From the NCBI GenBank assembly GCA_041879355.1, contig CP089922.1:3155081-3219080 (forward strand): a stretch of 64,000 bases of DNA, written 5' to 3'. This stretch comes from Cyanobacteria bacterium LVE1205-1. Its GTDB lineage: Bacteria; Cyanobacteriota; Cyanobacteriia; CAIUCS01. The notes beneath the pieces were generated by a model. The model was not told where the DNA came from. It saw only the letters and a list, made by a program, of their open reading frames with translations, and ran no database searches. The position numbers and the translations under genes are program-made. Positions 1-64,000 of this stretch are shown here, piece by piece (positions within the stretch are counted from its first letter, which is position 1; every line of letters begins with the position of its first letter).

Positions 1-2011
1 AACCGCGGTCGGCGAGTTTTGTAACCACAGCGGGATTGATATCAACACATACCATTTTTACCCCGGCGGGTGTCATATTGCCTACCCCAATGGAATGGAG
101 CATGGATGAGAGCATTAATATTAAATCAGACCCCTGTATTAACCGACTGTAATCAGCCTGGGCTTGTAATAAATCCATTTGGGTATCGGGTAGTGGACCG
201 TCATCACGAATAGAACCAGCTAAGGCGAAGGGAACTCCGCGGCAAATACATTCGTAAAAGATTCCACTGTTCAAGACCCCTTGTGCCACAGCCTGGCGAA
301 TACCACCCCACCGACGAATGGTATTGATGGCTTTGAGGTGGTGACGATGCCCGCCCCGCACAGAAACTCCCCGCTTCATATCCACCCCAAGGGATGTTCC
401 CATCATTGATTGTTCTATATCGTGAACCGCGATCGCATTCCCACCCAATAGGGCTTGCACATATCCGTCTCGAATTAACTGAGATAGGTGGAGACCACCG
501 CCAGTGTGAATCACCACCGGACCAGCCACCACTGCCACCTTACCACCGCGATCGCGGATATGGCGTAAATCCCAAGCTATTTGTTCTACCACCAATTCCA
601 CCCGCCGTTCACTCGACACACCAGCACCCATAAAACTAAATTCCTGGGTATGGCGTTGGTCTCGTGATTCGGGATTCCGCACGGAACGAATTCCTTCAAC
701 CCCCACAGCCACCTGTTCCCCTACAACTAAGTCCCGAAGTAGTTTGCATTCAGCAATAGAACCGGTGGGGGTTGAATGGACGACAATCGCTGCGTCCATT
801 CGTTGATTAGTCACCCGAACCCATTCACAATTGATGCGTATTTCTGTGGGATAAATGGTGGTTACATAGAAGTCTTCCGGAGCTACCCCCATTTGATTCA
901 CTACTGCCAAGTGAATATCACATACTTCACGAGTGGAAGGAATGGCTCCTAAACCAATTAATTGACTGAGGATTTCTTCCATCAAGTCATGGGATGGGGC
1001 AGAAACCTTCACCTCCGCCCTAGATGTGCTTTGTCGTTGCTCCCCCAACTCAAAGTTTAATACTTGAAAGCTCCCCCCCTTCCACAATTAAATCCAGCGC
1101 CCGATTGATTAGCCCGGAATCGAGTAAGTGCCCCTCTAGCAGAACTGTACGGTTTTCAATCATTGACTGTAACCCTAATTCCCGTCCCGTAGGTACAGGT
1201 TCTGTTACCCGTAAGGTTAAACATTTAGCGGCTCCCCCAGCCTTTAAAAATTCAGTTAGTGGGGTTTCCCACACCTCAAACCCTAATTCATTTAACTGTT
1301 GCGTTAAGTTGGTACTAGCACGATTCATAATGATAATCGAACCAAGATTAACTGAATTACAGGCAAATACATCCGCATCAGCTTCCGCAACAATGATTCG
1401 TTTTTCAACGGGTACTCGTAATTCAATTAAACGATTGGAGTAGGCATCAAATGCGGGGGATAATATAGTAGGTAGCCACTGCTGAGGGGACAAAAGCAGG
1501 TATCTAAATGATAAAACCGTTCATCTACCAACCGTAACGATAACACTTCAATATCCAGCCAATCTGATAGGTAGGCATGGGCATCTAATTCTGAACGAAA
1601 GCCATAACCAGCCCAGAGCCAACGCCCCTCCCTGTCGAACAGGGCATCCCCAGCCCCTTCAAAGGGGAGTTCCTTGGGTAGTTCGTATACCGTAAACCCA
1701 TTGGAGGCAAACCATGCCTTAAAGTAAGGTTCTTCCCCTTGCCGCTCCCGATGTAAAAATCGACTGAGTACCACGCGATCGCCCAACACTAAACCGGCAT
1801 TGGCGGTAAAAACCATATCGGGCCAACCCACTGCGGGGGTTACTAAATCAACAATTGCCCGTTTCTGAATTAAGTGATATAAACCTTGCCATTGCTCAAC
1901 AGCCCGGTCACGGGATGATTTGTGGATATTTCCCTCCATCCAGGGATTAATTACGTAGTCAACTTCGTAGTGATCCGGTGAACACATTAAAAAACGTAGG
2001 GATTCGGTCAT
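1..2011 (-). CDS. argZ: Arginine dihydrolase ArgZ/AgrE (amidinotransferase plus LOR/SDH-like C-terminal region); runs off the window; split by two apparent frameshifts (~1455, ~1075)
   Basis: Starts MTESLRFLMCSPDHYEVDYVINPWM; motifs PDMVFTANAG, FEGAGD, FYHLDTCF, EFLKAGGAAKCLTL, LEGHLLDSGL. After the C run at ~1073-1079 the frame continues GSFQVLNFELGEQRQSTS towards base 1. Confidence 0.9.
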
Positions 2012-2234
2012 GACTTCAGGAGGGAGAAATGGAAAAAGGGTAAACCTTATTTTATTATGCTGGGGCACTGATTAATGTCATGAATTACTTACAAACTATT
2101 GAACAGAACGGGAAAAAAGCCTAGTATTAATTTTGATGCAATAAATGAAATAACAGTTGTGAATTTATTTCACATGAAGGGTGGCATCCATGAATATTTC
2201 TCCCACAGTATGTACCCATCCCTGGGGGTATCTC

Positions 2235-2308
2235 CCTCCGTCGTCCGGGAAGATGCCATCGAATATGGCTTCATCGGCACGCTACGGGGACTGAAATATG
2301 GGTGTCGT
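2235..2308 (+). pseudogene. hsdR: 5' stub of a type I restriction enzyme R subunit (HsdR-like)
   Basis: PSVVREDAIEYGFIGTLRGLKY resembles, from memory, N-termini of HsdR proteins (..IEYGFIGxLxxLKYEYR..). An hsdM fragment lies on the same strand 1.3 kb downstream. Confidence 0.55.
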
Positions 2309-2333
2309 ATTGCACGCCCATCCCCGAATTATG

Positions 2334-3095
2334 TGGCGTTCCTTCAGAACGCAATTCTATCCGTGCTCCATACCTAGGGTTGCACCCTGGGCTGGTATGT
2401 AGCCGCCCCGTTGGGGCGATGGTTTGTCCCAACGGGACACCGCATATCAGCCCTGGGTGCAACCCTGGGAACCATGCCAGGCAAATCCCCGCGTTCTGAA
2501 GGAACGCTGCATATCCCCGAACGGGAACCCGCCCCCGATCCAACCCGACGTGGCGTTCCTTCAGAACCCATGTATGTTATCCTACGCATACCTAGGGCGT
2601 TCCCATACCCAGGGCGTTGCCCAGGGCTGGTATGCCCCGCCCCGTTGGGGCGATGGTTTGTCCCAACGGGACACCGCATATCAGCCCTGGGTGCAACCCT
2701 GGGAACCATGCCAGGCAAATCCCCGCGTTCTGAAGGAACGCTGCATATCCCCGAACGGGAACCCGCCCCCGATCCAACCCGACGTGGCGTTCCTTCAGAA
2801 CCCATGTATGTTATCCTACGCATACCCAGGGCGTTCCCATACCCAGGGCGTTGCCCAGGGCTGGTATGCCCCGCCCCGTTGGGGCGATGGTTTGTCCCAA
2901 CGGGACACCGCATATCAGCCCTGGGTGCAACCCTGGGAACCATGCCAGGCAAATCCCCGCGTTCTGAAGGAACGCCGCATATCCCCGAACGGGAACCCAC
3001 GCCCGATCCAACCCGACGTGGCGTTCCTTCAGAACCCATGTATGTTATCCTAGGCATACCCAGGGCTAGTATGCACGGCTCCGTTGGAGCCGAAA
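2334..3095. repeat. Tandem array of inverted REP-like doublets (REPIN/BIME-like), period 234 bp, about 3.3 units
   Basis: TGGCGTTCCTTCAGAAC recurs at 2334, 2551, 2785 and 3019. Each unit has a forward element (GCGTTCCTTCAGAAC..CCCAGGGCGTTGCCCAGGGCTGGTATG..CCCCGTTGGGGC) and its inverted partner (GTCCCAACGGGAC..CATATCAGCCCTGGGTGCAACCCTGGG..GTTCTGAAGGAACGC). Confidence 0.95.
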
Positions 3096-3113
3096 ACCAA
3101 AAATTGATTCCTC

Positions 3114-3566
3114 ATGCCACAATCACTCTCCAACATCCTCATTCATTTGATATGGAGCACCAAGGACCGCTATCCGTGGCTGTCGCCAGGCATGCGTGAG
3201 AAGACCCACGCCTTTCTCGCCGGGGCAGTACGGCACATGGATTGCGAGGCGTATCGCGTCGGCGGCATGGCGGATCATGTGCATCTGGCGGTGCGTCTTT
3301 CCCGCACTCTTTCCGTGGCAGACTTGGTGAAGGAAGTCAAAACCGCGTCCAGTAAATGCCTGAAAGAAGGAGGCTCGGAGTTCAACGGCTTCTACTGGCA
3401 ACAGGGCTACGGAGCATTCTCCGTGGGCATGAGTCAGAAGGACACCCTGCTCCATTACATCGACACCCAGGAGGAACACCACCGCACGGGGACGTTTCAG
3501 GAGGAATACCGTTACTTTCTCTCCAAATACGCAATCGATTATAACGAACGCTATGTGTGGGACTGA
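3114..3566 (+). mobile_element. tnpA: Y1 HUH tyrosine transposase (IS200-like TnpA / REP-associated RAYT), intact
   Basis: 150-aa ORF with IHLIWSTKDR, HUH motif DHVHL, FYWQQGYGAFSV and catalytic Tyr in YIDTQEEHH; REP-like palindromes on both sides. Confidence 0.92.
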
Positions 3567-3601
3567 CCAAAATGATGCGGACATGAGAGCCATTACCCCA
3601 A

Positions 3602-3642
3602 TCAGCCCCGAAGGGGCATCCGCATACCAGCCCAGAGCGTTC
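3602..3642 (-). repeat. Partial REP-like element downstream of the transposase
   Basis: GCCCCGAAGGGGC..GCATACCAGCCCAG matches the inverted array element; it is truncated at the hsdM junction. Confidence 0.7.
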
Positions 3643-3643
3643 G

Positions 3644-4283
3644 TTCTCCTACCGCTGGAAACCCACCGACGCGCTGGACGACGACGGGCGTTTCAAGAGC
3701 CACGGACTGGACCCCAAGTCCGCTGCCGACTTCGGCTTCCTGCTGCACGGCTTTCACTTCCTGAAGAACGAAGGCGTGATGTCCATCATCCTGGCTCCAC
3801 GGTGTACTGTTCCGGGGCGGTGCCGAGGAATATATCCGCGCCAATCCGCTCAAGGACGACCACATTGATACCGTCATTGGCCTGCCCGCCAATCTCTTCT
3901 ACTCCACCGGCATCCCGGTGTGCATCCTGCCGCTCAAGAAGTGCAAGAAGCCCGACGACGTGCTGTTCATCAATGCCGCCGAGCACTTCGAGAAAGGCAA
4001 ACAGCAAAACTAGCTCAAGCCCGAGCATATCGCCAAGATCATCGAGGCTTACCAAAACCGCACCGAGGAACCCCGATACTCCCGCCGGGTGGAGATGGTC
4101 GAGATCGAGAAGAACGATTTCAATCTGAACATCTCGCGCTACATCAGTACAGTGACCGCCGAGGAGGAGATTGATTTGACGGCAACACATACCGAGCTAA
4201 CGAAGATCCATAGCTCGATTCAAACGGCAACGACCAAACACAATGAGTTCTTGAAGGAGTTGGGTCTACCATTGTTGCCATGA
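3644..4283 (+). pseudogene. hsdM: C-terminal fragment of a type I R-M methyltransferase (HsdM)
   Basis: FSYRWKPTDALDDDGRF..KSAADFGFLLHG..; frameshift ~3796; HGVLFRGGAEE..DTVIGLPANLFYSTGIPVCIL..LFINA; in-frame TAG at 4011; NDFNLNISRYI..HNEFLKELGLPLLP*. Confidence 0.9.
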
Positions 4284-4617
4284 GGCGGGGAACCGGGGAC
4301 AGGATCAAAATACCACCTGCTGCCAAAAGTGCACGGCATTTTTGAGTATGAGTACCACAATTAACCAGAGCGGAATGAAGGGATTTATGGGGAGGGGGTA
4401 TAAACAGGTAATGAAATCAACCGAAAGAGAACCATCAATGACCATACTACACGAACATACACTTTATTTTTAAAAGAATGAACCCAATTAAAATCGCAAA
4501 CATCGGTAAACCAATCGGGGTATACTTTAAGTTAATGACATAAATTAAAGATTACTAAACACACATTTTAAGATAATTGACCTGTGGTGAGTTTTATATA
4601 TAAGAATCCCGGAGGGT

Positions 4618-5057
4618 GTGGTGGAACTGTCCTCAAAAAGTGAATATGCTCTACTAGCAATGGTTGAATTAGCGATCGCCTATCCTACAGGAGAACCATT
4701 ACAAATTCGTCAAATTGCTGCTCAGCAATCTATTCCTGATCGTTATCTGGAGCAACTATTGGCGAGCCTTCGTCGTTGTGGGTTGATTCGCAGTCAGAGG
4801 GGAGCGAAGGGGGGTATCTTCTAGTAAGAGACCCCAGCAACATCAACCTATTAGAGATTTTGAACTGTATTGAAGGGTTAGATAAACAACCTGTTGAAGA
4901 AACCCTAAATGCTAAAACCTTGGAAGGTGCCACCGTATATGACATCTGGCAAGAAGCGGGGCAAGCAGCTTTTGCAGTTCTTCATAGTTATAGTTTGCAG
5001 GATTTAGCTGAAAAATGTAAAGCTCGGAAACAATTGGACATTATGTACTACATTTAA
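4618..5057 (+). CDS. Rrf2 family transcriptional regulator (apparent frameshift at G run ~4809-4815)
   Basis: ELSSKSEYALLA..IRQIAAQQSIPDRYLEQLL..SQRGAKGG continues in the next frame as GYLLVRDP..ILNCIEG. Confidence 0.88.
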
Positions 5058-5248
5058 CCTTAGGGGATTTCAATGATTGTTACCCATTCAAACTACAACA
5101 ACAATAGACCATTTTGAAGGGTAGTCAAACCGAATAGCACCCTACAGCATGCCTTCGTCAAGGCAAATAATTCTTCAAAAAGATGATGAGCTTACTTCCC
5201 ACATGGCGTTAGAATTAAAATACCTAATATACGTTTGATTAAATTTTT

Positions 5249-6538
5249 ATGAATCCTGCCTTAACTCAATTTGGCACCCAAATGGCTCAACTGACAGGGG
5301 TAAGAGCAATCATGAGGGATATCAATGAAACATTGCGGGCAGGTTCTGCACAGGAATTAATCAACCTGAGTGCAGGTAACCCTGTGATTTTACCTGAAGT
5401 TGAACAATTATGGCGAGACTGTACTACGGCTCTACTTGCCAGTAATGAATATGGGAAAGTAGTTTGTCGATATGGATCCAGTCAGGGGTATGAACCCTTA
5501 GTTCAATCAATTATTGAAGATTTTAACCTTCGCTATGGTTTATCTTTGACTGAACGAAATATATTAATCACCCCTGGCAGCCAAGAGCTATACTTCTATG
5601 CTGCGAATTCCTACGGGGGCTATGTGTCTCCGGGGGTACTAAAAAAGATAATTCTGCCGTTAAGCCCCGAATATACGGGTTATGGTGGAGTTGCCCTATT
5701 TCCGGAAGCTTTAGTTGCCAATAAAACAGCCTTAGAGGTGGATGGGGCTAATCATCGGTTCAAATATCGTCCTGACTTTAACCGCTTAGACATTGGTGAA
5801 CAAACTGGATGTATCATTTTTTCCCGTCCTTGTAACCCCACTGGGAATGTGATGACCGATGAAGAGGTTCTCAAAATTGCGAATTTGGCAGCACCATTGA
5901 ACATTCCTGTATTTATTGACTCAGCCTACGGTCCCCCATTTCCTGCTCTCAACTTTACGGAAATGACTCCCATATTCACTGATAATATTATTCACTGTCT
6001 GAGTCTGTCTAAAGCAGGTCTGCCAGGGGAGCGGATTGGAATTGCCATCGGGAATGAAAGGGTAATCCAAGCTTTAGAGAGTTTCCAAACTAATTTATGT
6101 ATTCATGCTTCACGGTATGGTCAGGCAATTGCAGCCCGTGCAATTGCCTCTGGGGCTTTAGCCCATACCGCAGTTCATGTTATCCGCCCTCACTACTTTA
6201 ATAAATTTGCGATTGTAGAGCAAACCCTCAACCAGGCAATGCCCCATCAGTTACCCTGGTTTCTCCATCGAGGAGAGGGAGCCATCTTCGCCTGGTTATG
6301 GCTTCAGGATCTTCCTTTGACGGATTGGCAGCTTTATCAAGAGCTAAAGAAAGTTGGTGTAATTGTTGTGCCAGGAAGTTCATTTTTCCCAGGCTTAAAG
6401 GACAAGTGGTCCCACTCTCGTGAATGTTTACGAATCAGTCTAACCGAGTCAGATTCCAACATTGAAGTGGCAATGAAGCGACTGGCATCCGTTGTGGAAA
6501 AAGCTTATCAACAAAACCCATGCTCCCTAGTCAGTTAG
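5249..6538 (+). CDS. avtA: Valine--pyruvate aminotransferase
   Basis: PLP aminotransferase class I: INLSAGNP, SRPCNPTGN, IDSAYG, SLSKAGLPGERIG. Confidence 0.9.
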   Translation: MNPALTQFGTQMAQLTGVRAIMRDINETLRAGSAQELINLSAGNPVILPEVEQLWRDCTTALLASNEYGKVVCRYGSSQGYEPLVQSIIEDFNLRYGLSLTERNILITPGSQELYFYAANSYGGYVSPGVLKKIILPLSPEYTGYGGVALFPEALVANKTALEVDGANHRFKYRPDFNRLDIGEQTGCIIFSRPCNPTGNVMTDEEVLKIANLAAPLNIPVFIDSAYGPPFPALNFTEMTPIFTDNIIHCLSLSKAGLPGERIGIAIGNERVIQALESFQTNLCIHASRYGQAIAARAIASGALAHTAVHVIRPHYFNKFAIVEQTLNQAMPHQLPWFLHRGEGAIFAWLWLQDLPLTDWQLYQELKKVGVIVVPGSSFFPGLKDKWSHSRECLRISLTESDSNIEVAMKRLASVVEKAYQQNPCSLVS

Positions 6539-7546
6539 GGGTATGAAATCCGTACACAATGCTAACCAGCAGTGCTATAGTAACCCAGCTTACAATACAA
6601 TCTCTGGTCAACATGAATGCTGCTTCAATGATTTGAGGAGTAATTGGATGAATGGCATTCCCTAATAAGGGTTTGGATTTTAACCGCCCGTGATAGTAAT
6701 TATCTCCCCCAGTTGCACCCCTAATCGGGAGGCATAGATACATTCACTCCAACCAGAGTTGGGGCTCGGGTCATGGGGAGCATCCCGTTGACAAATTCTA
6801 ATCATCGTCAACGGCTGTCCCGATAAAACCGCTAAGGTTAAAACATGCAGACGACAAGGCAGCCATGTGGCAAAATCTTCTAAACGAGCACTAAACCACC
6901 CAATATCCCTATAAGGCTCCTGCTGGTAACCAACCATGGAATCAAGGGTGCTTAATGCTTTATAAGCCATCGCCCAAGGAGCCGCAAGGTTGGCATCCAC
7001 CATGCAAACAAAGGACAAGCCAGCTCCCAAAAAAGCATAAAATAGAGGGGCAGTGACACCATCCACAGCATTTTCCGTGATGGTTTCTAGGATTGCCCTC
7101 AAAATTTCTTCCCTTGACAGATGAGTGGTATCCCTCCCCACGTAATGACTCAGACGATGGCGTGCTAAACTGAGATTTCCGTCTTGGAGAGGAGTTAACA
7201 CATCATTGGCGGCCTCTTGTAAACTTCGTCCTGCCAAACAACTGGCAACCAACATCGTTGTTATGGCGGCACCCAACCAAGGGTTTAACATGGCAGCAAC
7301 GTGAACAAATCCCCAGGTTGCCACCCCACAGCCACCCACGAGCAAACATACCAAAACCACCCCTGCCCATCTTTTGCGGTGGGGATGGTAATTGAATGGC
7401 AGCACCCATTCCACATACCTTTGGATGACCCATCCCATCATCTGCACTGGATGTAACCAACGTGACGGATCCCCAATCAGGTGATCCACCAACACCGCCA
7501 GAACCACAGATAAAAAAAGATGACTTGAATGGATACTCAATCCCAT
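6531..7546 (-). CDS. cbiB: Adenosylcobinamide-phosphate synthase (apparent frameshift at C run ~6706-6710)
   Basis: IGDP..HPV, VGRDT, ENAVDGVTAPLFY, STLDSMVGY, SPNSGWSE, LGVQLGG / DNYYHG..KPLLG. Confidence 0.92.
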
Positions 7547-7549
7547 TAT

Positions 7550-8215
7550 TTAAGCACTAGGAGCATTACACACCAATTGTTGGAGGGTGCTTCTCATTTG
7601 GGAGAACACGACTTGCAAGTCTCCACCTTTTCCCCCTGTGAGCTTATCATAAAAACTAATCAGTGGAATTACATTGATTTGCATCTCCTTAGGTCCAAAC
7701 CTGCGTAAAAATTCAATTAATGTCACTTTGGAGTCATCCGCGACGGATAGAACAAACGCTGAACGGAGGGACTTCACATCACCTGCACGGGTAGGAGTAT
7801 AGACATATTGATTAATTTGGTCTAGAACAATTTCACCAATTGGACTATTCAAAAACCGATCAAAGGTAGTGAAGTTTACCCCAAATTTATTCAAATCCAG
7901 TTCTTGAGTTAATACTTGTCTAAATGCTTCAGGTTTAACCTGAGCTTGATCTAACAGACTTTTTAAGGTATTAGGGGGTTGATTAGTATTCACTAAAGTA
8001 TCAAGATCAACCAAATTAATAGAAATGGTACCCAAGGGAACTGGAAGAACAAGGGTTATTTTCTCCAAAGCCATAGCCATGGGATTGATGAGTAAAATGG
8101 CAAGAAATGCACCTAAAAATGCTAAAGCCCCCGTTGATAAAAACTTGGGAAGTTTCTGCTGAAAGAGTTGGGTAAATTGATGATACCCATGGTAAAGCAG
8201 ACCATTAACGGACAT
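7550..8215 (-). CDS. DUF1400 (cyanobacterial alpha/beta hydrolase-associated) domain protein
   Basis: Signal-like N-terminus, then ALEKI..FLNSPIGEIVL..LRSAFVLSVADDSKVTLIEFLRRF, which fits the DUF1400 pattern. Confidence 0.7.
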   Translation of the reverse strand: MSVNGLLYHGYHQFTQLFQQKLPKFLSTGALAFLGAFLAILLINPMAMALEKITLVLPVPLGTISINLVDLDTLVNTNQPPNTLKSLLDQAQVKPEAFRQVLTQELDLNKFGVNFTTFDRFLNSPIGEIVLDQINQYVYTPTRAGDVKSLRSAFVLSVADDSKVTLIEFLRRFGPKEMQINVIPLISFYDKLTGGKGGDLQVVFSQMRSTLQQLVCNAPSA

Positions 8216-8345
8216 AAGAGTACTCCATAGGAAATGAAATCATGGTGTTAACTCGGAACGGTATTACTATATGAGGGAAGAAAACTAAGTCAGGTTGGAT
8301 TAATCTGACGGTTGGTCTTCTTAATTTGTTTCAAATCTGATTATT

Positions 8346-9943
8346 CTACCGGAAAACTTTTTGGGGTGTCCGGTTGGGACGGACTTGAATTCGGGGTGTA
8401 TCTAGTAATGACTGACCTGTCATTTCTTCTGGCTGGGGTATGTTTAAGATCTGTAAAATGGTAGGGGCAATGTCAGCAAGCCGTCCATTACTGCGAAATT
8501 CAACATCAGTTCCATAATAGGGTATCTTCAAACGTTCTCCCTCAATTAAAATAAATGGCACAGGGTTAGTGGTATGAGCAGTCCATGGGTTTCCCTGTTC
8601 ATCAGCCATATATTCGGCATTGCCATGATCGGCGGTAATTAGGGCAATACCACCAGATTTACCAATGCTGGAAATTAATCGCCCTAAGCAGTGATCAACC
8701 GTGGCTATTGCATCAATGGTTGGCTGCATCATTCCCGTATGTCCAACCATGTCAGGGTTGGCATAATTTACAACTATGAGGGAATAAATTCCCTTGGTAA
8801 TAGCCTCAATCACTTTTTCCGTAACAATTTGGGCAGACATACTTGGAGAACGGTCATAGGTGGCTACCATGGGGCTGGCTATTAATTCCCGGTCTTCTCC
8901 CGCAAATGGTTCTTCAATGCCACCATTAAAGAAATAGGTGACGTGGGCATATTTTTCAGTTTCAGCGGTACGAAACTGCTTTAATCCGTGTTGGGCGATC
9001 ACTTGCCCCAGCATATTATTTAAGTTTTGGGGTTCGAATGCAACTAAAACTGGCAAGGAAGGATCGTATTGAGTCAAGGTGAGAAAAGATAACGGCTTGA
9101 TCAATTGTCGTTCAAAACCATTGAAACTGGGGTCTACAAAAGCATAGGTCAACTGTCGGGCGCGATCGGGGCGAAAGTTATAAAAAATCACCCCATCCCC
9201 AGCCTCTACAGCACCGGGCGCCACCCGAATGGGTACTATAAATTCATCTGTAACTCCATTGGCATAACTCTCTCGGATAACTTCCAACGGGGATTTGCCA
9301 CAGCCTCCTCCATCCTGAGTCATTATTTCATAAGCTTTTTGAGTGCGAGCCCAGCGGTGGTCACGGTCCATACTATAGTATCGTCCAGCAACCGTTACAA
9401 TTCGCCCTAGGTTGGTTTGAGCAATATAGGATTCAATTTTTTCAACCGTATCCTGTCCATCGGTGGGGTTTGTATCCCTACCGTCTGTAATTACATGGAT
9501 GCACACATCTTGAATATCTTGGTCTTTAGCGAAGTCAATTAATCCAAACAAATGATTCACATGGGAATGAACTCCGCCATCAGAGCATAAACCAATTAAA
9601 TGAAGTTTCTTTTTGCATTGTCTAACCTCACGGGAAAGTTTAAGCAACGCCGAATTTGACCGCAGAGTTCCATCCTCCACTGCATCTGAAATTCTGACTA
9701 ATTCTTGGGGACGACGCGACCAGCCCCTATATTAAGATGACCAACTTCAGAATTTCCCATTTGTCCATCGGGTAGTCCTACGGCTTTGCCTGAAGTTTGG
9801 ATTAAGGTATGGGGATAAGTTGCCCACAGACTGTCCATAATTGGTGTTATGGCTTGGGCGATCGCATTATTTTGAGTATCTTCCCGATAACCCCAGCCAT
9901 CTAGGATTACTAAAACCAACGGCGGAATTGGTGCATGTGCCAT
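8346..9943 (-). CDS. gpmI: 2,3-bisphosphoglycerate-independent phosphoglycerate mutase (apparent frameshift ~9706-9710)
   Basis: [63 protein letters not shown]. Confidence 0.95.
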
Positions 9944-10394
9944 AATATTCACCACAAAACGTTCTCTAATGAATAACCGGTTCACTGTGAACAGTCAAAC
10001 GACTGAGCCTTAATGTACAGGTTGATAGTAATATTCTTCTTTGAAAGTAATCAGAAATTTAAGAGAAATCATATGATTATCCAATAATCTAGGTGTTAAG
10101 ACCAACGTTGTGATCAAATAGTTGAGTATGTCAAGAACCCCCCTGAGTTCACCCCTATCCCCCGTGGTTTTGTTCAATCATTGAAAATTTAGTGATCCTG
10201 GCAGATCCCTTGATATTGCAGAAAAAGGACAGTTACTATCCACCAATCGGGTATAGTGAAACTACATTTGGCAACTGTAAAGATGCCATAATAACGCAAG
10301 TGAAGTGTTCATTCCCACAGAATTTCTGTAGAGTCGTCACTAACCACTAATCATCTAACCACAGACTTCGTCCATTTACCCCCAATTATTAATC

Positions 10395-11180
10395 ATGGCT
10401 TTTGTAGGGTTGGTTTTACTCATCGTTGCTGTAGTATTATTTTTTAATTATCAAGGTCAGAAAAATAAATTGACCAACCTCTTATCCGCTGAGGCAGTGA
10501 CCATAGAAAATATTAAGGCAACAGCTGCAGCCATTTCTGATTCAATTGGTGTGGGTAGCTGTCGTGAATATGTCAAGGTAAAAGGGGTTATCCAGTGTGA
10601 AACCCCTCTTCTCTCTGAATTAAAACAAGAACCCTGTGTACATTATGAAATGAACGTAACTCGGGAATACGAAGAAACCGTCACTCGCACTGATAGTGAG
10701 GGGGAAACCCATCGTGAAACAGAGCGAAGGTCTGAAACTATCTCTAGTAATCAACGTTCCATCCATTTTCAGTTACAAGACAACACAGGCATCATCGAGG
10801 TAAATCCGGAGGAAGCCAATATGGAAACTATTTCTATTCTCAACGAATTTCGTCCAGGTTCCTCCAGAGGGGGGCTAATTTCCTTCGGTAATTTTTCTTT
10901 TGCCCTGGGTAGTTCCTTTGGTGATACCAATACCTTAGGCTATCGCTACCAGGAGTCAATTTTACCGGTTGGGCGACAGGTTTTTATTTTAGCAACTGCT
11001 TCCGATGAAAGTGGTACTCTCACCCTAGAAAAACCCTTAAACCACCATCAAACGTTTTTAATTTCTTTAAAGAATGAAGAAAACCTTGTCCAATCCGCCA
11101 AATCAGCTCAGGTTTATTTGTTGTGGGGGACAGTTGCCTCTGTTATCATAGGGGCTATCCTCATCCTGCTTGGACGTTAA
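10395..11180 (+). CDS. GIDE-domain membrane protein ('E3 ubiquitin ligase family', no RING finger)
   Basis: N- and C-terminal TM helices; VKVKG..PLLSEL..PCVHY..F.LQDNTG.I.V.P..GYRYQESILPVG. Confidence 0.7.
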   Translation: MAFVGLVLLIVAVVLFFNYQGQKNKLTNLLSAEAVTIENIKATAAAISDSIGVGSCREYVKVKGVIQCETPLLSELKQEPCVHYEMNVTREYEETVTRTDSEGETHRETERRSETISSNQRSIHFQLQDNTGIIEVNPEEANMETISILNEFRPGSSRGGLISFGNFSFALGSSFGDTNTLGYRYQESILPVGRQVFILATASDESGTLTLEKPLNHHQTFLISLKNEENLVQSAKSAQVYLLWGTVASVIIGAILILLGR

Positions 11181-11227
11181 TAGTATCGCTAGTATCACAA
11201 CGACAGAATCCTTTATTCCAGTTTAGT

Positions 11228-11644
11228 ATGGCATCATTACCAAACCACCGTCCCCGTCACCTATCCATAGGACCACTGGAATCTGAAATTCTAGAAATTA
11301 TTTGGGATTTGGGAGAAGTAACCGTTAAAGATGTCCATGAACGGATTTTATCTGACCCTGATCGGGAGCTTGCCTATACCTCTGTGACAACGGTTTTAAA
11401 TCGGTTAACCCAAAAGGGTTGGTTAAGCCGTTATCGCCACAACCGTTATTTCATCTGGTGTCCATTGATAAATCGTACCCAAGCCCAAACTCTGCGAGCC
11501 TATGAGCAGTTGAATCAGTTCTTGGCAGTGGGGAATCCTGATGTGGTAGCTGCCTTTGCGGATGAGTTGGATCAGGCTAGTGTGGATCAATTACAGGCAA
11601 TTATGGTCAAACTTCACCATATCAGGCAAGAAAGAGGAGAATAG
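11228..11644 (+). CDS. BlaI/MecI/CopY family transcriptional repressor
   Basis: GPLESEILEIIW..TVKDVH..LAYTSVTTVLNRLTQKGWL. Confidence 0.9.
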   Translation: MASLPNHRPRHLSIGPLESEILEIIWDLGEVTVKDVHERILSDPDRELAYTSVTTVLNRLTQKGWLSRYRHNRYFIWCPLINRTQAQTLRAYEQLNQFLAVGNPDVVAAFADELDQASVDQLQAIMVKLHHIRQERGE

Positions 11645-11646
11645 GG

Positions 11647-12588
11647 ATGCATTTGATCATGATCCTGCTTGGCTGTACCCTTGCCTGGATTAGTCGCCAA
11701 TGGGGGATGGAGGGATGGCAACGACAACTGCATTGGGTTGATGGAGAAGATCCTTCTTCCGTAGCTACTTCCCCATCCTTGCCCTTACCCCAATCCAACC
11801 CCACAACATGGGGGTTGACAACCCGATGGCGCTTAACATTAGGGCTTTTCCTATCCCCTCCCCTGTGGTTAGCCACGACGGCGATCGCGATTTTATGGAT
11901 GGGTCCGGTGGGTGAAATGGTTATTCCTTGGGAAGGATTATTGAGTTATGGAACAATATTAGGGATTTGTGTGCTTAGTGGGGCTGTTGGATTAAAATTA
12001 TGGTGGGAGGGCAGGCAAACCTTAGAACAGCTTCAGCACTATCCTGAAATCACTATCCTTGGTCACAATAGCCGATTACTCCCCTATCCTCTCCCCTATA
12101 GTGCCCAAGTAGGGTTTTGGCAGCCCCATTTAGTGGTCACCCAAGGACTATTAGATACCCTCGATGACCAGCACTTAGAAGCGGTCTTAGTTCACGAACA
12201 AGCCCATGCCCTCAGTCATGATACCTTTTGGTTCTTTTGGTTAGGCTGGCTCCGTCGTTTAACTTGGTGGTTACCCCACACAGAATTTCTATGGGAAGAA
12301 TTATTAATGCTGAGGGAACTTCGTGCTGATCACTATGCTGCCCAATTCACAGACCCTCTCCTATTGGCCGAATCCTTGGTAATCCTAGCTGCCGCCCCTA
12401 CTTCCGCTTTTCCTATTCCGGTTACTATGGTTGCCGCCTTTGAGTCCCCATGCCCCCCTAACCGTCTCATACAAAGGCTAACGGCTCTTATCAGTACTCC
12501 TAATGACCCTCCCCCTGCCAGAGCCAACTTACTTTTTGGGTTACTTCCCAGCCTTTTGCCCTTGATTATGATTCCCTTTCATCATTGA
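11647..12588 (+). CDS. M56 (BlaR1-like) membrane metallopeptidase without a sensor domain
   Basis: TM helices, LEAVLVHEQAH (HExxH) and RELRAD; directly follows the BlaI-type gene. Confidence 0.88.
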   Translation: MHLIMILLGCTLAWISRQWGMEGWQRQLHWVDGEDPSSVATSPSLPLPQSNPTTWGLTTRWRLTLGLFLSPPLWLATTAIAILWMGPVGEMVIPWEGLLSYGTILGICVLSGAVGLKLWWEGRQTLEQLQHYPEITILGHNSRLLPYPLPYSAQVGFWQPHLVVTQGLLDTLDDQHLEAVLVHEQAHALSHDTFWFFWLGWLRRLTWWLPHTEFLWEELLMLRELRADHYAAQFTDPLLLAESLVILAAAPTSAFPIPVTMVAAFESPCPPNRLIQRLTALISTPNDPPPARANLLFGLLPSLLPLIMIPFHH

Positions 12589-12589
12589 A

Positions 12590-14404
12590 ATGCCTACTCC
12601 TGTGAACCAATCACGAGTCATCCCCCGATTCCCCCATCAGCGTTGGCAATTATTTCCGTCTCAGCCAGAACAAGCCAGTGAGATCGCCCAAGCAACTAGG
12701 TTATCCCCCCTTTTAGCACAAGTACTCCTGAATCGCGGTCTCACTGACATTCATGCAGTTCAGAGTTTTCTAGATCCAACGACCCAACCATTACCCTCCC
12801 CATTAGATGAATTTCCTGATCTGCCAATCAGCATCTCCATCCTTCATACTGCAATTTTAGAACATCAAAAGATCGCCATTTGTGGAGACTATGATGCAGA
12901 TGGTATGACCAGCACTGCTTTATTAATCCGATCCTTGCGTTCCTTAGGTGCCTTAGTTGACTATGCCATCCCCAGTCGAATGCAAGAAGGCTATGGAATT
13001 AATGAGCGAATTGTAGATGAATTCCATCAGGATCAGGTAAAGGTACTATTAACAGTAGACAATGGCATTAGTGCCATGGAACCCATTATCAAAGCAAGGG
13101 AATTGGGCTTAGCCGTTATTATTACCGACCATCATGACCTCCCTCCCCAGTTGCCTCCCGCCAATGCCATACTTAACCCGAAGCTGATTCCAGAAACTTC
13201 ACCCTATCACACCATGGCTGGGGTTGGTGTTGCTTATATTCTTGCCCTAACACTGGCTGAGCATATTGGTCAACAGGAACAACTATCCCAAACCTTATTA
13301 GAACTCTTCACCCTCGGTACTATTGCTGACCTTGCCTCGTTAACCGGGGTCAATCGTCGCTGGGTGAAACAAGGGTTACAATGTCTACCCCAGTCTAACG
13401 TGGTGGGGATTCAAGCATTGATTCAGGTGTCAGGGGTGGGGGTTAATGGGGCTGAACCAGAAGCCTGGATATTGGGGAAGAAACCACTCCATAGTGCTTC
13501 CAATTTCTCCCCATTGTCCCTCAAACCAGATGATATTGGCTTTCGGTTAGGACCTAGAATTAATGCGGTGGGTCGAATTGACGATCCCCAACTGGTGATT
13601 GAGTTGTTGACCACAGACGATAGAAAAATTGCTTGGGAACGAGCAGTCCAGTGTGAACACATCAACCACAGACGGCAACAGTTATGTCAGGAAATTGAAC
13701 AGTCGGCGATCGCATGGTGCGAAAATTGGCATGGAGACATACAACAAGAACGGGTGTTGGTTATTGCCCAACCGGGATGGCACCATGGTGTAATCGGCAT
13801 CGTAGCATCTCGATTGGTTGAACGCTATGGAGTCCCTGTCTTTATAGGTACCTATGAAGATGAATCACAAATCAGGGGGTCGGCTCGGGGGATTCCCGAA
13901 TTTCATGTATTTGCTGCCCTAGAGTTTTGTAAAGATTTATTACTAAAACATGGCGGACATAAAGCCGCTGGGGGCTTTTCATTATCTGCTCACCATTGGG
14001 ATGCATTACGCAATCGTCTATCACTATTTGCCCATCAATGTTTGGAACCGGCACATCTTAAACCATTGATTCAGGTAGACTGCCACGCAACCTTGGATCA
14101 ACTTACCATGGATCTTTACCACCAAATGAATGCCTTACACCCCTGTGGCATTGATAATAAAAAACCCATCTTCTGGACCCAGAATGTTCGGATACTGGAA
14201 CAAAATAAAGTGAAGGGAGGGCATCTTAAATTAAAAGTGACCGATGATGAAGGTCTGGTTCAGTTAAATGCCATGGCATGGCGTTGGGGAGAATACTGTC
14301 CACTGCCGTGGAGAATTGATATTGCTTACTGCCTCCGGGATAATTCCTGGCAGGGGAAGTCTAGGGTGGAACTAGAAATTCAAGGGGTTCGCCTTAGTTC
14401 ATAA
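12590..14404 (+). CDS. recJ: Single-stranded-DNA exonuclease RecJ
   Basis: GDYDADGMTS, TVDNG, TDHH, GTIAD, GPRINAVGR, RGSAR, GGHKAAGG. Confidence 0.96.
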   Translation: MPTPVNQSRVIPRFPHQRWQLFPSQPEQASEIAQATRLSPLLAQVLLNRGLTDIHAVQSFLDPTTQPLPSPLDEFPDLPISISILHTAILEHQKIAICGDYDADGMTSTALLIRSLRSLGALVDYAIPSRMQEGYGINERIVDEFHQDQVKVLLTVDNGISAMEPIIKARELGLAVIITDHHDLPPQLPPANAILNPKLIPETSPYHTMAGVGVAYILALTLAEHIGQQEQLSQTLLELFTLGTIADLASLTGVNRRWVKQGLQCLPQSNVVGIQALIQVSGVGVNGAEPEAWILGKKPLHSASNFSPLSLKPDDIGFRLGPRINAVGRIDDPQLVIELLTTDDRKIAWERAVQCEHINHRRQQLCQEIEQSAIAWCENWHGDIQQERVLVIAQPGWHHGVIGIVASRLVERYGVPVFIGTYEDESQIRGSARGIPEFHVFAALEFCKDLLLKHGGHKAAGGFSLSAHHWDALRNRLSLFAHQCLEPAHLKPLIQVDCHATLDQLTMDLYHQMNALHPCGIDNKKPIFWTQNVRILEQNKVKGGHLKLKVTDDEGLVQLNAMAWRWGEYCPLPWRIDIAYCLRDNSWQGKSRVELEIQGVRLSS

Positions 14405-14433
14405 GTTCCCGTAAATGTCGTAATTGAGCCACA

Positions 14434-15192
14434 TTAATCCATGGAAATACCAGGGATGTCCCCCCTACCATGAAGCGAATCTTTAAAAGACTGAGATAGA
14501 ATCCGACAGGGGTTTCCAGGATCCCCCAAATGGTCTAACACAACTAAGGCACCATTGAAGTCTTGTAACTGAGTATAGGTACTCACCGTGATGACAGTGG
14601 GCAATCCTGCTGCCAATGACGATTTTAAACCTTGATGGGAATCTTCTATCGCCAAGCAGGCAGTCGCTGGCAAACCCAACTTTTCTAAAACATAAAGATA
14701 CACATCAGGGGCAGGTTTTTTCAACGTCACCCGATCCCCCGACCCAATAACGGTAAACCAGCTTGGGCTCTCTATCCCAATTAAATTTTCCAGGAGGGAT
14801 AGGGTGTTGGCATGGGAACTGGTGGTTGCAATGGCTAACTGGATTCCTGCCGATTTCGCTTCCATGAATAGCCGTCGAATCCCCGGACGTAAAGAGATGA
14901 CCCCTGACTTTAAGACTTCACCATAGTAATGACTTTTTAATTGATGAATCTTTTCTATTAAATTGGTAAGACTTCTATGGGAATAAAGTTGGGGGTGACA
15001 TGTTTGAACATAATGCAATATTCTTTCCTTCCCACCAGTGGTTTCTAATAACTCTCCGTACTGTTGGATTGACCAATGCCAATCAAGTCCCGCTGATTGA
15101 AAAGCCTGATTAAACGCCACTCGATGACCATCTTTTTCTGTATCTGCTAAGGTGCCATCAACATCAAAGATGAGGGCTTTTAATTCTGTCAT
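14434..15192 (-). CDS. cbbY: CbbY-like HAD hydrolase
   Basis: ALIFDVDGTLADTEKDGHRVAFN, GGKER, KKPAPDVY, IEDS. Confidence 0.88.
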   Translation of the reverse strand: MTELKALIFDVDGTLADTEKDGHRVAFNQAFQSAGLDWHWSIQQYGELLETTGGKERILHYVQTCHPQLYSHRSLTNLIEKIHQLKSHYYGEVLKSGVISLRPGIRRLFMEAKSAGIQLAIATTSSHANTLSLLENLIGIESPSWFTVIGSGDRVTLKKPAPDVYLYVLEKLGLPATACLAIEDSHQGLKSSLAAGLPTVITVSTYTQLQDFNGALVVLDHLGDPGNPCRILSQSFKDSLHGRGDIPGISMD

Positions 15193-15325
15193 ATCAGAAG
15201 TATATGGAAACAATAGTTGGGAAATGTCTAGTTTATTTACCCTATCATCAAAGGAATAAGGAACGGTATTCGTCTTAGGTTTGATTACTAATTACAACTT
15301 CGATACCCATCAGGGTCATATACAA

Positions 15326-15751
15326 TTATTCTATTAGTAATTTTTCTGGAATTACAATTAAGGTATTACCTTCTCTGCCAATTATATACACTGACTGATT
15401 AGCAGGAATTTCAAGTTCGTTATCATGACAGCGCCCTCGCCATGAATTGCCTTCATACTTCACCCTTCCAATGTCTCCCTTTGAAATAGTAGTTAGAGTT
15501 TTACCTAACTGAGCACCTTCAATTCCAGTTACCTTACGTTGAATTAAAAATTTGCGAATGATCACCATTAGCCCCACGGACAAACCCATCCACATTACTA
15601 TTTGTACCCCAAAGTAAGGCAGTATTATTGATATTGGTACAATCAGGAGGGCACTCATTCCCATTGAAAATTCAGTGAAAGCTGTAGGGAGAAAAAATTC
15701 CATTAAGCAAAAGCTCAAACCGATGACCAACCAAATCAACGTTGAATTCAT
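15326..15751 (-). CDS. NfeD family membrane protein
   Basis: Hydrophobic N-terminus plus OB-fold-like GRVKYEGNSW..V.IIGREGNTLIV. Confidence 0.85.
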   Translation of the reverse strand: MNSTLIWLVIGLSFCLMEFFLPTAFTEFSMGMSALLIVPISIILPYFGVQIVMWMGLSVGLMVIIRKFLIQRKVTGIEGAQLGKTLTTISKGDIGRVKYEGNSWRGRCHDNELEIPANQSVYIIGREGNTLIVIPEKLLIE

Positions 15752-16000
15752 GGGATGATTAGTATAGTTTAAGGAACAAGTAGAATCGTTATTAATTGTT
15801 AGGTTTAAAGGGATAATTACCTAAATTCAGTCTTAAATCATAATAGTATAATACTTCTTAGACTCCGAACAGTTACAGTTTAATAAGATACTCTCGCTTT
15901 CAGCCAGTCTTTAAAAATCTGCATGTCTTTAAGCCGTTGAATGTTAAATTAGCATATAAATCTGGCGGAGTTGGATAATTAGTCATTTAAGGAGTAGTTT

Positions 16001-16306
16001 ATGATACCTGGAGAAATAATCACCCCTCCCGGAGAAATTGAGCTTAATGCAAACCGTCCCACAGTTAAATTATTAGTTGGAAATACAGGGGATAGACCCA
16101 TTCAAGTTGGTTCCCATTTTCATTTCTTTGAGGTCAATCCAGCTCTTCAATTTAATCGAGAAAAAACACGGGGAATGAGATTAGATATTCCTGCGGGTAC
16201 AGCTGTCAGGTTTGAACCAGGGGATGAAAAGGAAATTGTTTTAGTTCCCGTAGTGGGTTTACGGGAGGTCTATGGATTTAATAATAAAATCAATGGGAAG
16301 CTGTAG
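16001..16306 (+). CDS. ureB: Urease beta subunit
   Basis: [37 protein letters not shown]; AAGGAG RBS upstream. Confidence 0.97.
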
Positions 16307-16454
16307 CCGACCCTTTTGAACCGAATTGCCAGTTTACTGAGTTTGCTATACTGTACCATAAGATTTTTCTCCCGGCACTACTGGGAGAGGGTGTTTTGAA
16401 TTGGATTACATTTACCTGTTGCCTTAGCATTATTCTACTCTCACCGCCTTCACC

Positions 16455-17837
16455 ATGGTTGAAAACATTGTAATTATTGGTTCAGGTCCTGCGGGATATA
16501 CAGCTGCCATCTATGCCGCCCGAGCTAATTTAAAGCCACTGATGTTTCTGGGTTTCCAGTCTGGTGGTATTCCAGGAGGTCAGTTAATGACCACCACCGA
16601 GGTGGAAAATTTCCCTGGTTTTCCTGAGGGTATTCATGGACCCCAGTTGATGGCAAATATGGATGCCCAGGCAATTCGTTGGGGGGCTGAGGTTGTTACG
16701 GAAGATGTAATCAGCGTTGATTTCCAGCAGCAACCTTTTGTGATTCGTTCTGACCACCGAGTGGTTTACGCCCATGCAGTCATTATTGCTACGGGAGCCA
16801 CTGCCAAACGAATGGGATTGCCTGGGGAAGAAACTTACTGGAACCGAGGGATGTCCGCCTGTGCCATTTGTGACGGAGCTGCTCCCATTTTTCGAGGGGC
16901 TGAGCTGGCGATTGTGGGTGGAGGAGATACCGCTGCAGAAGAGGCGATTTTTTTAACTAAATATGCCCGCCATATTCATTTGTTAGTGCGACGGGGGGAG
17001 TTAAGGGCTAGTAAAGCGATGCAGGAACGGGTACTAAAAAATCCTAAAATTACCGTCCATTGGCATACTGTTCCCATTGCAGTTACGGGTGATGGCAATT
17101 TACTCAACGGGATACAGATTCAAAATACCCTCACTCATCAGCACAGTGGCATGGCAGTGCAAGGGTTATTCTATGCCATTGGTCATACTCCCAATACGAG
17201 TTTATTTCAAGGTCAGCTTCACCTAGATGAAATGGGGTATATTCGTACCCAATCTCATTCAGTGGCAACCAACGTACCTGGTGTATTTGCTGCCGGAGAT
17301 GTGCAAGATCATGAATATCGGCAAGCAATTACGGCAGCAGGAACCGGTTGTATGGCAGCCCTGCTCGCTGAACGATGGTTGTCTCAACATGGACTGATTC
17401 AAGAATTTCCCACGGATAATAGTGGAACTCCCATTCCTGAAATACTCCCAGAGAACAAAGAGCCCCCTACTGTTCATGGCAGTTCCGGTCTAAACTCTCA
17501 ACCCGTTGTTGATCTCACCGCCACTCGCCATCACGGTGGCTACGCTTTACGAAAGCTTTACCATGATAGCGATCGCCTAATTATGGTAAAGTACAGTTCC
17601 CCAACCTGTGGACCCTGTCATACCCTCAAACCTATCTTAAACCGGGTGGTTGATGAATTTGAAAAGCAAATTCACTATGTAGAAATAGACATTGAAGTGG
17701 ATGGAGAGATTGCGGAGGCGGCTGGTATTGTGGGCACGCCCACCATTCAATTTTTTAAGCATAAGGATCGAGTTGCTGAATTAAAGGGAGTGAAACAAAA
17801 GAGTCACTATCGAGATATCATCCAGCAATACTTATGA
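16455..17837 (+). CDS. ntrC: NADPH-thioredoxin reductase C (TrxB fused to a thioredoxin domain)
   Basis: [31 protein letters not shown], and a C-terminal thioredoxin with TCGPC. Confidence 0.93.
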
Positions 17838-18795
17838 CTGTTCCAACCAATCATCCGTCCCTACCCCTTGCATTTCAATCCCATCCCCAAGCATGGCTCC
17901 ACGCTTTGTGGAAGTTCTCCCGTCCCCATACCATTATTGGCACCAGTTTAAGTGTCTTTAGTCTATATTTTATTGCCCTAGCCGAATCCAAAAACCTGCC
18001 CCCGCAGGTTGCCCCGTCTCCTCAACTCATACTTCCAGCTCTCTTGGCTTGTCTATGGGGGAACCTATATATTGTTGGACTGAATCAGTTAACGGATATA
18101 AACATCGATCGTATTAACAAACCCAGACTACCCTTGGCTTCAGGAGAATTCACCCCGAAACAGGGAACTAGGATTGTAAGTGTGAGCGGGGTATTATCCA
18201 TCATCATCGCTGCCTCCCAAGGGGTATGGTTACTGGCTGTGGTCATTGCCAGTTTGATGATTGGATCAGCTTATTCCTTACCCCCACTACGATTGAAGCG
18301 ATCGCCCTTTTGGGCTTCCATGTGCATCCTGGGTGTACGGGGGGAATAGTTAATTTAGGACTTTTTCTTCACTTTACTCAGAATTGGGCTTATATTTCAT
18401 TTCCTGCCTCCGTTTTATTACTCACTGCGTTTATCCTTTCTTTTACCTTTACCATTGCCATTTTTAAGGATATGCCAGATGTGGAAGGCGATCGCCAATA
18501 TTCCATTAACACCTTTACAATTCGTTTAGGGGCATCTGCTGTGTTTGATTTAGGACGGTGGATATTAACTGCCACCTACATGGGCATGGTAATTACAGGT
18601 CTCATTGTACCCATTGCCAATCCATGGATATTATCCACACTGCATATTGGTATAGCTGGGTTCATGTGGTTTTTCAGCTTTCAGGTTGACCTAACCAATC
18701 AAGCATCTATTTCCTATTTCTATCAAATGATTTGGAAACTCTTTTTCCTAGAATACCTAATCTACCCTTTGATATTATCCATATCCCATCTTTAG
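17834..18795 (+). CDS. hpt: Homogentisate phytyltransferase (apparent frameshift at G run ~18340-18345)
   Basis: [53 protein letters not shown]. Confidence 0.92.
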
Positions 18796-19925
18796 TAAGA
18801 ATGAAAAGCATTCGTACCCGGGGATGGGTCAGAAACAACTGGCAGTTTCGGCGCATCAATGCCAGTGGCAGGAACCGAGTAGGGGGGAGTAAGCAGTGCA
18901 GCTAATTCTGCCGACTGCTGGGGAAACATGCGTTCCAACACTATTTTTAGTTGAATTAAGTGTTCATAGGCAATGACACATCAATCCTTCCAATGTTGGA
19001 CAGCCGTCTCGTATTCAGCAATGACCCTCACCTGTTGTAATACCTGTTCCTGCATTTCAGCCGTTTGGTGTTGAAGTTCCCCCGTTCTGTGTAGGTGATG
19101 ATCTCGTTCTGCCCGTAGTTCGTCACAGGTATGTTGTAACCGAACTTGTAAAACAGCATAATGATTGAGGCGGTTGTTTAGTTCTTCAATTTGGTGCCTG
19201 GTCACCATCAACTCATTCCACAGTTGGGCTGGGTCTGTATCTGGAACACATTGTTTAGTTTGGGATATGAAAGACGGATAAGTTTTCCAAAAAGTACGAT
19301 TTTGGCTTGCTTGAATTTGTAATTCCAGTGCCGCCACCTGTTGTTGGGCATCAGCTTCCCGTGTCTCCAACTCTACCATTTGTTTTTGTTGGTTATCTAC
19401 CGTTTCCTGAAGAATGTTGATTTGTTCCTCAAGCTTTTGATAGGGACTTTGACGAATGTCATGGTTGACTAAAAAATTAGCCTTTATGCGCTCAAATTCT
19501 GATTGTTGGGTCAATATAAATTCTTCTACATGTGTTAGAAACCCCTTACCCTGTTTAATGAATTGCCCTGAATGATCAGAAGTAGATAGTATCGCTTGGC
19601 ACTGGGATAGTTGTTGTTTCAGGCTATGGATGACCCATTGTTGAATACTGGAAAATTCTTCAGTATTTGCCAGTTGAAATTCTAAAATCTCTTGATTTTG
19701 AGAACGTTGTTTCAATTCTTCCAATGAGATCAATAATTGATCTAAAACCCGTTCCAGGTGATTGATCCGTTCCAAATGATGGCGGTGGGACACTCGCAGT
19801 TGTTTGATTTCATCTAGAAATCCTTGCCGTTGTTGTTCCCATGGCAATTGGGAATCACAAGCCATCATGGAATGGTTGGGAACCGGAATAAAGGGATTGG
19901 TAGTTATTAATCCATTAATTTCCAT
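18792..19925 (-). CDS. Coiled-coil hypothetical protein with a probable premature TGA at 18981-18983
   Basis: Q/E/L-rich heptad pattern; the frame stays open for 62 codons after the TGA to a TAA at 18792-18794 abutting hpt. Confidence 0.65.
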
Positions 19926-20031
19926 TTGGTTAACTGTTGAAGATGGAATAAGGCGATCATTCTAGCAACCTGGGTTAGATAAGAATAAGAATGGAAAGGT
20001 ACAGAAATTCACCCAGTTGGTCATTGGCTCT

Positions 20032-20463
20032 TTATCCCCTGACGGGAAGATTAATTACAAATTTCCCATCCAATTCATCTCCCAGAAAGAGAGGGGGGTG
20101 GGAAGATGTACGACGCCAAAGGATCTGAATGCCCAAGGCAAATAACCCAAGAGCCGATAATCCAAAAACCCCTGTTCCCAGGGCACAAATCCCCACAACA
20201 AGGGTACGAACTGCAACAGCAATATTGAGCGTGGTTACACTGTGGGATAGAAGTGGTTTTGCAGCATAGGTTGTGGCAATGGCTACTGTCATCTGATAGC
20301 ATCCATAGGCAATAACACCACCCATTAAGCTGCCAGTCCAACATTTGACAACCGTTGGCGGGGATAAACTACTTTCATCAGACTGGGAGGGGGATGTTTC
20401 CTTACTCAAATCAATGGTTGATGACTGGGGGATACCACTCACATCGGTTTTAGGTTTAGCCAT
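20032..20463 (-). CDS. DUF3082 family membrane protein
   Basis: NIAVAVRTLVVG..LGTGVFG..ALGL..LGIQ pattern of this cyanobacterial/plastid family. Confidence 0.75.
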   Translation of the reverse strand: MAKPKTDVSGIPQSSTIDLSKETSPSQSDESSLSPPTVVKCWTGSLMGGVIAYGCYQMTVAIATTYAAKPLLSHSVTTLNIAVAVRTLVVGICALGTGVFGLSALGLFALGIQILWRRTSSHPPLFLGDELDGKFVINLPVRG

Positions 20464-20484
20464 AATAAATATACCAATAAATAA

Positions 20485-20568
20485 CGGAGAGGGGGGATTC
20501 GAACCCCCGTTAGGTTACCCTAAAACAGATTTCGAGTCTGCCGCATTCAACCGCTCTGCCACCTCTCC
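20485..20568 (-). tRNA. tRNA-Ser (CGA)
   Basis: GGAGAGGTGGCAGAGCGGTTGAATGCG-GCAGA CT CGA AA TCTGT, long variable arm, GGGGGTTCGAATCCCCC-CTCTCCG. Confidence 0.95.
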
Positions 20569-20723
20569 AATGGGGATAGATTCGGTTTGGTACTAGAACA
20601 AATTCATTTATAGAGGATAACATTTTCAGAGTCCCCTCTACTTCGATTCTGAAAATTGTCCCCCATGGCAGGATAGTTGCCACAGCTGATAGAATAATAA
20701 TAGGAATTAGTATCAGGAATACG

Positions 20724-21308
20724 ATGACAGTTAATGAACAATCCCAGCCAATCAAAAAAGAAGCCATAGAAGCCCGAAAAAAATTTTGGCATAATCAGCG
20801 AGAGAATTTTCAAATTTTGGCTGTAGCTTTGGTGATTGCCTTATTCATACGGCTATTGATTGCCGAACCTCGGTTTATTCCTTCAGACTCTATGGTTCCA
20901 ACCCTACAAGTTGGCGATCGCCTAGTGGTGGAAAAGGTTTCTTATCGATTTCATCCGCCAAATCAAGGAGACATTATAGTCTTTGATCCGCCTCCATCCC
21001 TTCAAGACCAAGGATTCAGTTCGAATCAAGCCTTTATCAAACGAGTCATTGGGCTTCCTGGACAAACAATTCGGGTACAAAATGGTCACGTTTATGTCAA
21101 TGATGAAGTAATCAGAGAAGACTATATTCTTGAACCACTCCGTTATCAAGGTGGACCAATTACGATTCCTGAAAATACTCTTTTTGTTTTGGGAGACAAC
21201 CGCAATAATAGTAATGACTCCCATGTGTGGGGGTTTTTACCCCAAACTAATATTATCGGACGTGCATGGTTTCGGTTCTGGCCGTTAGAACGCATAGGGC
21301 AAATATAA
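20724..21308 (+). CDS. lepB: Signal peptidase I
   Basis: IPSDSMVPTL, FIKRVIG, GDNRNNSNDS. Confidence 0.95.
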   Translation: MTVNEQSQPIKKEAIEARKKFWHNQRENFQILAVALVIALFIRLLIAEPRFIPSDSMVPTLQVGDRLVVEKVSYRFHPPNQGDIIVFDPPPSLQDQGFSSNQAFIKRVIGLPGQTIRVQNGHVYVNDEVIREDYILEPLRYQGGPITIPENTLFVLGDNRNNSNDSHVWGFLPQTNIIGRAWFRFWPLERIGQI

Positions 21309-21352
21309 CCAGCTTCCCCATTCATCATCGTAATTCCTCCAATCAATTATTT

Positions 21353-22204
21353 ATGACTTCAGCCCGCCAAATCATCACCCTCATCACTGATTTTGGGTTA
21401 CAAGATGTCTATGTGGGAATCATGAAAGGGATTATCGCTCAAGTGAACTCAACCGCTACACTCATTGATTTAAACCATCAGATCCCTCCCCAGGATGTAG
21501 GTGCAGCCAGTTTTAATCTACTCAATGCCTATCCTTATTTCCCCAAAGGAACCGTTCATATAGTGGTTGTAGATCCAGGGGTTGGAACTCGACGTCGGGC
21601 AGTGGCATTAGAAATTGCTGAGGGTTTTTTAGTTGGACCTGATAATGGGGTATTCAGTCAGGTCTTAAATCAAAGTCCCATGATTCGGGGTGTAGAGCTT
21701 AATAATCCTCAGTACTGGCGGTCTTCATCACCAAGTGCCACTTTTCATGGTCGAGACATATTTGCATCAGTTGGAGCCTACTTGGCTGGACAAATCCCGA
21801 TGGAAAAATTAGGACAGTGGATTGAACCGGAAAGTGTGGTTATTCAAAATAACCCCGGTTGCCGAGAAATCCGCAGTCAGACTGGTCAGTTGATGACCGT
21901 ACTAGGAGAAATCCAGTATATCGATCGGTTTGGTAATGCAATTACCACTATACCCGGGCGCTACATCACTTCACCGAAACATGAAGGACATTGGCATGAT
22001 GGTTCTTCTTCAGGTTGGTCATTGTCTTTCCGTAACATTATTATTCCTGGCTATAGAACCTACAGTGATGGGAAGCCAAGTGAACCGTTAGCCTTAGTGG
22101 GCAGCCACGGCTGGATCGAAATTGCGGTGAATGGGGGACATGCCCAATATCAGTTAAGACTGAGTTGTGGGGATGAAGTCAAGATTCAGTTTGCTCTCAA
22201 ATGA
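21353..22204 (+). CDS. SAM hydroxide adenosyltransferase (DUF62 / chlorinase-fluorinase family)
   Basis: ITLITDFG, VVDPGVGT, GPDNG, TFHGRDIF, IDRFGN. Confidence 0.88.
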   Translation: MTSARQIITLITDFGLQDVYVGIMKGIIAQVNSTATLIDLNHQIPPQDVGAASFNLLNAYPYFPKGTVHIVVVDPGVGTRRRAVALEIAEGFLVGPDNGVFSQVLNQSPMIRGVELNNPQYWRSSSPSATFHGRDIFASVGAYLAGQIPMEKLGQWIEPESVVIQNNPGCREIRSQTGQLMTVLGEIQYIDRFGNAITTIPGRYITSPKHEGHWHDGSSSGWSLSFRNIIIPGYRTYSDGKPSEPLALVGSHGWIEIAVNGGHAQYQLRLSCGDEVKIQFALK

Positions 22205-22314
22205 ACACTTGACAACACTCTGGGCAAAAGATTAAATACCATCCGACTTCGTGGGGTTTGTCAATTCCCATGATTTCTACTATTCCCTTCAAACTGTCTG
22301 AAATCCTGGGAGTA

Positions 22315-23430
22315 CTATACCAACCCCCAGCCATCCAGTAAATGACCAGCAATTTTATCTTCAGCAATCACCCGACCCTGACGGTCAAACAAAATGGTAC
22401 CGATGGTGAGTGGAACATTTCCATACTTTTGTACATAAGCTTCAGCCTTTTGGGAAATCGTGAGAGCCAATGCTTGAAATACCCTGTCAGCCCAGTCTAA
22501 TTCCACCAATCGTTGGTAGGCATCATCAGCAGTCTTGGCATCTAATACAGCCTTAACAACGGCAAGACTTCCCCCCAACTTAGCCACAGCAGCGCCAATA
22601 ATTTCCAACTTGGCATCTCCAAGATGGCTAGACGTATTAAAAATACCAGCTGCTAGTTTTACCAATTTTCCTTGGTATCCTATTAAAAGAACTTTTTTCA
22701 CCCCACCTACGCCTGCTTCTAGCAATAAAGCCCCAATCCAATTACCAGTTTGGATAATAGCGGTTTCTGGTAACCCCATTTTTTGGGCAACCCCCATCCC
22801 ATGACTGCCAATACAGAATACAAGCTGGGATTGAACCTTTTCCCCATAGGAGTTATGTAGTTTTATTTTGGATTGTAATATGCGCCGTAATTCCTCCAAA
22901 TGTTCCTCATTGGATAAAGGATAGGAGATACCACTTGTTCCCAGAAGTGATAACCCTTTGAGGATACCAAAGGCTTCGTTGGACGTTCGTTGGGCAAGTA
23001 GCCGACCCTCTGGCAGAATGATGGTAGCAATGATGGTTTGATCAGGAGGAATGAAGGATTGTAGATTTGCAGCAAACAATTGCCGGGCATATTGATAAAT
23101 TGCTGGTTCTCCGGTGATGGTTGTCCCAAGTCCATCCCCAGCTTGTACTATCAACGGCTCTACCTGACGAGGTCGTAGCTGAACCCAAGACCAGATGGGG
23201 GTGTTACGAGTCAGATCCAGGTTATCCCCCGGATCACTTATTGTAATTCCCACACTGCTGCCAGAATCCAGGCGGGCGACTTGTTGAATAGGAATAGTAG
23301 CTTCTCCGGGTAATAAATCCAGGGAGACGGTGGATATCACCGGATCCAGTGGATTACACTGGAGGTGGAGCAGAGCTGCCTTGGTTGCTGCAACTGCAAA
23401 TACGGGTAATGTGTAGCCGTTACGGGGCAT
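22315..23430 (-). CDS. cbiD: Cobalt-precorrin-5B C1-methyltransferase
   Basis: GYTLPVFA, SDPGDNLDLTRNT, RTSNEAFGI..GLSLLGTSG, GKLVKLAAGIFNT. Confidence 0.93.
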   Translation of the reverse strand: MPRNGYTLPVFAVAATKAALLHLQCNPLDPVISTVSLDLLPGEATIPIQQVARLDSGSSVGITISDPGDNLDLTRNTPIWSWVQLRPRQVEPLIVQAGDGLGTTITGEPAIYQYARQLFAANLQSFIPPDQTIIATIILPEGRLLAQRTSNEAFGILKGLSLLGTSGISYPLSNEEHLEELRRILQSKIKLHNSYGEKVQSQLVFCIGSHGMGVAQKMGLPETAIIQTGNWIGALLLEAGVGGVKKVLLIGYQGKLVKLAAGIFNTSSHLGDAKLEIIGAAVAKLGGSLAVVKAVLDAKTADDAYQRLVELDWADRVFQALALTISQKAEAYVQKYGNVPLTIGTILFDRQGRVIAEDKIAGHLLDGWGLV

Positions 23431-23568
23431 TGGGGTTCAATGTGAACGATGGAATTAGGAATCAGCTTCCTTTTCTATGGAGTATGGTTTTGTATAACCC
23501 AATATTCAATTAGGATGGCATGGTTACACTTTCCTGATTAAATTATTGTAACGTGGGGCGGGATTGAA

Positions 23569-24363
23569 TTGTTTTCTACAGGGGCGAAGGGTGAAAAGCG
23601 AATATTGATTCTGGGTGGAACCGGGGATGGGGTAGCATTGGCAACCCGTATTGCTGCAATTCCTGGGGTGACGGTCATTACCTCCCTAGCGGGTCGGGTG
23701 GTGGAATCTAAGATGCCAACTACCCACGGGCGGGTGGGGGGATTTGGTGGTGTGGCGGGGTTGGTCGATTATTTACAAGAACATCAGATTGATGGGTTGA
23801 TTGATGCTACCCATCCCTTTGCATGTCAGATTAAGTTTAATGGTGCTGCCGCAGCAAGGGAAGTGGGGATTCCCCACTTAATCTTGCTTCGCCCTTCTTG
23901 GAAGCCCCAAATTGAGGGGGAGGATGGAGTAACCGACCACTGGATTGAAGTCGATGGGTATGAAAAAGCCGTAGCCCTTTTGCCCCAACTTGCTCAACGG
24001 GTTTTTTTGACCATCGGAAGACAGTCTCTACCCACCTTTGCTTCCCTACAGAATCTATGGTTCCTGATGCGGATGATTGATCCACCCCCGCCCTATACCC
24101 CCATACCCATGGGAAAAGTAATTTTGGAACGGGGTCCCTTTTCCTTAGCCCATGAGCGATCGCTCCTCCAGGACTATAACATCGACGTGGTTGTCAGTAA
24201 AAACAGTGGGGGCGAAGCTACCTATGCCAAACTAATTGCTGCACGGGAGTTAGGGATTCCGGTGGTTATGATTCAACGTCCGCCGGTTCCTGTTGCTGAA
24301 ATAGTAACGGATGTGGAAAGTGCTGTAGGATGGCTTACAACCCTATTGGCTGGACTGGGTTGA
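23569..24363 (+). CDS. cbiJ: Cobalt-precorrin-6A reductase
   Basis: ILILGGT, GGFGG, IDATHPFA, RGPF, SKNSGG. Confidence 0.92.
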   Translation: MFSTGAKGEKRILILGGTGDGVALATRIAAIPGVTVITSLAGRVVESKMPTTHGRVGGFGGVAGLVDYLQEHQIDGLIDATHPFACQIKFNGAAAAREVGIPHLILLRPSWKPQIEGEDGVTDHWIEVDGYEKAVALLPQLAQRVFLTIGRQSLPTFASLQNLWFLMRMIDPPPPYTPIPMGKVILERGPFSLAHERSLLQDYNIDVVVSKNSGGEATYAKLIAARELGIPVVMIQRPPVPVAEIVTDVESAVGWLTTLLAGLG

Positions 24364-24386
24364 GAGCAGTCATCTATAGAAACATG

Positions 24387-24468
24387 GGTAGTCCTAAACT
24401 GGTAAGGATGGGGGGTGGGGCATTACCCCTACGACCCCCTCTTAAATCTTTCCCCTTTTACCACCACC
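24387..24468. repeat. ~82-bp miniature element, copy 1
   Basis: GGTAGTCCTAAAC..GTAAGGAT..GGGGC.TTACCCCT..CTCTTAAATCTTT.CC..TTACCACCACC; a related copy lies at 26567-26652. Confidence 0.8.
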
Positions 24469-24713
24469 GAAACATGAACTTTGACAAGAGAGAGGGAATT
24501 GGAGCATAAGGGTAACTTTAGAAAGGGGGGTTCCTCTATATTTATATCAAGAATTTAATGAGTCCTGGATAGTAGTGTTATCAACCATTTGAGAGCCATA
24601 GTTCAAGGGTAGATTTTCAGCTTCAGTTTTATCTTCATTGAATGGTGGGCTATAGGTGTCGTTATGATATGAACTACTGAAAGCATCTCTACTTTTAGAA
24701 AGGCTTAAATCAT

Positions 24714-25172
24714 CTAGATACAAACGTTCCCCCCTGAAGGAGACAATCGTTGTGTACTGTTTCCATGGCTACTTGGTTTACTATGATCTGAGGTACGGCG
24801 ACCGGATTTTGTTCGCTTGAAACTATGCCAAGCAGCCTTAAGCCCCGTAAACAGAGTTCGAGTGGTTACCTGTAGTTGATTGACCTGTTTTTTGGCACCC
24901 GTAAGGCTTCGATCAACTTGTTTCACCACTTCACCCGCACTTTTAACTCCATCAGTCATATCTTCTGTAAGTTCAATAATTTCCTGACCAGCATTACGAA
25001 TTGCTTCCAAGGTAGGAGGGAGTTCCTTTGCCAAGGTTTCAAATAATTTTTCTGCGTTTCGAGACATCCGTGTTAGTTGCTGCATGGTAGGAATGGCAAC
25101 AATTAACATCACTGTCAGGCTAATTGCGACCAAGAAAAATGAAAGTCCTAACCAAAATATGGGATCAAGCAC
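24714..25172 (-). CDS. DUF948-like membrane-anchored protein
   Basis: DPIFWLGLS..ELPPTLEAIR; paired with the YtxH-like gene. Confidence 0.75.
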   Translation of the reverse strand: MLDPIFWLGLSFFLVAISLTVMLIVAIPTMQQLTRMSRNAEKLFETLAKELPPTLEAIRNAGQEIIELTEDMTDGVKSAGEVVKQVDRSLTGAKKQVNQLQVTTRTLFTGLKAAWHSFKRTKSGRRTSDHSKPSSHGNSTQRLSPSGGNVCI

Positions 25173-25218
25173 AGGGAATTTTAAGGTAGGGAATGTGACA
25201 GTGACTAGATGAATGGTT

Positions 25219-25575
25219 TCAAGATGGGGGTGGGGTGACAGACCGAGAATTTACAAGTTGGGTTGGATTTTCCTCCGGGACAATTGAGTCAAAATATTCA
25301 TCTCGACTGGCTTCCATACCAGCAGCAATTGCATCCTTAAGGCGGTCTAAAGTATTCTCCCAACTGCGTTGAGCAGATTCCGACAGGCGATCGGCTTGGA
25401 GCTGAATTGTTGTTGATAAATCTTCTGCCAACTCTGGCAATGCATTGGCGGACTTTCTCAGAAATTGACGGGTCTCCCGTCCGGTACGGGGTGCAATTAA
25501 TATGCCTGCCACTGTACCCATCAATGCTCCGACTAAAAAGCCGCCGATAAAAGAACCGGTTTGATTATTGGACAT
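25219..25575 (-). CDS. YtxH domain protein
   Basis: FIGGFLVGA..GILIAPRTGRETR. Confidence 0.85.
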   Translation of the reverse strand: MSNNQTGSFIGGFLVGALMGTVAGILIAPRTGRETRQFLRKSANALPELAEDLSTTIQLQADRLSESAQRSWENTLDRLKDAIAAGMEASRDEYFDSIVPEENPTQLVNSRSVTPPPS

Positions 25576-25843
25576 GGCTAAGCTGTTCCTAGAGATGTGA
25601 TCGTATAGTACCCGACTCTTTGCTAGGCAATAGAGATGACACCTCAAATTCCCATATTCTCCTTTTTAAGTGGAATGGGAACGTTCCTTCGGTGGAGAGT
25701 TAAATTGTCTACCAAAATATACCTTCTGTTTCAATAAAAAAACAAAAGAATAGAATGAAATTATATCACTCCTTAATCATACACGGGATCTTTCAGGTTG
25801 AATACAACCCTAACAAAAGTCAATAATTAAAAGTCAATAATTC

Positions 25844-26362
25844 TTGCCGAAAAATTGGGTCTAAAGCTCCGCCATTTTGGGGCGGCTTTTTATTTGGCTT
25901 TATTATGCCGTTTTATCTGTATCTAATTTAGATAAACAATTCTATCCCTGATTGACTGACAAAACTTCTCAGCCAAAACCCCGAAAGCCCTCACCCTAGA
26001 CCTCTCCCGATGGGAGAGGGAACCAGAGGGGTGGATCGGCTCCCCTCGCCCCCTGGGTGAGGGGTTGGGGGTGAGGGCGTACAACTATTGTCAGTCAACC
26101 AGATCCTATCCTGTAGAAATGATAGATAGAGAAGCCAAGTTAAAACACAGAACAGCAAAGCAATATTCCGCCATTGATGAAGCCATCAGAACGGCACAGT
26201 TCATCAGGAACAAAGCTGTTCGTTAGTTGAATGATCAGAAAGATTGGACGATTAAGCAAGCCCAAAACGTAGTGATATGACGATATCCTGGTGTATGAAG
26301 ATTTAAGGATTGCTAACATGGTCAAAAATCATCCCTTGGCTAAGTCGATATCCGAAGTTTGA
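25844..26362 (+). mobile_element. tnpB: Degenerate IS605-family element: left-end-like hairpin plus internally deleted tnpB, interrupted by a MITE
   Basis: Hairpin GGGTCTAAAGCTCCGCCATTTTGGGGCGGCTTT at ~25857-25890. From 26119: EAKLK..QYSAIDEAIRTAQFIRNK fused to KDWTIKQAQNVV / LVYEDLRIANMVKNHPLAKSIS (RuvC-II region), with stops and a frameshift. Confidence 0.8.
25948..26102. mobile_element. 155-bp MITE, copy 1
   Basis: TIRs CTGATTGACTGACAA / TTGTCAGTCAACCAG; flanks ATTCTATCC / ATCCTATCC (9-bp TSD, 1 mismatch); inverted copy at 54295-54450. Confidence 0.92.
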
Positions 26363-26566
26363 TTAAATTTGAAAACCGGAGAACACCCAATCAATTACCA
26401 TTAGACCTAGTTGACTGACAAAACTGAGTCAGAGGCATACTGGTACGTGTATATCTTCAGCTTAATCCCGTGAGTACTGACAAAAATAGGCTCTACCATC
26501 CGTTATGCTTAAATTTGTAGCGATTACCCTGTTTATTTCCCCATAGGACTAACCTTTCCAGTAATT

Positions 26567-26652
26567 GGTAGTCCTAAACAAGTAAGGATAGGAATTGGTT
26601 GGGGGCGTTACCCCTTCCACTTCTCTTAAATCTTTACCTTGTTACCACCACC
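26567..26652. repeat. ~86-bp miniature element, copy 2
   Basis: Same ends and core as 24387-24468. Confidence 0.8.
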
Positions 26653-26678
26653 CAGTCATTTAATGGGTTCAACTACCG

Positions 26679-27838
26679 ATGGAAAAAAATAAAGACCTTC
26701 GTCTATCCAGTTATGATTACGAATTACCTCCTTCATTAATTGCTCAGAATCCGGTTAACCCCAGAGAATCATTCCCGTTTGTTAGTGGTTCATTCAACCA
26801 AAGACCATGACCATCGATTCTTTTATGACTTACCCAACCTTTTGAAACCAGGAGATCTCCTGGTTATAAATAACACTAAGGTGATTCCAGCAAGGCTCTA
26901 CGGACAAAAACTGGATCCTCTGTCAACAAGCCTTTCCCAGTCAACCCCACCCCACCTTTCTTTCACCCAGGGGGGGTGTGGAAGTATTGTTACTGGAACA
27001 ACAAACCCATAACCGTTGGTTAGCATTAGTAAAGCCAGGTAAACGGCTTAAACCGGGAGTGAAAATTGTTTTTAATCGGGTTGGGATTGGTGCCAATGAA
27101 TCAGATTATTTGACCGCTACAGTCATTGATTACGACTTACCCACAGGAGGACGGGTAATTGAGTTCCATCTGCCCCCTAATGAAACCTTAATGGGTTGGC
27201 TGTCTACCATTGGACAAATTCCACTGCCGCCCTATATTACCCAAAGCCAGGCAACTTCGGACCAATATCAAACAGTCTATGCGTCTCAACTCGGAGCAGT
27301 TGCAGCTCCTACGGCAGGGTTACACTTTACTCCAGAGTTATTAAAACGATTGGATAGGGCAGGAATTACAAAAGCTGAAATTACTTTACATGTGGGAGTA
27401 GGAACTTTTCGTCCCGTGGAAGTGGAAGATGTTACTGAACATGTTATGCATGCTGAATGGATTGAAGTATTACCTGCGGTAGTTGCACAAATAAAACGCA
27501 CAAAAGCCCAAGGAGGAAGGATTATTGCCGTGGGAACAACGGTAGTGCAATCCCTGGAAGCAGCTTATGACCCAATCCATGGGGAGATTTCCCCTTTTTG
27601 TGGCAAAACTGATTTGTTTATGTATCCTGGCTACCCATGGCAGGTGGTTGATGGATTAATTACCAATTTCCATTTACCTAAATCTTCCCTGCTCATGTTA
27701 GTGAGTTCTCTCATCGGGCGGCAACGATTGTTAGCTCTTTATCAAGAAGCCATCCTTCATGAATATCGATTTTATTCATTCGGGGATGCAATGCTGATTC
27801 TACCTTCAGCTAGCATTCAGTCGCAAATAGCTCAATAG
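26679..27838 (+). CDS. queA: SAM:tRNA ribosyltransferase-isomerase (apparent frameshifts ~26760 and ~26970-26977)
   Basis: [68 protein letters not shown]. Confidence 0.95.
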
Positions 27839-28183
27839 CCAGTTGGCGATGGTAGCACGACGGGTGAGGCGGGGATTTAACTGACTGATTTTATAGCCCT
27901 TAAACCCTAGCTCTTGTTTTAAGAGTTGCTTATGTTCAGCGGCAATGGAACGGTTTAACTGAACGATGGCAGCCCGGTTGTTAATAAAATCTGGCGGTTC
28001 CGGGTAGTTTTCATGCCATGGTGGAGGCACTTCATCACAAGTCCAACGGTTTTCAGCACAATTAAATTGATAACCCAGGCAATGCCAAATTATCTGCAAT
28101 AAAATTTCATCAGGGATTTCATCCCGGAGGATAGCCTCTAACGTTTCAATGGTTAAGGGATAAGCTAAATTCATAAAACCCAT
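27806..28183 (-). CDS. DUF1823 family cyanobacterial protein
   Basis: [41 protein letters not shown]. Confidence 0.75.
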
Positions 28184-28360
28184 GGAATATTTGGTTAACG
28201 TCAGTTCGGGATAAATTCAGCGACGGCATCATCGAAATCATCGCCATCGCCACCTCCACCTCATCCTCATCTTATAGGGAGCATGCGATACACCCTCTTG
28301 ATGTACAACCTGTTCCAACGAATGGGGGGCATCACCCATTAAACCCTAAAAAGTCAAACC

Positions 28361-28720
28361 CTACTTTCCCTTCATGAGGATGAAGAGTATGGGTAATTTG
28401 TGTCTTTGCGGGGTGAAGGGTAAGACCATTTTGGCTAACCAATCGATACTCGTTTGCTGACACTTTTCAATCATCTCTCGGTCTTCATGTTCTACCACAA
28501 AATCATCCGCATATCGCACTAGGGCTGGACATTTTCTTTGCAGACTGTGTTTTGTGATAATCATTTCTAAACCATGTAAGGCGGTCTTGGGGGTTCCTTC
28601 GTTACTGGGGAACCATTGCCCATCATCAAATACCCCGGATTTCAACCAACTTTTTATCGTTCGGTTTAGGCTTGGAAAGATATTGATTTTATTGAACAAT
28701 ACCTCATGATTGATGCGGTC
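28361..28720 (-). pseudogene. Group II intron-type reverse transcriptase fragment
   Basis: DRINHEVL..IKSWLKSGV..EGTP (the usual QGG..SPLLAN is deleted) ALHGLE..LVRYADDFVV; no N-terminus, maturase domain or intron DV/DVI seen. Confidence 0.82.
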
Positions 28721-28736
28721 TCCCCTGGCTACCCGA

Positions 28737-29111
28737 TTAAACCTCAAATTCGATGATAGTAGCAACGGAAGTCATAACTTCGAGCATGGTAATTTCAGAA
28801 ACACTTCCTAACTTACGAATAAACCTTTATAAATCCATCCCTCTTAGTTGGAGGGTATCAATTGCAGAAGCTTTATTCAATCCATTTATACTGTTGGGTT
28901 CAATTTTAACATACCAGAAATTTGATGAAAAATATATTTTCCAGTCTGTACTAGGAGCAATAAGCTTGATAGGAAGCTTTCCTACTGAATCCGAACTGAT
29001 GACGACGGCAGGACGGACTTTTTTGATTTCTGCACCAACAGTAGGATCAAAGTTGACTAACCAAATTTCTCCACGTTTTGGCAGATCAGGGTTAATAGTC
29101 AATGATGTCAT
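28737..29111 (-). pseudogene. mazF: PemK/MazF family toxin with an in-frame nonsense codon (TAA 28827-28829)
   Basis: KRGEIWLVNFDPTVGAEIKKVRPAVVIS..NGLNKAS..QLRGMDL*RFIRKLGSVS..IIEFEV*. Confidence 0.85.
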
Positions 29112-29394
29112 CCGCCATTAACTCCTGCCATTCATACTCTTGTTGATAGTGAGAGAGCATCATGTCAGCTTGACTTTCGAGAATATTCCTACGTTCAGTC
29201 ATTGGTAACTTCAGAAAAGCAAGGCACTGTTTTAGGGATGGAGAGATATCTTCGGTGGTAGAAGAATGAGAACTCACTTCTTGAACCAAAATAACTACCT
29301 CAACAGTTTGTCCTACAGTCAAATCTGGAGATTCAATTTCAATTCTATTTCCTGGTAAGACTTTTGCTGTCGTGTACAAGGTTGATTTGACCAT
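29092..29394 (-). CDS. Putative antitoxin of the MazF-type toxin
   Basis: 100-aa ORF overlapping the toxin start; VLPGNRIEI..GQTVEVVIL and an acidic C-terminus. Confidence 0.65.
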   Translation of the reverse strand: MVKSTLYTTAKVLPGNRIEIESPDLTVGQTVEVVILVQEVSSHSSTTEDISPSLKQCLAFLKLPMTERRNILESQADMMLSHYQQEYEWQELMADDIIDY

Positions 29395-29479
29395 TTTAAG
29401 CCCTCTCTCCAGTATTGTTTTTAGACCTTGCTTTGGTGGTAATCTGACTACTTGCCTGCCACTTTCAGCTTGTCTTTTT

Positions 29480-29746
29480 TCTCAATCCACAAACATCGCA
29501 TCCAAATCGTAGTTAAAGGATTTAGCGTGTTCTTCCCGAAATTTATGAATTTCGAGATTTGGTTTAGCATTTTGGTGCGTAAGTTATTGCGACGCTCAAG
29601 CTTCATCAGTAAAACTCAGCTCAAAGCCCGGATCCTGGAATTTATCAATTATTTCAACCGCACGATGGCGAAGCCTTTCCAGTGGACTTATAAGGGCAAG
29701 CCCTTGACCGCTTAGATGGTAACCCTACTTAAGCCATCGACTACTA
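29480..29746 (+). mobile_element. IS630-family transposase C-terminal fragment and right end
   Basis: HRIQIV..EIWFSILVRKLLRRSSF.S..L..RILEFI.YFNRTMAKPFQWTYKGK*; ends ..GACTACTA, consistent with a TA target. Confidence 0.82.
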
Positions 29747-30037
29747 GGTAGGGGGTGAACGGCATATATCGGCTCCGACTCAAAATCAAACTCTGAGTCC
29801 TATCATGCTTCTCCATCGACATGGGCTGAAATCTTCTTTAGCGGAATCTATTGAATAAAGCGATCGCCCTATTTCCCTGCTGTACAAATAGCGGAAGAGC
29901 CAGCCTGCTTTCGCCTTCAAGACAATCAGACCTGGTCAAGCCCCAACATCGAGCCGTTAACTGGAAGTTGTTTTAACCAATTAATTGCTTTCAAAATCAG
30001 ACTCATCTTAATTTCATCGGTCTGGACGTTGTAGTGG

Positions 30038-30160
30038 CTAATGGGCAGACCCGTTGCCATGATAATTATCTGAATCATAAAATCCATTTCGGGTTCCAAA
30101 AAATAAGGTGGCAATCACAAAGGCGACTGTTAGTCCAACGAGTATTAGTTTAACTTCCAT
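30038..30160 (-). CDS. ndhP: NDH-1 subunit NdhP (40 aa; absent from the ORF track)
   Basis: MEVKLILVGLTVAFVIATLFFGTRNGFYDSDNYHGNGSAH*; AGGAG RBS upstream. Confidence 0.93.
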   Translation of the reverse strand: MEVKLILVGLTVAFVIATLFFGTRNGFYDSDNYHGNGSAH

Positions 30161-30279
30161 TTTACTTCTCCTAAAATTTAGGCTACTTAACTATGGCAGA
30201 TTTATTCCTAATTGGGGTTAATGTTTTACAAAATCCTTAACCTTTGGGTGATGACCATTAATAGTTTACTAAAACTGTC

Positions 30280-30678
30280 CTAGAAGGACGGGGTTTTAGA
30301 CCCATTCTTCTGATAATCAGGAAGACCAAAATGACGAAGAATTATGTTCATATTTTTAATATTGGCTTGCCAGAAAAAATCGAACCAGTCGCCAACAAAG
30401 GGAATTGATCCAACAGTGGTATCGATTACAAGATTAGAAATCATGATGAGTATTTTCTGGTTAGGAACCCCCAAGGCTCTAGCTCTCCATAAAATATAAA
30501 CGGAGGGGAGTAGGGTAAATAAATCCCCTAGTCCAGGTAGTAAGCCTGCAATTGCATCAATCCCTACAAATTTGTTCATCATGGGTATTTTGAACAAACC
30601 GTCCAGTAATTTCACAAGGAAGTAAACGTCTTGGAGTTGTTTTACAAGAATTGGGTTTTGTAAGTGTTGATTGGGCAT
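30280..30678 (-). CDS. DUF4112 family protein
   Basis: LLD..F.IP..GIDAIAGLLPGLGD..GSIPFVGDWFD..AN.KN. Confidence 0.85.
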   Translation of the reverse strand: MPNQHLQNPILVKQLQDVYFLVKLLDGLFKIPMMNKFVGIDAIAGLLPGLGDLFTLLPSVYILWRARALGVPNQKILIMISNLVIDTTVGSIPFVGDWFDFFWQANIKNMNIILRHFGLPDYQKNGSKTPSF

Positions 30679-30711
30679 CAGAGGTAAATTATGGTTTTAA
30701 CTCTCCCTAAA

Positions 30712-31722
30712 TTACCCCATTAATCCGGATATAGTACTGAAAAACGTCTGAAGATGTTCCCTTAAAAACTGTTCCCCTCCATGGGTTATGGGGAGGCTAT
30801 CAACCCCCATCCCTGCACACAGTAAAATCATGTAAAGAATAGAGTACTTAAAGAGTGACCGGGCTAGGGACAAATCAGAGGGATCCCGTCGAAGCTTCCA
30901 GGATTTATGAACAAAAACACCCCCTAACCCTAGGGCGATCGCAGTATATAACGCCCCCATGACATGAAAGGGATACACTAACAGTAAGGTGATGGGAATG
31001 AGTAACAGGGTATAAAACCAAATTTGTAACGCCGTCAACTTCTCTCCAGCAACTACTGGCAACATGGGGACTCCTACCTTAGCATAATCATCCCGAATCA
31101 TCATGGCTAAAGCCCAAAAATGGGGAGGAGTCCAAAAGAATACAATTGCAAAAAGCACCCATGCGGGCCAATCCAGTTGTCCAGTTACCGCTGCCCAGCC
31201 AACTAAAGGAGGAATTGCCCCGGCGACCCCACCAATAACTATATTTTGGGTATGATGACGTTTCAACCAATGGGTGTAAATACAAACGTAACAAGCAATT
31301 CCCGACTGTGCCAATAGGGCACTGAGAAGATTAGCAAAGGAAGTTAATAAACTAAAAGAAAGGAGAGCAAGTACGACGGCGAAAATGACTGCATCCCTAG
31401 GTTGTATCCGTCCCGAAGGTAAAGGACGATGACGGGTTCGCTCCATAATATAGTCAATATCTCGGTCGTAAATACAATTAATGGTATTTGCCGAAGCTGC
31501 GGCCATCGCCCCACCCAATAGGGTAATTAATAATAAACGAACATCAACTTGCCCCTTGCTAGCAACCCACATCCCCCCAGCAGTAGTTATGAGCAAAAGT
31601 AGAATAATTCGAGGTTTGGTTAATTGGTAATAACTTTGAAAAAGCTGCCACAGGTTTTCATGGTGGCGAGTAACAGAAGAAGTGAGTTGAGTCATAGGAC
31701 TGGAAATAGGATAAATGGTCAA
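30712..31722 (-). CDS. ctaB: Heme o synthase (protoheme IX farnesyltransferase)
   Basis: [53 protein letters not shown]. Confidence 0.95.
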
Positions 31723-31760
31723 CGAAAGTAATGAAGAATCCGTAGCCTAACAAGTCCAAG

Positions 31761-32714
31761 TCACGGTAATGGGTTAAATTGGTGACGATCGCGAAACGAT
31801 AAGACTGTCAGCCCAACCAAGGCACCGAGTAGGGCAGCCCCGATAGCTTGGTGGGCAACGGTTAGGGGAGCTATTTGGAGATGCAGTCGAAACGTTGCCA
31901 CTCCTAAACCAATCTGCAAAAGGAGTAAAAAGCCAGCGCCGTGGGCAATTTTTCGTAGCACTGGATTCAGAGCCGGTGTCCTCATGGCAACTACAACAGT
32001 AACCAAGGTTCCCAAACTGGCGGGAACGACCCCGATCAAATGACTATTAAGGATGGCACAAAGTTGGGAAGCATTTAGGCATTGATGGACTGCCCATCGG
32101 GATGCGAGTAAGCCCCCTAGTAAACTTTGACCGTAAACTAAGCCAACAGCAGCCACTCCCAACCATGGCAATTGTTGGACAGTACCTGTGGCACGATAGG
32201 GCAAAAGGAGTAAACCCAATGTGAGGAGGGTGGAAAAAAATAATAATCCTGTTCCCAGATGAGCGGTAACAATATCAAACCTTAACATCTGGGTTACGGT
32301 TAATCCGCCCAAAATACCTTGCAAGATAACTAGGAGTAAAGCCAGGGAAATCGACCGAGGAAACCAAGAAGGGAGATGATGGCGCTGCCACCAAGACAGG
32401 GAGACAGCGGCGATCATTGCCAAGCCAATACCAGTGGCAATCAACCGATGGAACCATTCCAGAAACACTTGTAGGTTCATTTGTTTTTCCGGAACGAATT
32501 GACCAAAACAGAGTGGCCAATCAGGACAGGCTAAACCGGCTTCCATAACTCTGGTGGCACTTCCAAGTGCCATTAAAAATAAGGTGGCAGTTGCTAAAGT
32601 TAGTACCAAGTAGATCATCCATTGCCGCACTCGCACGGTACCGTCGGAATGGTCAACGATGATTGCTGGAATGTGGGCTTTTTGTGCAATAAAATCCACC
32701 ATAAATCGTCTCAA
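31761..32714 (-). CDS. ctaA: Heme A synthase (COX15/CtaA)
   Basis: GLACPDWPLC, LEWFHR, Q..LGGLTV, VTAH. Confidence 0.92.
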   Translation of the reverse strand: MRRFMVDFIAQKAHIPAIIVDHSDGTVRVRQWMIYLVLTLATATLFLMALGSATRVMEAGLACPDWPLCFGQFVPEKQMNLQVFLEWFHRLIATGIGLAMIAAVSLSWWQRHHLPSWFPRSISLALLLVILQGILGGLTVTQMLRFDIVTAHLGTGLLFFSTLLTLGLLLLPYRATGTVQQLPWLGVAAVGLVYGQSLLGGLLASRWAVHQCLNASQLCAILNSHLIGVVPASLGTLVTVVVAMRTPALNPVLRKIAHGAGFLLLLQIGLGVATFRLHLQIAPLTVAHQAIGAALLGALVGLTVLSFRDRHQFNPLP

Positions 32715-33035
32715 CCCGAAATGAATTCAAAAAAATTTATATTCATAGAGTGATCACTCTTATGATTATTACTTTGTTTAATCTAAAAAAGACCTTTCGT
32801 GGATACTATTTAGACTCTCTTAAGAAATGAAGAAAGGATTGTCTCAATTTTATCGGTTATCTTCTCCCGTAAAAGGGGCTGGTAGGATGTCGGTTTGCCA
32901 CCCCAAGTTTAATTGATGCAAACGCCAATGAGGGTGGATGCAAGACTGGGAAAGCAAGGTTAAATTCTTTTCAATTGATGTCAGAAGGGTAAACTATAAT
33001 AAAATAACTTTTTTTATTTTATCGGTTCAGAACCC

Positions 33036-33434
33036 ATGACTCCCATCCATAAAACAGAAGCCGAATGGCAAGAGACTTTGACGGAGGAAGAATTCCGTGT
33101 ACTTCGTAAACATGGAACTGAATGTGCCTTTACTAGCCCCCTTGATAAGCATTATGAGGATGGTACCTATGTATGTGCTGGGTGTGGTTCTCCTCTGTTT
33201 TTATCTACAACAAAATTCAATAGTGGAACTGGTTGGCCCAGCTTTTTTCAGCCCATTGAGGGGGCTACCGCTACCACCATCGATCGTAGTTTTTTGATGA
33301 CCCGGGTGGAAGTCCACTGTAGCCAATGTGGGGGGCATTTAGGTCATGTATTTGATGACGGACCTGCACCTACTGGTAAACGGTTTTGTATGAATGGGGT
33401 CGCAATGCGGTTTATTCCGTCAGAATCCCAATGA
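33036..33434 (+). CDS. msrB: Peptide-methionine (R)-S-oxide reductase
   Basis: GTE, CAGC, SGTGWPSF, CSQCGGHLGHVFDDGP, RFCMN. Confidence 0.96.
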   Translation: MTPIHKTEAEWQETLTEEEFRVLRKHGTECAFTSPLDKHYEDGTYVCAGCGSPLFLSTTKFNSGTGWPSFFQPIEGATATTIDRSFLMTRVEVHCSQCGGHLGHVFDDGPAPTGKRFCMNGVAMRFIPSESQ

Positions 33435-33454
33435 ATGTGATTGTTCCCCCATCC

Positions 33455-34461
33455 ATGGATAAACAACGAGTCCTCTCTGGAGTTCAGCCCACCGGAAATT
33501 TGCACCTCGGCAATTACCTAGGGGCAATTCGCAACTGGGTTGAGGTACAGGATCAATATGAGAATTATTTTTGTGTGGTTGATCTCCATGCCATCACCGC
33601 TCCCCATAATCCATCCACCCTAGCTGAAGACACATACACCATTGCGGCTCTTTATTTGGCTTGCGGGATAGACCTGAATCATTCCACCATCTTTGTTCAG
33701 TCCCATATTTCAGCTCATAGTGAATTAGCCTGGTTACTCAATTGTCTGACACCCATCAACTGGTTACACGACATGATCCAGTTTAAGGAAAAGGCTATTA
33801 AACAGGGGAAAACGTCAGCATGGGTTTGCTAGACTATCCGGTATTAATGGCGGCTGATATTTTGCTCTACCAAGCTGATAAGGTACCCGTTGGTGAAGAT
33901 CAAAAGCAACATTTGGAGCTGACTAGGGATATTGTGGATCGGTTTAATCACCAATTTGGTGGTGGTCAGGCTATCTTGAAACGCCCCAACCCCATGATTC
34001 GCCATGAGGGAGCAAGGGTAATGAGTTTAACGGATGGTACCAAAAAAATGTCCAAATCTGATCCCTCGGAATTGAGTCGCATTAACCTACTCGACTCCCC
34101 TGATGAAATTCAAAAGAAGATTAAAAAATGTAAGACTGATCCATACCGTGGTCTTGCCTTTGGAGTCGTTGACCGTCCAGAGTGCCATAATTTACTGACC
34201 CTCTATATGGTTTTATCGGGACAATCCAGGGAGAAGGTCGCTGCCGAGGGTGAGGATATGGGTTGGGGTCAGTTTAAACCCCTGCTCACTGACACGATTA
34301 TTGAAGCATTGCGACCCATCCAGTCCATGTACACCCAAGTGCGATCGGAACCCACCTATCTGGAGTCGGTGTTGACCCATGGACGGGAAAGGGCTGAAGT
34401 GTTAGCCAATAAAACCCTAGAGCGGGTGAAAGAGGCTCTTGGGTTTAGCCGTCCCCGTTAA
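33455..34461 (+). CDS. trpS: Tryptophan--tRNA ligase (apparent frameshift ~33805-33812)
   Basis: SGVQPTGNLHLGNY, YPVLMAADIL, VPVGEDQKQH, KMSKS. Confidence 0.96.
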
Positions 34462-34480
34462 CTGTTTTTTTTTGAGTCCC

Positions 34481-35701
34481 ATGGAGAAAACTGAACTACA
34501 CCAATTCCGACAGCAATTTCCTGCTTTGACCCACAAGGTCTATTTTAATTTTGGTGGACAGGGACCCATGTCCCATGAAACAATGACAGCCATTGCTAAT
34601 TCCTTTGCCCATATTCAGTCTAAGGGTCCCTTTTCTAAGCAAACCAATGATTGGGTCCGGGAAGAATGTCATTTGACCCGCACGACCATTTCCTCTGCCC
34701 TTGGGGTTGAACCCACCACCATTAGTTTGACAGAGGATGTATCGGTGGGATGTAATATTGTCCTCTGGGGGCTAGATTGGCAGGCAGGGGATCATTTACT
34801 AATGACCGATTGCGAGCATCCCGGCATCATTGCTGCTATTCAGGAACTACAACGACGAATGGGGTTAGAGGTAACCATTTGTCCAATTTCCCAAACTCTT
34901 AATCAACCCCATACTCACCAGGCTATCCTGGAATTAGTACAGAAACATTTGCGTCCCCGCACCCGATTGGTTGTCCTCAGCCATATATTCTGGAATACGG
35001 GGCAGGTATTACCCTTAGATGAGATCGTTGACCTATGCCATAGCCAAGCCAACCCAGTAAGGGTGTTAGTGGATGCAGCCCAATCGGTAGGAATGATTCC
35101 CCTAAACTTAACCCAATTAGGGGTGGACTTTTATGCCTTTACTGGTCATAAATGGTGGTGCGGACCAGAGGGGTTAGGGGGGTTATATGTGAGTCCCGAA
35201 GCAAGAGAGCGGTTAAGTCCTACATTCATTGGCTGGCGGAATCTCATTGCTGACCCCCAAGGGAATCCGGTGGGTTGGCAACCCCATGGACAACGGTATG
35301 AGATTGCAACTTCTGCCTATCCACTGTATGCCGGATTACGTGAATCCTTGAATATTCATAATCGCTGGGGTACGGATGAAAACCGATATCAACGGATCCT
35401 GTCCCTTAGTCGTCATCTGTGGCAACAGCTACAAACCGTACCAACGGTGCGATGTGTACAAAACCAATCACCCCAGTCGGGTTTGGTTTCCTTGCAATTA
35501 CTGAGTCAACAACCATCCACTGTATCCCACGCTGAATTGGTTCAGGTTCTAGAAGATCAGGGTATTTTAATTCGTGCAATCCCCAACCCTAACTGTGTCC
35601 GAGTCAGTATCCATTATTTTACTTTAGAGTCAGAAATTAATACCTTGGTCAGGGCGATCGCTCGCTGGTCAACCCCTGATCCACTGGTTGAAAATGGGTG
35701 A
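34481..35701 (+). CDS. Aminotransferase class V, cysteine/cystine lyase-like
   Basis: YFNFGGQGP, DCEH, VDAAQSVG, AFTGHKWWCGPEG. Confidence 0.85.
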   Translation: MEKTELHQFRQQFPALTHKVYFNFGGQGPMSHETMTAIANSFAHIQSKGPFSKQTNDWVREECHLTRTTISSALGVEPTTISLTEDVSVGCNIVLWGLDWQAGDHLLMTDCEHPGIIAAIQELQRRMGLEVTICPISQTLNQPHTHQAILELVQKHLRPRTRLVVLSHIFWNTGQVLPLDEIVDLCHSQANPVRVLVDAAQSVGMIPLNLTQLGVDFYAFTGHKWWCGPEGLGGLYVSPEARERLSPTFIGWRNLIADPQGNPVGWQPHGQRYEIATSAYPLYAGLRESLNIHNRWGTDENRYQRILSLSRHLWQQLQTVPTVRCVQNQSPQSGLVSLQLLSQQPSTVSHAELVQVLEDQGILIRAIPNPNCVRVSIHYFTLESEINTLVRAIARWSTPDPLVENG

Positions 35702-35754
35702 ATAGAGTATAATCCACTAACCTTTCCCTAGTCTTCTTACTGTAAAAATTAAGC

Positions 35755-37183
35755 ATGTACGACAAAATTACTGCCCCCAATCCGGTTCACGAATTAGATT
35801 TGAAAACGGTGTTCCAATCGTCCCTGATGACCCTATTATTCCTTTCCTTCGGGGGGATGGGACAGGGATTGATCTATGGCCGGCATCTCAACATGTCTTT
35901 GACTCAGCGGTAAAAGCAGCCTATGGGGGTCAGCGTCAGATCCATTGGTTTAAGGTGTTTGCAGGGGATGAAGCTTGTGAACTCTATGGCACCTATCAAT
36001 ATCTTCCCCAAGATACCTTAACTGCTATTGGGGAATATGGAGTAGCCATTAAGGGTCCTTTAACGACCCCCGTTGGCGGTGGGATTCGTTCTCTTAACGT
36101 GGCACTCCGGCAAATCCATGATTTATATGCTTGCGTTCGCCCTTGTAAGTATTATTCTGGAACTCCCTCCCCCCATCGTCATCCTGAGAAGCTGGATGTA
36201 ATTATTTATCGGGAAAACACTGAAGATATTTATCTAGGCATTGAATGGAGACAGGGGACGCCAATCGCCAATCAATTAATTCATTTATTAAATACGGATT
36301 TGATTCCTGCAACACCGGAACATGGGAAAAAGCAAATTCCCCTCGATTCAGGGATTGGGATAAAGCCAATTAGTAAAACTGGGTCACAACGGCTAATCCG
36401 TCGTGCAATTCGTCATGCCCTTCGTCTCCCCGGGGTAAACAACTGGTGACCTTAGTTCACAAGGGAAATATCATGAAGTACACGGAGGGTGCCTTTCGAG
36501 ATTGGGGGTATGAGGTAGTTAAAACGGAATTTCGGGGTGAATGTGTGACTGAACGTGAATCTTGGATCCTGGATAACTATGAAAAACAACCTGGGCTATC
36601 GTTAGCTCACCAAGCTCAACTCATTGATCCTGGTTTTGATGCCCTGACTCCGGATAAACAAACTCAGGTTTGCCAGGAAATACAAGAGGTATTAGAAACC
36701 ATTTGGGCAACCCATGGAAATCAACAATGGCGACAGAAAGTCATGGTAAATGACCGGATTGCTGATAGTATTTTCCAGCAAATCCAAACACGTCCCGACG
36801 AATATTCAATTTTGGCAACTATGAATCTCAATGGGGATTATTTATCCGATGCCGCTGCTGCCATTGCTGGGGGACTGGGCATGGCACCAGGTGCCAATAT
36901 TGGTGATAACTGCGCTATTTTTGAGGCAACCCATGGTACTGCTCCAAAACATGCTGGCTTAGACCGGGTAAACCCGGGCTCATTGATTCTGTCTGGAGTC
37001 ATGATGTTAGAATTTATGGGTTGGCAGGAGGCTGCCGAACTGATTAAAATAGGGGTGGAAAGGGCGATCGCCAGTCAGGAAGTGACCTACGATTTAGCTC
37101 GTCTTTTAGAACCACCGGTTGAAAAACCACTAAAGTGTTCTGAATTTGCTGAGGCAATTATTCGGCATTTCCATCATTCATGA
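35755..37183 (+). CDS. icd: NADP-dependent isocitrate dehydrogenase (apparent frameshifts ~35778 and ~36430-36440)
   Basis: MYDKITAP.., [59 protein letters not shown]. Confidence 0.95.
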
Positions 37184-37444
37184 TTCTCTTTATTTTTAAC
37201 TCCTCTCAATCTTGGAGATAAGGGGATGGCTAAGGTCTTGGAATTTCCACCAAGTTAAGGTAAAAGTTAGTTGACCCAGGGAAGTGGGATACACCCGAGA
37301 ATACTTCTCAAAAAAACTAGTTCATTTATCACTATCATTTATGACTGAATGTTGCCAAATAATCAGGTCAGTGGGTCAGGAAGCTATGAATCTAAGAGAA
37401 AACATCACTATTTTTAAGGTATCCGCCTGGTGATCTCTTAAACA

Positions 37445-37801
37445 ATGGAATTAAAATCTTTCTATCATGAGGTACCTATGAAGCTCTTTATCCTAAGTTC
37501 AGCATGTAGTTTTATCACATTATTGGTTGGAATAACTCTTCCCGTGTATCCTACCTTAGCCCAACCCACTCCAACCAACGCTATCCAAGACTTACAAAAT
37601 CAAGATACATCCCGTGATCCATTTTCATCCCGTGGCAACCCTACAGGAGGCTTGTATGATCTAATTCATCAAGCCCAAATGGGGAGCATTCGCAATTTGG
37701 AAGACTTTCGATCCGATCAACAAGAAAGCTTAGACGAAGAAACTATCCGGTTTCGTGCGGCTCAGACAGAACGATTACAGCAATCCTCTCCCAAACCCTA
37801 A
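37445..37801 (+). CDS. Hypothetical exported protein
   Basis: Signal-peptide-like segment followed by DPFS..DLIHQAQ. Confidence 0.55.
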   Translation: MELKSFYHEVPMKLFILSSACSFITLLVGITLPVYPTLAQPTPTNAIQDLQNQDTSRDPFSSRGNPTGGLYDLIHQAQMGSIRNLEDFRSDQQESLDEETIRFRAAQTERLQQSSPKP

Positions 37802-37881
37802 TTCCCCCTAATGATTGGATGGGTTCCCAAGATAAAACCAGTAATTCTCTGGGAATTACTCCTTTGTTTTTCATTAAAAAA

Positions 37882-39428
37882 ATGTCATTCTCAGCTTTCC
37901 TAAAAGAGTGGTTACAGACTATCAAGCCAGCCTACATTGGGTTGGCACTTGCCTTCTTTATCCCCATTTACTTAGCGTTTCTTGGACTTGAAAGACCTTA
38001 CGATGCCATACCCGATCAAGATTTACTTTGGATTGCCGAATCACTGCGACTGTATAGGGATTCCCCTCCAACCTATCCGGATCATCCTGGGGTCTATTGG
38101 ACGTTAAGTTACACTCTAAAATTAAAAGTTTTGTCATTTATTGGGCTAGTAGCAACAGAACCAAGTCAACCAATATCCATTCAAGATGCCACATTACTCA
38201 CTCAACTGGCTAGGATTGAAAATGGATTTCTTTGTTCTCTGTGTGTAATTAGTGGTTGGTCCTTGTTTAGAATTTTAGGGATTAACCAAGGGTTATGCAG
38301 TTTAATTTTATCGGCAATGTTTTGTTCCACTGGTATTTTTCTTGCTGTGGGTAACATTCGCAACGAAGTCACTAGCCTATTATTTTTACTCACCTACATA
38401 AACCTCAATTGGCTTGCATATTCTTTGCCGACTACCAGCATCAGAGGAAAATACGTCACTTTAGTACTCGCTCTTCTATCATTTTTCCTTGCTGTCTACT
38501 GTAAAATACAAATCTTACTTTTATCCCCATTTGCTTTTTTGGTTTGTTTATATATATGGGGAATAAACGGATTTCCCAGATTATTAAAATTCTGGTTTGA
38601 CTCCCCAGGTTTCGCTGCATTAAACATGGGGGGCTTGATAGGATTGGGGGTGTTTTACCCTGGTTTATTTCATCTTGGGATAATCGCCCATCCCATGGCA
38701 TTGATTTTATAGATGCTACATTCTGGACAATGATTAATTTGTCTCTTTTGTTAGTATTAATGTGTGCATCTGACTTAATTCGACCACCCTTACTAATACT
38801 AAAAAAAATCTGGGTTGCAATTGCATTATTAAATATTACAGAAGTCATCGTATCAAAGTTCATTGCTCATCCCATATGGAGTAGGCAAGTTTTTAGTTTT
38901 CCGAGTAATTCCATTGGCTTTATATATAATAGGGATCGTATTGAATTATTATTTTCAACAATCTTTCAATATTTGAATGATCTTTCTATTTTCCCTAGTT
39001 TTTTAATATGTATTGCTGTCCTTTGTATCACTGTTTTTTTAATTATTTTAGTTGTTAAAACTCGACGGCTGGATGAACTATGGCTGCCGTTAATTTGGAT
39101 ATTACTAGCATTGATTTGGATCGTTAATTCTAGCCGTTATCAATCATTCTATACCCTATACCTGTTTTTACCAACGACTCTTACACTAGGAATAACCTTA
39201 AAAAAGATCCATGGTGGACGATTTCAAACGATAATTTTTTTCTGCTCGATGATTCTACTAGCAGGGATTATTTTAAGGTCAGTCCACAATCTATCTAATA
39301 TTTCTGATTTTGCGTATCAAAATCAAGGATCGCAATCGCTATGTACCAATCAAGCAATGGATGTATTGATGAGTAATACTTCCATTGGTCGCTGCACAGA
39401 ATTTAAGAAAAAATTTAAGCTTCACTAA
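37882..39428 (+). CDS. Polytopic membrane protein, possibly a GT-C-type glycosyltransferase (apparent frameshift at G run ~38627-38633)
   Basis: Two hydrophobic ORFs in tandem joined across a G run; loop motif PDQD..DHPG after the first TM; AT-rich. Confidence 0.5.
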
Positions 39429-39444
39429 CGGGTTCCATCCTCAC

Positions 39445-41448
39445 TTATGGCTGATGTCCTAATAACTTAGAACGCAACCGCTTAATTCGATCCCGATACT
39501 TAGCCGCCTGTTCATATTCCAATTGTTTTGCTGCTGCTTTCATTTGCACTTCTAACTGAGTGATTAGTTCTGGTACATTTTCCAAGGGTAAATCATCCAC
39601 TTGTTCACAAGCAGCATCCAATTCTTGAGCATTTAAGCGCCTAGATACTTCTAAGAAGGAGAGGATGGCATTGGTTGATTTTTTGATAATTGGTTTGGGG
39701 ATGATGCCATGGGTTTGGTTATATTCCAGTTGAATTACTCGACGACGCTCGGTGGCAGCAATTGCCTTATTCATGCTTTCTGTAAACTGATCAGCATAAA
39801 GGATGGCTTGACCATGAATATGTCTTGCTGCCCGACCGATAGTTTGGATTAGGGACCGCTCTGCCCTTAGAAATCCTTCCTTATCGGCATCTAAAATTGC
39901 CACCAGGGAAACTTCAGGTAAGTCCAGCCCTTCCCGAAGCAAGTTTACACCAATCAGTACATCAAATCGACCTTGCCGCAAGTCCTGTAAGATTTCAATC
40001 CGTTCTATGGAATCAATTTCTGAATGCAAATAACGCACCTGGATGGCTCGTTCTTGGAAATAATCTGTTAAATCCTCTGCCATTCGTTTCGTTAAAGTCG
40101 TAATTAATACCCGTTCCTGTCGCTGCACCCGAATTTGAATTTCAGCCAACAGGTCATCCACCTGACCATGGGTGGGGCGGACAAACAACTCAGGATCTAC
40201 CACCCCAGTTGGACGAATCACTTGTTCAACAATCCATTTCCCAGATTGTTCAATTTCCCAATCACCAGGGGTGGCGGATACAAATACACATTGATTCACC
40301 TTCCCCCAAAACTCATCTGATTTTAGTGGTCGGTTATCGGCTGCACTGGGCAAACGGAAACCATGGTCAATGAGTACCTTCTTTCGAGCCTGGTCACCAT
40401 TGTACATCCCTCGAATTTGGGGGACAGTAACATGGGACTCATCCACGACCAACAACCAGTCGCTGGGAAAATAATCAATTAAACATTCTGGAGCTTGTCC
40501 CGCCTCCCGCCCAGCCAAATGTCGGGAATAGTTTTCTACTCCATTGCAATATCCCACCTCTTGTAGCATTTCTAAATCATAACGGGTGCGTTGCTCCAAT
40601 CGCTGGGATTCGAGTAACTTACCCTCCTGTTCCAAAATCAATAGTTGCTGTTGCAGTTCCCATCGAATGGCATTACAAGCATCCTGTAATCGTTCTTCGG
40701 GGGTAACAAAGTGGCGAGCAGGATAAATATTCAGGGCTGGTACACTCTGTAGGGTTGCCCCGGTTACTGGATCAATGTAACGAATCCCATCAATTTCATC
40801 ACCAAAAAACTCCACCCGAATAATTCGGTCTTCGTAGGCTGGTCCAATTTCTAAGACATCTCCCTTCACCCGAAACCGACCCCGACCAACATCCAAGTCA
40901 TTCCGACTGTATTGCACATTCACCAAATCCCTTAAAATTCCCCGTAGTTCCACTTCTTGTCCAACTCGAAGGGGAATTGATGCTTTTAAGTATTCCGATG
41001 GAATTCCTAAACCATAAATACAACTGATTGAGGCTACCACGATCACGTCCTTGCGTTCAAACAGGGAACGAGTTGCAGAATGTCGTAGCATATCGATCTC
41101 TTCATTTATTGCTGAACTTTTGGCAATATAAGTATCGGAAACGGGTATGTAGGCTTCTGGTTGGTAGTAGTCGTAGTAACTGATAAAATATTCCACAGCG
41201 TTGTCAGGGAAAAACTCCCGCAGTTCATTACATAGTTGAGCAGCAAGGGTCTTATTATGGGCTAAAACTAAGGTGGGCTTGTTGATTTCAGCAATAACAG
41301 CAGCCATGGTGAAGGTTTTTCCAGTGCCCGTGGCACCCCACAGGGTTTGGTAAGCATGTCCTGAACGAATGGATTGGGTTAGTTTTGCGATCGCCTGGGG
41401 TTGGTCGCCAGTGGGTTGGTAGGGTGCTTTTAGCTTAAAGGTAAGCAT
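39445..41448 (-). CDS. uvrB: Excinuclease ABC subunit B
   Basis: [43 protein letters not shown]-terminal UVR domain. Confidence 0.98.
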
Positions 41449-41510
41449 GATAGGGATGAATTGGATAAAAACTTAAGGAATGAATTCAGTCCAATGGCGG
41501 TTGGGGTAGA

Positions 41511-41610
41511 GAGTATCCCACTGTTGTCCAGTTTCCCTCATCCCCTAACCCCTTCTCCTATTCTGGGAGAGGGGGTTAGGGTTGAGGGCTTGCAAAATTG
41601 GGGTGTACCC
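41511..41610. repeat. Short dispersed hairpin repeat (CCCTCA.CCCC..CCCCTTCTCC..GGAGAGGGG type)
   Basis: Core and GCAAAA.TGGG end are shared with 54168-54282; its start GAGTATCCCA is the reverse complement of that copy's end. Confidence 0.7.
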
Positions 41611-41673
41611 GTTGGAGTAGCCATCAGCTACCAACAGAGTTTTACTTCCCAATAAATTTCCCAATCCCACTGA

Positions 41674-41907
41674 TCAGTTTGTGGAATTGGGACGATCTGT
41701 ACTCCATGCCCACCACGCCTGATCACATGCACAGTAGTAAAACTCTTGCCACTTTTTACGATGATCTTCAGTGAAAACAGGGGAGCTTCGATTCAGCCAT
41801 ACCCGTTCAGCAGCCATGGATAGGGAGCCGCAAGCCGGACAACAAAAACCATGGGCATGGATGGCAGTGGTTGTCCACTGGGGAGGGACAGGGTCAAAGG
41901 CATTCAT
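41674..41907 (-). CDS. Small Cys-containing cyanobacterial hypothetical protein
   Basis: CPAC..VWLNR.SPV..KWQEFYYCAC..WWAWS; AGGAG RBS upstream. Confidence 0.7.
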   Translation of the reverse strand: MNAFDPVPPQWTTTAIHAHGFCCPACGSLSMAAERVWLNRSSPVFTEDHRKKWQEFYYCACDQAWWAWSTDRPNSTN

Positions 41908-42010
41908 AATGCTCCTGTTTGAATGAAGTAAATCTTGACGGAAGTTCTTGAATGGGACAGTTTGAAAGTATAAGTATAAAAGTATAATAATGTTGAAGTG
42001 GTTATTTTTT

Positions 42011-42094
42011 GCGGAACTGGCGGAATTGGTAGACGCGCTAGATTCAGGTTCTAGTGTTTGCAAAGACTTCCGGGTTCAAGTCCCGGGTTCCGCA
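42011..42094 (+). tRNA. tRNA-Leu (CAG)
   Basis: GCGGAACTGGCGGAATTGGTAGACGCG-CTAGA TT CAG GT TCTAG, variable arm, CCGGGTTCAAGTCCCGG-GTTCCGCA. Confidence 0.96.
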
Positions 42095-42132
42095 TCCTAA
42101 ACAATTCATTTTCTTATCCTTCCCCCAACCCC

Positions 42133-42918
42133 ATGCTAACCAGTCTTCAAAACCCACTGGTCAAGCACATTCGGAAATTACATCGTCCCCAAGGACGACG
42201 GCAAGAACAACAGTGTTTGTTAGAGGGTACCCACTTGGTGGAAGTTGCTTGCCAGGTAAATTATCCACTGATTATTGTTTGCTATACTCCCCACTGGCAA
42301 TCCACCCATGCTACCCTGTTTACCTTACTGCATCAAACTGGAGTTCGGTTAGAACAGGTTAGTCCTGAAGTTTTAAGTGCGATGGTAACCACCGTGCATC
42401 CTGATGGGGTGGTGGCGATCGCCCATCAACGGCATCCAGCGGCTCTTCCTATTCCGTTTCCCCAATGGGGATTGGCATTGGAAACCATTCAAGACCCTGG
42501 CAACATGGGTACTCTGATCCGTACCGCTGTGGCTACTGGAGTAGGGGCAATGTGGGTGAGTCAGGACAGTGTTGATATCCACCACCCTAAGGTTTTACGT
42601 GCTTCTGCGGGGGAATGGTTTCGTCTACCTATGGAAGTGTGTCGTGACTTGTCGGTTCAGGTTCAGTCCTGCCGAAGGGCGGGGATACAAGTCATTGCAA
42701 CCATACCCACTGCCCCATTCACTTATTGGCAAGTAGACTTTAACCAACCCACCCTCATTTTGCTAGGAAATGAAGGGGAGGGATTATCTTCCCCTTTATT
42801 GGATTTAGCTGATGTAAGGGTTTCCATTCCCTTGCAAGGGGGAGTGGAATCCCTTAATGTGAGTATTGCCGCTGCCCTACTCCTATATGAAGCCCGGCGA
42901 CAATGTTTACCATGCTAA
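42133..42918 (+). CDS. TrmH family RNA methyltransferase
   Basis: TSLQNP, IQDPGNMGTLIRT, LGNEGEG, ESLNV. Confidence 0.92.
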   Translation: MLTSLQNPLVKHIRKLHRPQGRRQEQQCLLEGTHLVEVACQVNYPLIIVCYTPHWQSTHATLFTLLHQTGVRLEQVSPEVLSAMVTTVHPDGVVAIAHQRHPAALPIPFPQWGLALETIQDPGNMGTLIRTAVATGVGAMWVSQDSVDIHHPKVLRASAGEWFRLPMEVCRDLSVQVQSCRRAGIQVIATIPTAPFTYWQVDFNQPTLILLGNEGEGLSSPLLDLADVRVSIPLQGGVESLNVSIAAALLLYEARRQCLPC

Positions 42919-42934
42919 CTGCATCAGTTTGAGT

Positions 42935-44523
42935 TTACCGTCGTTTCCACCAGAGAATACCAGCCATTAAAAACCCTAATAGAGGTAACCCCAATAAGGC
43001 AATGACGTTAATCATATTTCCTCGCAAACTGGACAATACAATACGGCGATCCTTGGCTTCCTTTGGTCGAATAGATAAAACCTGTTCAGTTCTTTGACTT
43101 AACCAGGTAACCGAATTCAGAAAAATATCTCCATTTAACTGTTGGGTAAATAACCCATCTAACATAAAACGTGAATTACCAATGACCACTAATCGTTGTT
43201 TAAGGAGGGGAGCGTCGGGATTTGGGGAGGCTAAGGGAGAAGGACTGGGTTTTGAGACATCTTTCTCCAACGCCACTCCTAAGGTGAGGGGTCCTTTCAG
43301 GTCGTTACCCTGATCAAATTGAACCCCATTATCCTGTATATTACTTTCAGCCCAACTCTGGGAATTAGTATACAGTAAGGGGCTGGAAGTGATCCCATTA
43401 GTTGCAGTGGTCACCACGGGACGGGCTTGGGGATAGAAGGAGATCCCACCTTGTAAGTCTTTTGTAATGGGATGATCGCCATAACGAGTCACCAAAGGAA
43501 CTGTGGTTCCATAACCCACAATCCCTCCCTGGGGATCAATAATTAACCGAGAGTCTAATGTTACCCCCCATTCATTGAGTAAATTAGCTAATTCCGGGTT
43601 AGTGTTGGGATCAATCATCACCATCAGCCCTCGCCCCCGTTGCAAATAGGTTTTCAAGGCATCCACTTCTGTCTTAAACAAGGCTCGCTTTGGTCCGGCA
43701 ATGATCACCACATTGGCATCTTCAGGAATAGCCACCGATTTACCTGAGCCTAATTCAGCCAGATTAAGGGGTACATTGGTATAGTTTTTATCAACGAGAT
43801 AACTATAGGCTTGAGAAAGTTGTTGGGGGGTATGTTCCCCATGCCCTTGTAAAAAATAAACCTTTTCTTGACGTCCGCTCCCCAGTTGTTCTAGGGTAGT
43901 GGTGAGTTTGGCTTCAGATAACCGTTCCTGTGGATTAACCGTTTGAATATATTGACGGCGTTGCCCTGATTCCAAGTAAACATCCCCCTGCGCTTTCACC
44001 CCAAATTTTTCTGCCAAGGCTGGTCGGGCTTGAGGATCGGCAAATTCAAAACTAAACGCTGAATTTTGTTTGCGATAATTGTCCAGTAATGCTTCATCCT
44101 GAGGGTTTTTAGCCGTAGAAAATACCCACACCTTGACTGATTCTTTCAGTTTTTTCACCACTGCCTGGGACTGGGGGTAAAGGGAATAAACCTGGGCTTC
44201 GGTAAGGTCTAGGCGAAAAGTGTAACGGGTACCTAAAAAATTGACCATGCCGAGTACTAAAAGCAATGCCACAATGGTAACAAGTGCATTAGCACCAGAC
44301 TGGGTGGAGCGACGATTCCAGAATGTAAGGGTATCTACGGGGTGGGGACGAATGGCTTGAATGATCAGCCAAGCTCCGGTGATTACTCCCCAGCCGATGT
44401 CATTGTTAGGGGGATAGGGCTAAAGGATACCACCAGCCCAGCAGTTACCCCGGCTATCAACAATATAGGTCCCAGCCAAAAGAAGAGTGACCAGGGAAAT
44501 TTAGATAGAATCGATAATTTCAT
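42935..44523 (-). CDS. GldG-like ABC transporter auxiliary component (apparent frameshift ~44340-44348)
   Basis: RLDLT..YSL, KVYFLQGHGE, IAGP, HPIT, NGDIFLNSVTWL, C-terminal TM. Confidence 0.85.
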
Positions 44524-44555
44524 GGAGAAAAGGCTGAAGAAAATAAGAATTCAGG

Positions 44556-45362
44556 CTAAGAACGCTGGTACCGTAAGGCATCAATGGACTGGGCTGTGAG
44601 AAACAACCCGGTAAAAATATAGGATGCAAATACTAATAAACTACTACTGTCAACCACCCCTTGAATCAGGTTGGTATAATGTTTTAATAATGATAAATGA
44701 CTGAGAATATCACCCATGGGTCCCCCCATTGATTTAGCTGCCCCATCAATGACCCAGAGAACAATCACTAGGGCAAAGGTTAAAATGGCTGACAGGATAG
44801 TGCTATCGGTTAAGGATGAAATAAACATTCCTAGGGAAAGGATGCTGGCAGCTAATAGAATAACCGCCCCATGTCCCAATAATACAATCCCAATGGAAAA
44901 AGGAGGGTTGGATGCCCCTAGGGCGATCGCCTCATAGATGAGTAATGGCATGAGGAGGGTCACAAAGAAAGTTAATACCCCTAATAATTTACCCAAGGCT
45001 ACTGCCCAATTGGTAATGGGGGAGGTGGACAACAACTCTAAGGTACCCCGTTTACGTTCTTCTGTATAAAGCCCCATGGACAGCATGGGCAAAATGACTA
45101 ACGCAATTGATGAAAGAGAACCCAAAAAATTTTGCACCACTAAATAGGGGACATCCACCGAAGGGGCACCCTGTCCACCAAGTTGCTGCCGTTGCAAATC
45201 AAAAGCAGCGGCGTTTTCAATAAGTTGTTGCAGTATGATACTAAAAAAGAACCCAGCCAAAAACCAAAATATTCCAGCAATTAAGTAAGCAAAGGGAGAT
45301 GAAATATAGCTTTGCAACTCCTTACGGTAAATGGCTAAAATGTTACCCATGATAATACCCAT
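44556..45362 (-). CDS. ABC-2 type permease (GldF-like)
   Basis: KELQSYISSP, EERKRGTLELLSTSP, GKLLG; multiple TM helices. Confidence 0.9.
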   Translation of the reverse strand: MGIIMGNILAIYRKELQSYISSPFAYLIAGIFWFLAGFFFSIILQQLIENAAAFDLQRQQLGGQGAPSVDVPYLVVQNFLGSLSSIALVILPMLSMGLYTEERKRGTLELLSTSPITNWAVALGKLLGVLTFFVTLLMPLLIYEAIALGASNPPFSIGIVLLGHGAVILLAASILSLGMFISSLTDSTILSAILTFALVIVLWVIDGAAKSMGGPMGDILSHLSLLKHYTNLIQGVVDSSSLLVFASYIFTGLFLTAQSIDALRYQRS

Positions 45363-45395
45363 GGAAACGAACTACCCCTCCTGAAAAAACAACGG

Positions 45396-46444
45396 TCAGT
45401 GAATTTTGTCATGTTCGCCCTCGATTGAGTCATGGGCATGCCTGTCTTCAATTTCGAGTCTATCCATTGAGTCCTGTAGAGGTTGATCATTGTCAGAGAC
45501 AGGGGGTTCTTTCGTGGTCAATTTCAAGAATACATCCTCCAGGCTGAGCACCAGTGGGTCGCATTGCATACAACCCTAGCCCAGCGCCCACAATTGCAGC
45601 GGCGATATCCCTGCCCTTCTGTTCATCCACAGAAACTTGAAAACGATGACGACCGGCGGCAGTGACGGAAGGGTCATCATCAAAGGACTGAACTAAAGTA
45701 ACTCCCTCCACAGACTGTAATGCCCATTGTGTAGTCTCCAGAGTGCCCTCCACCTCTAATTCATAGCCCCCACCCGCATTCATTTGACTCAACAAACTTT
45801 CCGGTGTGTTGGTGGCAACGACTTCCCCTGATTGATGATGGCAATTCGGTTGCACGTGGTACTCACTTCCGGCAGGATGTGGGTCGATAGGATAATGGTA
45901 TGACTACCTGCCAAACTCTTAATCAGGTGACGTACTTCAATGATTTGACGAGGGTCTAGCCCTACAGTGGGTTCATCTAATATTATTACGGGGGGGTCAT
46001 GGACAATTGCTTGGGCTATGCCAACCCGCTGACGAAATCCCTTTGATAGTTTTCGGATGAGGGTGTGACGTTTTTCGGCTAGGTTACACCGATTAATGGC
46101 TGATTCCACTTTTTGGGGGCGATCGCCAGCGGGTATCCCCTTAATCTGAGCGACAAAATCTAGGAAACCAACCACAGACATTTCCGGATATAGGGGGGAG
46201 TTTCCGGTAAGTACCCGATTCGTTGTCGAACTGCCATGGAATTTTCATGAACTTCGTAATTAGCCACCGTCGCTCTACCCTTAGTTGCCGGTAAGTAGCC
46301 CGCCAGGATTCGCATGGTGGTAGTTTTTCCAGCTCCATTGGGACCTAAGAAACCCAAAATTTCACCGGTATTCACCTTAAAGGTAATATCTTTAATTGCG
46401 GCGGTTGTACCGTAGACCTTACTAAGATGCTCAACTTCAATCAT
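45396..46444 (-). CDS. ABC transporter ATP-binding protein (GldA-like; apparent frameshifts ~46195, ~45827, ~45550)
   Basis: GPNGAGKTT, LSKGFRQRVG, ILDEPT, STH, SLEDVFLKLT spread over four ORF pieces. Confidence 0.88.
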
Positions 46445-46494
46445 CTGCCTGATGTACTCTACCTAACAGTGAATCGATTTACTGAATGACTTGT

Positions 46495-46532
46495 AAAAAA
46501 ACTCCGCCAGTACTTCTCAGACTAAGCGGAGT
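46495..46532 (-). terminator. Intrinsic terminator after the LysM/M23 gene
   Basis: ACTCCGC..GCGGAGT stem followed by a T tract on the minus strand. Confidence 0.65.
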
Positions 46533-46557
46533 CAGACTTAACTCTTTTTTACATTCA

Positions 46558-48543
46558 CTAACGCTTTGCTTGTGCAAGATAGGTTATGGGATTGACGGCT
46601 CCCTGACCAGCTGGATGAATTTCGAAGTGAAGATGGGGACCAGTACTAAAACCAGTACTACCCATTTCAGCAATCAACTGACCTTGGGTGACCCGTTGAC
46701 CTTCTTCAACCAAAATCCGTTGGTTGTGGGCATACAAAGTTAAACTACCATCAGCATGACGGATTTCAACTAAGTTGCCATAACCACCGGAATTCCATCC
46801 TGAAGTAACAACCACACCCTCAGCAGCGGCAACAATGGGAGTTCCGACTGGACCGGCAATATCAATACCACGATGCATTCTACCCCATCGCCAACCAAAT
46901 CCTGAGGTTAATGATCCCTTTGTGGGCCAAATATAACCTTTGAAAATTGAAGCATCAGGAAGATAACGATCGGGAGAGGATAAAGAAGGCAATTCAGGAG
47001 ACACTACCCGACCCAAAGTGGATTGCATGAGTGTCTCATAGGAGCTTGATTCCGTTGGGGTGGCGGCTATCAATTGACTGGCAGAACCAAGAAATGGCTT
47101 ATTTGGGGTTAAACCAGTTTTACCACTATTGATTAATGATAATCTGTCAAACTGAGACAATGAAGTTGAACGTAGGGACGCAGCAAATTCAGGATTTACA
47201 GCCTGCTTGACAGGTTGATTACCGAGAGTTGAAGCTGAGGAAATGGGTTTAAAAACCTTAGCCGATTTGCCAGACGGATTTAAGGTATGAATGGGTTGAT
47301 AACGATCCTGCAGGCGACTAATATCTTGCCTGAGGCGCTGCAAATAAGGACTAAATTGAGATGATTCTGAAGTAGAAACCTGGCTCGAGTCATTATAGTC
47401 GAAAGTAGAGGGAGTAAGTGCAACCTTCACATCAGGCTTAACTAGGAGATCCTCAGCCGTTGACGCTTCATCATCCTTCAACGTGACTTGGGGAGCCGCA
47501 GTCGAAAGTAATTGTTCAACATAGGGATTGCTGGCAGCTAGCTTGACTTCAGCAGGTGAAGAAACTAGATTCTTTGAAGCAAGTTTTGGTTGGGGAATTA
47601 CAATTTTTTGACCAATATAAATCCAGTTAGGGTCACTTATCTGATTAACTGCTAAAACATCCAACCGAGTTAGCCCATGCTTGCGGGCAATTGAATCTAC
47701 CGTATCTCCCTGTCGAACACGATAAATATTCGACTCCTCGGCTTGAGGAATGGAGGGAGTGTTGACGAGCTCACCCAAACCAATTGATGCAACTTTCCCA
47801 TGGGTATCTGAGATGGTTTTGGAAAGAAGGGAGCTGCCAGTTTCTTGAGAATGAGAAACACTCCCCAGCTCTGGTGCAACCAACTTTAGTGAACTATTCT
47901 CCAATGATTTGAGCTGGGATAGGCTAGATAATAATTCTTGTCGATGATGATTTAATCGAACTAAATTAAGCTCCTGTTTACTTTCTAAGGAGGATTCAGT
48001 AGCACTAGGGATTTGAAGTGATTGCCCCACATTTAGTGCCGAATCTACTTGTAAGTGGTTGATGGAAGCAATTTCGTCTGGATCAACACCATAGATTTGG
48101 GAAATACCCCAGAATGTATCACCTTCTTGTACTGTATGGCGGATACCAGAAAATTCAGGAGTGGGGAATGATGAAATTCCATCATTAGGAGTAACTTCAG
48201 AGAGTGAAGTCACATTTGCTAGGGAAGATAATTCTTCAACAGCTTTAGATTCAGTCGCTAAAGGTTCAGCGGCGGCTGCAAGCCCCTGATGCCTAGCAAC
48301 CATGAGATTGGATGCTCCCATTGAAATAGCTAAACCAATCACGGCTGCAGAAGTACGAGCCTTACGCTGCCGTCCTGATCCAGAATCATTTGAATTCACA
48401 GAATCGTTTTCTTCGCGGGAAACATCAGACTGCTTAAAGCAGTCATCACTATTGTCAATGGCAGTTTCATATGTCCGACTCGCTAAATGACTGTTAGCTG
48501 AGGGAGTGACTGGATATAAACTGCTTGGAAATTCTCGTTTCAA
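46558..48543 (-). CDS. LysM/M23 peptidoglycan DD-endopeptidase (NlpD-like)
   Basis: Two LysM repeats (HTVQEGDT, YRVRQGDT); M23 motifs HRGID, YAH, STGPHLHFE; probable TTG start at 48543 after a GGAGG RBS. Confidence 0.9.
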   Translation of the reverse strand: MKREFPSSLYPVTPSANSHLASRTYETAIDNSDDCFKQSDVSREENDSVNSNDSGSGRQRKARTSAAVIGLAISMGASNLMVARHQGLAAAAEPLATESKAVEELSSLANVTSLSEVTPNDGISSFPTPEFSGIRHTVQEGDTFWGISQIYGVDPDEIASINHLQVDSALNVGQSLQIPSATESSLESKQELNLVRLNHHRQELLSSLSQLKSLENSSLKLVAPELGSVSHSQETGSSLLSKTISDTHGKVASIGLGELVNTPSIPQAEESNIYRVRQGDTVDSIARKHGLTRLDVLAVNQISDPNWIYIGQKIVIPQPKLASKNLVSSPAEVKLAASNPYVEQLLSTAAPQVTLKDDEASTAEDLLVKPDVKVALTPSTFDYNDSSQVSTSESSQFSPYLQRLRQDISRLQDRYQPIHTLNPSGKSAKVFKPISSASTLGNQPVKQAVNPEFAASLRSTSLSQFDRLSLINSGKTGLTPNKPFLGSASQLIAATPTESSSYETLMQSTLGRVVSPELPSLSSPDRYLPDASIFKGYIWPTKGSLTSGFGWRWGRMHRGIDIAGPVGTPIVAAAEGVVVTSGWNSGGYGNLVEIRHADGSLTLYAHNQRILVEEGQRVTQGQLIAEMGSTGFSTGPHLHFEIHPAGQGAVNPITYLAQAKR

Positions 48544-49084
48544 AGAACGACCTCCTCTATACTGAATGACTAACGCTAAATTACTCTCGAAACAGAAGAC
48601 GACCCTAGATTGGAACTGATTTAGATTACTCAAAATGGCTAAGCCATTGGGAATGAAAGCCCCACAGGACGGAACGGTAACCTTTACGACAACTTTTATA
48701 AGTAATCAAAGGTAATCACTAAAATCAGGATAAAACTGATAAAACCTGTGAAGACAATTTTAACTTTCCAGTAAATATCTACTAAATGTAATGATTAAAT
48801 CATTTTATTCAGATATTTACAAATTATTAAAAACTTAGCAGCACTTCTAAAAAAATGCAACATTCTAGGCAACAAATTTCGAAATTAGTTCAATTTTATC
48901 GAGTTCTAATGTGCCGAAACTATTGGAAAATAAGGATTTAAGAGACTTAAGTGTAAAATATAAAAAATTTCTATATGTTGGATTAAAGATTCAACTTGGT
49001 GCCATGGTTTATAGATAGAAATTTCTTATTCAAATCAATGGAATTTTGTAGTATAAGTCACTAAATTATGTTTTGTTTAGGGTT

Positions 49085-49581
49085 TTACCGTGGATTGGAA
49101 ATAAATTTGGAAGTGATATCCGGTTCCAGTTTTCCCAATTGACGCAAGGATTCAAATAACCCTACCGCCACACTAACCGAAAGGTTGAGGCTACGAACCC
49201 CGCCTTGCATCATCGGAATATATAGGGTTTGGTCACACTGATTGAGGATCTGGGAGGGTAAGCCTGTTGTCTCAGAACCGAAGAATAACCAATCATCTGC
49301 ACAAAATTGCCAGGATAGATAGTTCTGTTGACCCGTGGTGCTAAAACCAATCCACCTGCCTCCCTGTTGTTGATGAATCTGGCAAAAGTCTGCAAAGGAC
49401 TGGTGGTAATGAAGGGTGACGTAGGGCCAGTAGTCTAGTCCTGCCCGCTTTAGTTGGCGATCGCTGATTTCAAATCCGAGGGGACCAACTAAATGTAATT
49501 CAGTAGCAGTGGCAGCACAAGTGCGGGCAATATTCCCTGTATTGGGGGGATTTGGGGATGAACCAAGACAACTTTCGGCAT
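49085..49581 (-). CDS. trmL: tRNA (cytidine34-2'-O)-methyltransferase (apparent frameshift at G run ~49543-49548)
   Basis: MPKVVLVHPQIP / PNTGNIARTCA, KRAGLDYW, FGSETTG, RSLNLS. Confidence 0.92.
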
Positions 49582-49668
49582 ACATCAGAAAAAAGGCAGA
49601 TTTGCAATCAATATAATAATTTCTAATCAATCAGCAGACAATGACACCTGGTTTTCAGCCAATTTCCA

Positions 49669-51462
49669 CTACACCATCGACACCATATCTGATTGTCCAT
49701 TTCCTGATGTCCCGGAATAAACCATACCCTTCTGGGTATCCATGGTTAGAATGGTGCCATCCCGAACCACCTTCGTTGCATCTTTCATGCCAATAATGAC
49801 CGGCACTCCCAGCCGTAGACCAATCACTGCGGCATGACTGGTTAAGCTATCATTTTCAGTAATGATGCCAGCAGCTTTCCGGATAGCATCAATGAAGTCA
49901 ACATTGGTATTCGATGCCACCAGTATTTCACCTTGATTAAAATTATTCACATCATGGATGCTACGAGCAACCCTGGCTCGACCACTCACTGCCCCCTGTC
50001 CAATGCCAATTCCCTTACCCAAAACCGCTGTCACCACATCAACCTTTATCAAGTCAGTGGATCCGGGTACCCCTTGCAAGGTACCAGCTGTCATCACCAC
50101 TAAATCCCCTTCTTTCAGTAATTGTTTTTCCTGTGCCACGTTGAGGGCTGCCTGGAATGTTTGACCGGTAGAAGGTAAGTCCAACACTAATAATGGTTTA
50201 ACTCCCCACACCATTTGCAGTCGTCTTGCCACATCCACGTGGGGAGTGACAGCCAACACCGGGGGCTTAGGACGGAATTTAGAGACATTCCGCGCCGTTG
50301 CCCCGGTTTTAGTAAGGGTCATAATCGCTGAGGCTTCCAGTTGTTCGGCAATATTACTCACTGCCTGGCTGATGGAGTTGGGGATCGATTTGAGGTGGGG
50401 AGTTTTACCATTGCAAGCGTTACATGTAACTCGCTCCTGTTCAATCCGGATGGCGATTTTTGCCATGGTAGCCACTGCATCCACCGGATACTTGCCAGTA
50501 GCAGTTTCGTTGGACAACATTACTGCATCCGTCCCATCAATAATGGCGTTAGCCACATCAGAAATTTCAGCCCTGGTGGGTCGCGGATTTTCGGTCATGC
50601 TATCTAACATTTGCGTTGCCGTAATCACTGGAATTCCCAGTTGGTTAGCAGTAGAAATTAACCGTTTTTGCAGGATGGGTACATCTTCAGCCGGCAACTC
50701 CACCCCCAAATCTCCCCTGGCAACCATAACCCCATCACTCAGGGACAAAATAGCATCCATTTGCTCAATGGCTTCATGTTTTTCAATCTTGACCACTACA
50801 GGGACATTCTTACCTGCATTACTAATTAATTCCTTAATTTCCAATACATCCTGGGGGTTACGGACAAAGCTGAGGGCAACCCAGTCCACTCCTTGATCCA
50901 AACCAAAAAATAAATCTCGACGGTCTTTGTCGGTTAAGGCTTTAATGGAAAGATAAACTCCAGGAAAATTAACTCCTTTGTTATCTGATAAAACTCCCCC
51001 GACAACTACCCGACAATGAAGCTCTCTCCTACCCCGGTCAACATCTTCTACCAACATTTCAACTTTTCCATCATCTAATAGAATGGTGGCTCCACCATTG
51101 ACTTCATCGGTCAAGAACTCATAGGTAACTGAACTCTTTTGATGGGTACCCGGTTGAATTTCACTGGTCAGAATAAATGGGTCTCCTTTAGCCAAGGTGA
51201 TTGAACCGTTTTCAAATTTACCTAGACGGATTTTAGGTCCTTGTAGGTCTTGCAAAATACCAACTGGTTGGTTTAACTCAAAAGAAACCTGACGGATTAA
51301 CCGAATGCTTTTCAAGTGGTCATCCTGGGAACCATGGGAAAAATTTAGGCGTAGGGTGGTTGCTCCAGCCTCGATGAGCGATCGCAACACTTCAGGTGTT
51401 TTGGTAGATGGACCGATGGTGGCAACAATTTTAGTGCGTCGTTGAGAACTATACAATTGCAT
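49669..51462 (-). CDS. pyk: Pyruvate kinase with C-terminal PEP-utilizer domain
   Basis: TKIVATIGP, RLNFSHG, DLQGPKIR, MVARGDLG, TATQML, MLSNETA, TSHAA. Confidence 0.97.
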   Translation of the reverse strand: MQLYSSQRRTKIVATIGPSTKTPEVLRSLIEAGATTLRLNFSHGSQDDHLKSIRLIRQVSFELNQPVGILQDLQGPKIRLGKFENGSITLAKGDPFILTSEIQPGTHQKSSVTYEFLTDEVNGGATILLDDGKVEMLVEDVDRGRRELHCRVVVGGVLSDNKGVNFPGVYLSIKALTDKDRRDLFFGLDQGVDWVALSFVRNPQDVLEIKELISNAGKNVPVVVKIEKHEAIEQMDAILSLSDGVMVARGDLGVELPAEDVPILQKRLISTANQLGIPVITATQMLDSMTENPRPTRAEISDVANAIIDGTDAVMLSNETATGKYPVDAVATMAKIAIRIEQERVTCNACNGKTPHLKSIPNSISQAVSNIAEQLEASAIMTLTKTGATARNVSKFRPKPPVLAVTPHVDVARRLQMVWGVKPLLVLDLPSTGQTFQAALNVAQEKQLLKEGDLVVMTAGTLQGVPGSTDLIKVDVVTAVLGKGIGIGQGAVSGRARVARSIHDVNNFNQGEILVASNTNVDFIDAIRKAAGIITENDSLTSHAAVIGLRLGVPVIIGMKDATKVVRDGTILTMDTQKGMVYSGTSGNGQSDMVSMV

Positions 51463-51753
51463 GGATTAACAGGGGGTTGGGAAAAGTAGGAATGTGGATT
51501 TTAGGATTTTACGATTCAATCCGCCATCATGATCATCAGCAAGATTATCAGTAAGACTTGCACTCCAAGTTGCCACCTTAGGGACCAGGTTCGCCCAGGA
51601 AAGGGTAGGTTTCCCAGTTGACCAGGCTCAACCTTGTAATGGTACTCTGGGATTATACGCAAGATGAATACTGGTACGATGCAAGATGGGTCATAGGGTC
51701 AAGCCATCCTAAACAATTAGACCTCACGAAAATTAATAGTTGTTTAAGCAAGA

Positions 51754-51830
51754 GTAACCGTTCACTCCCCGGGAGGAACCAGCGAACCTAGCCCGCAACC
51801 CTCTTTACTGCGGGGAGTGGGAACGGTTAC
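51754..51830. repeat. 77-bp element with long terminal inverted repeats
   Basis: GTAACCGTTCACTCCCC..GGGGAGTGGGAACGGTTAC; its 5' half recurs, diverged, at ~54118-54171. Confidence 0.7.
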
Positions 51831-51956
51831 CCCAAATAACTATCTAGTATTTCAGAAAAGGGTCAGGAATGAAAGACTGGGAAATCTGCAAAAAATGGAT
51901 TAATGTTCTAATCCAGTTCATTGTAGACATCAATGGCTAAGGGTAGACTGCTAAAC

Positions 51957-51992
51957 GAAAGTAAAATTGAATTTAAATTCAATTTTACTTTC
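51957..51992. repeat. Perfect 36-bp palindrome in the pyk/rsmE divergent region
   Basis: GAAAGTAAAATTGAATTT|AAATTCAATTTTACTTTC. Confidence 0.95.
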
Positions 51993-52033
51993 CACCCAAT
52001 GAAATTCTCCAAAGCCCATTAATTTGAATCCCC

Positions 52034-52813
52034 ATGTGTGACTATTCTTCTCTACAGCGGTTGGCGATCGCTCCCCACCAATGGATCAAGAGCCCAGCCC
52101 ATCCAGTCGCCATTCAATTAACATCTCGGCAAAACCACTACTTACGGCGAGTTCTGCGATTAACAGACCGAGATCATTTTATTGCCTTAGATGGCAACCA
52201 ATGGTGGCTCGCTGAAATAGGATCAAGGGGAGAAACCACTGCTTGGGTTCATCAGCAAATCTCCATTCAAACTGAACTACCAATGGAAGTCATACTTGTA
52301 TCAGCCTTACCAAAAGGAAATGGATTTGACGAAGTGATCCGTCAGGCAACGGAACTGGGGGTGGGGGAAATTGTACCGGTTCTGAGTGAACGCACCCTGC
52401 TCCAACCCAGTTCAAGTAAACTCCTGCGATGGCAGCGAATTATAGAAGAAGCAGCGGAACAATCCCATCGGCAACGCATTCCTCGGTTAATCAATCCCCT
52501 TTCTTTTGATGATTATTTAGTCAACCCACCCATTGCCACTCCATCCTCTTCAATGCGACTGATCGGGGTATGCCAGGGAAACGCTCCCCTGTTTTTATCA
52601 ACACTGAATTCCATGGATCCATTTCCCCCAGCCATTATAATTGCCATGGGACCTGAAGGGGGTTGGACACAACCCGAATTCAATAAAGCGATCGCCCATG
52701 GATATCAGCCCATTTCTTTAGGACAACGAACCTTACGGAGTGTCACTGCCCCGGTGGCGGCTATGGCAATTATGATGGCTTTCATTGAAACCCATCATCA
52801 CAGTTGGGGCTGA
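52034..52813 (+). CDS. rsmE: 16S rRNA m3U1498 methyltransferase
   Basis: HYLRRVLRL, ATELGV, EAAEQS, GPEGGW, LG..TLR.VTA. Confidence 0.93.
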   Translation: MCDYSSLQRLAIAPHQWIKSPAHPVAIQLTSRQNHYLRRVLRLTDRDHFIALDGNQWWLAEIGSRGETTAWVHQQISIQTELPMEVILVSALPKGNGFDEVIRQATELGVGEIVPVLSERTLLQPSSSKLLRWQRIIEEAAEQSHRQRIPRLINPLSFDDYLVNPPIATPSSSMRLIGVCQGNAPLFLSTLNSMDPFPPAIIIAMGPEGGWTQPEFNKAIAHGYQPISLGQRTLRSVTAPVAAMAIMMAFIETHHHSWG

Positions 52814-52815
52814 CA

Positions 52816-52985
52816 TTGCCATACTCCTCTGGCTAAAGCCTGAAGCATTCTAGGGTCAAACGGCGATGGTGGATGTAGCTCGTCTTACAGGATTGAGCCT
52901 AATAATCCATGCCCCGACAACGTATTCTGAGTATTGCTTCCTACGCCCTAACGGACGAGGCTTGAAACCCATTATTTTTTGGTAA
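52816..52985 (-). mobile_element. ~170-bp non-autonomous IS200/IS605-like element (both end motifs, no ORF)
   Basis: TTGCCATACTCC..GGCTAAAGCC..ATTCT matches the right end at 56765; the other end (reverse complement GGGTTTCAAGCCTCGTCC) matches the hairpin at 25857. Confidence 0.6.
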
Positions 52986-53078
52986 CATAATGGGATTAAA
53001 GCCCTATAGGGTCATTTATAAAGAGCTTCCTTCAAATTTTTTTCATTATGGCGTTATTAGGGAAACAATCAATCGGAT

Positions 53079-54043
53079 ATGGAATTTAGTGTCATTAAAC
53101 AACGGAATCTATGGTGGTTACTATCTGGAATCATCATCGTGACCGGCATTATAGGGATGATTATTTCTACGAATACCCTCGGTACACCCTTACGTCCTAG
53201 TTTAGATTTTGTGGGTGGAACCCGACTTCAGCTTGAATTAGACTGTTCTCAACCCAATAACTGTAACCAACCCATTGATTCTGCCACCGTTCGGAATGTA
53301 TTATCCACCCAAAATATAGGGGGTGGTAGCATTCAAGTTGTGGATCAATACGGCTTATCAATACGAACCAAAGCCCTTGATCAAAATGAACGAACCAATC
53401 TGATTGCCAATCTGGCAGAAAAAATAGGTCAATTTAATCCACAAAAAAGTCAAATCGACACGGTTGGACCCATTATTGGTCAACAAATTTTTACCGCCGG
53501 ACTCTTGGCTCTTATTATTTCCTTCGCCGGGATAACTGTCTATCTCAGCCTGCGGTTTCAATTTGACTACGCCGTAATTGCCTTTATTGCCCTTCTCCAC
53601 GACGTTTTGATTACCGTAGGGATTTTTTCAATTCTGGGATTAATTTTAGGCACTGAGGTGGACAGTTTATTTATTGTTGCCCTGCTCACTATCGTTGGGT
53701 TTTCTGTCAACGATACGGTGGTCATCTACGACCGGGTTCGAGAAAATATTAATCTCCAACCTGGGGTTACCATTAATCAAATTGTGGATGATGCCGTCCA
53801 GCAAACCCTAGGACGATCCATTAACACCACCTTAACCACCTTGCTAACATTATTTGCCATTTTTATTTTTGGGGGGAAACCCTCAAAGATTTTGCCCTAG
53901 CGTTGATTATTGGCTTTGCTGCCGGTGCTTACTCCAGCATTTTTATTGCCAGTACCTTATTGGCATGGTGGCGGGTTCGTATTGGACAGTCCATTCCCTT
54001 GAATTTATCAATGGAAAGGAAAGCCGAAGAACTTGAACCTTAA
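53079..54043 (+). CDS. secF: Protein translocase subunit SecF (apparent frameshift at G run ~53871-53877)
   Basis: [48 protein letters not shown]. Confidence 0.95.
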
Positions 54044-54167
54044 AATAAATCCGTTAGAATGGAACCATAGTAAGCTCTATCGTTACTTAAATTTAACTTG
54101 GACTTGACTGTTTGGATGCGACCGTACACTCTCCCCTAAGGGAGGAATCAGCGGGCGTAGCCCCCAA

Positions 54168-54282
54168 CCCTCACCCTAAATCCCTCTCCCGCTTTAGGAG
54201 AAGGACTTTGAATTCGGTTCCCCTTCTCCTTTTTGGGGAGAAGGGGTGGGGATGAGGGCAAACGTGCAAAACTGGGATACTC
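54168..54282. repeat. Short dispersed hairpin repeat related to 41511-41610
   Basis: CCCTCACCCTAAATCCCTCTCCC..GGAGAAGG..CCCTTCTCC..GGAGAAGGGG..GATGAGGGC..GCAAAACTGGGATACTC. Confidence 0.7.
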
Positions 54283-54294
54283 TCACCATGTGCC

Positions 54295-54450
54295 CTGGTA
54301 GACTGACAAAAGTTGTACGCCCTCACCCCCAACCCCTCTCCCAGGGGGCGAGGGGAGCCGATCCATCCCCTCCGGTTCCCTCTCCCATCGGGAGAGGGCT
54401 AGGGTGAGGGCTTTCGGGGTTTTGGCTGAGAAGTTTTGTCAGTCAATCAG
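54295..54450. mobile_element. 155-bp MITE family, copy 2 (inverted relative to copy 1)
   Basis: TIRs CTGGTAGACTGACAA / TTGTCAGTCAATCAG; perfect 9-bp TSD CCATGTGCC on both sides. Confidence 0.95.
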
Positions 54451-54492
54451 CCATGTGCCAGTAGTTGAGAATTTTTTATTGATCATCGATTT

Positions 54493-55908
54493 ATGAATGC
54501 GTCCAATAACTCGCCTGTCCTGGCAATTCAAAGCATTATTGATAATCGTTATAAAATTATCAAACAACTGGGGGAAGGAGGGTTTGGTCGAACCTATCTG
54601 GCCATGGATGATCGACGGCATGGGGAATATTGCGTAATCAAAGAATTTGCACCAACCTTTAGTGAACCAGATGTCTTAGAAAAAGCGAAGGAGTTATTTC
54701 AACGGGAGGCAAGGGTTTTACACAGCCTTAACCATCCCCAAATTCCTGAATTTCGTGAGGTTTTTGATACGAATGTTAATGGTTATACCTATTTAATTTT
54801 AGTCCAGGAATGGGTTCCAGGTCCTTCCTATCGAGATTTACTCCAGCGTCAACGATTTACGGAAAAGGAAGTTATAGCATGGATGCTGGATGTGGTGGAT
54901 ATTCTAGACTATCTTCACCAACGAAATCCACCAGTTATTCATCGAGATATTGCCCCAGATAACTTAATTCGCAGTGATACATTAAATAAACCTGTTTTAA
55001 TTGATTTTGGTGCCGTAAAAGAAGCCGTTAAAAATGCTTCAACCAATACACCATCCATCACCGTTTTATTTAAGGATGGGTATACACCCAGGGAGCAACA
55101 ACAGGGAAAGCCAGTTCCTTCCAGTGATTTATATGCCTTAGCAGTTACGGCTATTGTTTTAGCAACTGGTAAAGAGCCCAATGATGGACTGACGACTCGA
55201 TCAACCGGTTTGAGTCGTGAACTGACTAAAATTCTCAAACGGATGATGGCTGAAGATCCAAAACAACGATATTCCTCTGCCCAAGAGGTTAGAAAAACCT
55301 TATCTTCACTAAAGCAAGCCCCATCGAACGCATCAGCCTTAGGTTCTTCCTCAGCATCTTCTTTGATTAAAACCTGGTTAGTTCCAGGATTGGACATCCT
55401 AACCCGCTCCCGTCTGACCAGTTCTACCCAGCCCACCTCTGGAAGTTCTCAGAAGACAACCAGCAACTTTTTTACCCAAGTCGGGAGTCCCAACAACCGG
55501 TTTTTGTCTGGACTATTGCTACTGATTCAGATTGGTATCGTTATGGGGGTTTCAATTTTGATTGCAACGAGGGTATCTGATTATTTACTAACACCCAGTT
55601 CTAAATCTGATAAACCGATCTCCCCATCAACCACCGATGCTTGCCAGAAATTGGATCAAAGCCAAATGAGTCCTGAAGTTATTCAAGAGATTAATGAACA
55701 ATTTTGGCAACGGTTTCCGGAGATGAAATCTAAAGAGATTGAACCGAATCAACGAGGGCATAACAGGTACCGCCTTGGTTGGTGTGAAATTGCCAATCAG
55801 GTACTCAAAGAAAAACAAAATAATCAGAATCAGGGAAACTTTATAAAAACACTGAATCAATTGTTCAACCAAGTGAACCAATTCATTCATCGTCAAAACA
55901 AACGCTGA
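54493..55908 (+). CDS. Hanks-type Ser/Thr protein kinase with a TM helix and C-terminal domain
   Basis: LGEGGFG, VIKE, IHRDIAPDN, IDFG, GYTPREQ, SDLY; TM at ~aa 340-360. Confidence 0.92.
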   Translation: MNASNNSPVLAIQSIIDNRYKIIKQLGEGGFGRTYLAMDDRRHGEYCVIKEFAPTFSEPDVLEKAKELFQREARVLHSLNHPQIPEFREVFDTNVNGYTYLILVQEWVPGPSYRDLLQRQRFTEKEVIAWMLDVVDILDYLHQRNPPVIHRDIAPDNLIRSDTLNKPVLIDFGAVKEAVKNASTNTPSITVLFKDGYTPREQQQGKPVPSSDLYALAVTAIVLATGKEPNDGLTTRSTGLSRELTKILKRMMAEDPKQRYSSAQEVRKTLSSLKQAPSNASALGSSSASSLIKTWLVPGLDILTRSRLTSSTQPTSGSSQKTTSNFFTQVGSPNNRFLSGLLLLIQIGIVMGVSILIATRVSDYLLTPSSKSDKPISPSTTDACQKLDQSQMSPEVIQEINEQFWQRFPEMKSKEIEPNQRGHNRYRLGWCEIANQVLKEKQNNQNQGNFIKTLNQLFNQVNQFIHRQNKR

Positions 55909-56052
55909 TATTCTGTATCTCCTAACTAGAAAAATTGTAATGACTAAATCAAACCATAATCCATTGGGGAGTAGTGATCTTCAGTCAGTAGGATGATAGA
56001 GGATTACCAACGTGGATGGTTTTGAAAGTATGGGAAAATAATGAATCCAGGG

Positions 56053-56744
56053 TCATTGCAAGCTTCTAAGCAAAGTAGAGGCTCGTTGGGAAATTTCCCG
56101 CCAGTTCCCATCAGCGATCGCCGCCGTTGGGAACAATGCAGTAGATAATCCTACACCCACTGCACCCGCTTGGAGGAAATCCATAGCATTTTCCAGCGTA
56201 ATTCCCCCTGAAGGGATCAAGGGGATGGGATGGAGGGGTTCCCTCAACTGGCGAATATAGGACACACCACCCACTGCTGAAATGGGAAACACCTTAACGC
56301 TACTTGCCCCCCATTGCCAAGCATGGGCAATTTCTGTGGGTGTCAGTGCCCCAGGAATAACAGGCACTCCTAAACTCTGTCCAATTTGGATTAGGTCATA
56401 TTGGGAATGGGGCATAAAACAAAACTGACTACCTGCCACAATCACTTGTTGGAGGGTTCGTTCGTTCAGAATTGACCCTGCCCCAATATAACAATTGGGT
56501 AATGACTGTCTTAATTGGTGGACTAACTTCAGCTGTAGTTGACAATCCGTATTGCTAGAGTCATTCCTGGCAATTTCAATTAATTTCATGCCAGCCCTAG
56601 ATACCGCTTGCGCCATGGCATAACCCCGTTGAAAATCTGGCGGACGAATAACTGCGATCACTGGCTGAATCGATAAATAAGTTCGCCATACTTGTCGATG
56701 ATCACTGGGGTGGGGGGATGAACGGATGAAATACTATCTGACAT
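56053..56744 (-). CDS. eda: KDPG/KHG aldolase (possible frameshift in G run ~56707-56717 near the N-terminus)
   Basis: IAVIR, IGAGSI, PGALTPTEI, VKVFP, PSGGI. Confidence 0.87.
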
Positions 56745-56764
56745 GGACACAATTAACTCAATGT

Positions 56765-56965
56765 TTGACATACTCACCGGGCTGAAGCCACGGTGATTCT
56801 TGACAGCTTACAACAACTAGCCTCCGAAAAGGTCCTACGGTCGCTTCCTATCCGTTTAGAGTTTCCCAATAGCCTATGGCGACTGTGTTCTATATTCTTT
56901 GCTGCATTCTCATCCCAGTTGTATTCAGTGTCACAATTCAGGCATCGAACTGCCGAAATCACTTG
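56765..56965 (-). mobile_element. tnpB: tnpB 3' remnant with an IS605-type right end (omegaRNA-like region)
   Basis: CLNC..WDENAAKNI (zinc finger half plus RuvC-III), followed by GAATCACCGTGGCTTCAGCCCGGTGAGTATGTCAA. Confidence 0.85.
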
Positions 56966-57259
56966 GTAGTTCTCTTGACCATACAGGCTCTAAGTCTCCA
57001 ATCTTAGCTAGACAAAGAGATTCACCCGTGATTGAAAATGCTGATTTAACAAACGTTGCAGACTGAGAATTGACGGGGTATCTTTTTGTTGAGGTAAACA
57101 TCAGACTACCCTATGAGTTCCTCTAAGGGAAGCTTCTAGGTGTTGCACTTCAAATTTGAATTGGCGATTTATAAAAAACAATACGGAATTGTCACACTGT
57201 CTTAGAACATATTGGTATTCAATAATAATTCATCAACCTTCTTAGAAAAGGGAGCTTTT

Positions 57260-58003
57260 ATGTTAGACATTCGTAGTCTGGAAATTCGTATTGTGGTGGC
57301 TGTTATAGTCGGATTGGTGATGGGTGCGGTAGTAGCATACTTAGGGTTGCGCCGTAAGTTCAAGCAAGAAAAAGCAACGCTTCGTCAACAATTTCAACAG
57401 GTCACTGAAGAAAATGAACGGATTTTTCAAGACAGGCTCAAGTCTTCCATGACTGTTTTGCAGACGGAACATGAACAAGCACTACAGGCAATACAGAAAG
57501 CACCCCCAGCGTCCATTGATTCTTCTGGGATTGTTCATGATCAGCCATTGATGACTATTTCAGTCGATGGGCATCATGGGGAGTCGGCTGATGGGGCTCC
57601 CGTGGCAGGCAATCCTGTAGTTGAAGGAGCTTCTAAAATTCCTTCTTCCTTGGAGCAAGTTGAGGCGTGGGGCAATTCCGGGCTGGTGAGTGCTATCCCC
57701 GGTCTTAGCCGTTATGCATTGACCGCTGATCAAAAAACTCGTCAACAAGTAGCCGTCGCCTTGGGCAAAATTGCAAATCGAGCTGGGCTACGTTCAGAAG
57801 TACAGACATCCTTGGGTATTTTAGCAAAATTAAGCCGGGATCCAGAAATTGCCGTCCGTTGTGCAGCGGTGGAAGCGATCGCCCAAATTCCTTCATCACG
57901 GTCAATCCGTCTATTGAATCAAGCATTAAGAGATAGTGCAGGGGAAGTAGTACAAAACGCCAGTAAGGGGTTAACCCGGTTGAAAAATGTAAAACTAACC
58001 TGA
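57260..58003 (+). CDS. Membrane-anchored HEAT-repeat protein
   Basis: N-terminal TM, coiled coil, then repeats D..TRQQVAVALG, DPEIAVRCAAVEAIA, LRDSAGEVVQNA. Confidence 0.78.
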   Translation: MLDIRSLEIRIVVAVIVGLVMGAVVAYLGLRRKFKQEKATLRQQFQQVTEENERIFQDRLKSSMTVLQTEHEQALQAIQKAPPASIDSSGIVHDQPLMTISVDGHHGESADGAPVAGNPVVEGASKIPSSLEQVEAWGNSGLVSAIPGLSRYALTADQKTRQQVAVALGKIANRAGLRSEVQTSLGILAKLSRDPEIAVRCAAVEAIAQIPSSRSIRLLNQALRDSAGEVVQNASKGLTRLKNVKLT

Positions 58004-58016
58004 TTGAAATGATTCA

Positions 58017-58088
<72 letters not shown>

Positions 58089-58437
58089 AGATACAACTTT
58101 ATCTATTTCATTGGTTCAATATACCAAAAAATTAGCTAAATAATGAACTTAATTTTAGCTATCTAAGGGGAAGTTGGGCAGGGTGATATCCGCTAACTCT
58201 AACATCTTGGGTGTCCCCTCTTGTATTTCAACTATATTTCACTAACCACCAGCACTATTGAACAAACCATGGCTCAAATCTCAATGACACCGAATTTGAC
58301 TAAACTGGGAGCGGTACACCCTTGGGGCAGCACTACTAGGGGGAGTTCATTATCCCGGATTAACCATCTACCACACGTTATAATTCAATGAGCGACTATC
58401 TTTAAACCACTTAAAACAGGTCACAACGTTTAAAACC

Positions 58438-59132
58438 ATGGTGAGTTGGTCATCTGCTTGGCAAGGATTTCTCAATCTTTTTCTGGAAGGTTGTTGCCCC
58501 CTGTGCCACCGTTCAACACGACACGTTTTTTGCCTGGACTGTTTGCGGCAAATAGAAGAATGTCGTTTGTCTGAACCTGCACCATCCCTTGACTCCCATT
58601 TAATCTGTTGTGGTTGGGGGGAATATGGGGGGGTCTTAAGCGGGCGATCGCCGCCTTTAAGTACAATCACCATCCGGAGTTGGGGCATCCCCTAGGTCAC
58701 TGGTTAGGACAAGCCTGGTGCCAGTTACCCAATTCCCAACGGTGGAGTCGATTAAATGTCATTCCCATCCCACTTCATCTGACAAAATTACAAAAACGGG
58801 GGTATAACCAAGCTGAACTATTGGCAGAAGGGTTTTGCCGTGAGACAGGTTTACCACTGCTAAGAAACGGGTTACAACGAATCCGGGCAACAGAAGCCAT
58901 GTATGGTTTATCGCCACAACAACGGCACCAAAACGTAACTGAGGCATTTCAGTTAGGACCAGATTTAAGGGGTGCCAAAGGAAATAGCCCAGTCCTGATT
59001 GTGGATGATATTTATACAACTGGGGCTACGGTTCGTGCTGCCATTGATACGTTGAAAGAGTCTAATATTCAGGTGGTGGGGGTGGCAGCATTGGCGATCG
59101 CCCCAGCTCCTAAACGAATCAATACGGCATAG
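58438..59132 (+). CDS. comF: ComF family amidophosphoribosyltransferase-like protein (apparent frameshift at G run ~58627-58633)
   Basis: CPLC..CLDC, PIPLH..RGYNQAE, IVDDIYTTGAT. Confidence 0.9.
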
Positions 59133-59173
59133 GGATACATTCCGTATCATCAATTATCTTCTTATCCTGATTC

Positions 59174-60802
59174 ATGAGCTACTGCTTTAACCCCAACTGT
59201 GTCCGCCCGAATAATACCACCAGCGACCACTTCTGCAGGAATTGTGGTGCCCGTCTACGCCTTCAAGACCGTTATCGTGCCCTTCAAGTTATTGTGGAAG
59301 GCGGGTTTGGAATTGCTTATTTAGCCATTGATGAAGCAAAACCATCTAAGCCTCAATGTTTTATCAAACAATTCAATCCCCAAGGAATGGTCAATATTCC
59401 TAAAGCTATCCAATTATTTCAGCAAGAAGCGGAACGGTTGGAACAACTGGGCAATCACCAACAAATTCCCTCACTCCATGCTCACTTTGAGCAAAACGGA
59501 AGGCACTACATTATTCAGGACTACATTCCAGGTATAAATCTAGACCAAGAAGTCAGACAAAGGGGTGCATTCAAGGAAGATGAAATTTGGCAACTCTTAA
59601 CCCAGATCTTGCCTGTCCTTGAATTTATCCACCGAGCCCACGTTATTCATCGAGACATCAAGCCTGAAAACATTATCCGTAGACCCAATGGACAATTAGT
59701 ATTGGTCGATTTTGGGGCTGCAAAGTATGCATTGGGGAAGGCGTTATCCCAGGTGGGAACTATCATTGGCTCATCTGAATATACCCCTCCAGAACAAACT
59801 GCAGGCAAAGCCACCTTTGCCAGTGACTTATATAGTTTAGGAGTAACATGCTTGGTATTGATGACCCTCACCTCTCCCTTTAAGCTTTATCACTTTATAG
59901 AAATGGAATGGCAATGGCAGCATTATTTAGCTGGACGGAGAATTAGTGACGAGTTGGGAAGGATTTTGAATCGACTGGTGGCAAAAGCATTAAATGACCG
60001 TTATCAAACAGCCGAACAAGTACTGCAAGACTTGCAAATGAGACTTATGTTTCTTACTCCTCCCCTAGTCCAGTCATCTCCCCCGCCTCACCATCCATCC
60101 ATATTGGTACATCCTATTTCTCCACATAAAAATCTGAACTTTAATTTACCCCGAAATGGGGGACAGTTAGAGTTGATGATGGTTCCTAGCGGAACATTAA
60201 TCATGGGAGGTCATCATCGCATCGAGTTACAAACTTTTTGGATTAGCAAATATCTAATTACCCAGCGGCAATACCAGGGAGTGATGGGTAAAAATTTCTC
60301 TTATTTCCAGGGTGATTTAGATTACCCAGTAGATAGTGTGAGCTGGAATGATGCTCATATTTTTTGTCAGATCCTCTCTAAGATTTTGAATGTACCCATT
60401 GACCTCCCCAGTGAAACCCAATGGGAGTGGGCAGCACGAGGGTCTATTCTGAGCAGAGGATTTGAATATTCAGGAAGTAACTGCTTAGACGAAGTGGGTT
60501 GGTACAATGAAAATTCTGGCAAAATAGTACATCCCGTGGGTCAAAAAAAACCAAATGAATTAGGTTTATATGATATGAGTGGAAATGTATGGGAATGGTG
60601 TAAAGACTACTGGGTCAACGAAGTCAGTAGATTGCCTCAGGATGGTAGCTCCCATGTCAATCGAGATAATAAACGAACTCAACGGGGAGGGTCTTGGAAT
60701 CTTTTTGCAAGAAATGCTCGTTCAGTTAACAGAGCAGGGGTCAATCAAGAGAGTCGTTACAATTATTTTGGATTTCGTGTAGTATATGTACCCTTAATTT
60801 AA
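59174..60802 (+). CDS. 4-Cys-prefix Ser/Thr kinase fused to an FGE-sulfatase (C-type lectin fold) domain
   Basis: MSYCFNPNC..FCRNCG, IHRDIKPEN, DFG, LPSETQWEWAARG, PNELGLYDMSGNVWEWC, RGGSW..GFRVV. Confidence 0.93.
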   Translation: MSYCFNPNCVRPNNTTSDHFCRNCGARLRLQDRYRALQVIVEGGFGIAYLAIDEAKPSKPQCFIKQFNPQGMVNIPKAIQLFQQEAERLEQLGNHQQIPSLHAHFEQNGRHYIIQDYIPGINLDQEVRQRGAFKEDEIWQLLTQILPVLEFIHRAHVIHRDIKPENIIRRPNGQLVLVDFGAAKYALGKALSQVGTIIGSSEYTPPEQTAGKATFASDLYSLGVTCLVLMTLTSPFKLYHFIEMEWQWQHYLAGRRISDELGRILNRLVAKALNDRYQTAEQVLQDLQMRLMFLTPPLVQSSPPPHHPSILVHPISPHKNLNFNLPRNGGQLELMMVPSGTLIMGGHHRIELQTFWISKYLITQRQYQGVMGKNFSYFQGDLDYPVDSVSWNDAHIFCQILSKILNVPIDLPSETQWEWAARGSILSRGFEYSGSNCLDEVGWYNENSGKIVHPVGQKKPNELGLYDMSGNVWEWCKDYWVNEVSRLPQDGSSHVNRDNKRTQRGGSWNLFARNARSVNRAGVNQESRYNYFGFRVVYVPLI

Positions 60803-60883
60803 AATTAATCTATTTTTTTAATCTGATTTGTCATTGAACAATCCCCTTCATTTATCCACATCCTTACCACCGAATCCCAATTA

Positions 60884-62110
60884 ATGAATACTATTCCCTT
60901 AAGTTGGACACAACTAGCAACCCTCACAAACTTTAAGTTAGATCGTGTCCATGGAGCCACCAATGCTCAAGCCAAGTTGCGTTTGTTCGGTCAGTCGGAA
61001 TCAGCCGTTAGTGTGACCCTATACCGAGATCATCACGCCTGGTGTCCCTACTGTCAGAAAATTTGGCTATGGTTGGAAGAGCAACAAATTCCCTATCGTA
61101 TTGAAAAAGTGACGATGTTTTGCTATGGGGAAAAGGAACGGTGGTATAAACATAAAGTACCGTCAGGAATGCTTCCTGCCATTGATTTAAAGGGTAAATT
61201 AATCACTGAAAGTGATGACATTTTGATGGCATTGGAAAGAGAATTTGGAGTTTTGGGAAAAGGGATGACTGACCCGGTCATTGTTCCACTCCGTCATTTA
61301 GAACGACTGTTGTTTAAGGCATGGTGTAATTGGTTGTGTTATCAATCCATTCTTCCCCATCAAGAGCGTTACCATCAAAACCAATTCATAACCATTGCTC
61401 AACAGGTGGAAGAGGCACTCTCCCAGATGCCAGGTCCCTACTTCTTGGAAGATTTTAGTATTGCGGATGTGATATTTATTCCCTATGTAGAGCGCATGAA
61501 TGCTAGTCTCTACTACTACAAGGGGTTCTCGCTCAGAAATGAAAACCCACGGATAGGTCAATGGTTGGCTGCCCTGGAAACTCGAACCACCTACCGGGGA
61601 ACCCAAAGTGATTTCCATACCCATGTCCATGACTTGCCGCCCCAAATGGGAGGATGCTGGAGTAACCACACCCCCGTTGCACTGCAAAACCAACGCGCAG
61701 TCAATCAAGGTCCATGGAACAATTTACCCGACGTGGTTTACCCGGAGCCGAGTACATCCTGTGAAGAGGCTCTATCCCGAGTGATTCGCCACCGATCCAC
61801 TCTAATTCGTTCCAACCCCGGGGATGATGCCGTAGTCGATGGGGCATTAAGATGTGCGTTAACCTGGATGATGACAGGGGAACTCTGTCAACCCCCATCA
61901 GGAGCCGATGTAGCCCTCCGTTATCTGCGAGATCGCATTTGTGTGCCCCGTGATATGTCAATTTATGCAGCCAGACGGTTACGGGAAGCCTTGGAAAAAA
62001 CTGCAGCCTTGGCAGGAGACGGGCAGGGGACACCTATACCCTTCAACCATCGTCGAGACCAAAATCCCATTCACTTTTTATCTCAACCGGAGGGTAGTGC
62101 CCTAACCTAA
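60884..62110 (+). CDS. Glutathione S-transferase family protein
   Basis: [26 protein letters not shown]. Confidence 0.88.
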
Positions 62111-62249
62111 TTCCCCCAATCCCACTTTATATCCCATAATTAAATCCAACGGCTTTACGGCGATTTCCATCAGTTAGAATTTTTATGTTCATCTACAATT
62201 TTATATAGTTATAAATAGTGAAAGTCTATGTTTCTGGATTTCAGTACCT

Positions 62250-62534
62250 ATGCGATTGATTTTATATACCAAACCAGGGTGCCATTTATGTGAAGGGTTA
62301 CAGGAAAAGCTGTCTAAAATCCAAAACCTTGACCTTAAATTGGATATTCGGGATATTACCCAACGTCAGGAATGGTTTAATGCGTACCAATTTGAAATCC
62401 CTGTTCTTCAGCTACAAATCCATGAATCCCATCCCATTTTTTTATTGCCCCGCCCATCACCCCGAGCTACTGTTAGCCAACTAGAACAAATGTTAAAGAA
62501 GCATCTATCGGGCAAACTCCCCTTTGAGGCTTGA
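62250..62534 (+). CDS. Glutaredoxin-like protein (DUF836)
   Basis: LYTKPGCHLC..YQFEIPVL. Confidence 0.88.
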   Translation: MRLILYTKPGCHLCEGLQEKLSKIQNLDLKLDIRDITQRQEWFNAYQFEIPVLQLQIHESHPIFLLPRPSPRATVSQLEQMLKKHLSGKLPFEA

Positions 62535-62578
62535 TTGGCAACTAGTGATTTCCTCTATTTCTTTCAAGTGGATTTTCA

Positions 62579-63280
62579 ATGGCTTCATCATTCGGTCAAG
62601 TAGATAACCACTCCTCCATTCTGGTTGTGGAGTCCAACGAAGCTTTAGCTCAACGGATTGGCTTAGATTTGCGACAATCTGGCTATATCCCTATCGTGGC
62701 AACCGATCAGGTTACAGCAATTCAGTATTTTCATCAGTACCAGCCCATGATGGTTGTTATTGACCTCCACTTACCGGGAGATTGGGGACTAAACTTGTGT
62801 GAGCATTTGCGGACATTGGGTTCTGTTGTTCCCTTGCTATTACTTCTCCAACAAGATGGGGTGAAGGATCGGGTAGCTTGTCTGGAATCTGGAGCGGATG
62901 ATTACCTATTAAAACCCTATCGAAGTGATGATTTTCTGCAACGGGTTGATCTGTATTTGCAACCCCCAACCCCCCAGTCGGATGAAATGCGATTTGGAGA
63001 TTTAGTATTGGATCTGTCTACCCGTCAGGCAATACGGAATGGTCGTGTAATGGGTTTAACCATGAAGGAGTTTGAATTGTTGAAATACCTGATGGATCAC
63101 CCCAGGGAAGTACTGACACGGGAGCAAATCTTAGAAAATGTATGGGGTTACAACTTTATCGGTGAATCCAATGTAATTGAGGTCTATATCCGTTACTTAC
63201 GATTAAAAATTGAAGATGAAGGGGGCAAACGATTGATTCAAACAGTACGAGGGGTAGGATATGTATTACGAGAAAATTAA
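62579..63280 (+). CDS. nblR: OmpR-family response regulator NblR
   Basis: Atypical receiver (VVES instead of an acidic pair), GADDYLLKPY, LTMKEFELL, ESNVIEVYIRYLRLKIE, TVRGVGY; followed by a DUF192 gene. Confidence 0.8.
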   Translation: MASSFGQVDNHSSILVVESNEALAQRIGLDLRQSGYIPIVATDQVTAIQYFHQYQPMMVVIDLHLPGDWGLNLCEHLRTLGSVVPLLLLLQQDGVKDRVACLESGADDYLLKPYRSDDFLQRVDLYLQPPTPQSDEMRFGDLVLDLSTRQAIRNGRVMGLTMKEFELLKYLMDHPREVLTREQILENVWGYNFIGESNVIEVYIRYLRLKIEDEGGKRLIQTVRGVGYVLREN

Positions 63281-63345
63281 GATGGTCTAACCCTATGTTT
63301 CCCAACGTTCTAGTGCAATGGCTATTTACTTTTCCCCTCGTCGAA

Positions 63346-63984
63346 ATGCGGATTTTGACTCAGTTTCTTAGGTTGTATGGCATTTCTCAAATAGCATGGT
63401 TGAGTTTTACCCTGCCTGCAACCCCATCCCCCTTCCCAACCCCTCCGTTCAGTTCTGGCGTTACTCCTGTTGGCTTTAGTGCCGTTGTTGAGATTGCGGC
63501 TGAACCAGTACCCACTTCAAAGGCTAGGAACTGTATACCCGAAAGTCCTTCCCAGTTTGGTCAGGTTTTACCCATTTCTGCAACAGCAACGATAAACGGG
63601 CATATTATTCAATTGGAAGTTGCCCGCACTTTCCAACAACAAGGGATTGGTCTGATGTATCGCCCTTGTTTGCCAGATAATCAAGGGATGTTATTTGTGT
63701 TTCAACCTGCCCAACCTGTTCGTTTCTGGATGCGTAATGTCTTAATTCCTTTAGATATGGTTTTTATCAGGCAGGGTCGGGTGCGGGCGATCGCTGCTAA
63801 TGTTCCTCCCTGTAAATCCCCTACCTGCCCTACCTATGGGGCAGGTGGAAGCGTTGATCAAGTACTGGAATTGCGCGGTGGTAGGGCGGCAGAACTAGGA
63901 TTACGAGTTGGTGATTATGTTAAGGTTAGCGAAACTCCATTACTCCTACTCCACCCTTTCTTGTGGGGAAAGGGGTGGGTTTAG
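63346..63984 (+). CDS. DUF192 domain protein
   Basis: LEVA..GLMYR..GMLF..FWM.N..IPLDMVF..VLEL.GG. Confidence 0.88.
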   Translation: MRILTQFLRLYGISQIAWLSFTLPATPSPFPTPPFSSGVTPVGFSAVVEIAAEPVPTSKARNCIPESPSQFGQVLPISATATINGHIIQLEVARTFQQQGIGLMYRPCLPDNQGMLFVFQPAQPVRFWMRNVLIPLDMVFIRQGRVRAIAANVPPCKSPTCPTYGAGGSVDQVLELRGGRAAELGLRVGDYVKVSETPLLLLHPFLWGKGWV

Positions 63985-64000
63985 TATTGAAGGGCACACT

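Follow-up and report, generated by a model that had tools for sequence, protein, structure and literature searches.

Type I restriction-modification (R-M) operons can carry cargo, for example prrC or rloC between the hsd genes. Hairpin repeats paired with a Y1 enzyme are known from the REPtron, the partnership of RAYT (TnpA-REP) proteins with REP, REPIN, and BIME sequences, which was reportedly established by Nunvar in 2010, Bertels and Rainey in 2011, and Ton-Hoang in 2012. REPtrons are also treated in the available part of Bertels 2017 (PMC5581495). A further group of Y1 proteins, TnpA-Y1 subclass 1.2, bears the signatures DH[IV]H, WQ, and Y---Q--HH and has a median length of 148 aa (Quentin et al. 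2018, BMC Genomics 19:475, PMC6006769). In the available portions of the article and supplement, the subclass is reported without REPs or terminal secondary structures and without insertion sequence (IS) properties, as a description and not a definition, and no mention of restriction systems was found (PMC6006769). Among the papers listed since 2018, none other than Quentin 2018 deals with subclass 1.2. Acido-Lenti-1 (RF01687), a motif of Acidobacteria and Lentisphaerae, is typed by Rfam as "Gene; sRNA" and rated "RNA? y" in Table 1, the portion available to us, of Weinberg et al. 2010 (PMC2864571). In the accessible literature, we found no tie between this motif and a Y1 gene.

Here, we analyzed a window of 64,000 nt of genomic DNA from Cyanobacteria bacterium LVE1205-1. 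We conclude that its locus near the left end is probably the relic of a type I R-M operon acquired by a freshwater cyanobacterium, containing a cassette of a subclass 1.2 Y1 gene and its REPs, which has undergone REP-bounded deletions and a BIME-like expansion and in which the module is now inert or dying. GC content was 0.574 in 2200 to 4283 compared to 0.442 in the remaining window, and the window contained 29 cyanobacterial HIP1 octamers where 0.6 were expected, none of them in the island. This GC-rich island (approximately 2174 to 4283) comprises the start of hsdR, a REP array, the Y1 gene, one further REP, and the last 40% of hsdM. The hsdR 5' remnant at its left end (2174 to 2310, plus strand, start approximate) retains ~45 codons. 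The translation of 2237 to 2308 matched an open reading frame (ORF) of the related locus L016 (71% over 24 aa); Pfam returned no match for the fragment or for the L016 ORF. Since the fragment also matches the N-terminus of an intact HsdR in genome G021 (1047 aa; HSDR_N, ResIII, and EcoR124_C), whose DNA matched 2234 to 2283 at 82%, we assigned it to hsdR. The hsdM pseudogene (3644 to 4283, plus strand) showed 79 to 84% aa identity to hsdM of L021, L052, and L070 by tblastn; it has lost the first ~332 codons and consists of codons ~333 to 382 at 3644 to 3793, a frameshift, and codons ~384 to 536 from 3798. An in-frame TAG interrupts it at 4011 to 4013, where the related contigs of sequencing runs X2, X6, and X7 have C for T at 4011. 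With hsdR and hsdM partial and hsdS absent, the locus holds no intact type I R-M system. The initial annotation had recognized the DNA as foreign but missed that the "decayed neighbors" are the two ends of one such operon.

Pieces of hsdR, hsdS, hsdM, or RhuM were found in 27 of 80 related loci, a proportion that overstates the family-wide association because the loci were picked by similarity to a query within an R-M relic (all R-M-linked loci have a Y1 at least 57% identical). These pieces were always on the strand of the Y1 gene and in the same order, and the R-M-linked cassettes sit in intact or decaying hsdR-hsdS-Y1-hsdM operons. The operon family is ordered hsdR, optional cargo, hsdS, optional cargo, and hsdM, with the cassette often before hsdM; this slot region is shared with RhuM, Bro-N, and AAA_13 genes in sister operons. 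In L042, L044, L047, and L052, the Y1 gene ends 3 to 4 nt upstream of the point at which the hsdM frame opens. In G021, this operon lacks both the cassette and REPs, indicating that the cassette was at some time inserted or lost. In addition, hsdM is decayed and Y1 intact in L022, L031, L032, L051, L057, L085, and the window, and the recurrence of such relics suggests that Y1 retention is independent of the operon. Judged by title and abstract, none of the papers retrieved concerned such an arrangement of an IS200-type gene with hsdM, hsdS, and RhuM.

The Y1 gene is preceded by a tandem array (Tandem Repeats Finder: 2385 to 3066; period 234, 2.9 copies, 97% matches, 0 indels). A 21-nt marker recurs at 2333, 2550, 2784, and 3018, and its steps of 217, 234, and 234 nt agree exactly with the ~3.3 near-identical units initially annotated before the gene, a unit number that is assembly based, the short-read contigs of run X1 being unable to span the array. 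Unit 1 (2334 to 2549, no strand assigned, 216 to 217 nt) is a hybrid REP doublet: over its first ~70 nt, it is similar to the distal doublet of the relative L013, and from 2403 it equals unit 2 exactly. Unit 2 (2550 to 2783, no strand assigned, 234 nt) combines a ~190-nt palindromic REP doublet with a 44-nt spacer, and unit 3 (2784 to 3017, no strand assigned, 234 nt) differs from it by few changes (2826, 2976, and 2999 to 3001). The partial unit 4 (3018 to 3097, plus strand) is the single gene-proximal REP, ending 17 nt upstream of the ATG. When repeats were compared within the window, the 234-nt copies at 2403 to 2636 and 2637 to 2870 were 100% identical and the third copy (2871 to 3104) was 85% identical. 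Each full unit is a ~190-nt imperfect palindrome followed by a ~44-nt spacer; the palindrome consists of two REP halves in inverted orientation, the arrangement described initially, and one unit folded as single-stranded DNA (ssDNA) reached −59.5 kcal/mol (z = −5.9), a stability equaled by 0 of 200 shuffles. Inverted REP doublets thus form a tandem array at the locus, an organization of the BIME/REPIN type. Tandem arrays (period of at least 50) were present in 13/80 related loci, mostly abutting the Y1 gene.

Within the array, the covariance model R1 identified two-hairpin REP cores on the plus strand at 2366 to 2424, 2601 to 2658, 2835 to 2892, and 3040 to 3097 (59.9 to 65.2 bits) and on the minus strand at 2419 to 2476, 2653 to 2710, and 2887 to 2944 (63.6 bits). 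A downstream core (3598 to 3656, minus strand; 49.9 bits) begins 32 nt past the stop codon and corresponds to the further partial element that had been placed 3' of the gene. It is inverted relative to the gene-proximal upstream REP, its outer part has been lost to the deletion into hsdM, and 3605 to 3635 is 81% complementary to 2387 to 2417. The core joins an 8-bp hairpin to one of 5 to 6 bp through a conserved single-stranded linker of ~12 nt (CTGGTATG...). The repeats are long, multihairpin, and locally amplified, as first proposed. Across the window and the 80 related loci, R1 found 198 copies at E ≤ 0.01. Base pairing was strongly conserved by covariation: 91.9% of cells were paired over 14 base pairs, compared to 79.2% in shuffles and 29 to 53% in slid controls, and 284 double-change cells were observed compared to 89.8 in shuffles, a number reached by 0 of 500.

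REPs of this family accompany the Y1 gene closely. On the basis of the best 150 R1 matches, 53/80 related loci hold at least one REP within the locus, and the REP nearest to the gene typically lies 17 to 48 nt before the start codon or 29 to 43 nt after the stop. REPs on both flanks within 150 nt were seen in 15 loci including the window, in the orientations (+,−) in 5, (+,+) in 5, (−,+) in 4, and (−,−) in 1; 6 are therefore co-oriented and 9 inverted, the window belonging to the latter (3040 to 3097, plus; 3598 to 3656, minus). A strict IS200 layout does not account for these polarities, nor does a strict RAYT layout. The REP family is dispersed in genomes of Verrucomicrobiota and Planctomycetota: G034 gave 68 BLAST matches across many contigs, and in PVC relatives a REP 14-mer occurred 4 to 25 times per genome compared to 0 to 3 times for a reversed control, counts that underestimate REP number because the commonest PVC variant is 1 base off that of the window. 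In contrast, BLAST detected no REP elsewhere in the 3.28-Mb genome studied here, and all 8 covariance-model matches lay at the locus, extending to the whole genome the initial observation that the window held no other copies.

The Y1/HUH gene (3114 to 3566, plus strand) encodes 150 aa, matches Pfam Y1_Tnp with 88.4 bits, and has an open frame in the assembly. Its motifs D54-H55-V-H57, W95-Q96, and Y115-I-D-T-Q119-E-E-H122-H123 show complete or at least 90% conservation across 30 homologs, and all catalytic motifs are present. The protein scored 16.7 bits against the NCBIfam RAYT model REP_Tyr_transpos (NF047646; cut-off 80), whose Y---NP motif is replaced by YIDTQ, and 69.3 bits against the IS200 equivalog (NF033573; cut-off 55). 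In the tree, the window protein fell within a Y---Q--HH clade of 23 rows (support 96/100) that includes cyanobacterial Y---Q--HH proteins, both cyanobacterial reference rows being on long branches; 14 IS200 proteins lay outside the clade, and 5 RAYTs formed the outgroup (99/98). The clade is on the IS200 side, separate, and has a long stem. An AlphaFold model (pLDDT 86.8) gave as best matches the TnpA proteins of ISDra2, S. tokodaii, and IS608 (E = 4 × 10−8); PDB 4ER8, the E. coli RAYT YafM, ranked 30th (E = 2.8 × 10−4). Judging from motifs and phylogeny, then, the protein is a TnpA-Y1 of subclass 1.2 and not a class-2 RAYT, and the initial RAYT assignment was rejected. Two observations had been named beforehand as counting against a RAYT-REP module, placement with IS200 and homologs lacking flanking repeats; placement with IS200 was confirmed, whereas the homologs were found to have flanking repeats. 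The broader claim, that horizontally acquired DNA here carries a Y1/HUH gene together with its cognate hairpin repeats, was upheld. Proximity, co-occurrence, and analogy suggest that the subclass 1.2 enzyme would act on the neighboring REPs. The closest relatives of the gene are in Verrucomicrobiota and Planctomycetota. The window's own genome has one copy, in addition to eight other PF01797 fragments that are distant pseudogene pieces, and five PVC genomes have 2 to 9 paralogs each with 30 to 87% identity to the query. A PADLOC scan of the protein returned no family at E ≤ 1.

The assembly is of metagenome type, with 93% completeness and 2.3% contamination, and the closest database contig is labeled Planctomycetia. 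Nevertheless, the island is really present in this lineage. X1 contigs crossed both island junctions with 0 differences, including the left junction at 1900 to 2432, and contigs of two other studies joined the host flanks to the island (6.8 kb in X2; 7.7 and 22 kb in X7). The X2 and X7 contigs have the form of L013, with an hsdS remnant between two doublets; their joints from 2304 to the opposite strand and from 2419 to 2607 or 2722 come from the repeats and a differently arranged relative. Uncovered stretches, such as the X1 bins 2652 to 2745 and 3028 to 3591 in X6, were given no weight. L013 itself is binned as Planctomycetia and has the same right flank up to 4495; for some relatives with this bin label, and for L013 above all, the contig appears to be this same cyanobacterial island. 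Because of such binning, the labels of metagenome-assembled genomes (MAGs) near the query are unreliable for naming the donor, whose phylum we can only infer. An empty site was sought in the sister-genus genome G001, whose contigs are interrupted or depart from the window at each flank and do not preserve synteny.

The Y1 gene in this genome bears marks of relaxed constraint. Relative to its nearest relative, L013, it has 5 replacement and 2 silent changes (ω of ~0.69), a small count that does not differ significantly from neutrality or moderate constraint; compared to 24 closer family members, ω was 0.08 to 0.19, consistent with strong purifying selection in the family. The window protein has W82C where 25/25 close relatives have Trp, and G126 where 22/25 have Arg. 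The ORF is open in the X2 and X7 contigs as well as in the assembly, but the X1 contig over 3023 to 3670 has a 4-nt deletion within the gene, at 3486. The initial description of the gene as uninterrupted is therefore true of the assembly and not of the X1 copy. Likewise, intactness had been taken to mean recent arrival or selection; recent arrival stands, while the ω of ~0.69, W82C, and the 4-nt deletion speak against selection, and the history is one of recent arrival followed by decay. With REPs undispersed, selection on the gene relaxed, and a frameshifted allele in circulation, the module looks inert or decaying here, and the locus is probably without use to the host.

The repeats also bear on an Rfam family. 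In the window, RF01687 matched three minus-strand REP cores over model positions 1 to 46 of 46 at 22.1 bits (E = 0.037), below its gathering score of 37. At or above this score, it had 14 matches in 10/80 related loci; in L082 and L088, these flank the Y1 gene. In a sample of 60 Verrucomicrobiota genomes, RF01687 was present in 4/4 with the gene and 3/56 without it. Acido-Lenti-1 has the architecture of the window REP, its hairpins of 8 and 5 bp being joined by a linker of ~12 nt, whereas the window REPs reach only 22.1 bits against the model. By sequence and predicted structure, the window repeats are a REP family related to Acido-Lenti-1. Other Rfam matches in the window (mir-2765, mir-592, mir-1278, and archaeal SRP) were far under gathering scores and were dismissed as artifacts of long palindromes. 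We lean modestly toward a wider interpretation, in which Acido-Lenti-1 and its relatives would be ssDNA REP substrates of subclass 1.2 enzymes and not RNA genes, a clade of cassettes would have lodged in the hsdS-hsdM slot and been carried between phyla, and the window would represent the end state.

A probable history of the locus can be drawn from these data. Deletions ending at REPs would have removed hsdS completely, hsdR almost entirely, and hsdM over its first 60%, with recombination between two REP doublets taking the last hsdS remnant, which sister populations keep. One 234-bp doublet-plus-spacer unit would then have grown to ~3 copies by unequal exchange or slippage, in a BIME-like manner; we infer this order of deletion and duplication. 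In native hosts, by analogy with IS608 and ISDra2 TnpA and with E. coli TnpA-REP, the enzyme would bind REP hairpins on ssDNA and cut and rejoin beside them through the HUH-bound metal and Tyr115, and such cutting and rejoining next to hairpins would explain REP dispersal in native genomes. In the wider interpretation, a cassette in the R-M slot would borrow the operon's mobility and addictive persistence. At the stage seen in the window, it would briefly outlive the gutted operon, and its REP doublets would expand without dispersing.

Other readings of the locus were weighed against this history. One is that a RAYT-REP module is functional and under selection here and that its transposase has recently turned its own REPs into the tandem array. 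In its favor are the frame open in the assembly, X2, and X7, the complete catalytic motifs, the full identity of units 1 and 2 over 234 nt, which implies a very recent amplification, and the family-wide ω. However, no REP lies beyond the locus, the gene has accumulated W82C, G126, the 5:2 changes relative to L013, and the X1 deletion, a 234-bp duplication between near-identical palindromes requires no transposase, and the protein is outside class-2 RAYTs; we therefore consider this unlikely. Less likely again is that the repeats are small structured RNA genes, the array an sRNA cluster, and the Y1 gene incidental. Acido-Lenti-1 is filed and rated as RNA in Rfam and in the available table of Weinberg et al. 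2010, and the strong covariation is equally expected from folded RNA or folded ssDNA. A transcribed gene would nevertheless not be expected to have copies on either strand, paired head to head, and facing either way with respect to the gene next to them, and these copies remain tightly beside one protein family over 40 to 100% protein identity. Moreover, promoter-like (3 versus 2.7 expected) and terminator-like sites (5 versus 3.4) were at chance level in a scan of 1900 to 4700, the three plus-strand terminator-like sites being REP hairpin 2.

The conserved place and strand of the gene in hsd operons (27/80 loci), its occurrence in a region common to RhuM, Bro-N, and AAA_13 genes, and its position 3 to 4 nt before the hsdM frame in several loci would suit an accessory defense nuclease of the type I R-M operon that mobilizes no repeats. 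We regard this as more doubtful still: no PADLOC model matched, 53/80 loci are not beside R-M genes, Y1 is intact where hsdM has decayed, and the tight tie to dispersed REPs marks the repeats as substrate. It is very improbable that the gene is an autonomous, single-copy IS of the IS200/IS605 type inserted into the operon. Although the IS200 equivalog score exceeds its cut-off (69.3 versus 55), the nearest solved folds are IS200-family transposases, the gene lies between hairpins, and G021 has the operon without the cassette, near-identical copies were found in 0 genomes examined and the PVC paralogs are only 30 to 87% identical. The protein has WQ and Y---Q--HH in place of W[TS] and Y[IV]ENQ and belongs to a separate clade on a long stem, tnpB is absent, and the repeats far exceed the genes and form gene-less doublets and arrays, which is REP behavior. 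We give least credence to an assembly chimera or a collapsed or expanded repeat, by which the island or three-unit array would be absent from the genome. The metagenome-type assembly, the Planctomycetia label of the closest contig, and an array spanned by no contig would permit it, but X1 crosses both junctions with 0 differences, two other studies' contigs join the flanks to the island, and X1 depth over the repeated segment 2403 to 2584 (43.4) is ~2x that of the flanks (17 to 23).

The relic of an acquired R-M operon with its Y1/REP cassette is of value as a dated cross-phylum transfer of which sister populations keep intermediate decay stages, and the repeated presence of the cassette within type I R-M operons offers a handle on the horizontal spread of such modules. 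The REP family overlaps an Rfam family that was still listed in 2026 as abundant but without a known function. Should this link hold true, the orphan motif Acido-Lenti-1 would gain a testable function as a nuclease substrate, a third partnership of REP and nuclease would stand beside IS200 ends and RAYT REPs, and a third lineage of IS200-like enzymes would be tied to genome-wide hairpin repeats. The locus is also a warning for annotation, since misleading results can come from the calling of sRNAs and "transposases" and from the binning, in MAGs, of islands with odd GC content.

Compared to known systems, the locus combines features of several. Like prrC- or rloC-type cargo, Y1 is a non-hsd gene on the operon's strand, in this operon family between hsdS and hsdM; unlike such cargo, it has no indicated defense role, has its own repeats, and outlives the operon. 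The window enzyme resembles the IS200/IS605 TnpA proteins (IS608 and ISDra2; PDB 2VIC and 2XM3) in its HUH/Y1 fold and catalytic residues, has its best sequence and structure matches among them, and presumably shares their chemistry on single-stranded hairpin DNA. It differs from them in lacking identical copies and tnpB, in its motifs and separate clade, and in repeats that multiply without the gene. As in the REPtron, a single-copy Y1 gene lies between its own hairpin repeats (inverted here), with inverted, REPIN-like doublets and BIME-like tandem arrays, and in native hosts the repeats outnumber the genes. However, the REPtron REP is a GTAG foot with one hairpin, whereas the window REP has two hairpins and a conserved linker; the protein is on the IS200 side, and flank polarity varies between clades. 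Group 2 and 3 RAYTs are mostly inherited vertically, whereas the window cassette moved horizontally with the R-M operon, and REP dispersal is absent from this genome though present in PVC relatives. The closest match is subclass 1.2 as described in the available part of Quentin et al. 2018, with the same motifs, a similar length (150 versus 148 aa), a conserved C-terminal tail, low copy number, divergent paralogs, and no IS-like behavior. In contrast to that description, a covarying two-hairpin repeat brackets the window gene and the genes of most relatives sampled, and it is dispersed in the genomes of these relatives, which belong mainly to Verrucomicrobiota, Planctomycetota, and Acidobacteriota. 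The system is, as first suggested, under-described in print; as judged from sequence comparison, subclass 1.2 has, at this locus and in the related loci, a clear and covarying two-hairpin partner repeat of a dispersed family.

As the initial annotation described, a single array with a 234-nt period stands before an open Y1 transposase ORF (3114 to 3566, plus strand, 150 amino acids [aa]), and one further repeat follows the ORF in inverted orientation. Tandem Repeats Finder returned one array only (2385 to 3066; period 234, 2.9 copies, 97% matches), and a repeat search aligned the 234-nt copies 2403 to 2636 and 2637 to 2870 at 100% identity, with a third copy (2871 to 3104) at 85%. Four copies of a 21-nt marker, at 2333, 2550, 2784, and 3018, are 217, 234, and 234 nt apart. 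Each unit consists of an imperfect palindrome of ~190 nt and a spacer of ~44 nt. As single-stranded DNA, the unit folds into a single long hairpin tipped by two small ones (−59.5 kcal/mol; z = −5.9), a stability matched by 0 of 200 shuffles.

We aligned the five distinct window copies of the REP core to build a covariance model (R1); with a cutoff of E ≤ 0.01, it detected 198 copies across the window and 80 sampled loci with related Y1 genes (425 kb total). In the core, a conserved linker (CTGGTATG...) joins hairpin 1 (8 bp) to hairpin 2 (5 to 6 bp). In the best 150 of the 198 copies (143 distinct), 14 pairs were 91.9% paired versus 79.2% in shuffles, both sides had changed in 284 cells versus 89.8 in shuffles (0 of 500 reached 284), and pairing in the slid-partner control was 29 to 53%; the model fitted this alignment to hairpin 2, biasing it that way, and hairpin 1 lies outside the model structure. 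At least one of these best 150 copies was present in 53 of the 80 loci. The nearest REP usually ended 17 to 48 nt upstream of the start codon and began 29 to 43 nt downstream of the stop codon. Polarity varied from clade to clade: where both flanks were occupied (n = 15, including the window), orientations were (+,−) in 5, (+,+) in 5, (−,+) in 4, and (−,−) in 1. The REP is dispersed in genomes from the Verrucomicrobiota/Planctomycetota side (PVC), with 68 BLAST matches on many contigs of G034 (40 of 97 candidates scored); a 14-mer with one mismatch allowed occurred 4 to 25 times per PVC genome versus 0 to 3 for the reversed control. All 8 REP copies of the window's own genome sit at the Y1 locus.

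Tandem arrays with a period of at least 50 were found in 13 of the 80 related loci, most abutting the Y1 gene, and the Verrucomicrobiota genome G042 has an array of 153-bp period around its Y1 gene. The tandem array is a habit of this Y1/REP family, comparable with BIME arrays. The G042 array is far larger than that of the window, with matches to the Rfam family Acido-Lenti-1 every 153 nt over ~4 kb (G042:C8:54658-58796) and the Y1 gene (57440 to 57889) at its center.

The encoded protein matched Pfam Y1_Tnp at 88.4 bits and carries the motifs D54-H-V-H57, W95-Q96, and Y115---Q119--H122-H123. Its initial assignment to the RAYT class did not hold. In NCBIfam, the protein exceeds the IS200 cutoff (69.3 versus 55) and falls well under the RAYT cutoff (16.7 versus 80). 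We built a tree of 42 proteins: that of the window, 20 relatives from the related loci (3 of 23 chosen were left out because they were not ungapped 150-aa matches), and 21 from cyanobacterial relatives (2 with Y---Q--HH, 14 IS200, and 5 Y---NP RAYTs). The query family grouped with the Y---Q--HH proteins apart from IS200 (support of 96/100), RAYTs formed the outgroup (99/98), and Verrucomicrobiota and Planctomycetota sequences surrounded the window's gene in a 7-row clade (100/100). An AlphaFold model from 30 homologs was confident (pLDDT 86.8; pTM 0.80); its top PDB matches were the ISDra2, S. tokodaii, and IS608 transposases (E ~4 × 10−8), with the E. coli RAYT 4ER8 at rank 30 (E = 2.8 × 10−4). 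Of the 4440 proteins that a word-indexed search returned (E ≤ 0.001), the 120 best are mostly exactly 150 aa long. Five PVC genomes each contained 2 to 9 paralogs, 30 to 87% identical to the query, with no near-identical copies among them; this pattern is not IS behavior. Both the motifs and the length equal those of TnpA-Y1 subclass 1.2, which the available text of Quentin et al. 2018 (PMC6006769) describes as near IS200 and without IS properties, with no REPs listed. Elsewhere in the window's own genome (G000:C1), eight short partial-domain PF01797 (Y1_Tnp) matches lie near 440012, 821806, 1061688, 1194629, 1486498, 1782958, 1932788, and 2551685. In-frame stops interrupt seven of the eight; they appear to be leftovers of a different lineage closer to IS200, and a search with the window's protein did not recover them.

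Genes or fragments of hsdR, hsdS, hsdM, or RhuM were present in 27 of the 80 loci (Pfam on 105 neighboring ORFs; local tblastn on the 80 loci), always on the same strand as Y1, in the order hsdR-(Bro-N)-hsdS-Y1-(RhuM)-hsdM. Since all 27 linked Y1 proteins share at least 57% identity with the query, and since the 80 loci were picked by similarity to a query itself inside a restriction-modification (R-M) relic, the association characterizes a clade and is not a rate for the whole family. In the window, the hsdM remnant covers codons ~333 to 382 and ~384 to 536 and contains a single frameshift plus a TAG at 4011 to 4013, a position that reads C in the public sequencing runs X2, X6, and X7. An hsdR start of ~45 codons matches the N terminus of an intact HsdR from the cyanobacterial relative G021. 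The G021 operon (hsdR-YhcG nuclease-hsdS-AAA_13-hsdM) contains neither a Y1 gene nor a REP, so the Y1/REP cassette is an optional insert. An intact Y1 gene beside hsdM scraps, as in the window, recurs at loci L022, L031, L032, L051, L057, and L085. The hsd operon has several alternative cargo genes. At the G021 locus (L125; G021:C1:5012500-5024500), the operon is intact: the hsdR-hsdS gap holds a YhcG/DUF1016 PDDEXK nuclease gene, the hsdS-hsdM gap holds an AAA_13 gene, and a DDE integrase (rve) gene lies directly past hsdM. A RhuM-family gene lies between Y1 and hsdM in several operons (L022, L027, L028, L057, and L066 listed), and a Bro-N-domain gene precedes hsdS in L018, L028, and L052.

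The island carrying this operon remnant is foreign. Its GC content is 0.574 versus 0.442, and the HIP1 octamer, a cyanobacterial hallmark, occurs 29 times in the 64-kb window (0.6 expected) and 0 times in the island. The best-matching sequencing run, X1 (0.91 of sampled words), is possibly the source sample; its contigs cross both island junctions with no differences, and its depth on 2403 to 2584 is ~2× that of the flanks. In X2 and X7, from two other studies, a variant island is joined to the same host flanks. This variant equals contig L013, which is 96% identical over 2786 to 3703 and continues through the AT-rich right flank to 4495. L013 is a 2459-bp contig labeled as a Planctomycetia MAG, 93 to 96% identical to window positions 2786 to 4495, host-like AT-rich flank included; it probably represents an island of cyanobacterial origin that was mis-binned owing to its GC content. 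A decayed hsdS piece (Pfam Methylase_S) sits between its distal and proximal REP doublets. Because unit 1 of the window is a hybrid of L013-type distal and proximal doublets from which the hsdS piece is absent, and because L013 lacks the window's 3704 to 3796, the simplest history would begin with a shared island that decayed separately in each of the two lineages. In the window's lineage, the two doublets would have recombined, and the 234-bp unit would then have been duplicated in tandem; units 1 and 2 retain 100% identity. At the island's left edge, X2 and X7 contigs have 12 other letters instead of the 113 nt at 2145 to 2257, so the left junction differs among sister populations. The next host gene (4618 to 5057) looks like a small transcription regulator and may be frameshifted; it comprises two overlapping ORFs in different frames (4618 to 4824 and 4776 to 5057).

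The initial annotation had offered recent arrival or selection as reasons for the intact transposase. Across 24 closer relatives (L014 to L038), omega was 0.08 to 0.19. Between the window and its sister L013, of the same island lineage, 7 differences in 453 nt comprise 5 replacement and 2 silent changes (omega ~0.69). Residue 82 is Trp in 25 of 25 close relatives and at least 90% conserved across 30 homologs; the window's protein has C82 instead. Residue 126, Arg in 22 of 25, is Gly (G126), and L013 shows odd replacements of its own, N18 and T141. The one X1 contig over 3023 to 3670 differs from the window only by the loss of 4 nt at 3486 within the Y1 gene, a deletion that would put the last 26 codons, past codon 124, out of frame; X2 and X7 contigs had no indel within the gene. 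Given the 5:2 ratio, C82 and G126, the X1 deletion, and the lack of a dispersed repeat, the evidence, with small counts, points to constraint relaxed after recent transfer rather than to selective maintenance. Recent arrival is the reading that stands. The finding is real, with its parts now named; the locus itself, a relic in decay, is of modest interest.

In a permissive Rfam scan, RF01687 (Acido-Lenti-1) matched three minus-strand window copies over the whole model, below threshold (22.1 bits versus a gathering score of 37; E = 0.037). At the gathering threshold, it gave 14 matches in 10 of the 80 related loci (L028, L031, L038, L059, L061, L080, and L090, once each; L042 and L082, twice; L088, three times), flanking the Y1 gene on both sides in L082 and L088. 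Among 60 Verrucomicrobiota genomes sampled around G034 (RF01687, E ≤ 0.001; gene, E ≤ 1 × 10−20), the motif was present in 7 and the gene in 4, with the motif in 4 of 4 gene-bearing genomes (Fisher's test, ~7 × 10−5, overstated since kin are not independent). In G067 and G042, the motif lay 40 to 100 nt from the gene. Acido-Lenti-1 was rated a probable RNA by Weinberg et al. 2010 (PMC2864571, Table 1), and in a 2026 preprint it is described as an abundant motif whose function is unknown; the available text of both is silent on a link to a Y1 gene. As an example of its kind, the locus supports three points not found in the literature searched: partner REPs for TnpA-Y1 subclass 1.2, overlap of these REPs with the orphan Rfam family Acido-Lenti-1, and residence of one cassette clade in type I R-M operons. 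Both in its Rfam consensus and in the 2010 seed alignment, Acido-Lenti-1 has the same hairpin-linker-hairpin plan as the REP core of the window.
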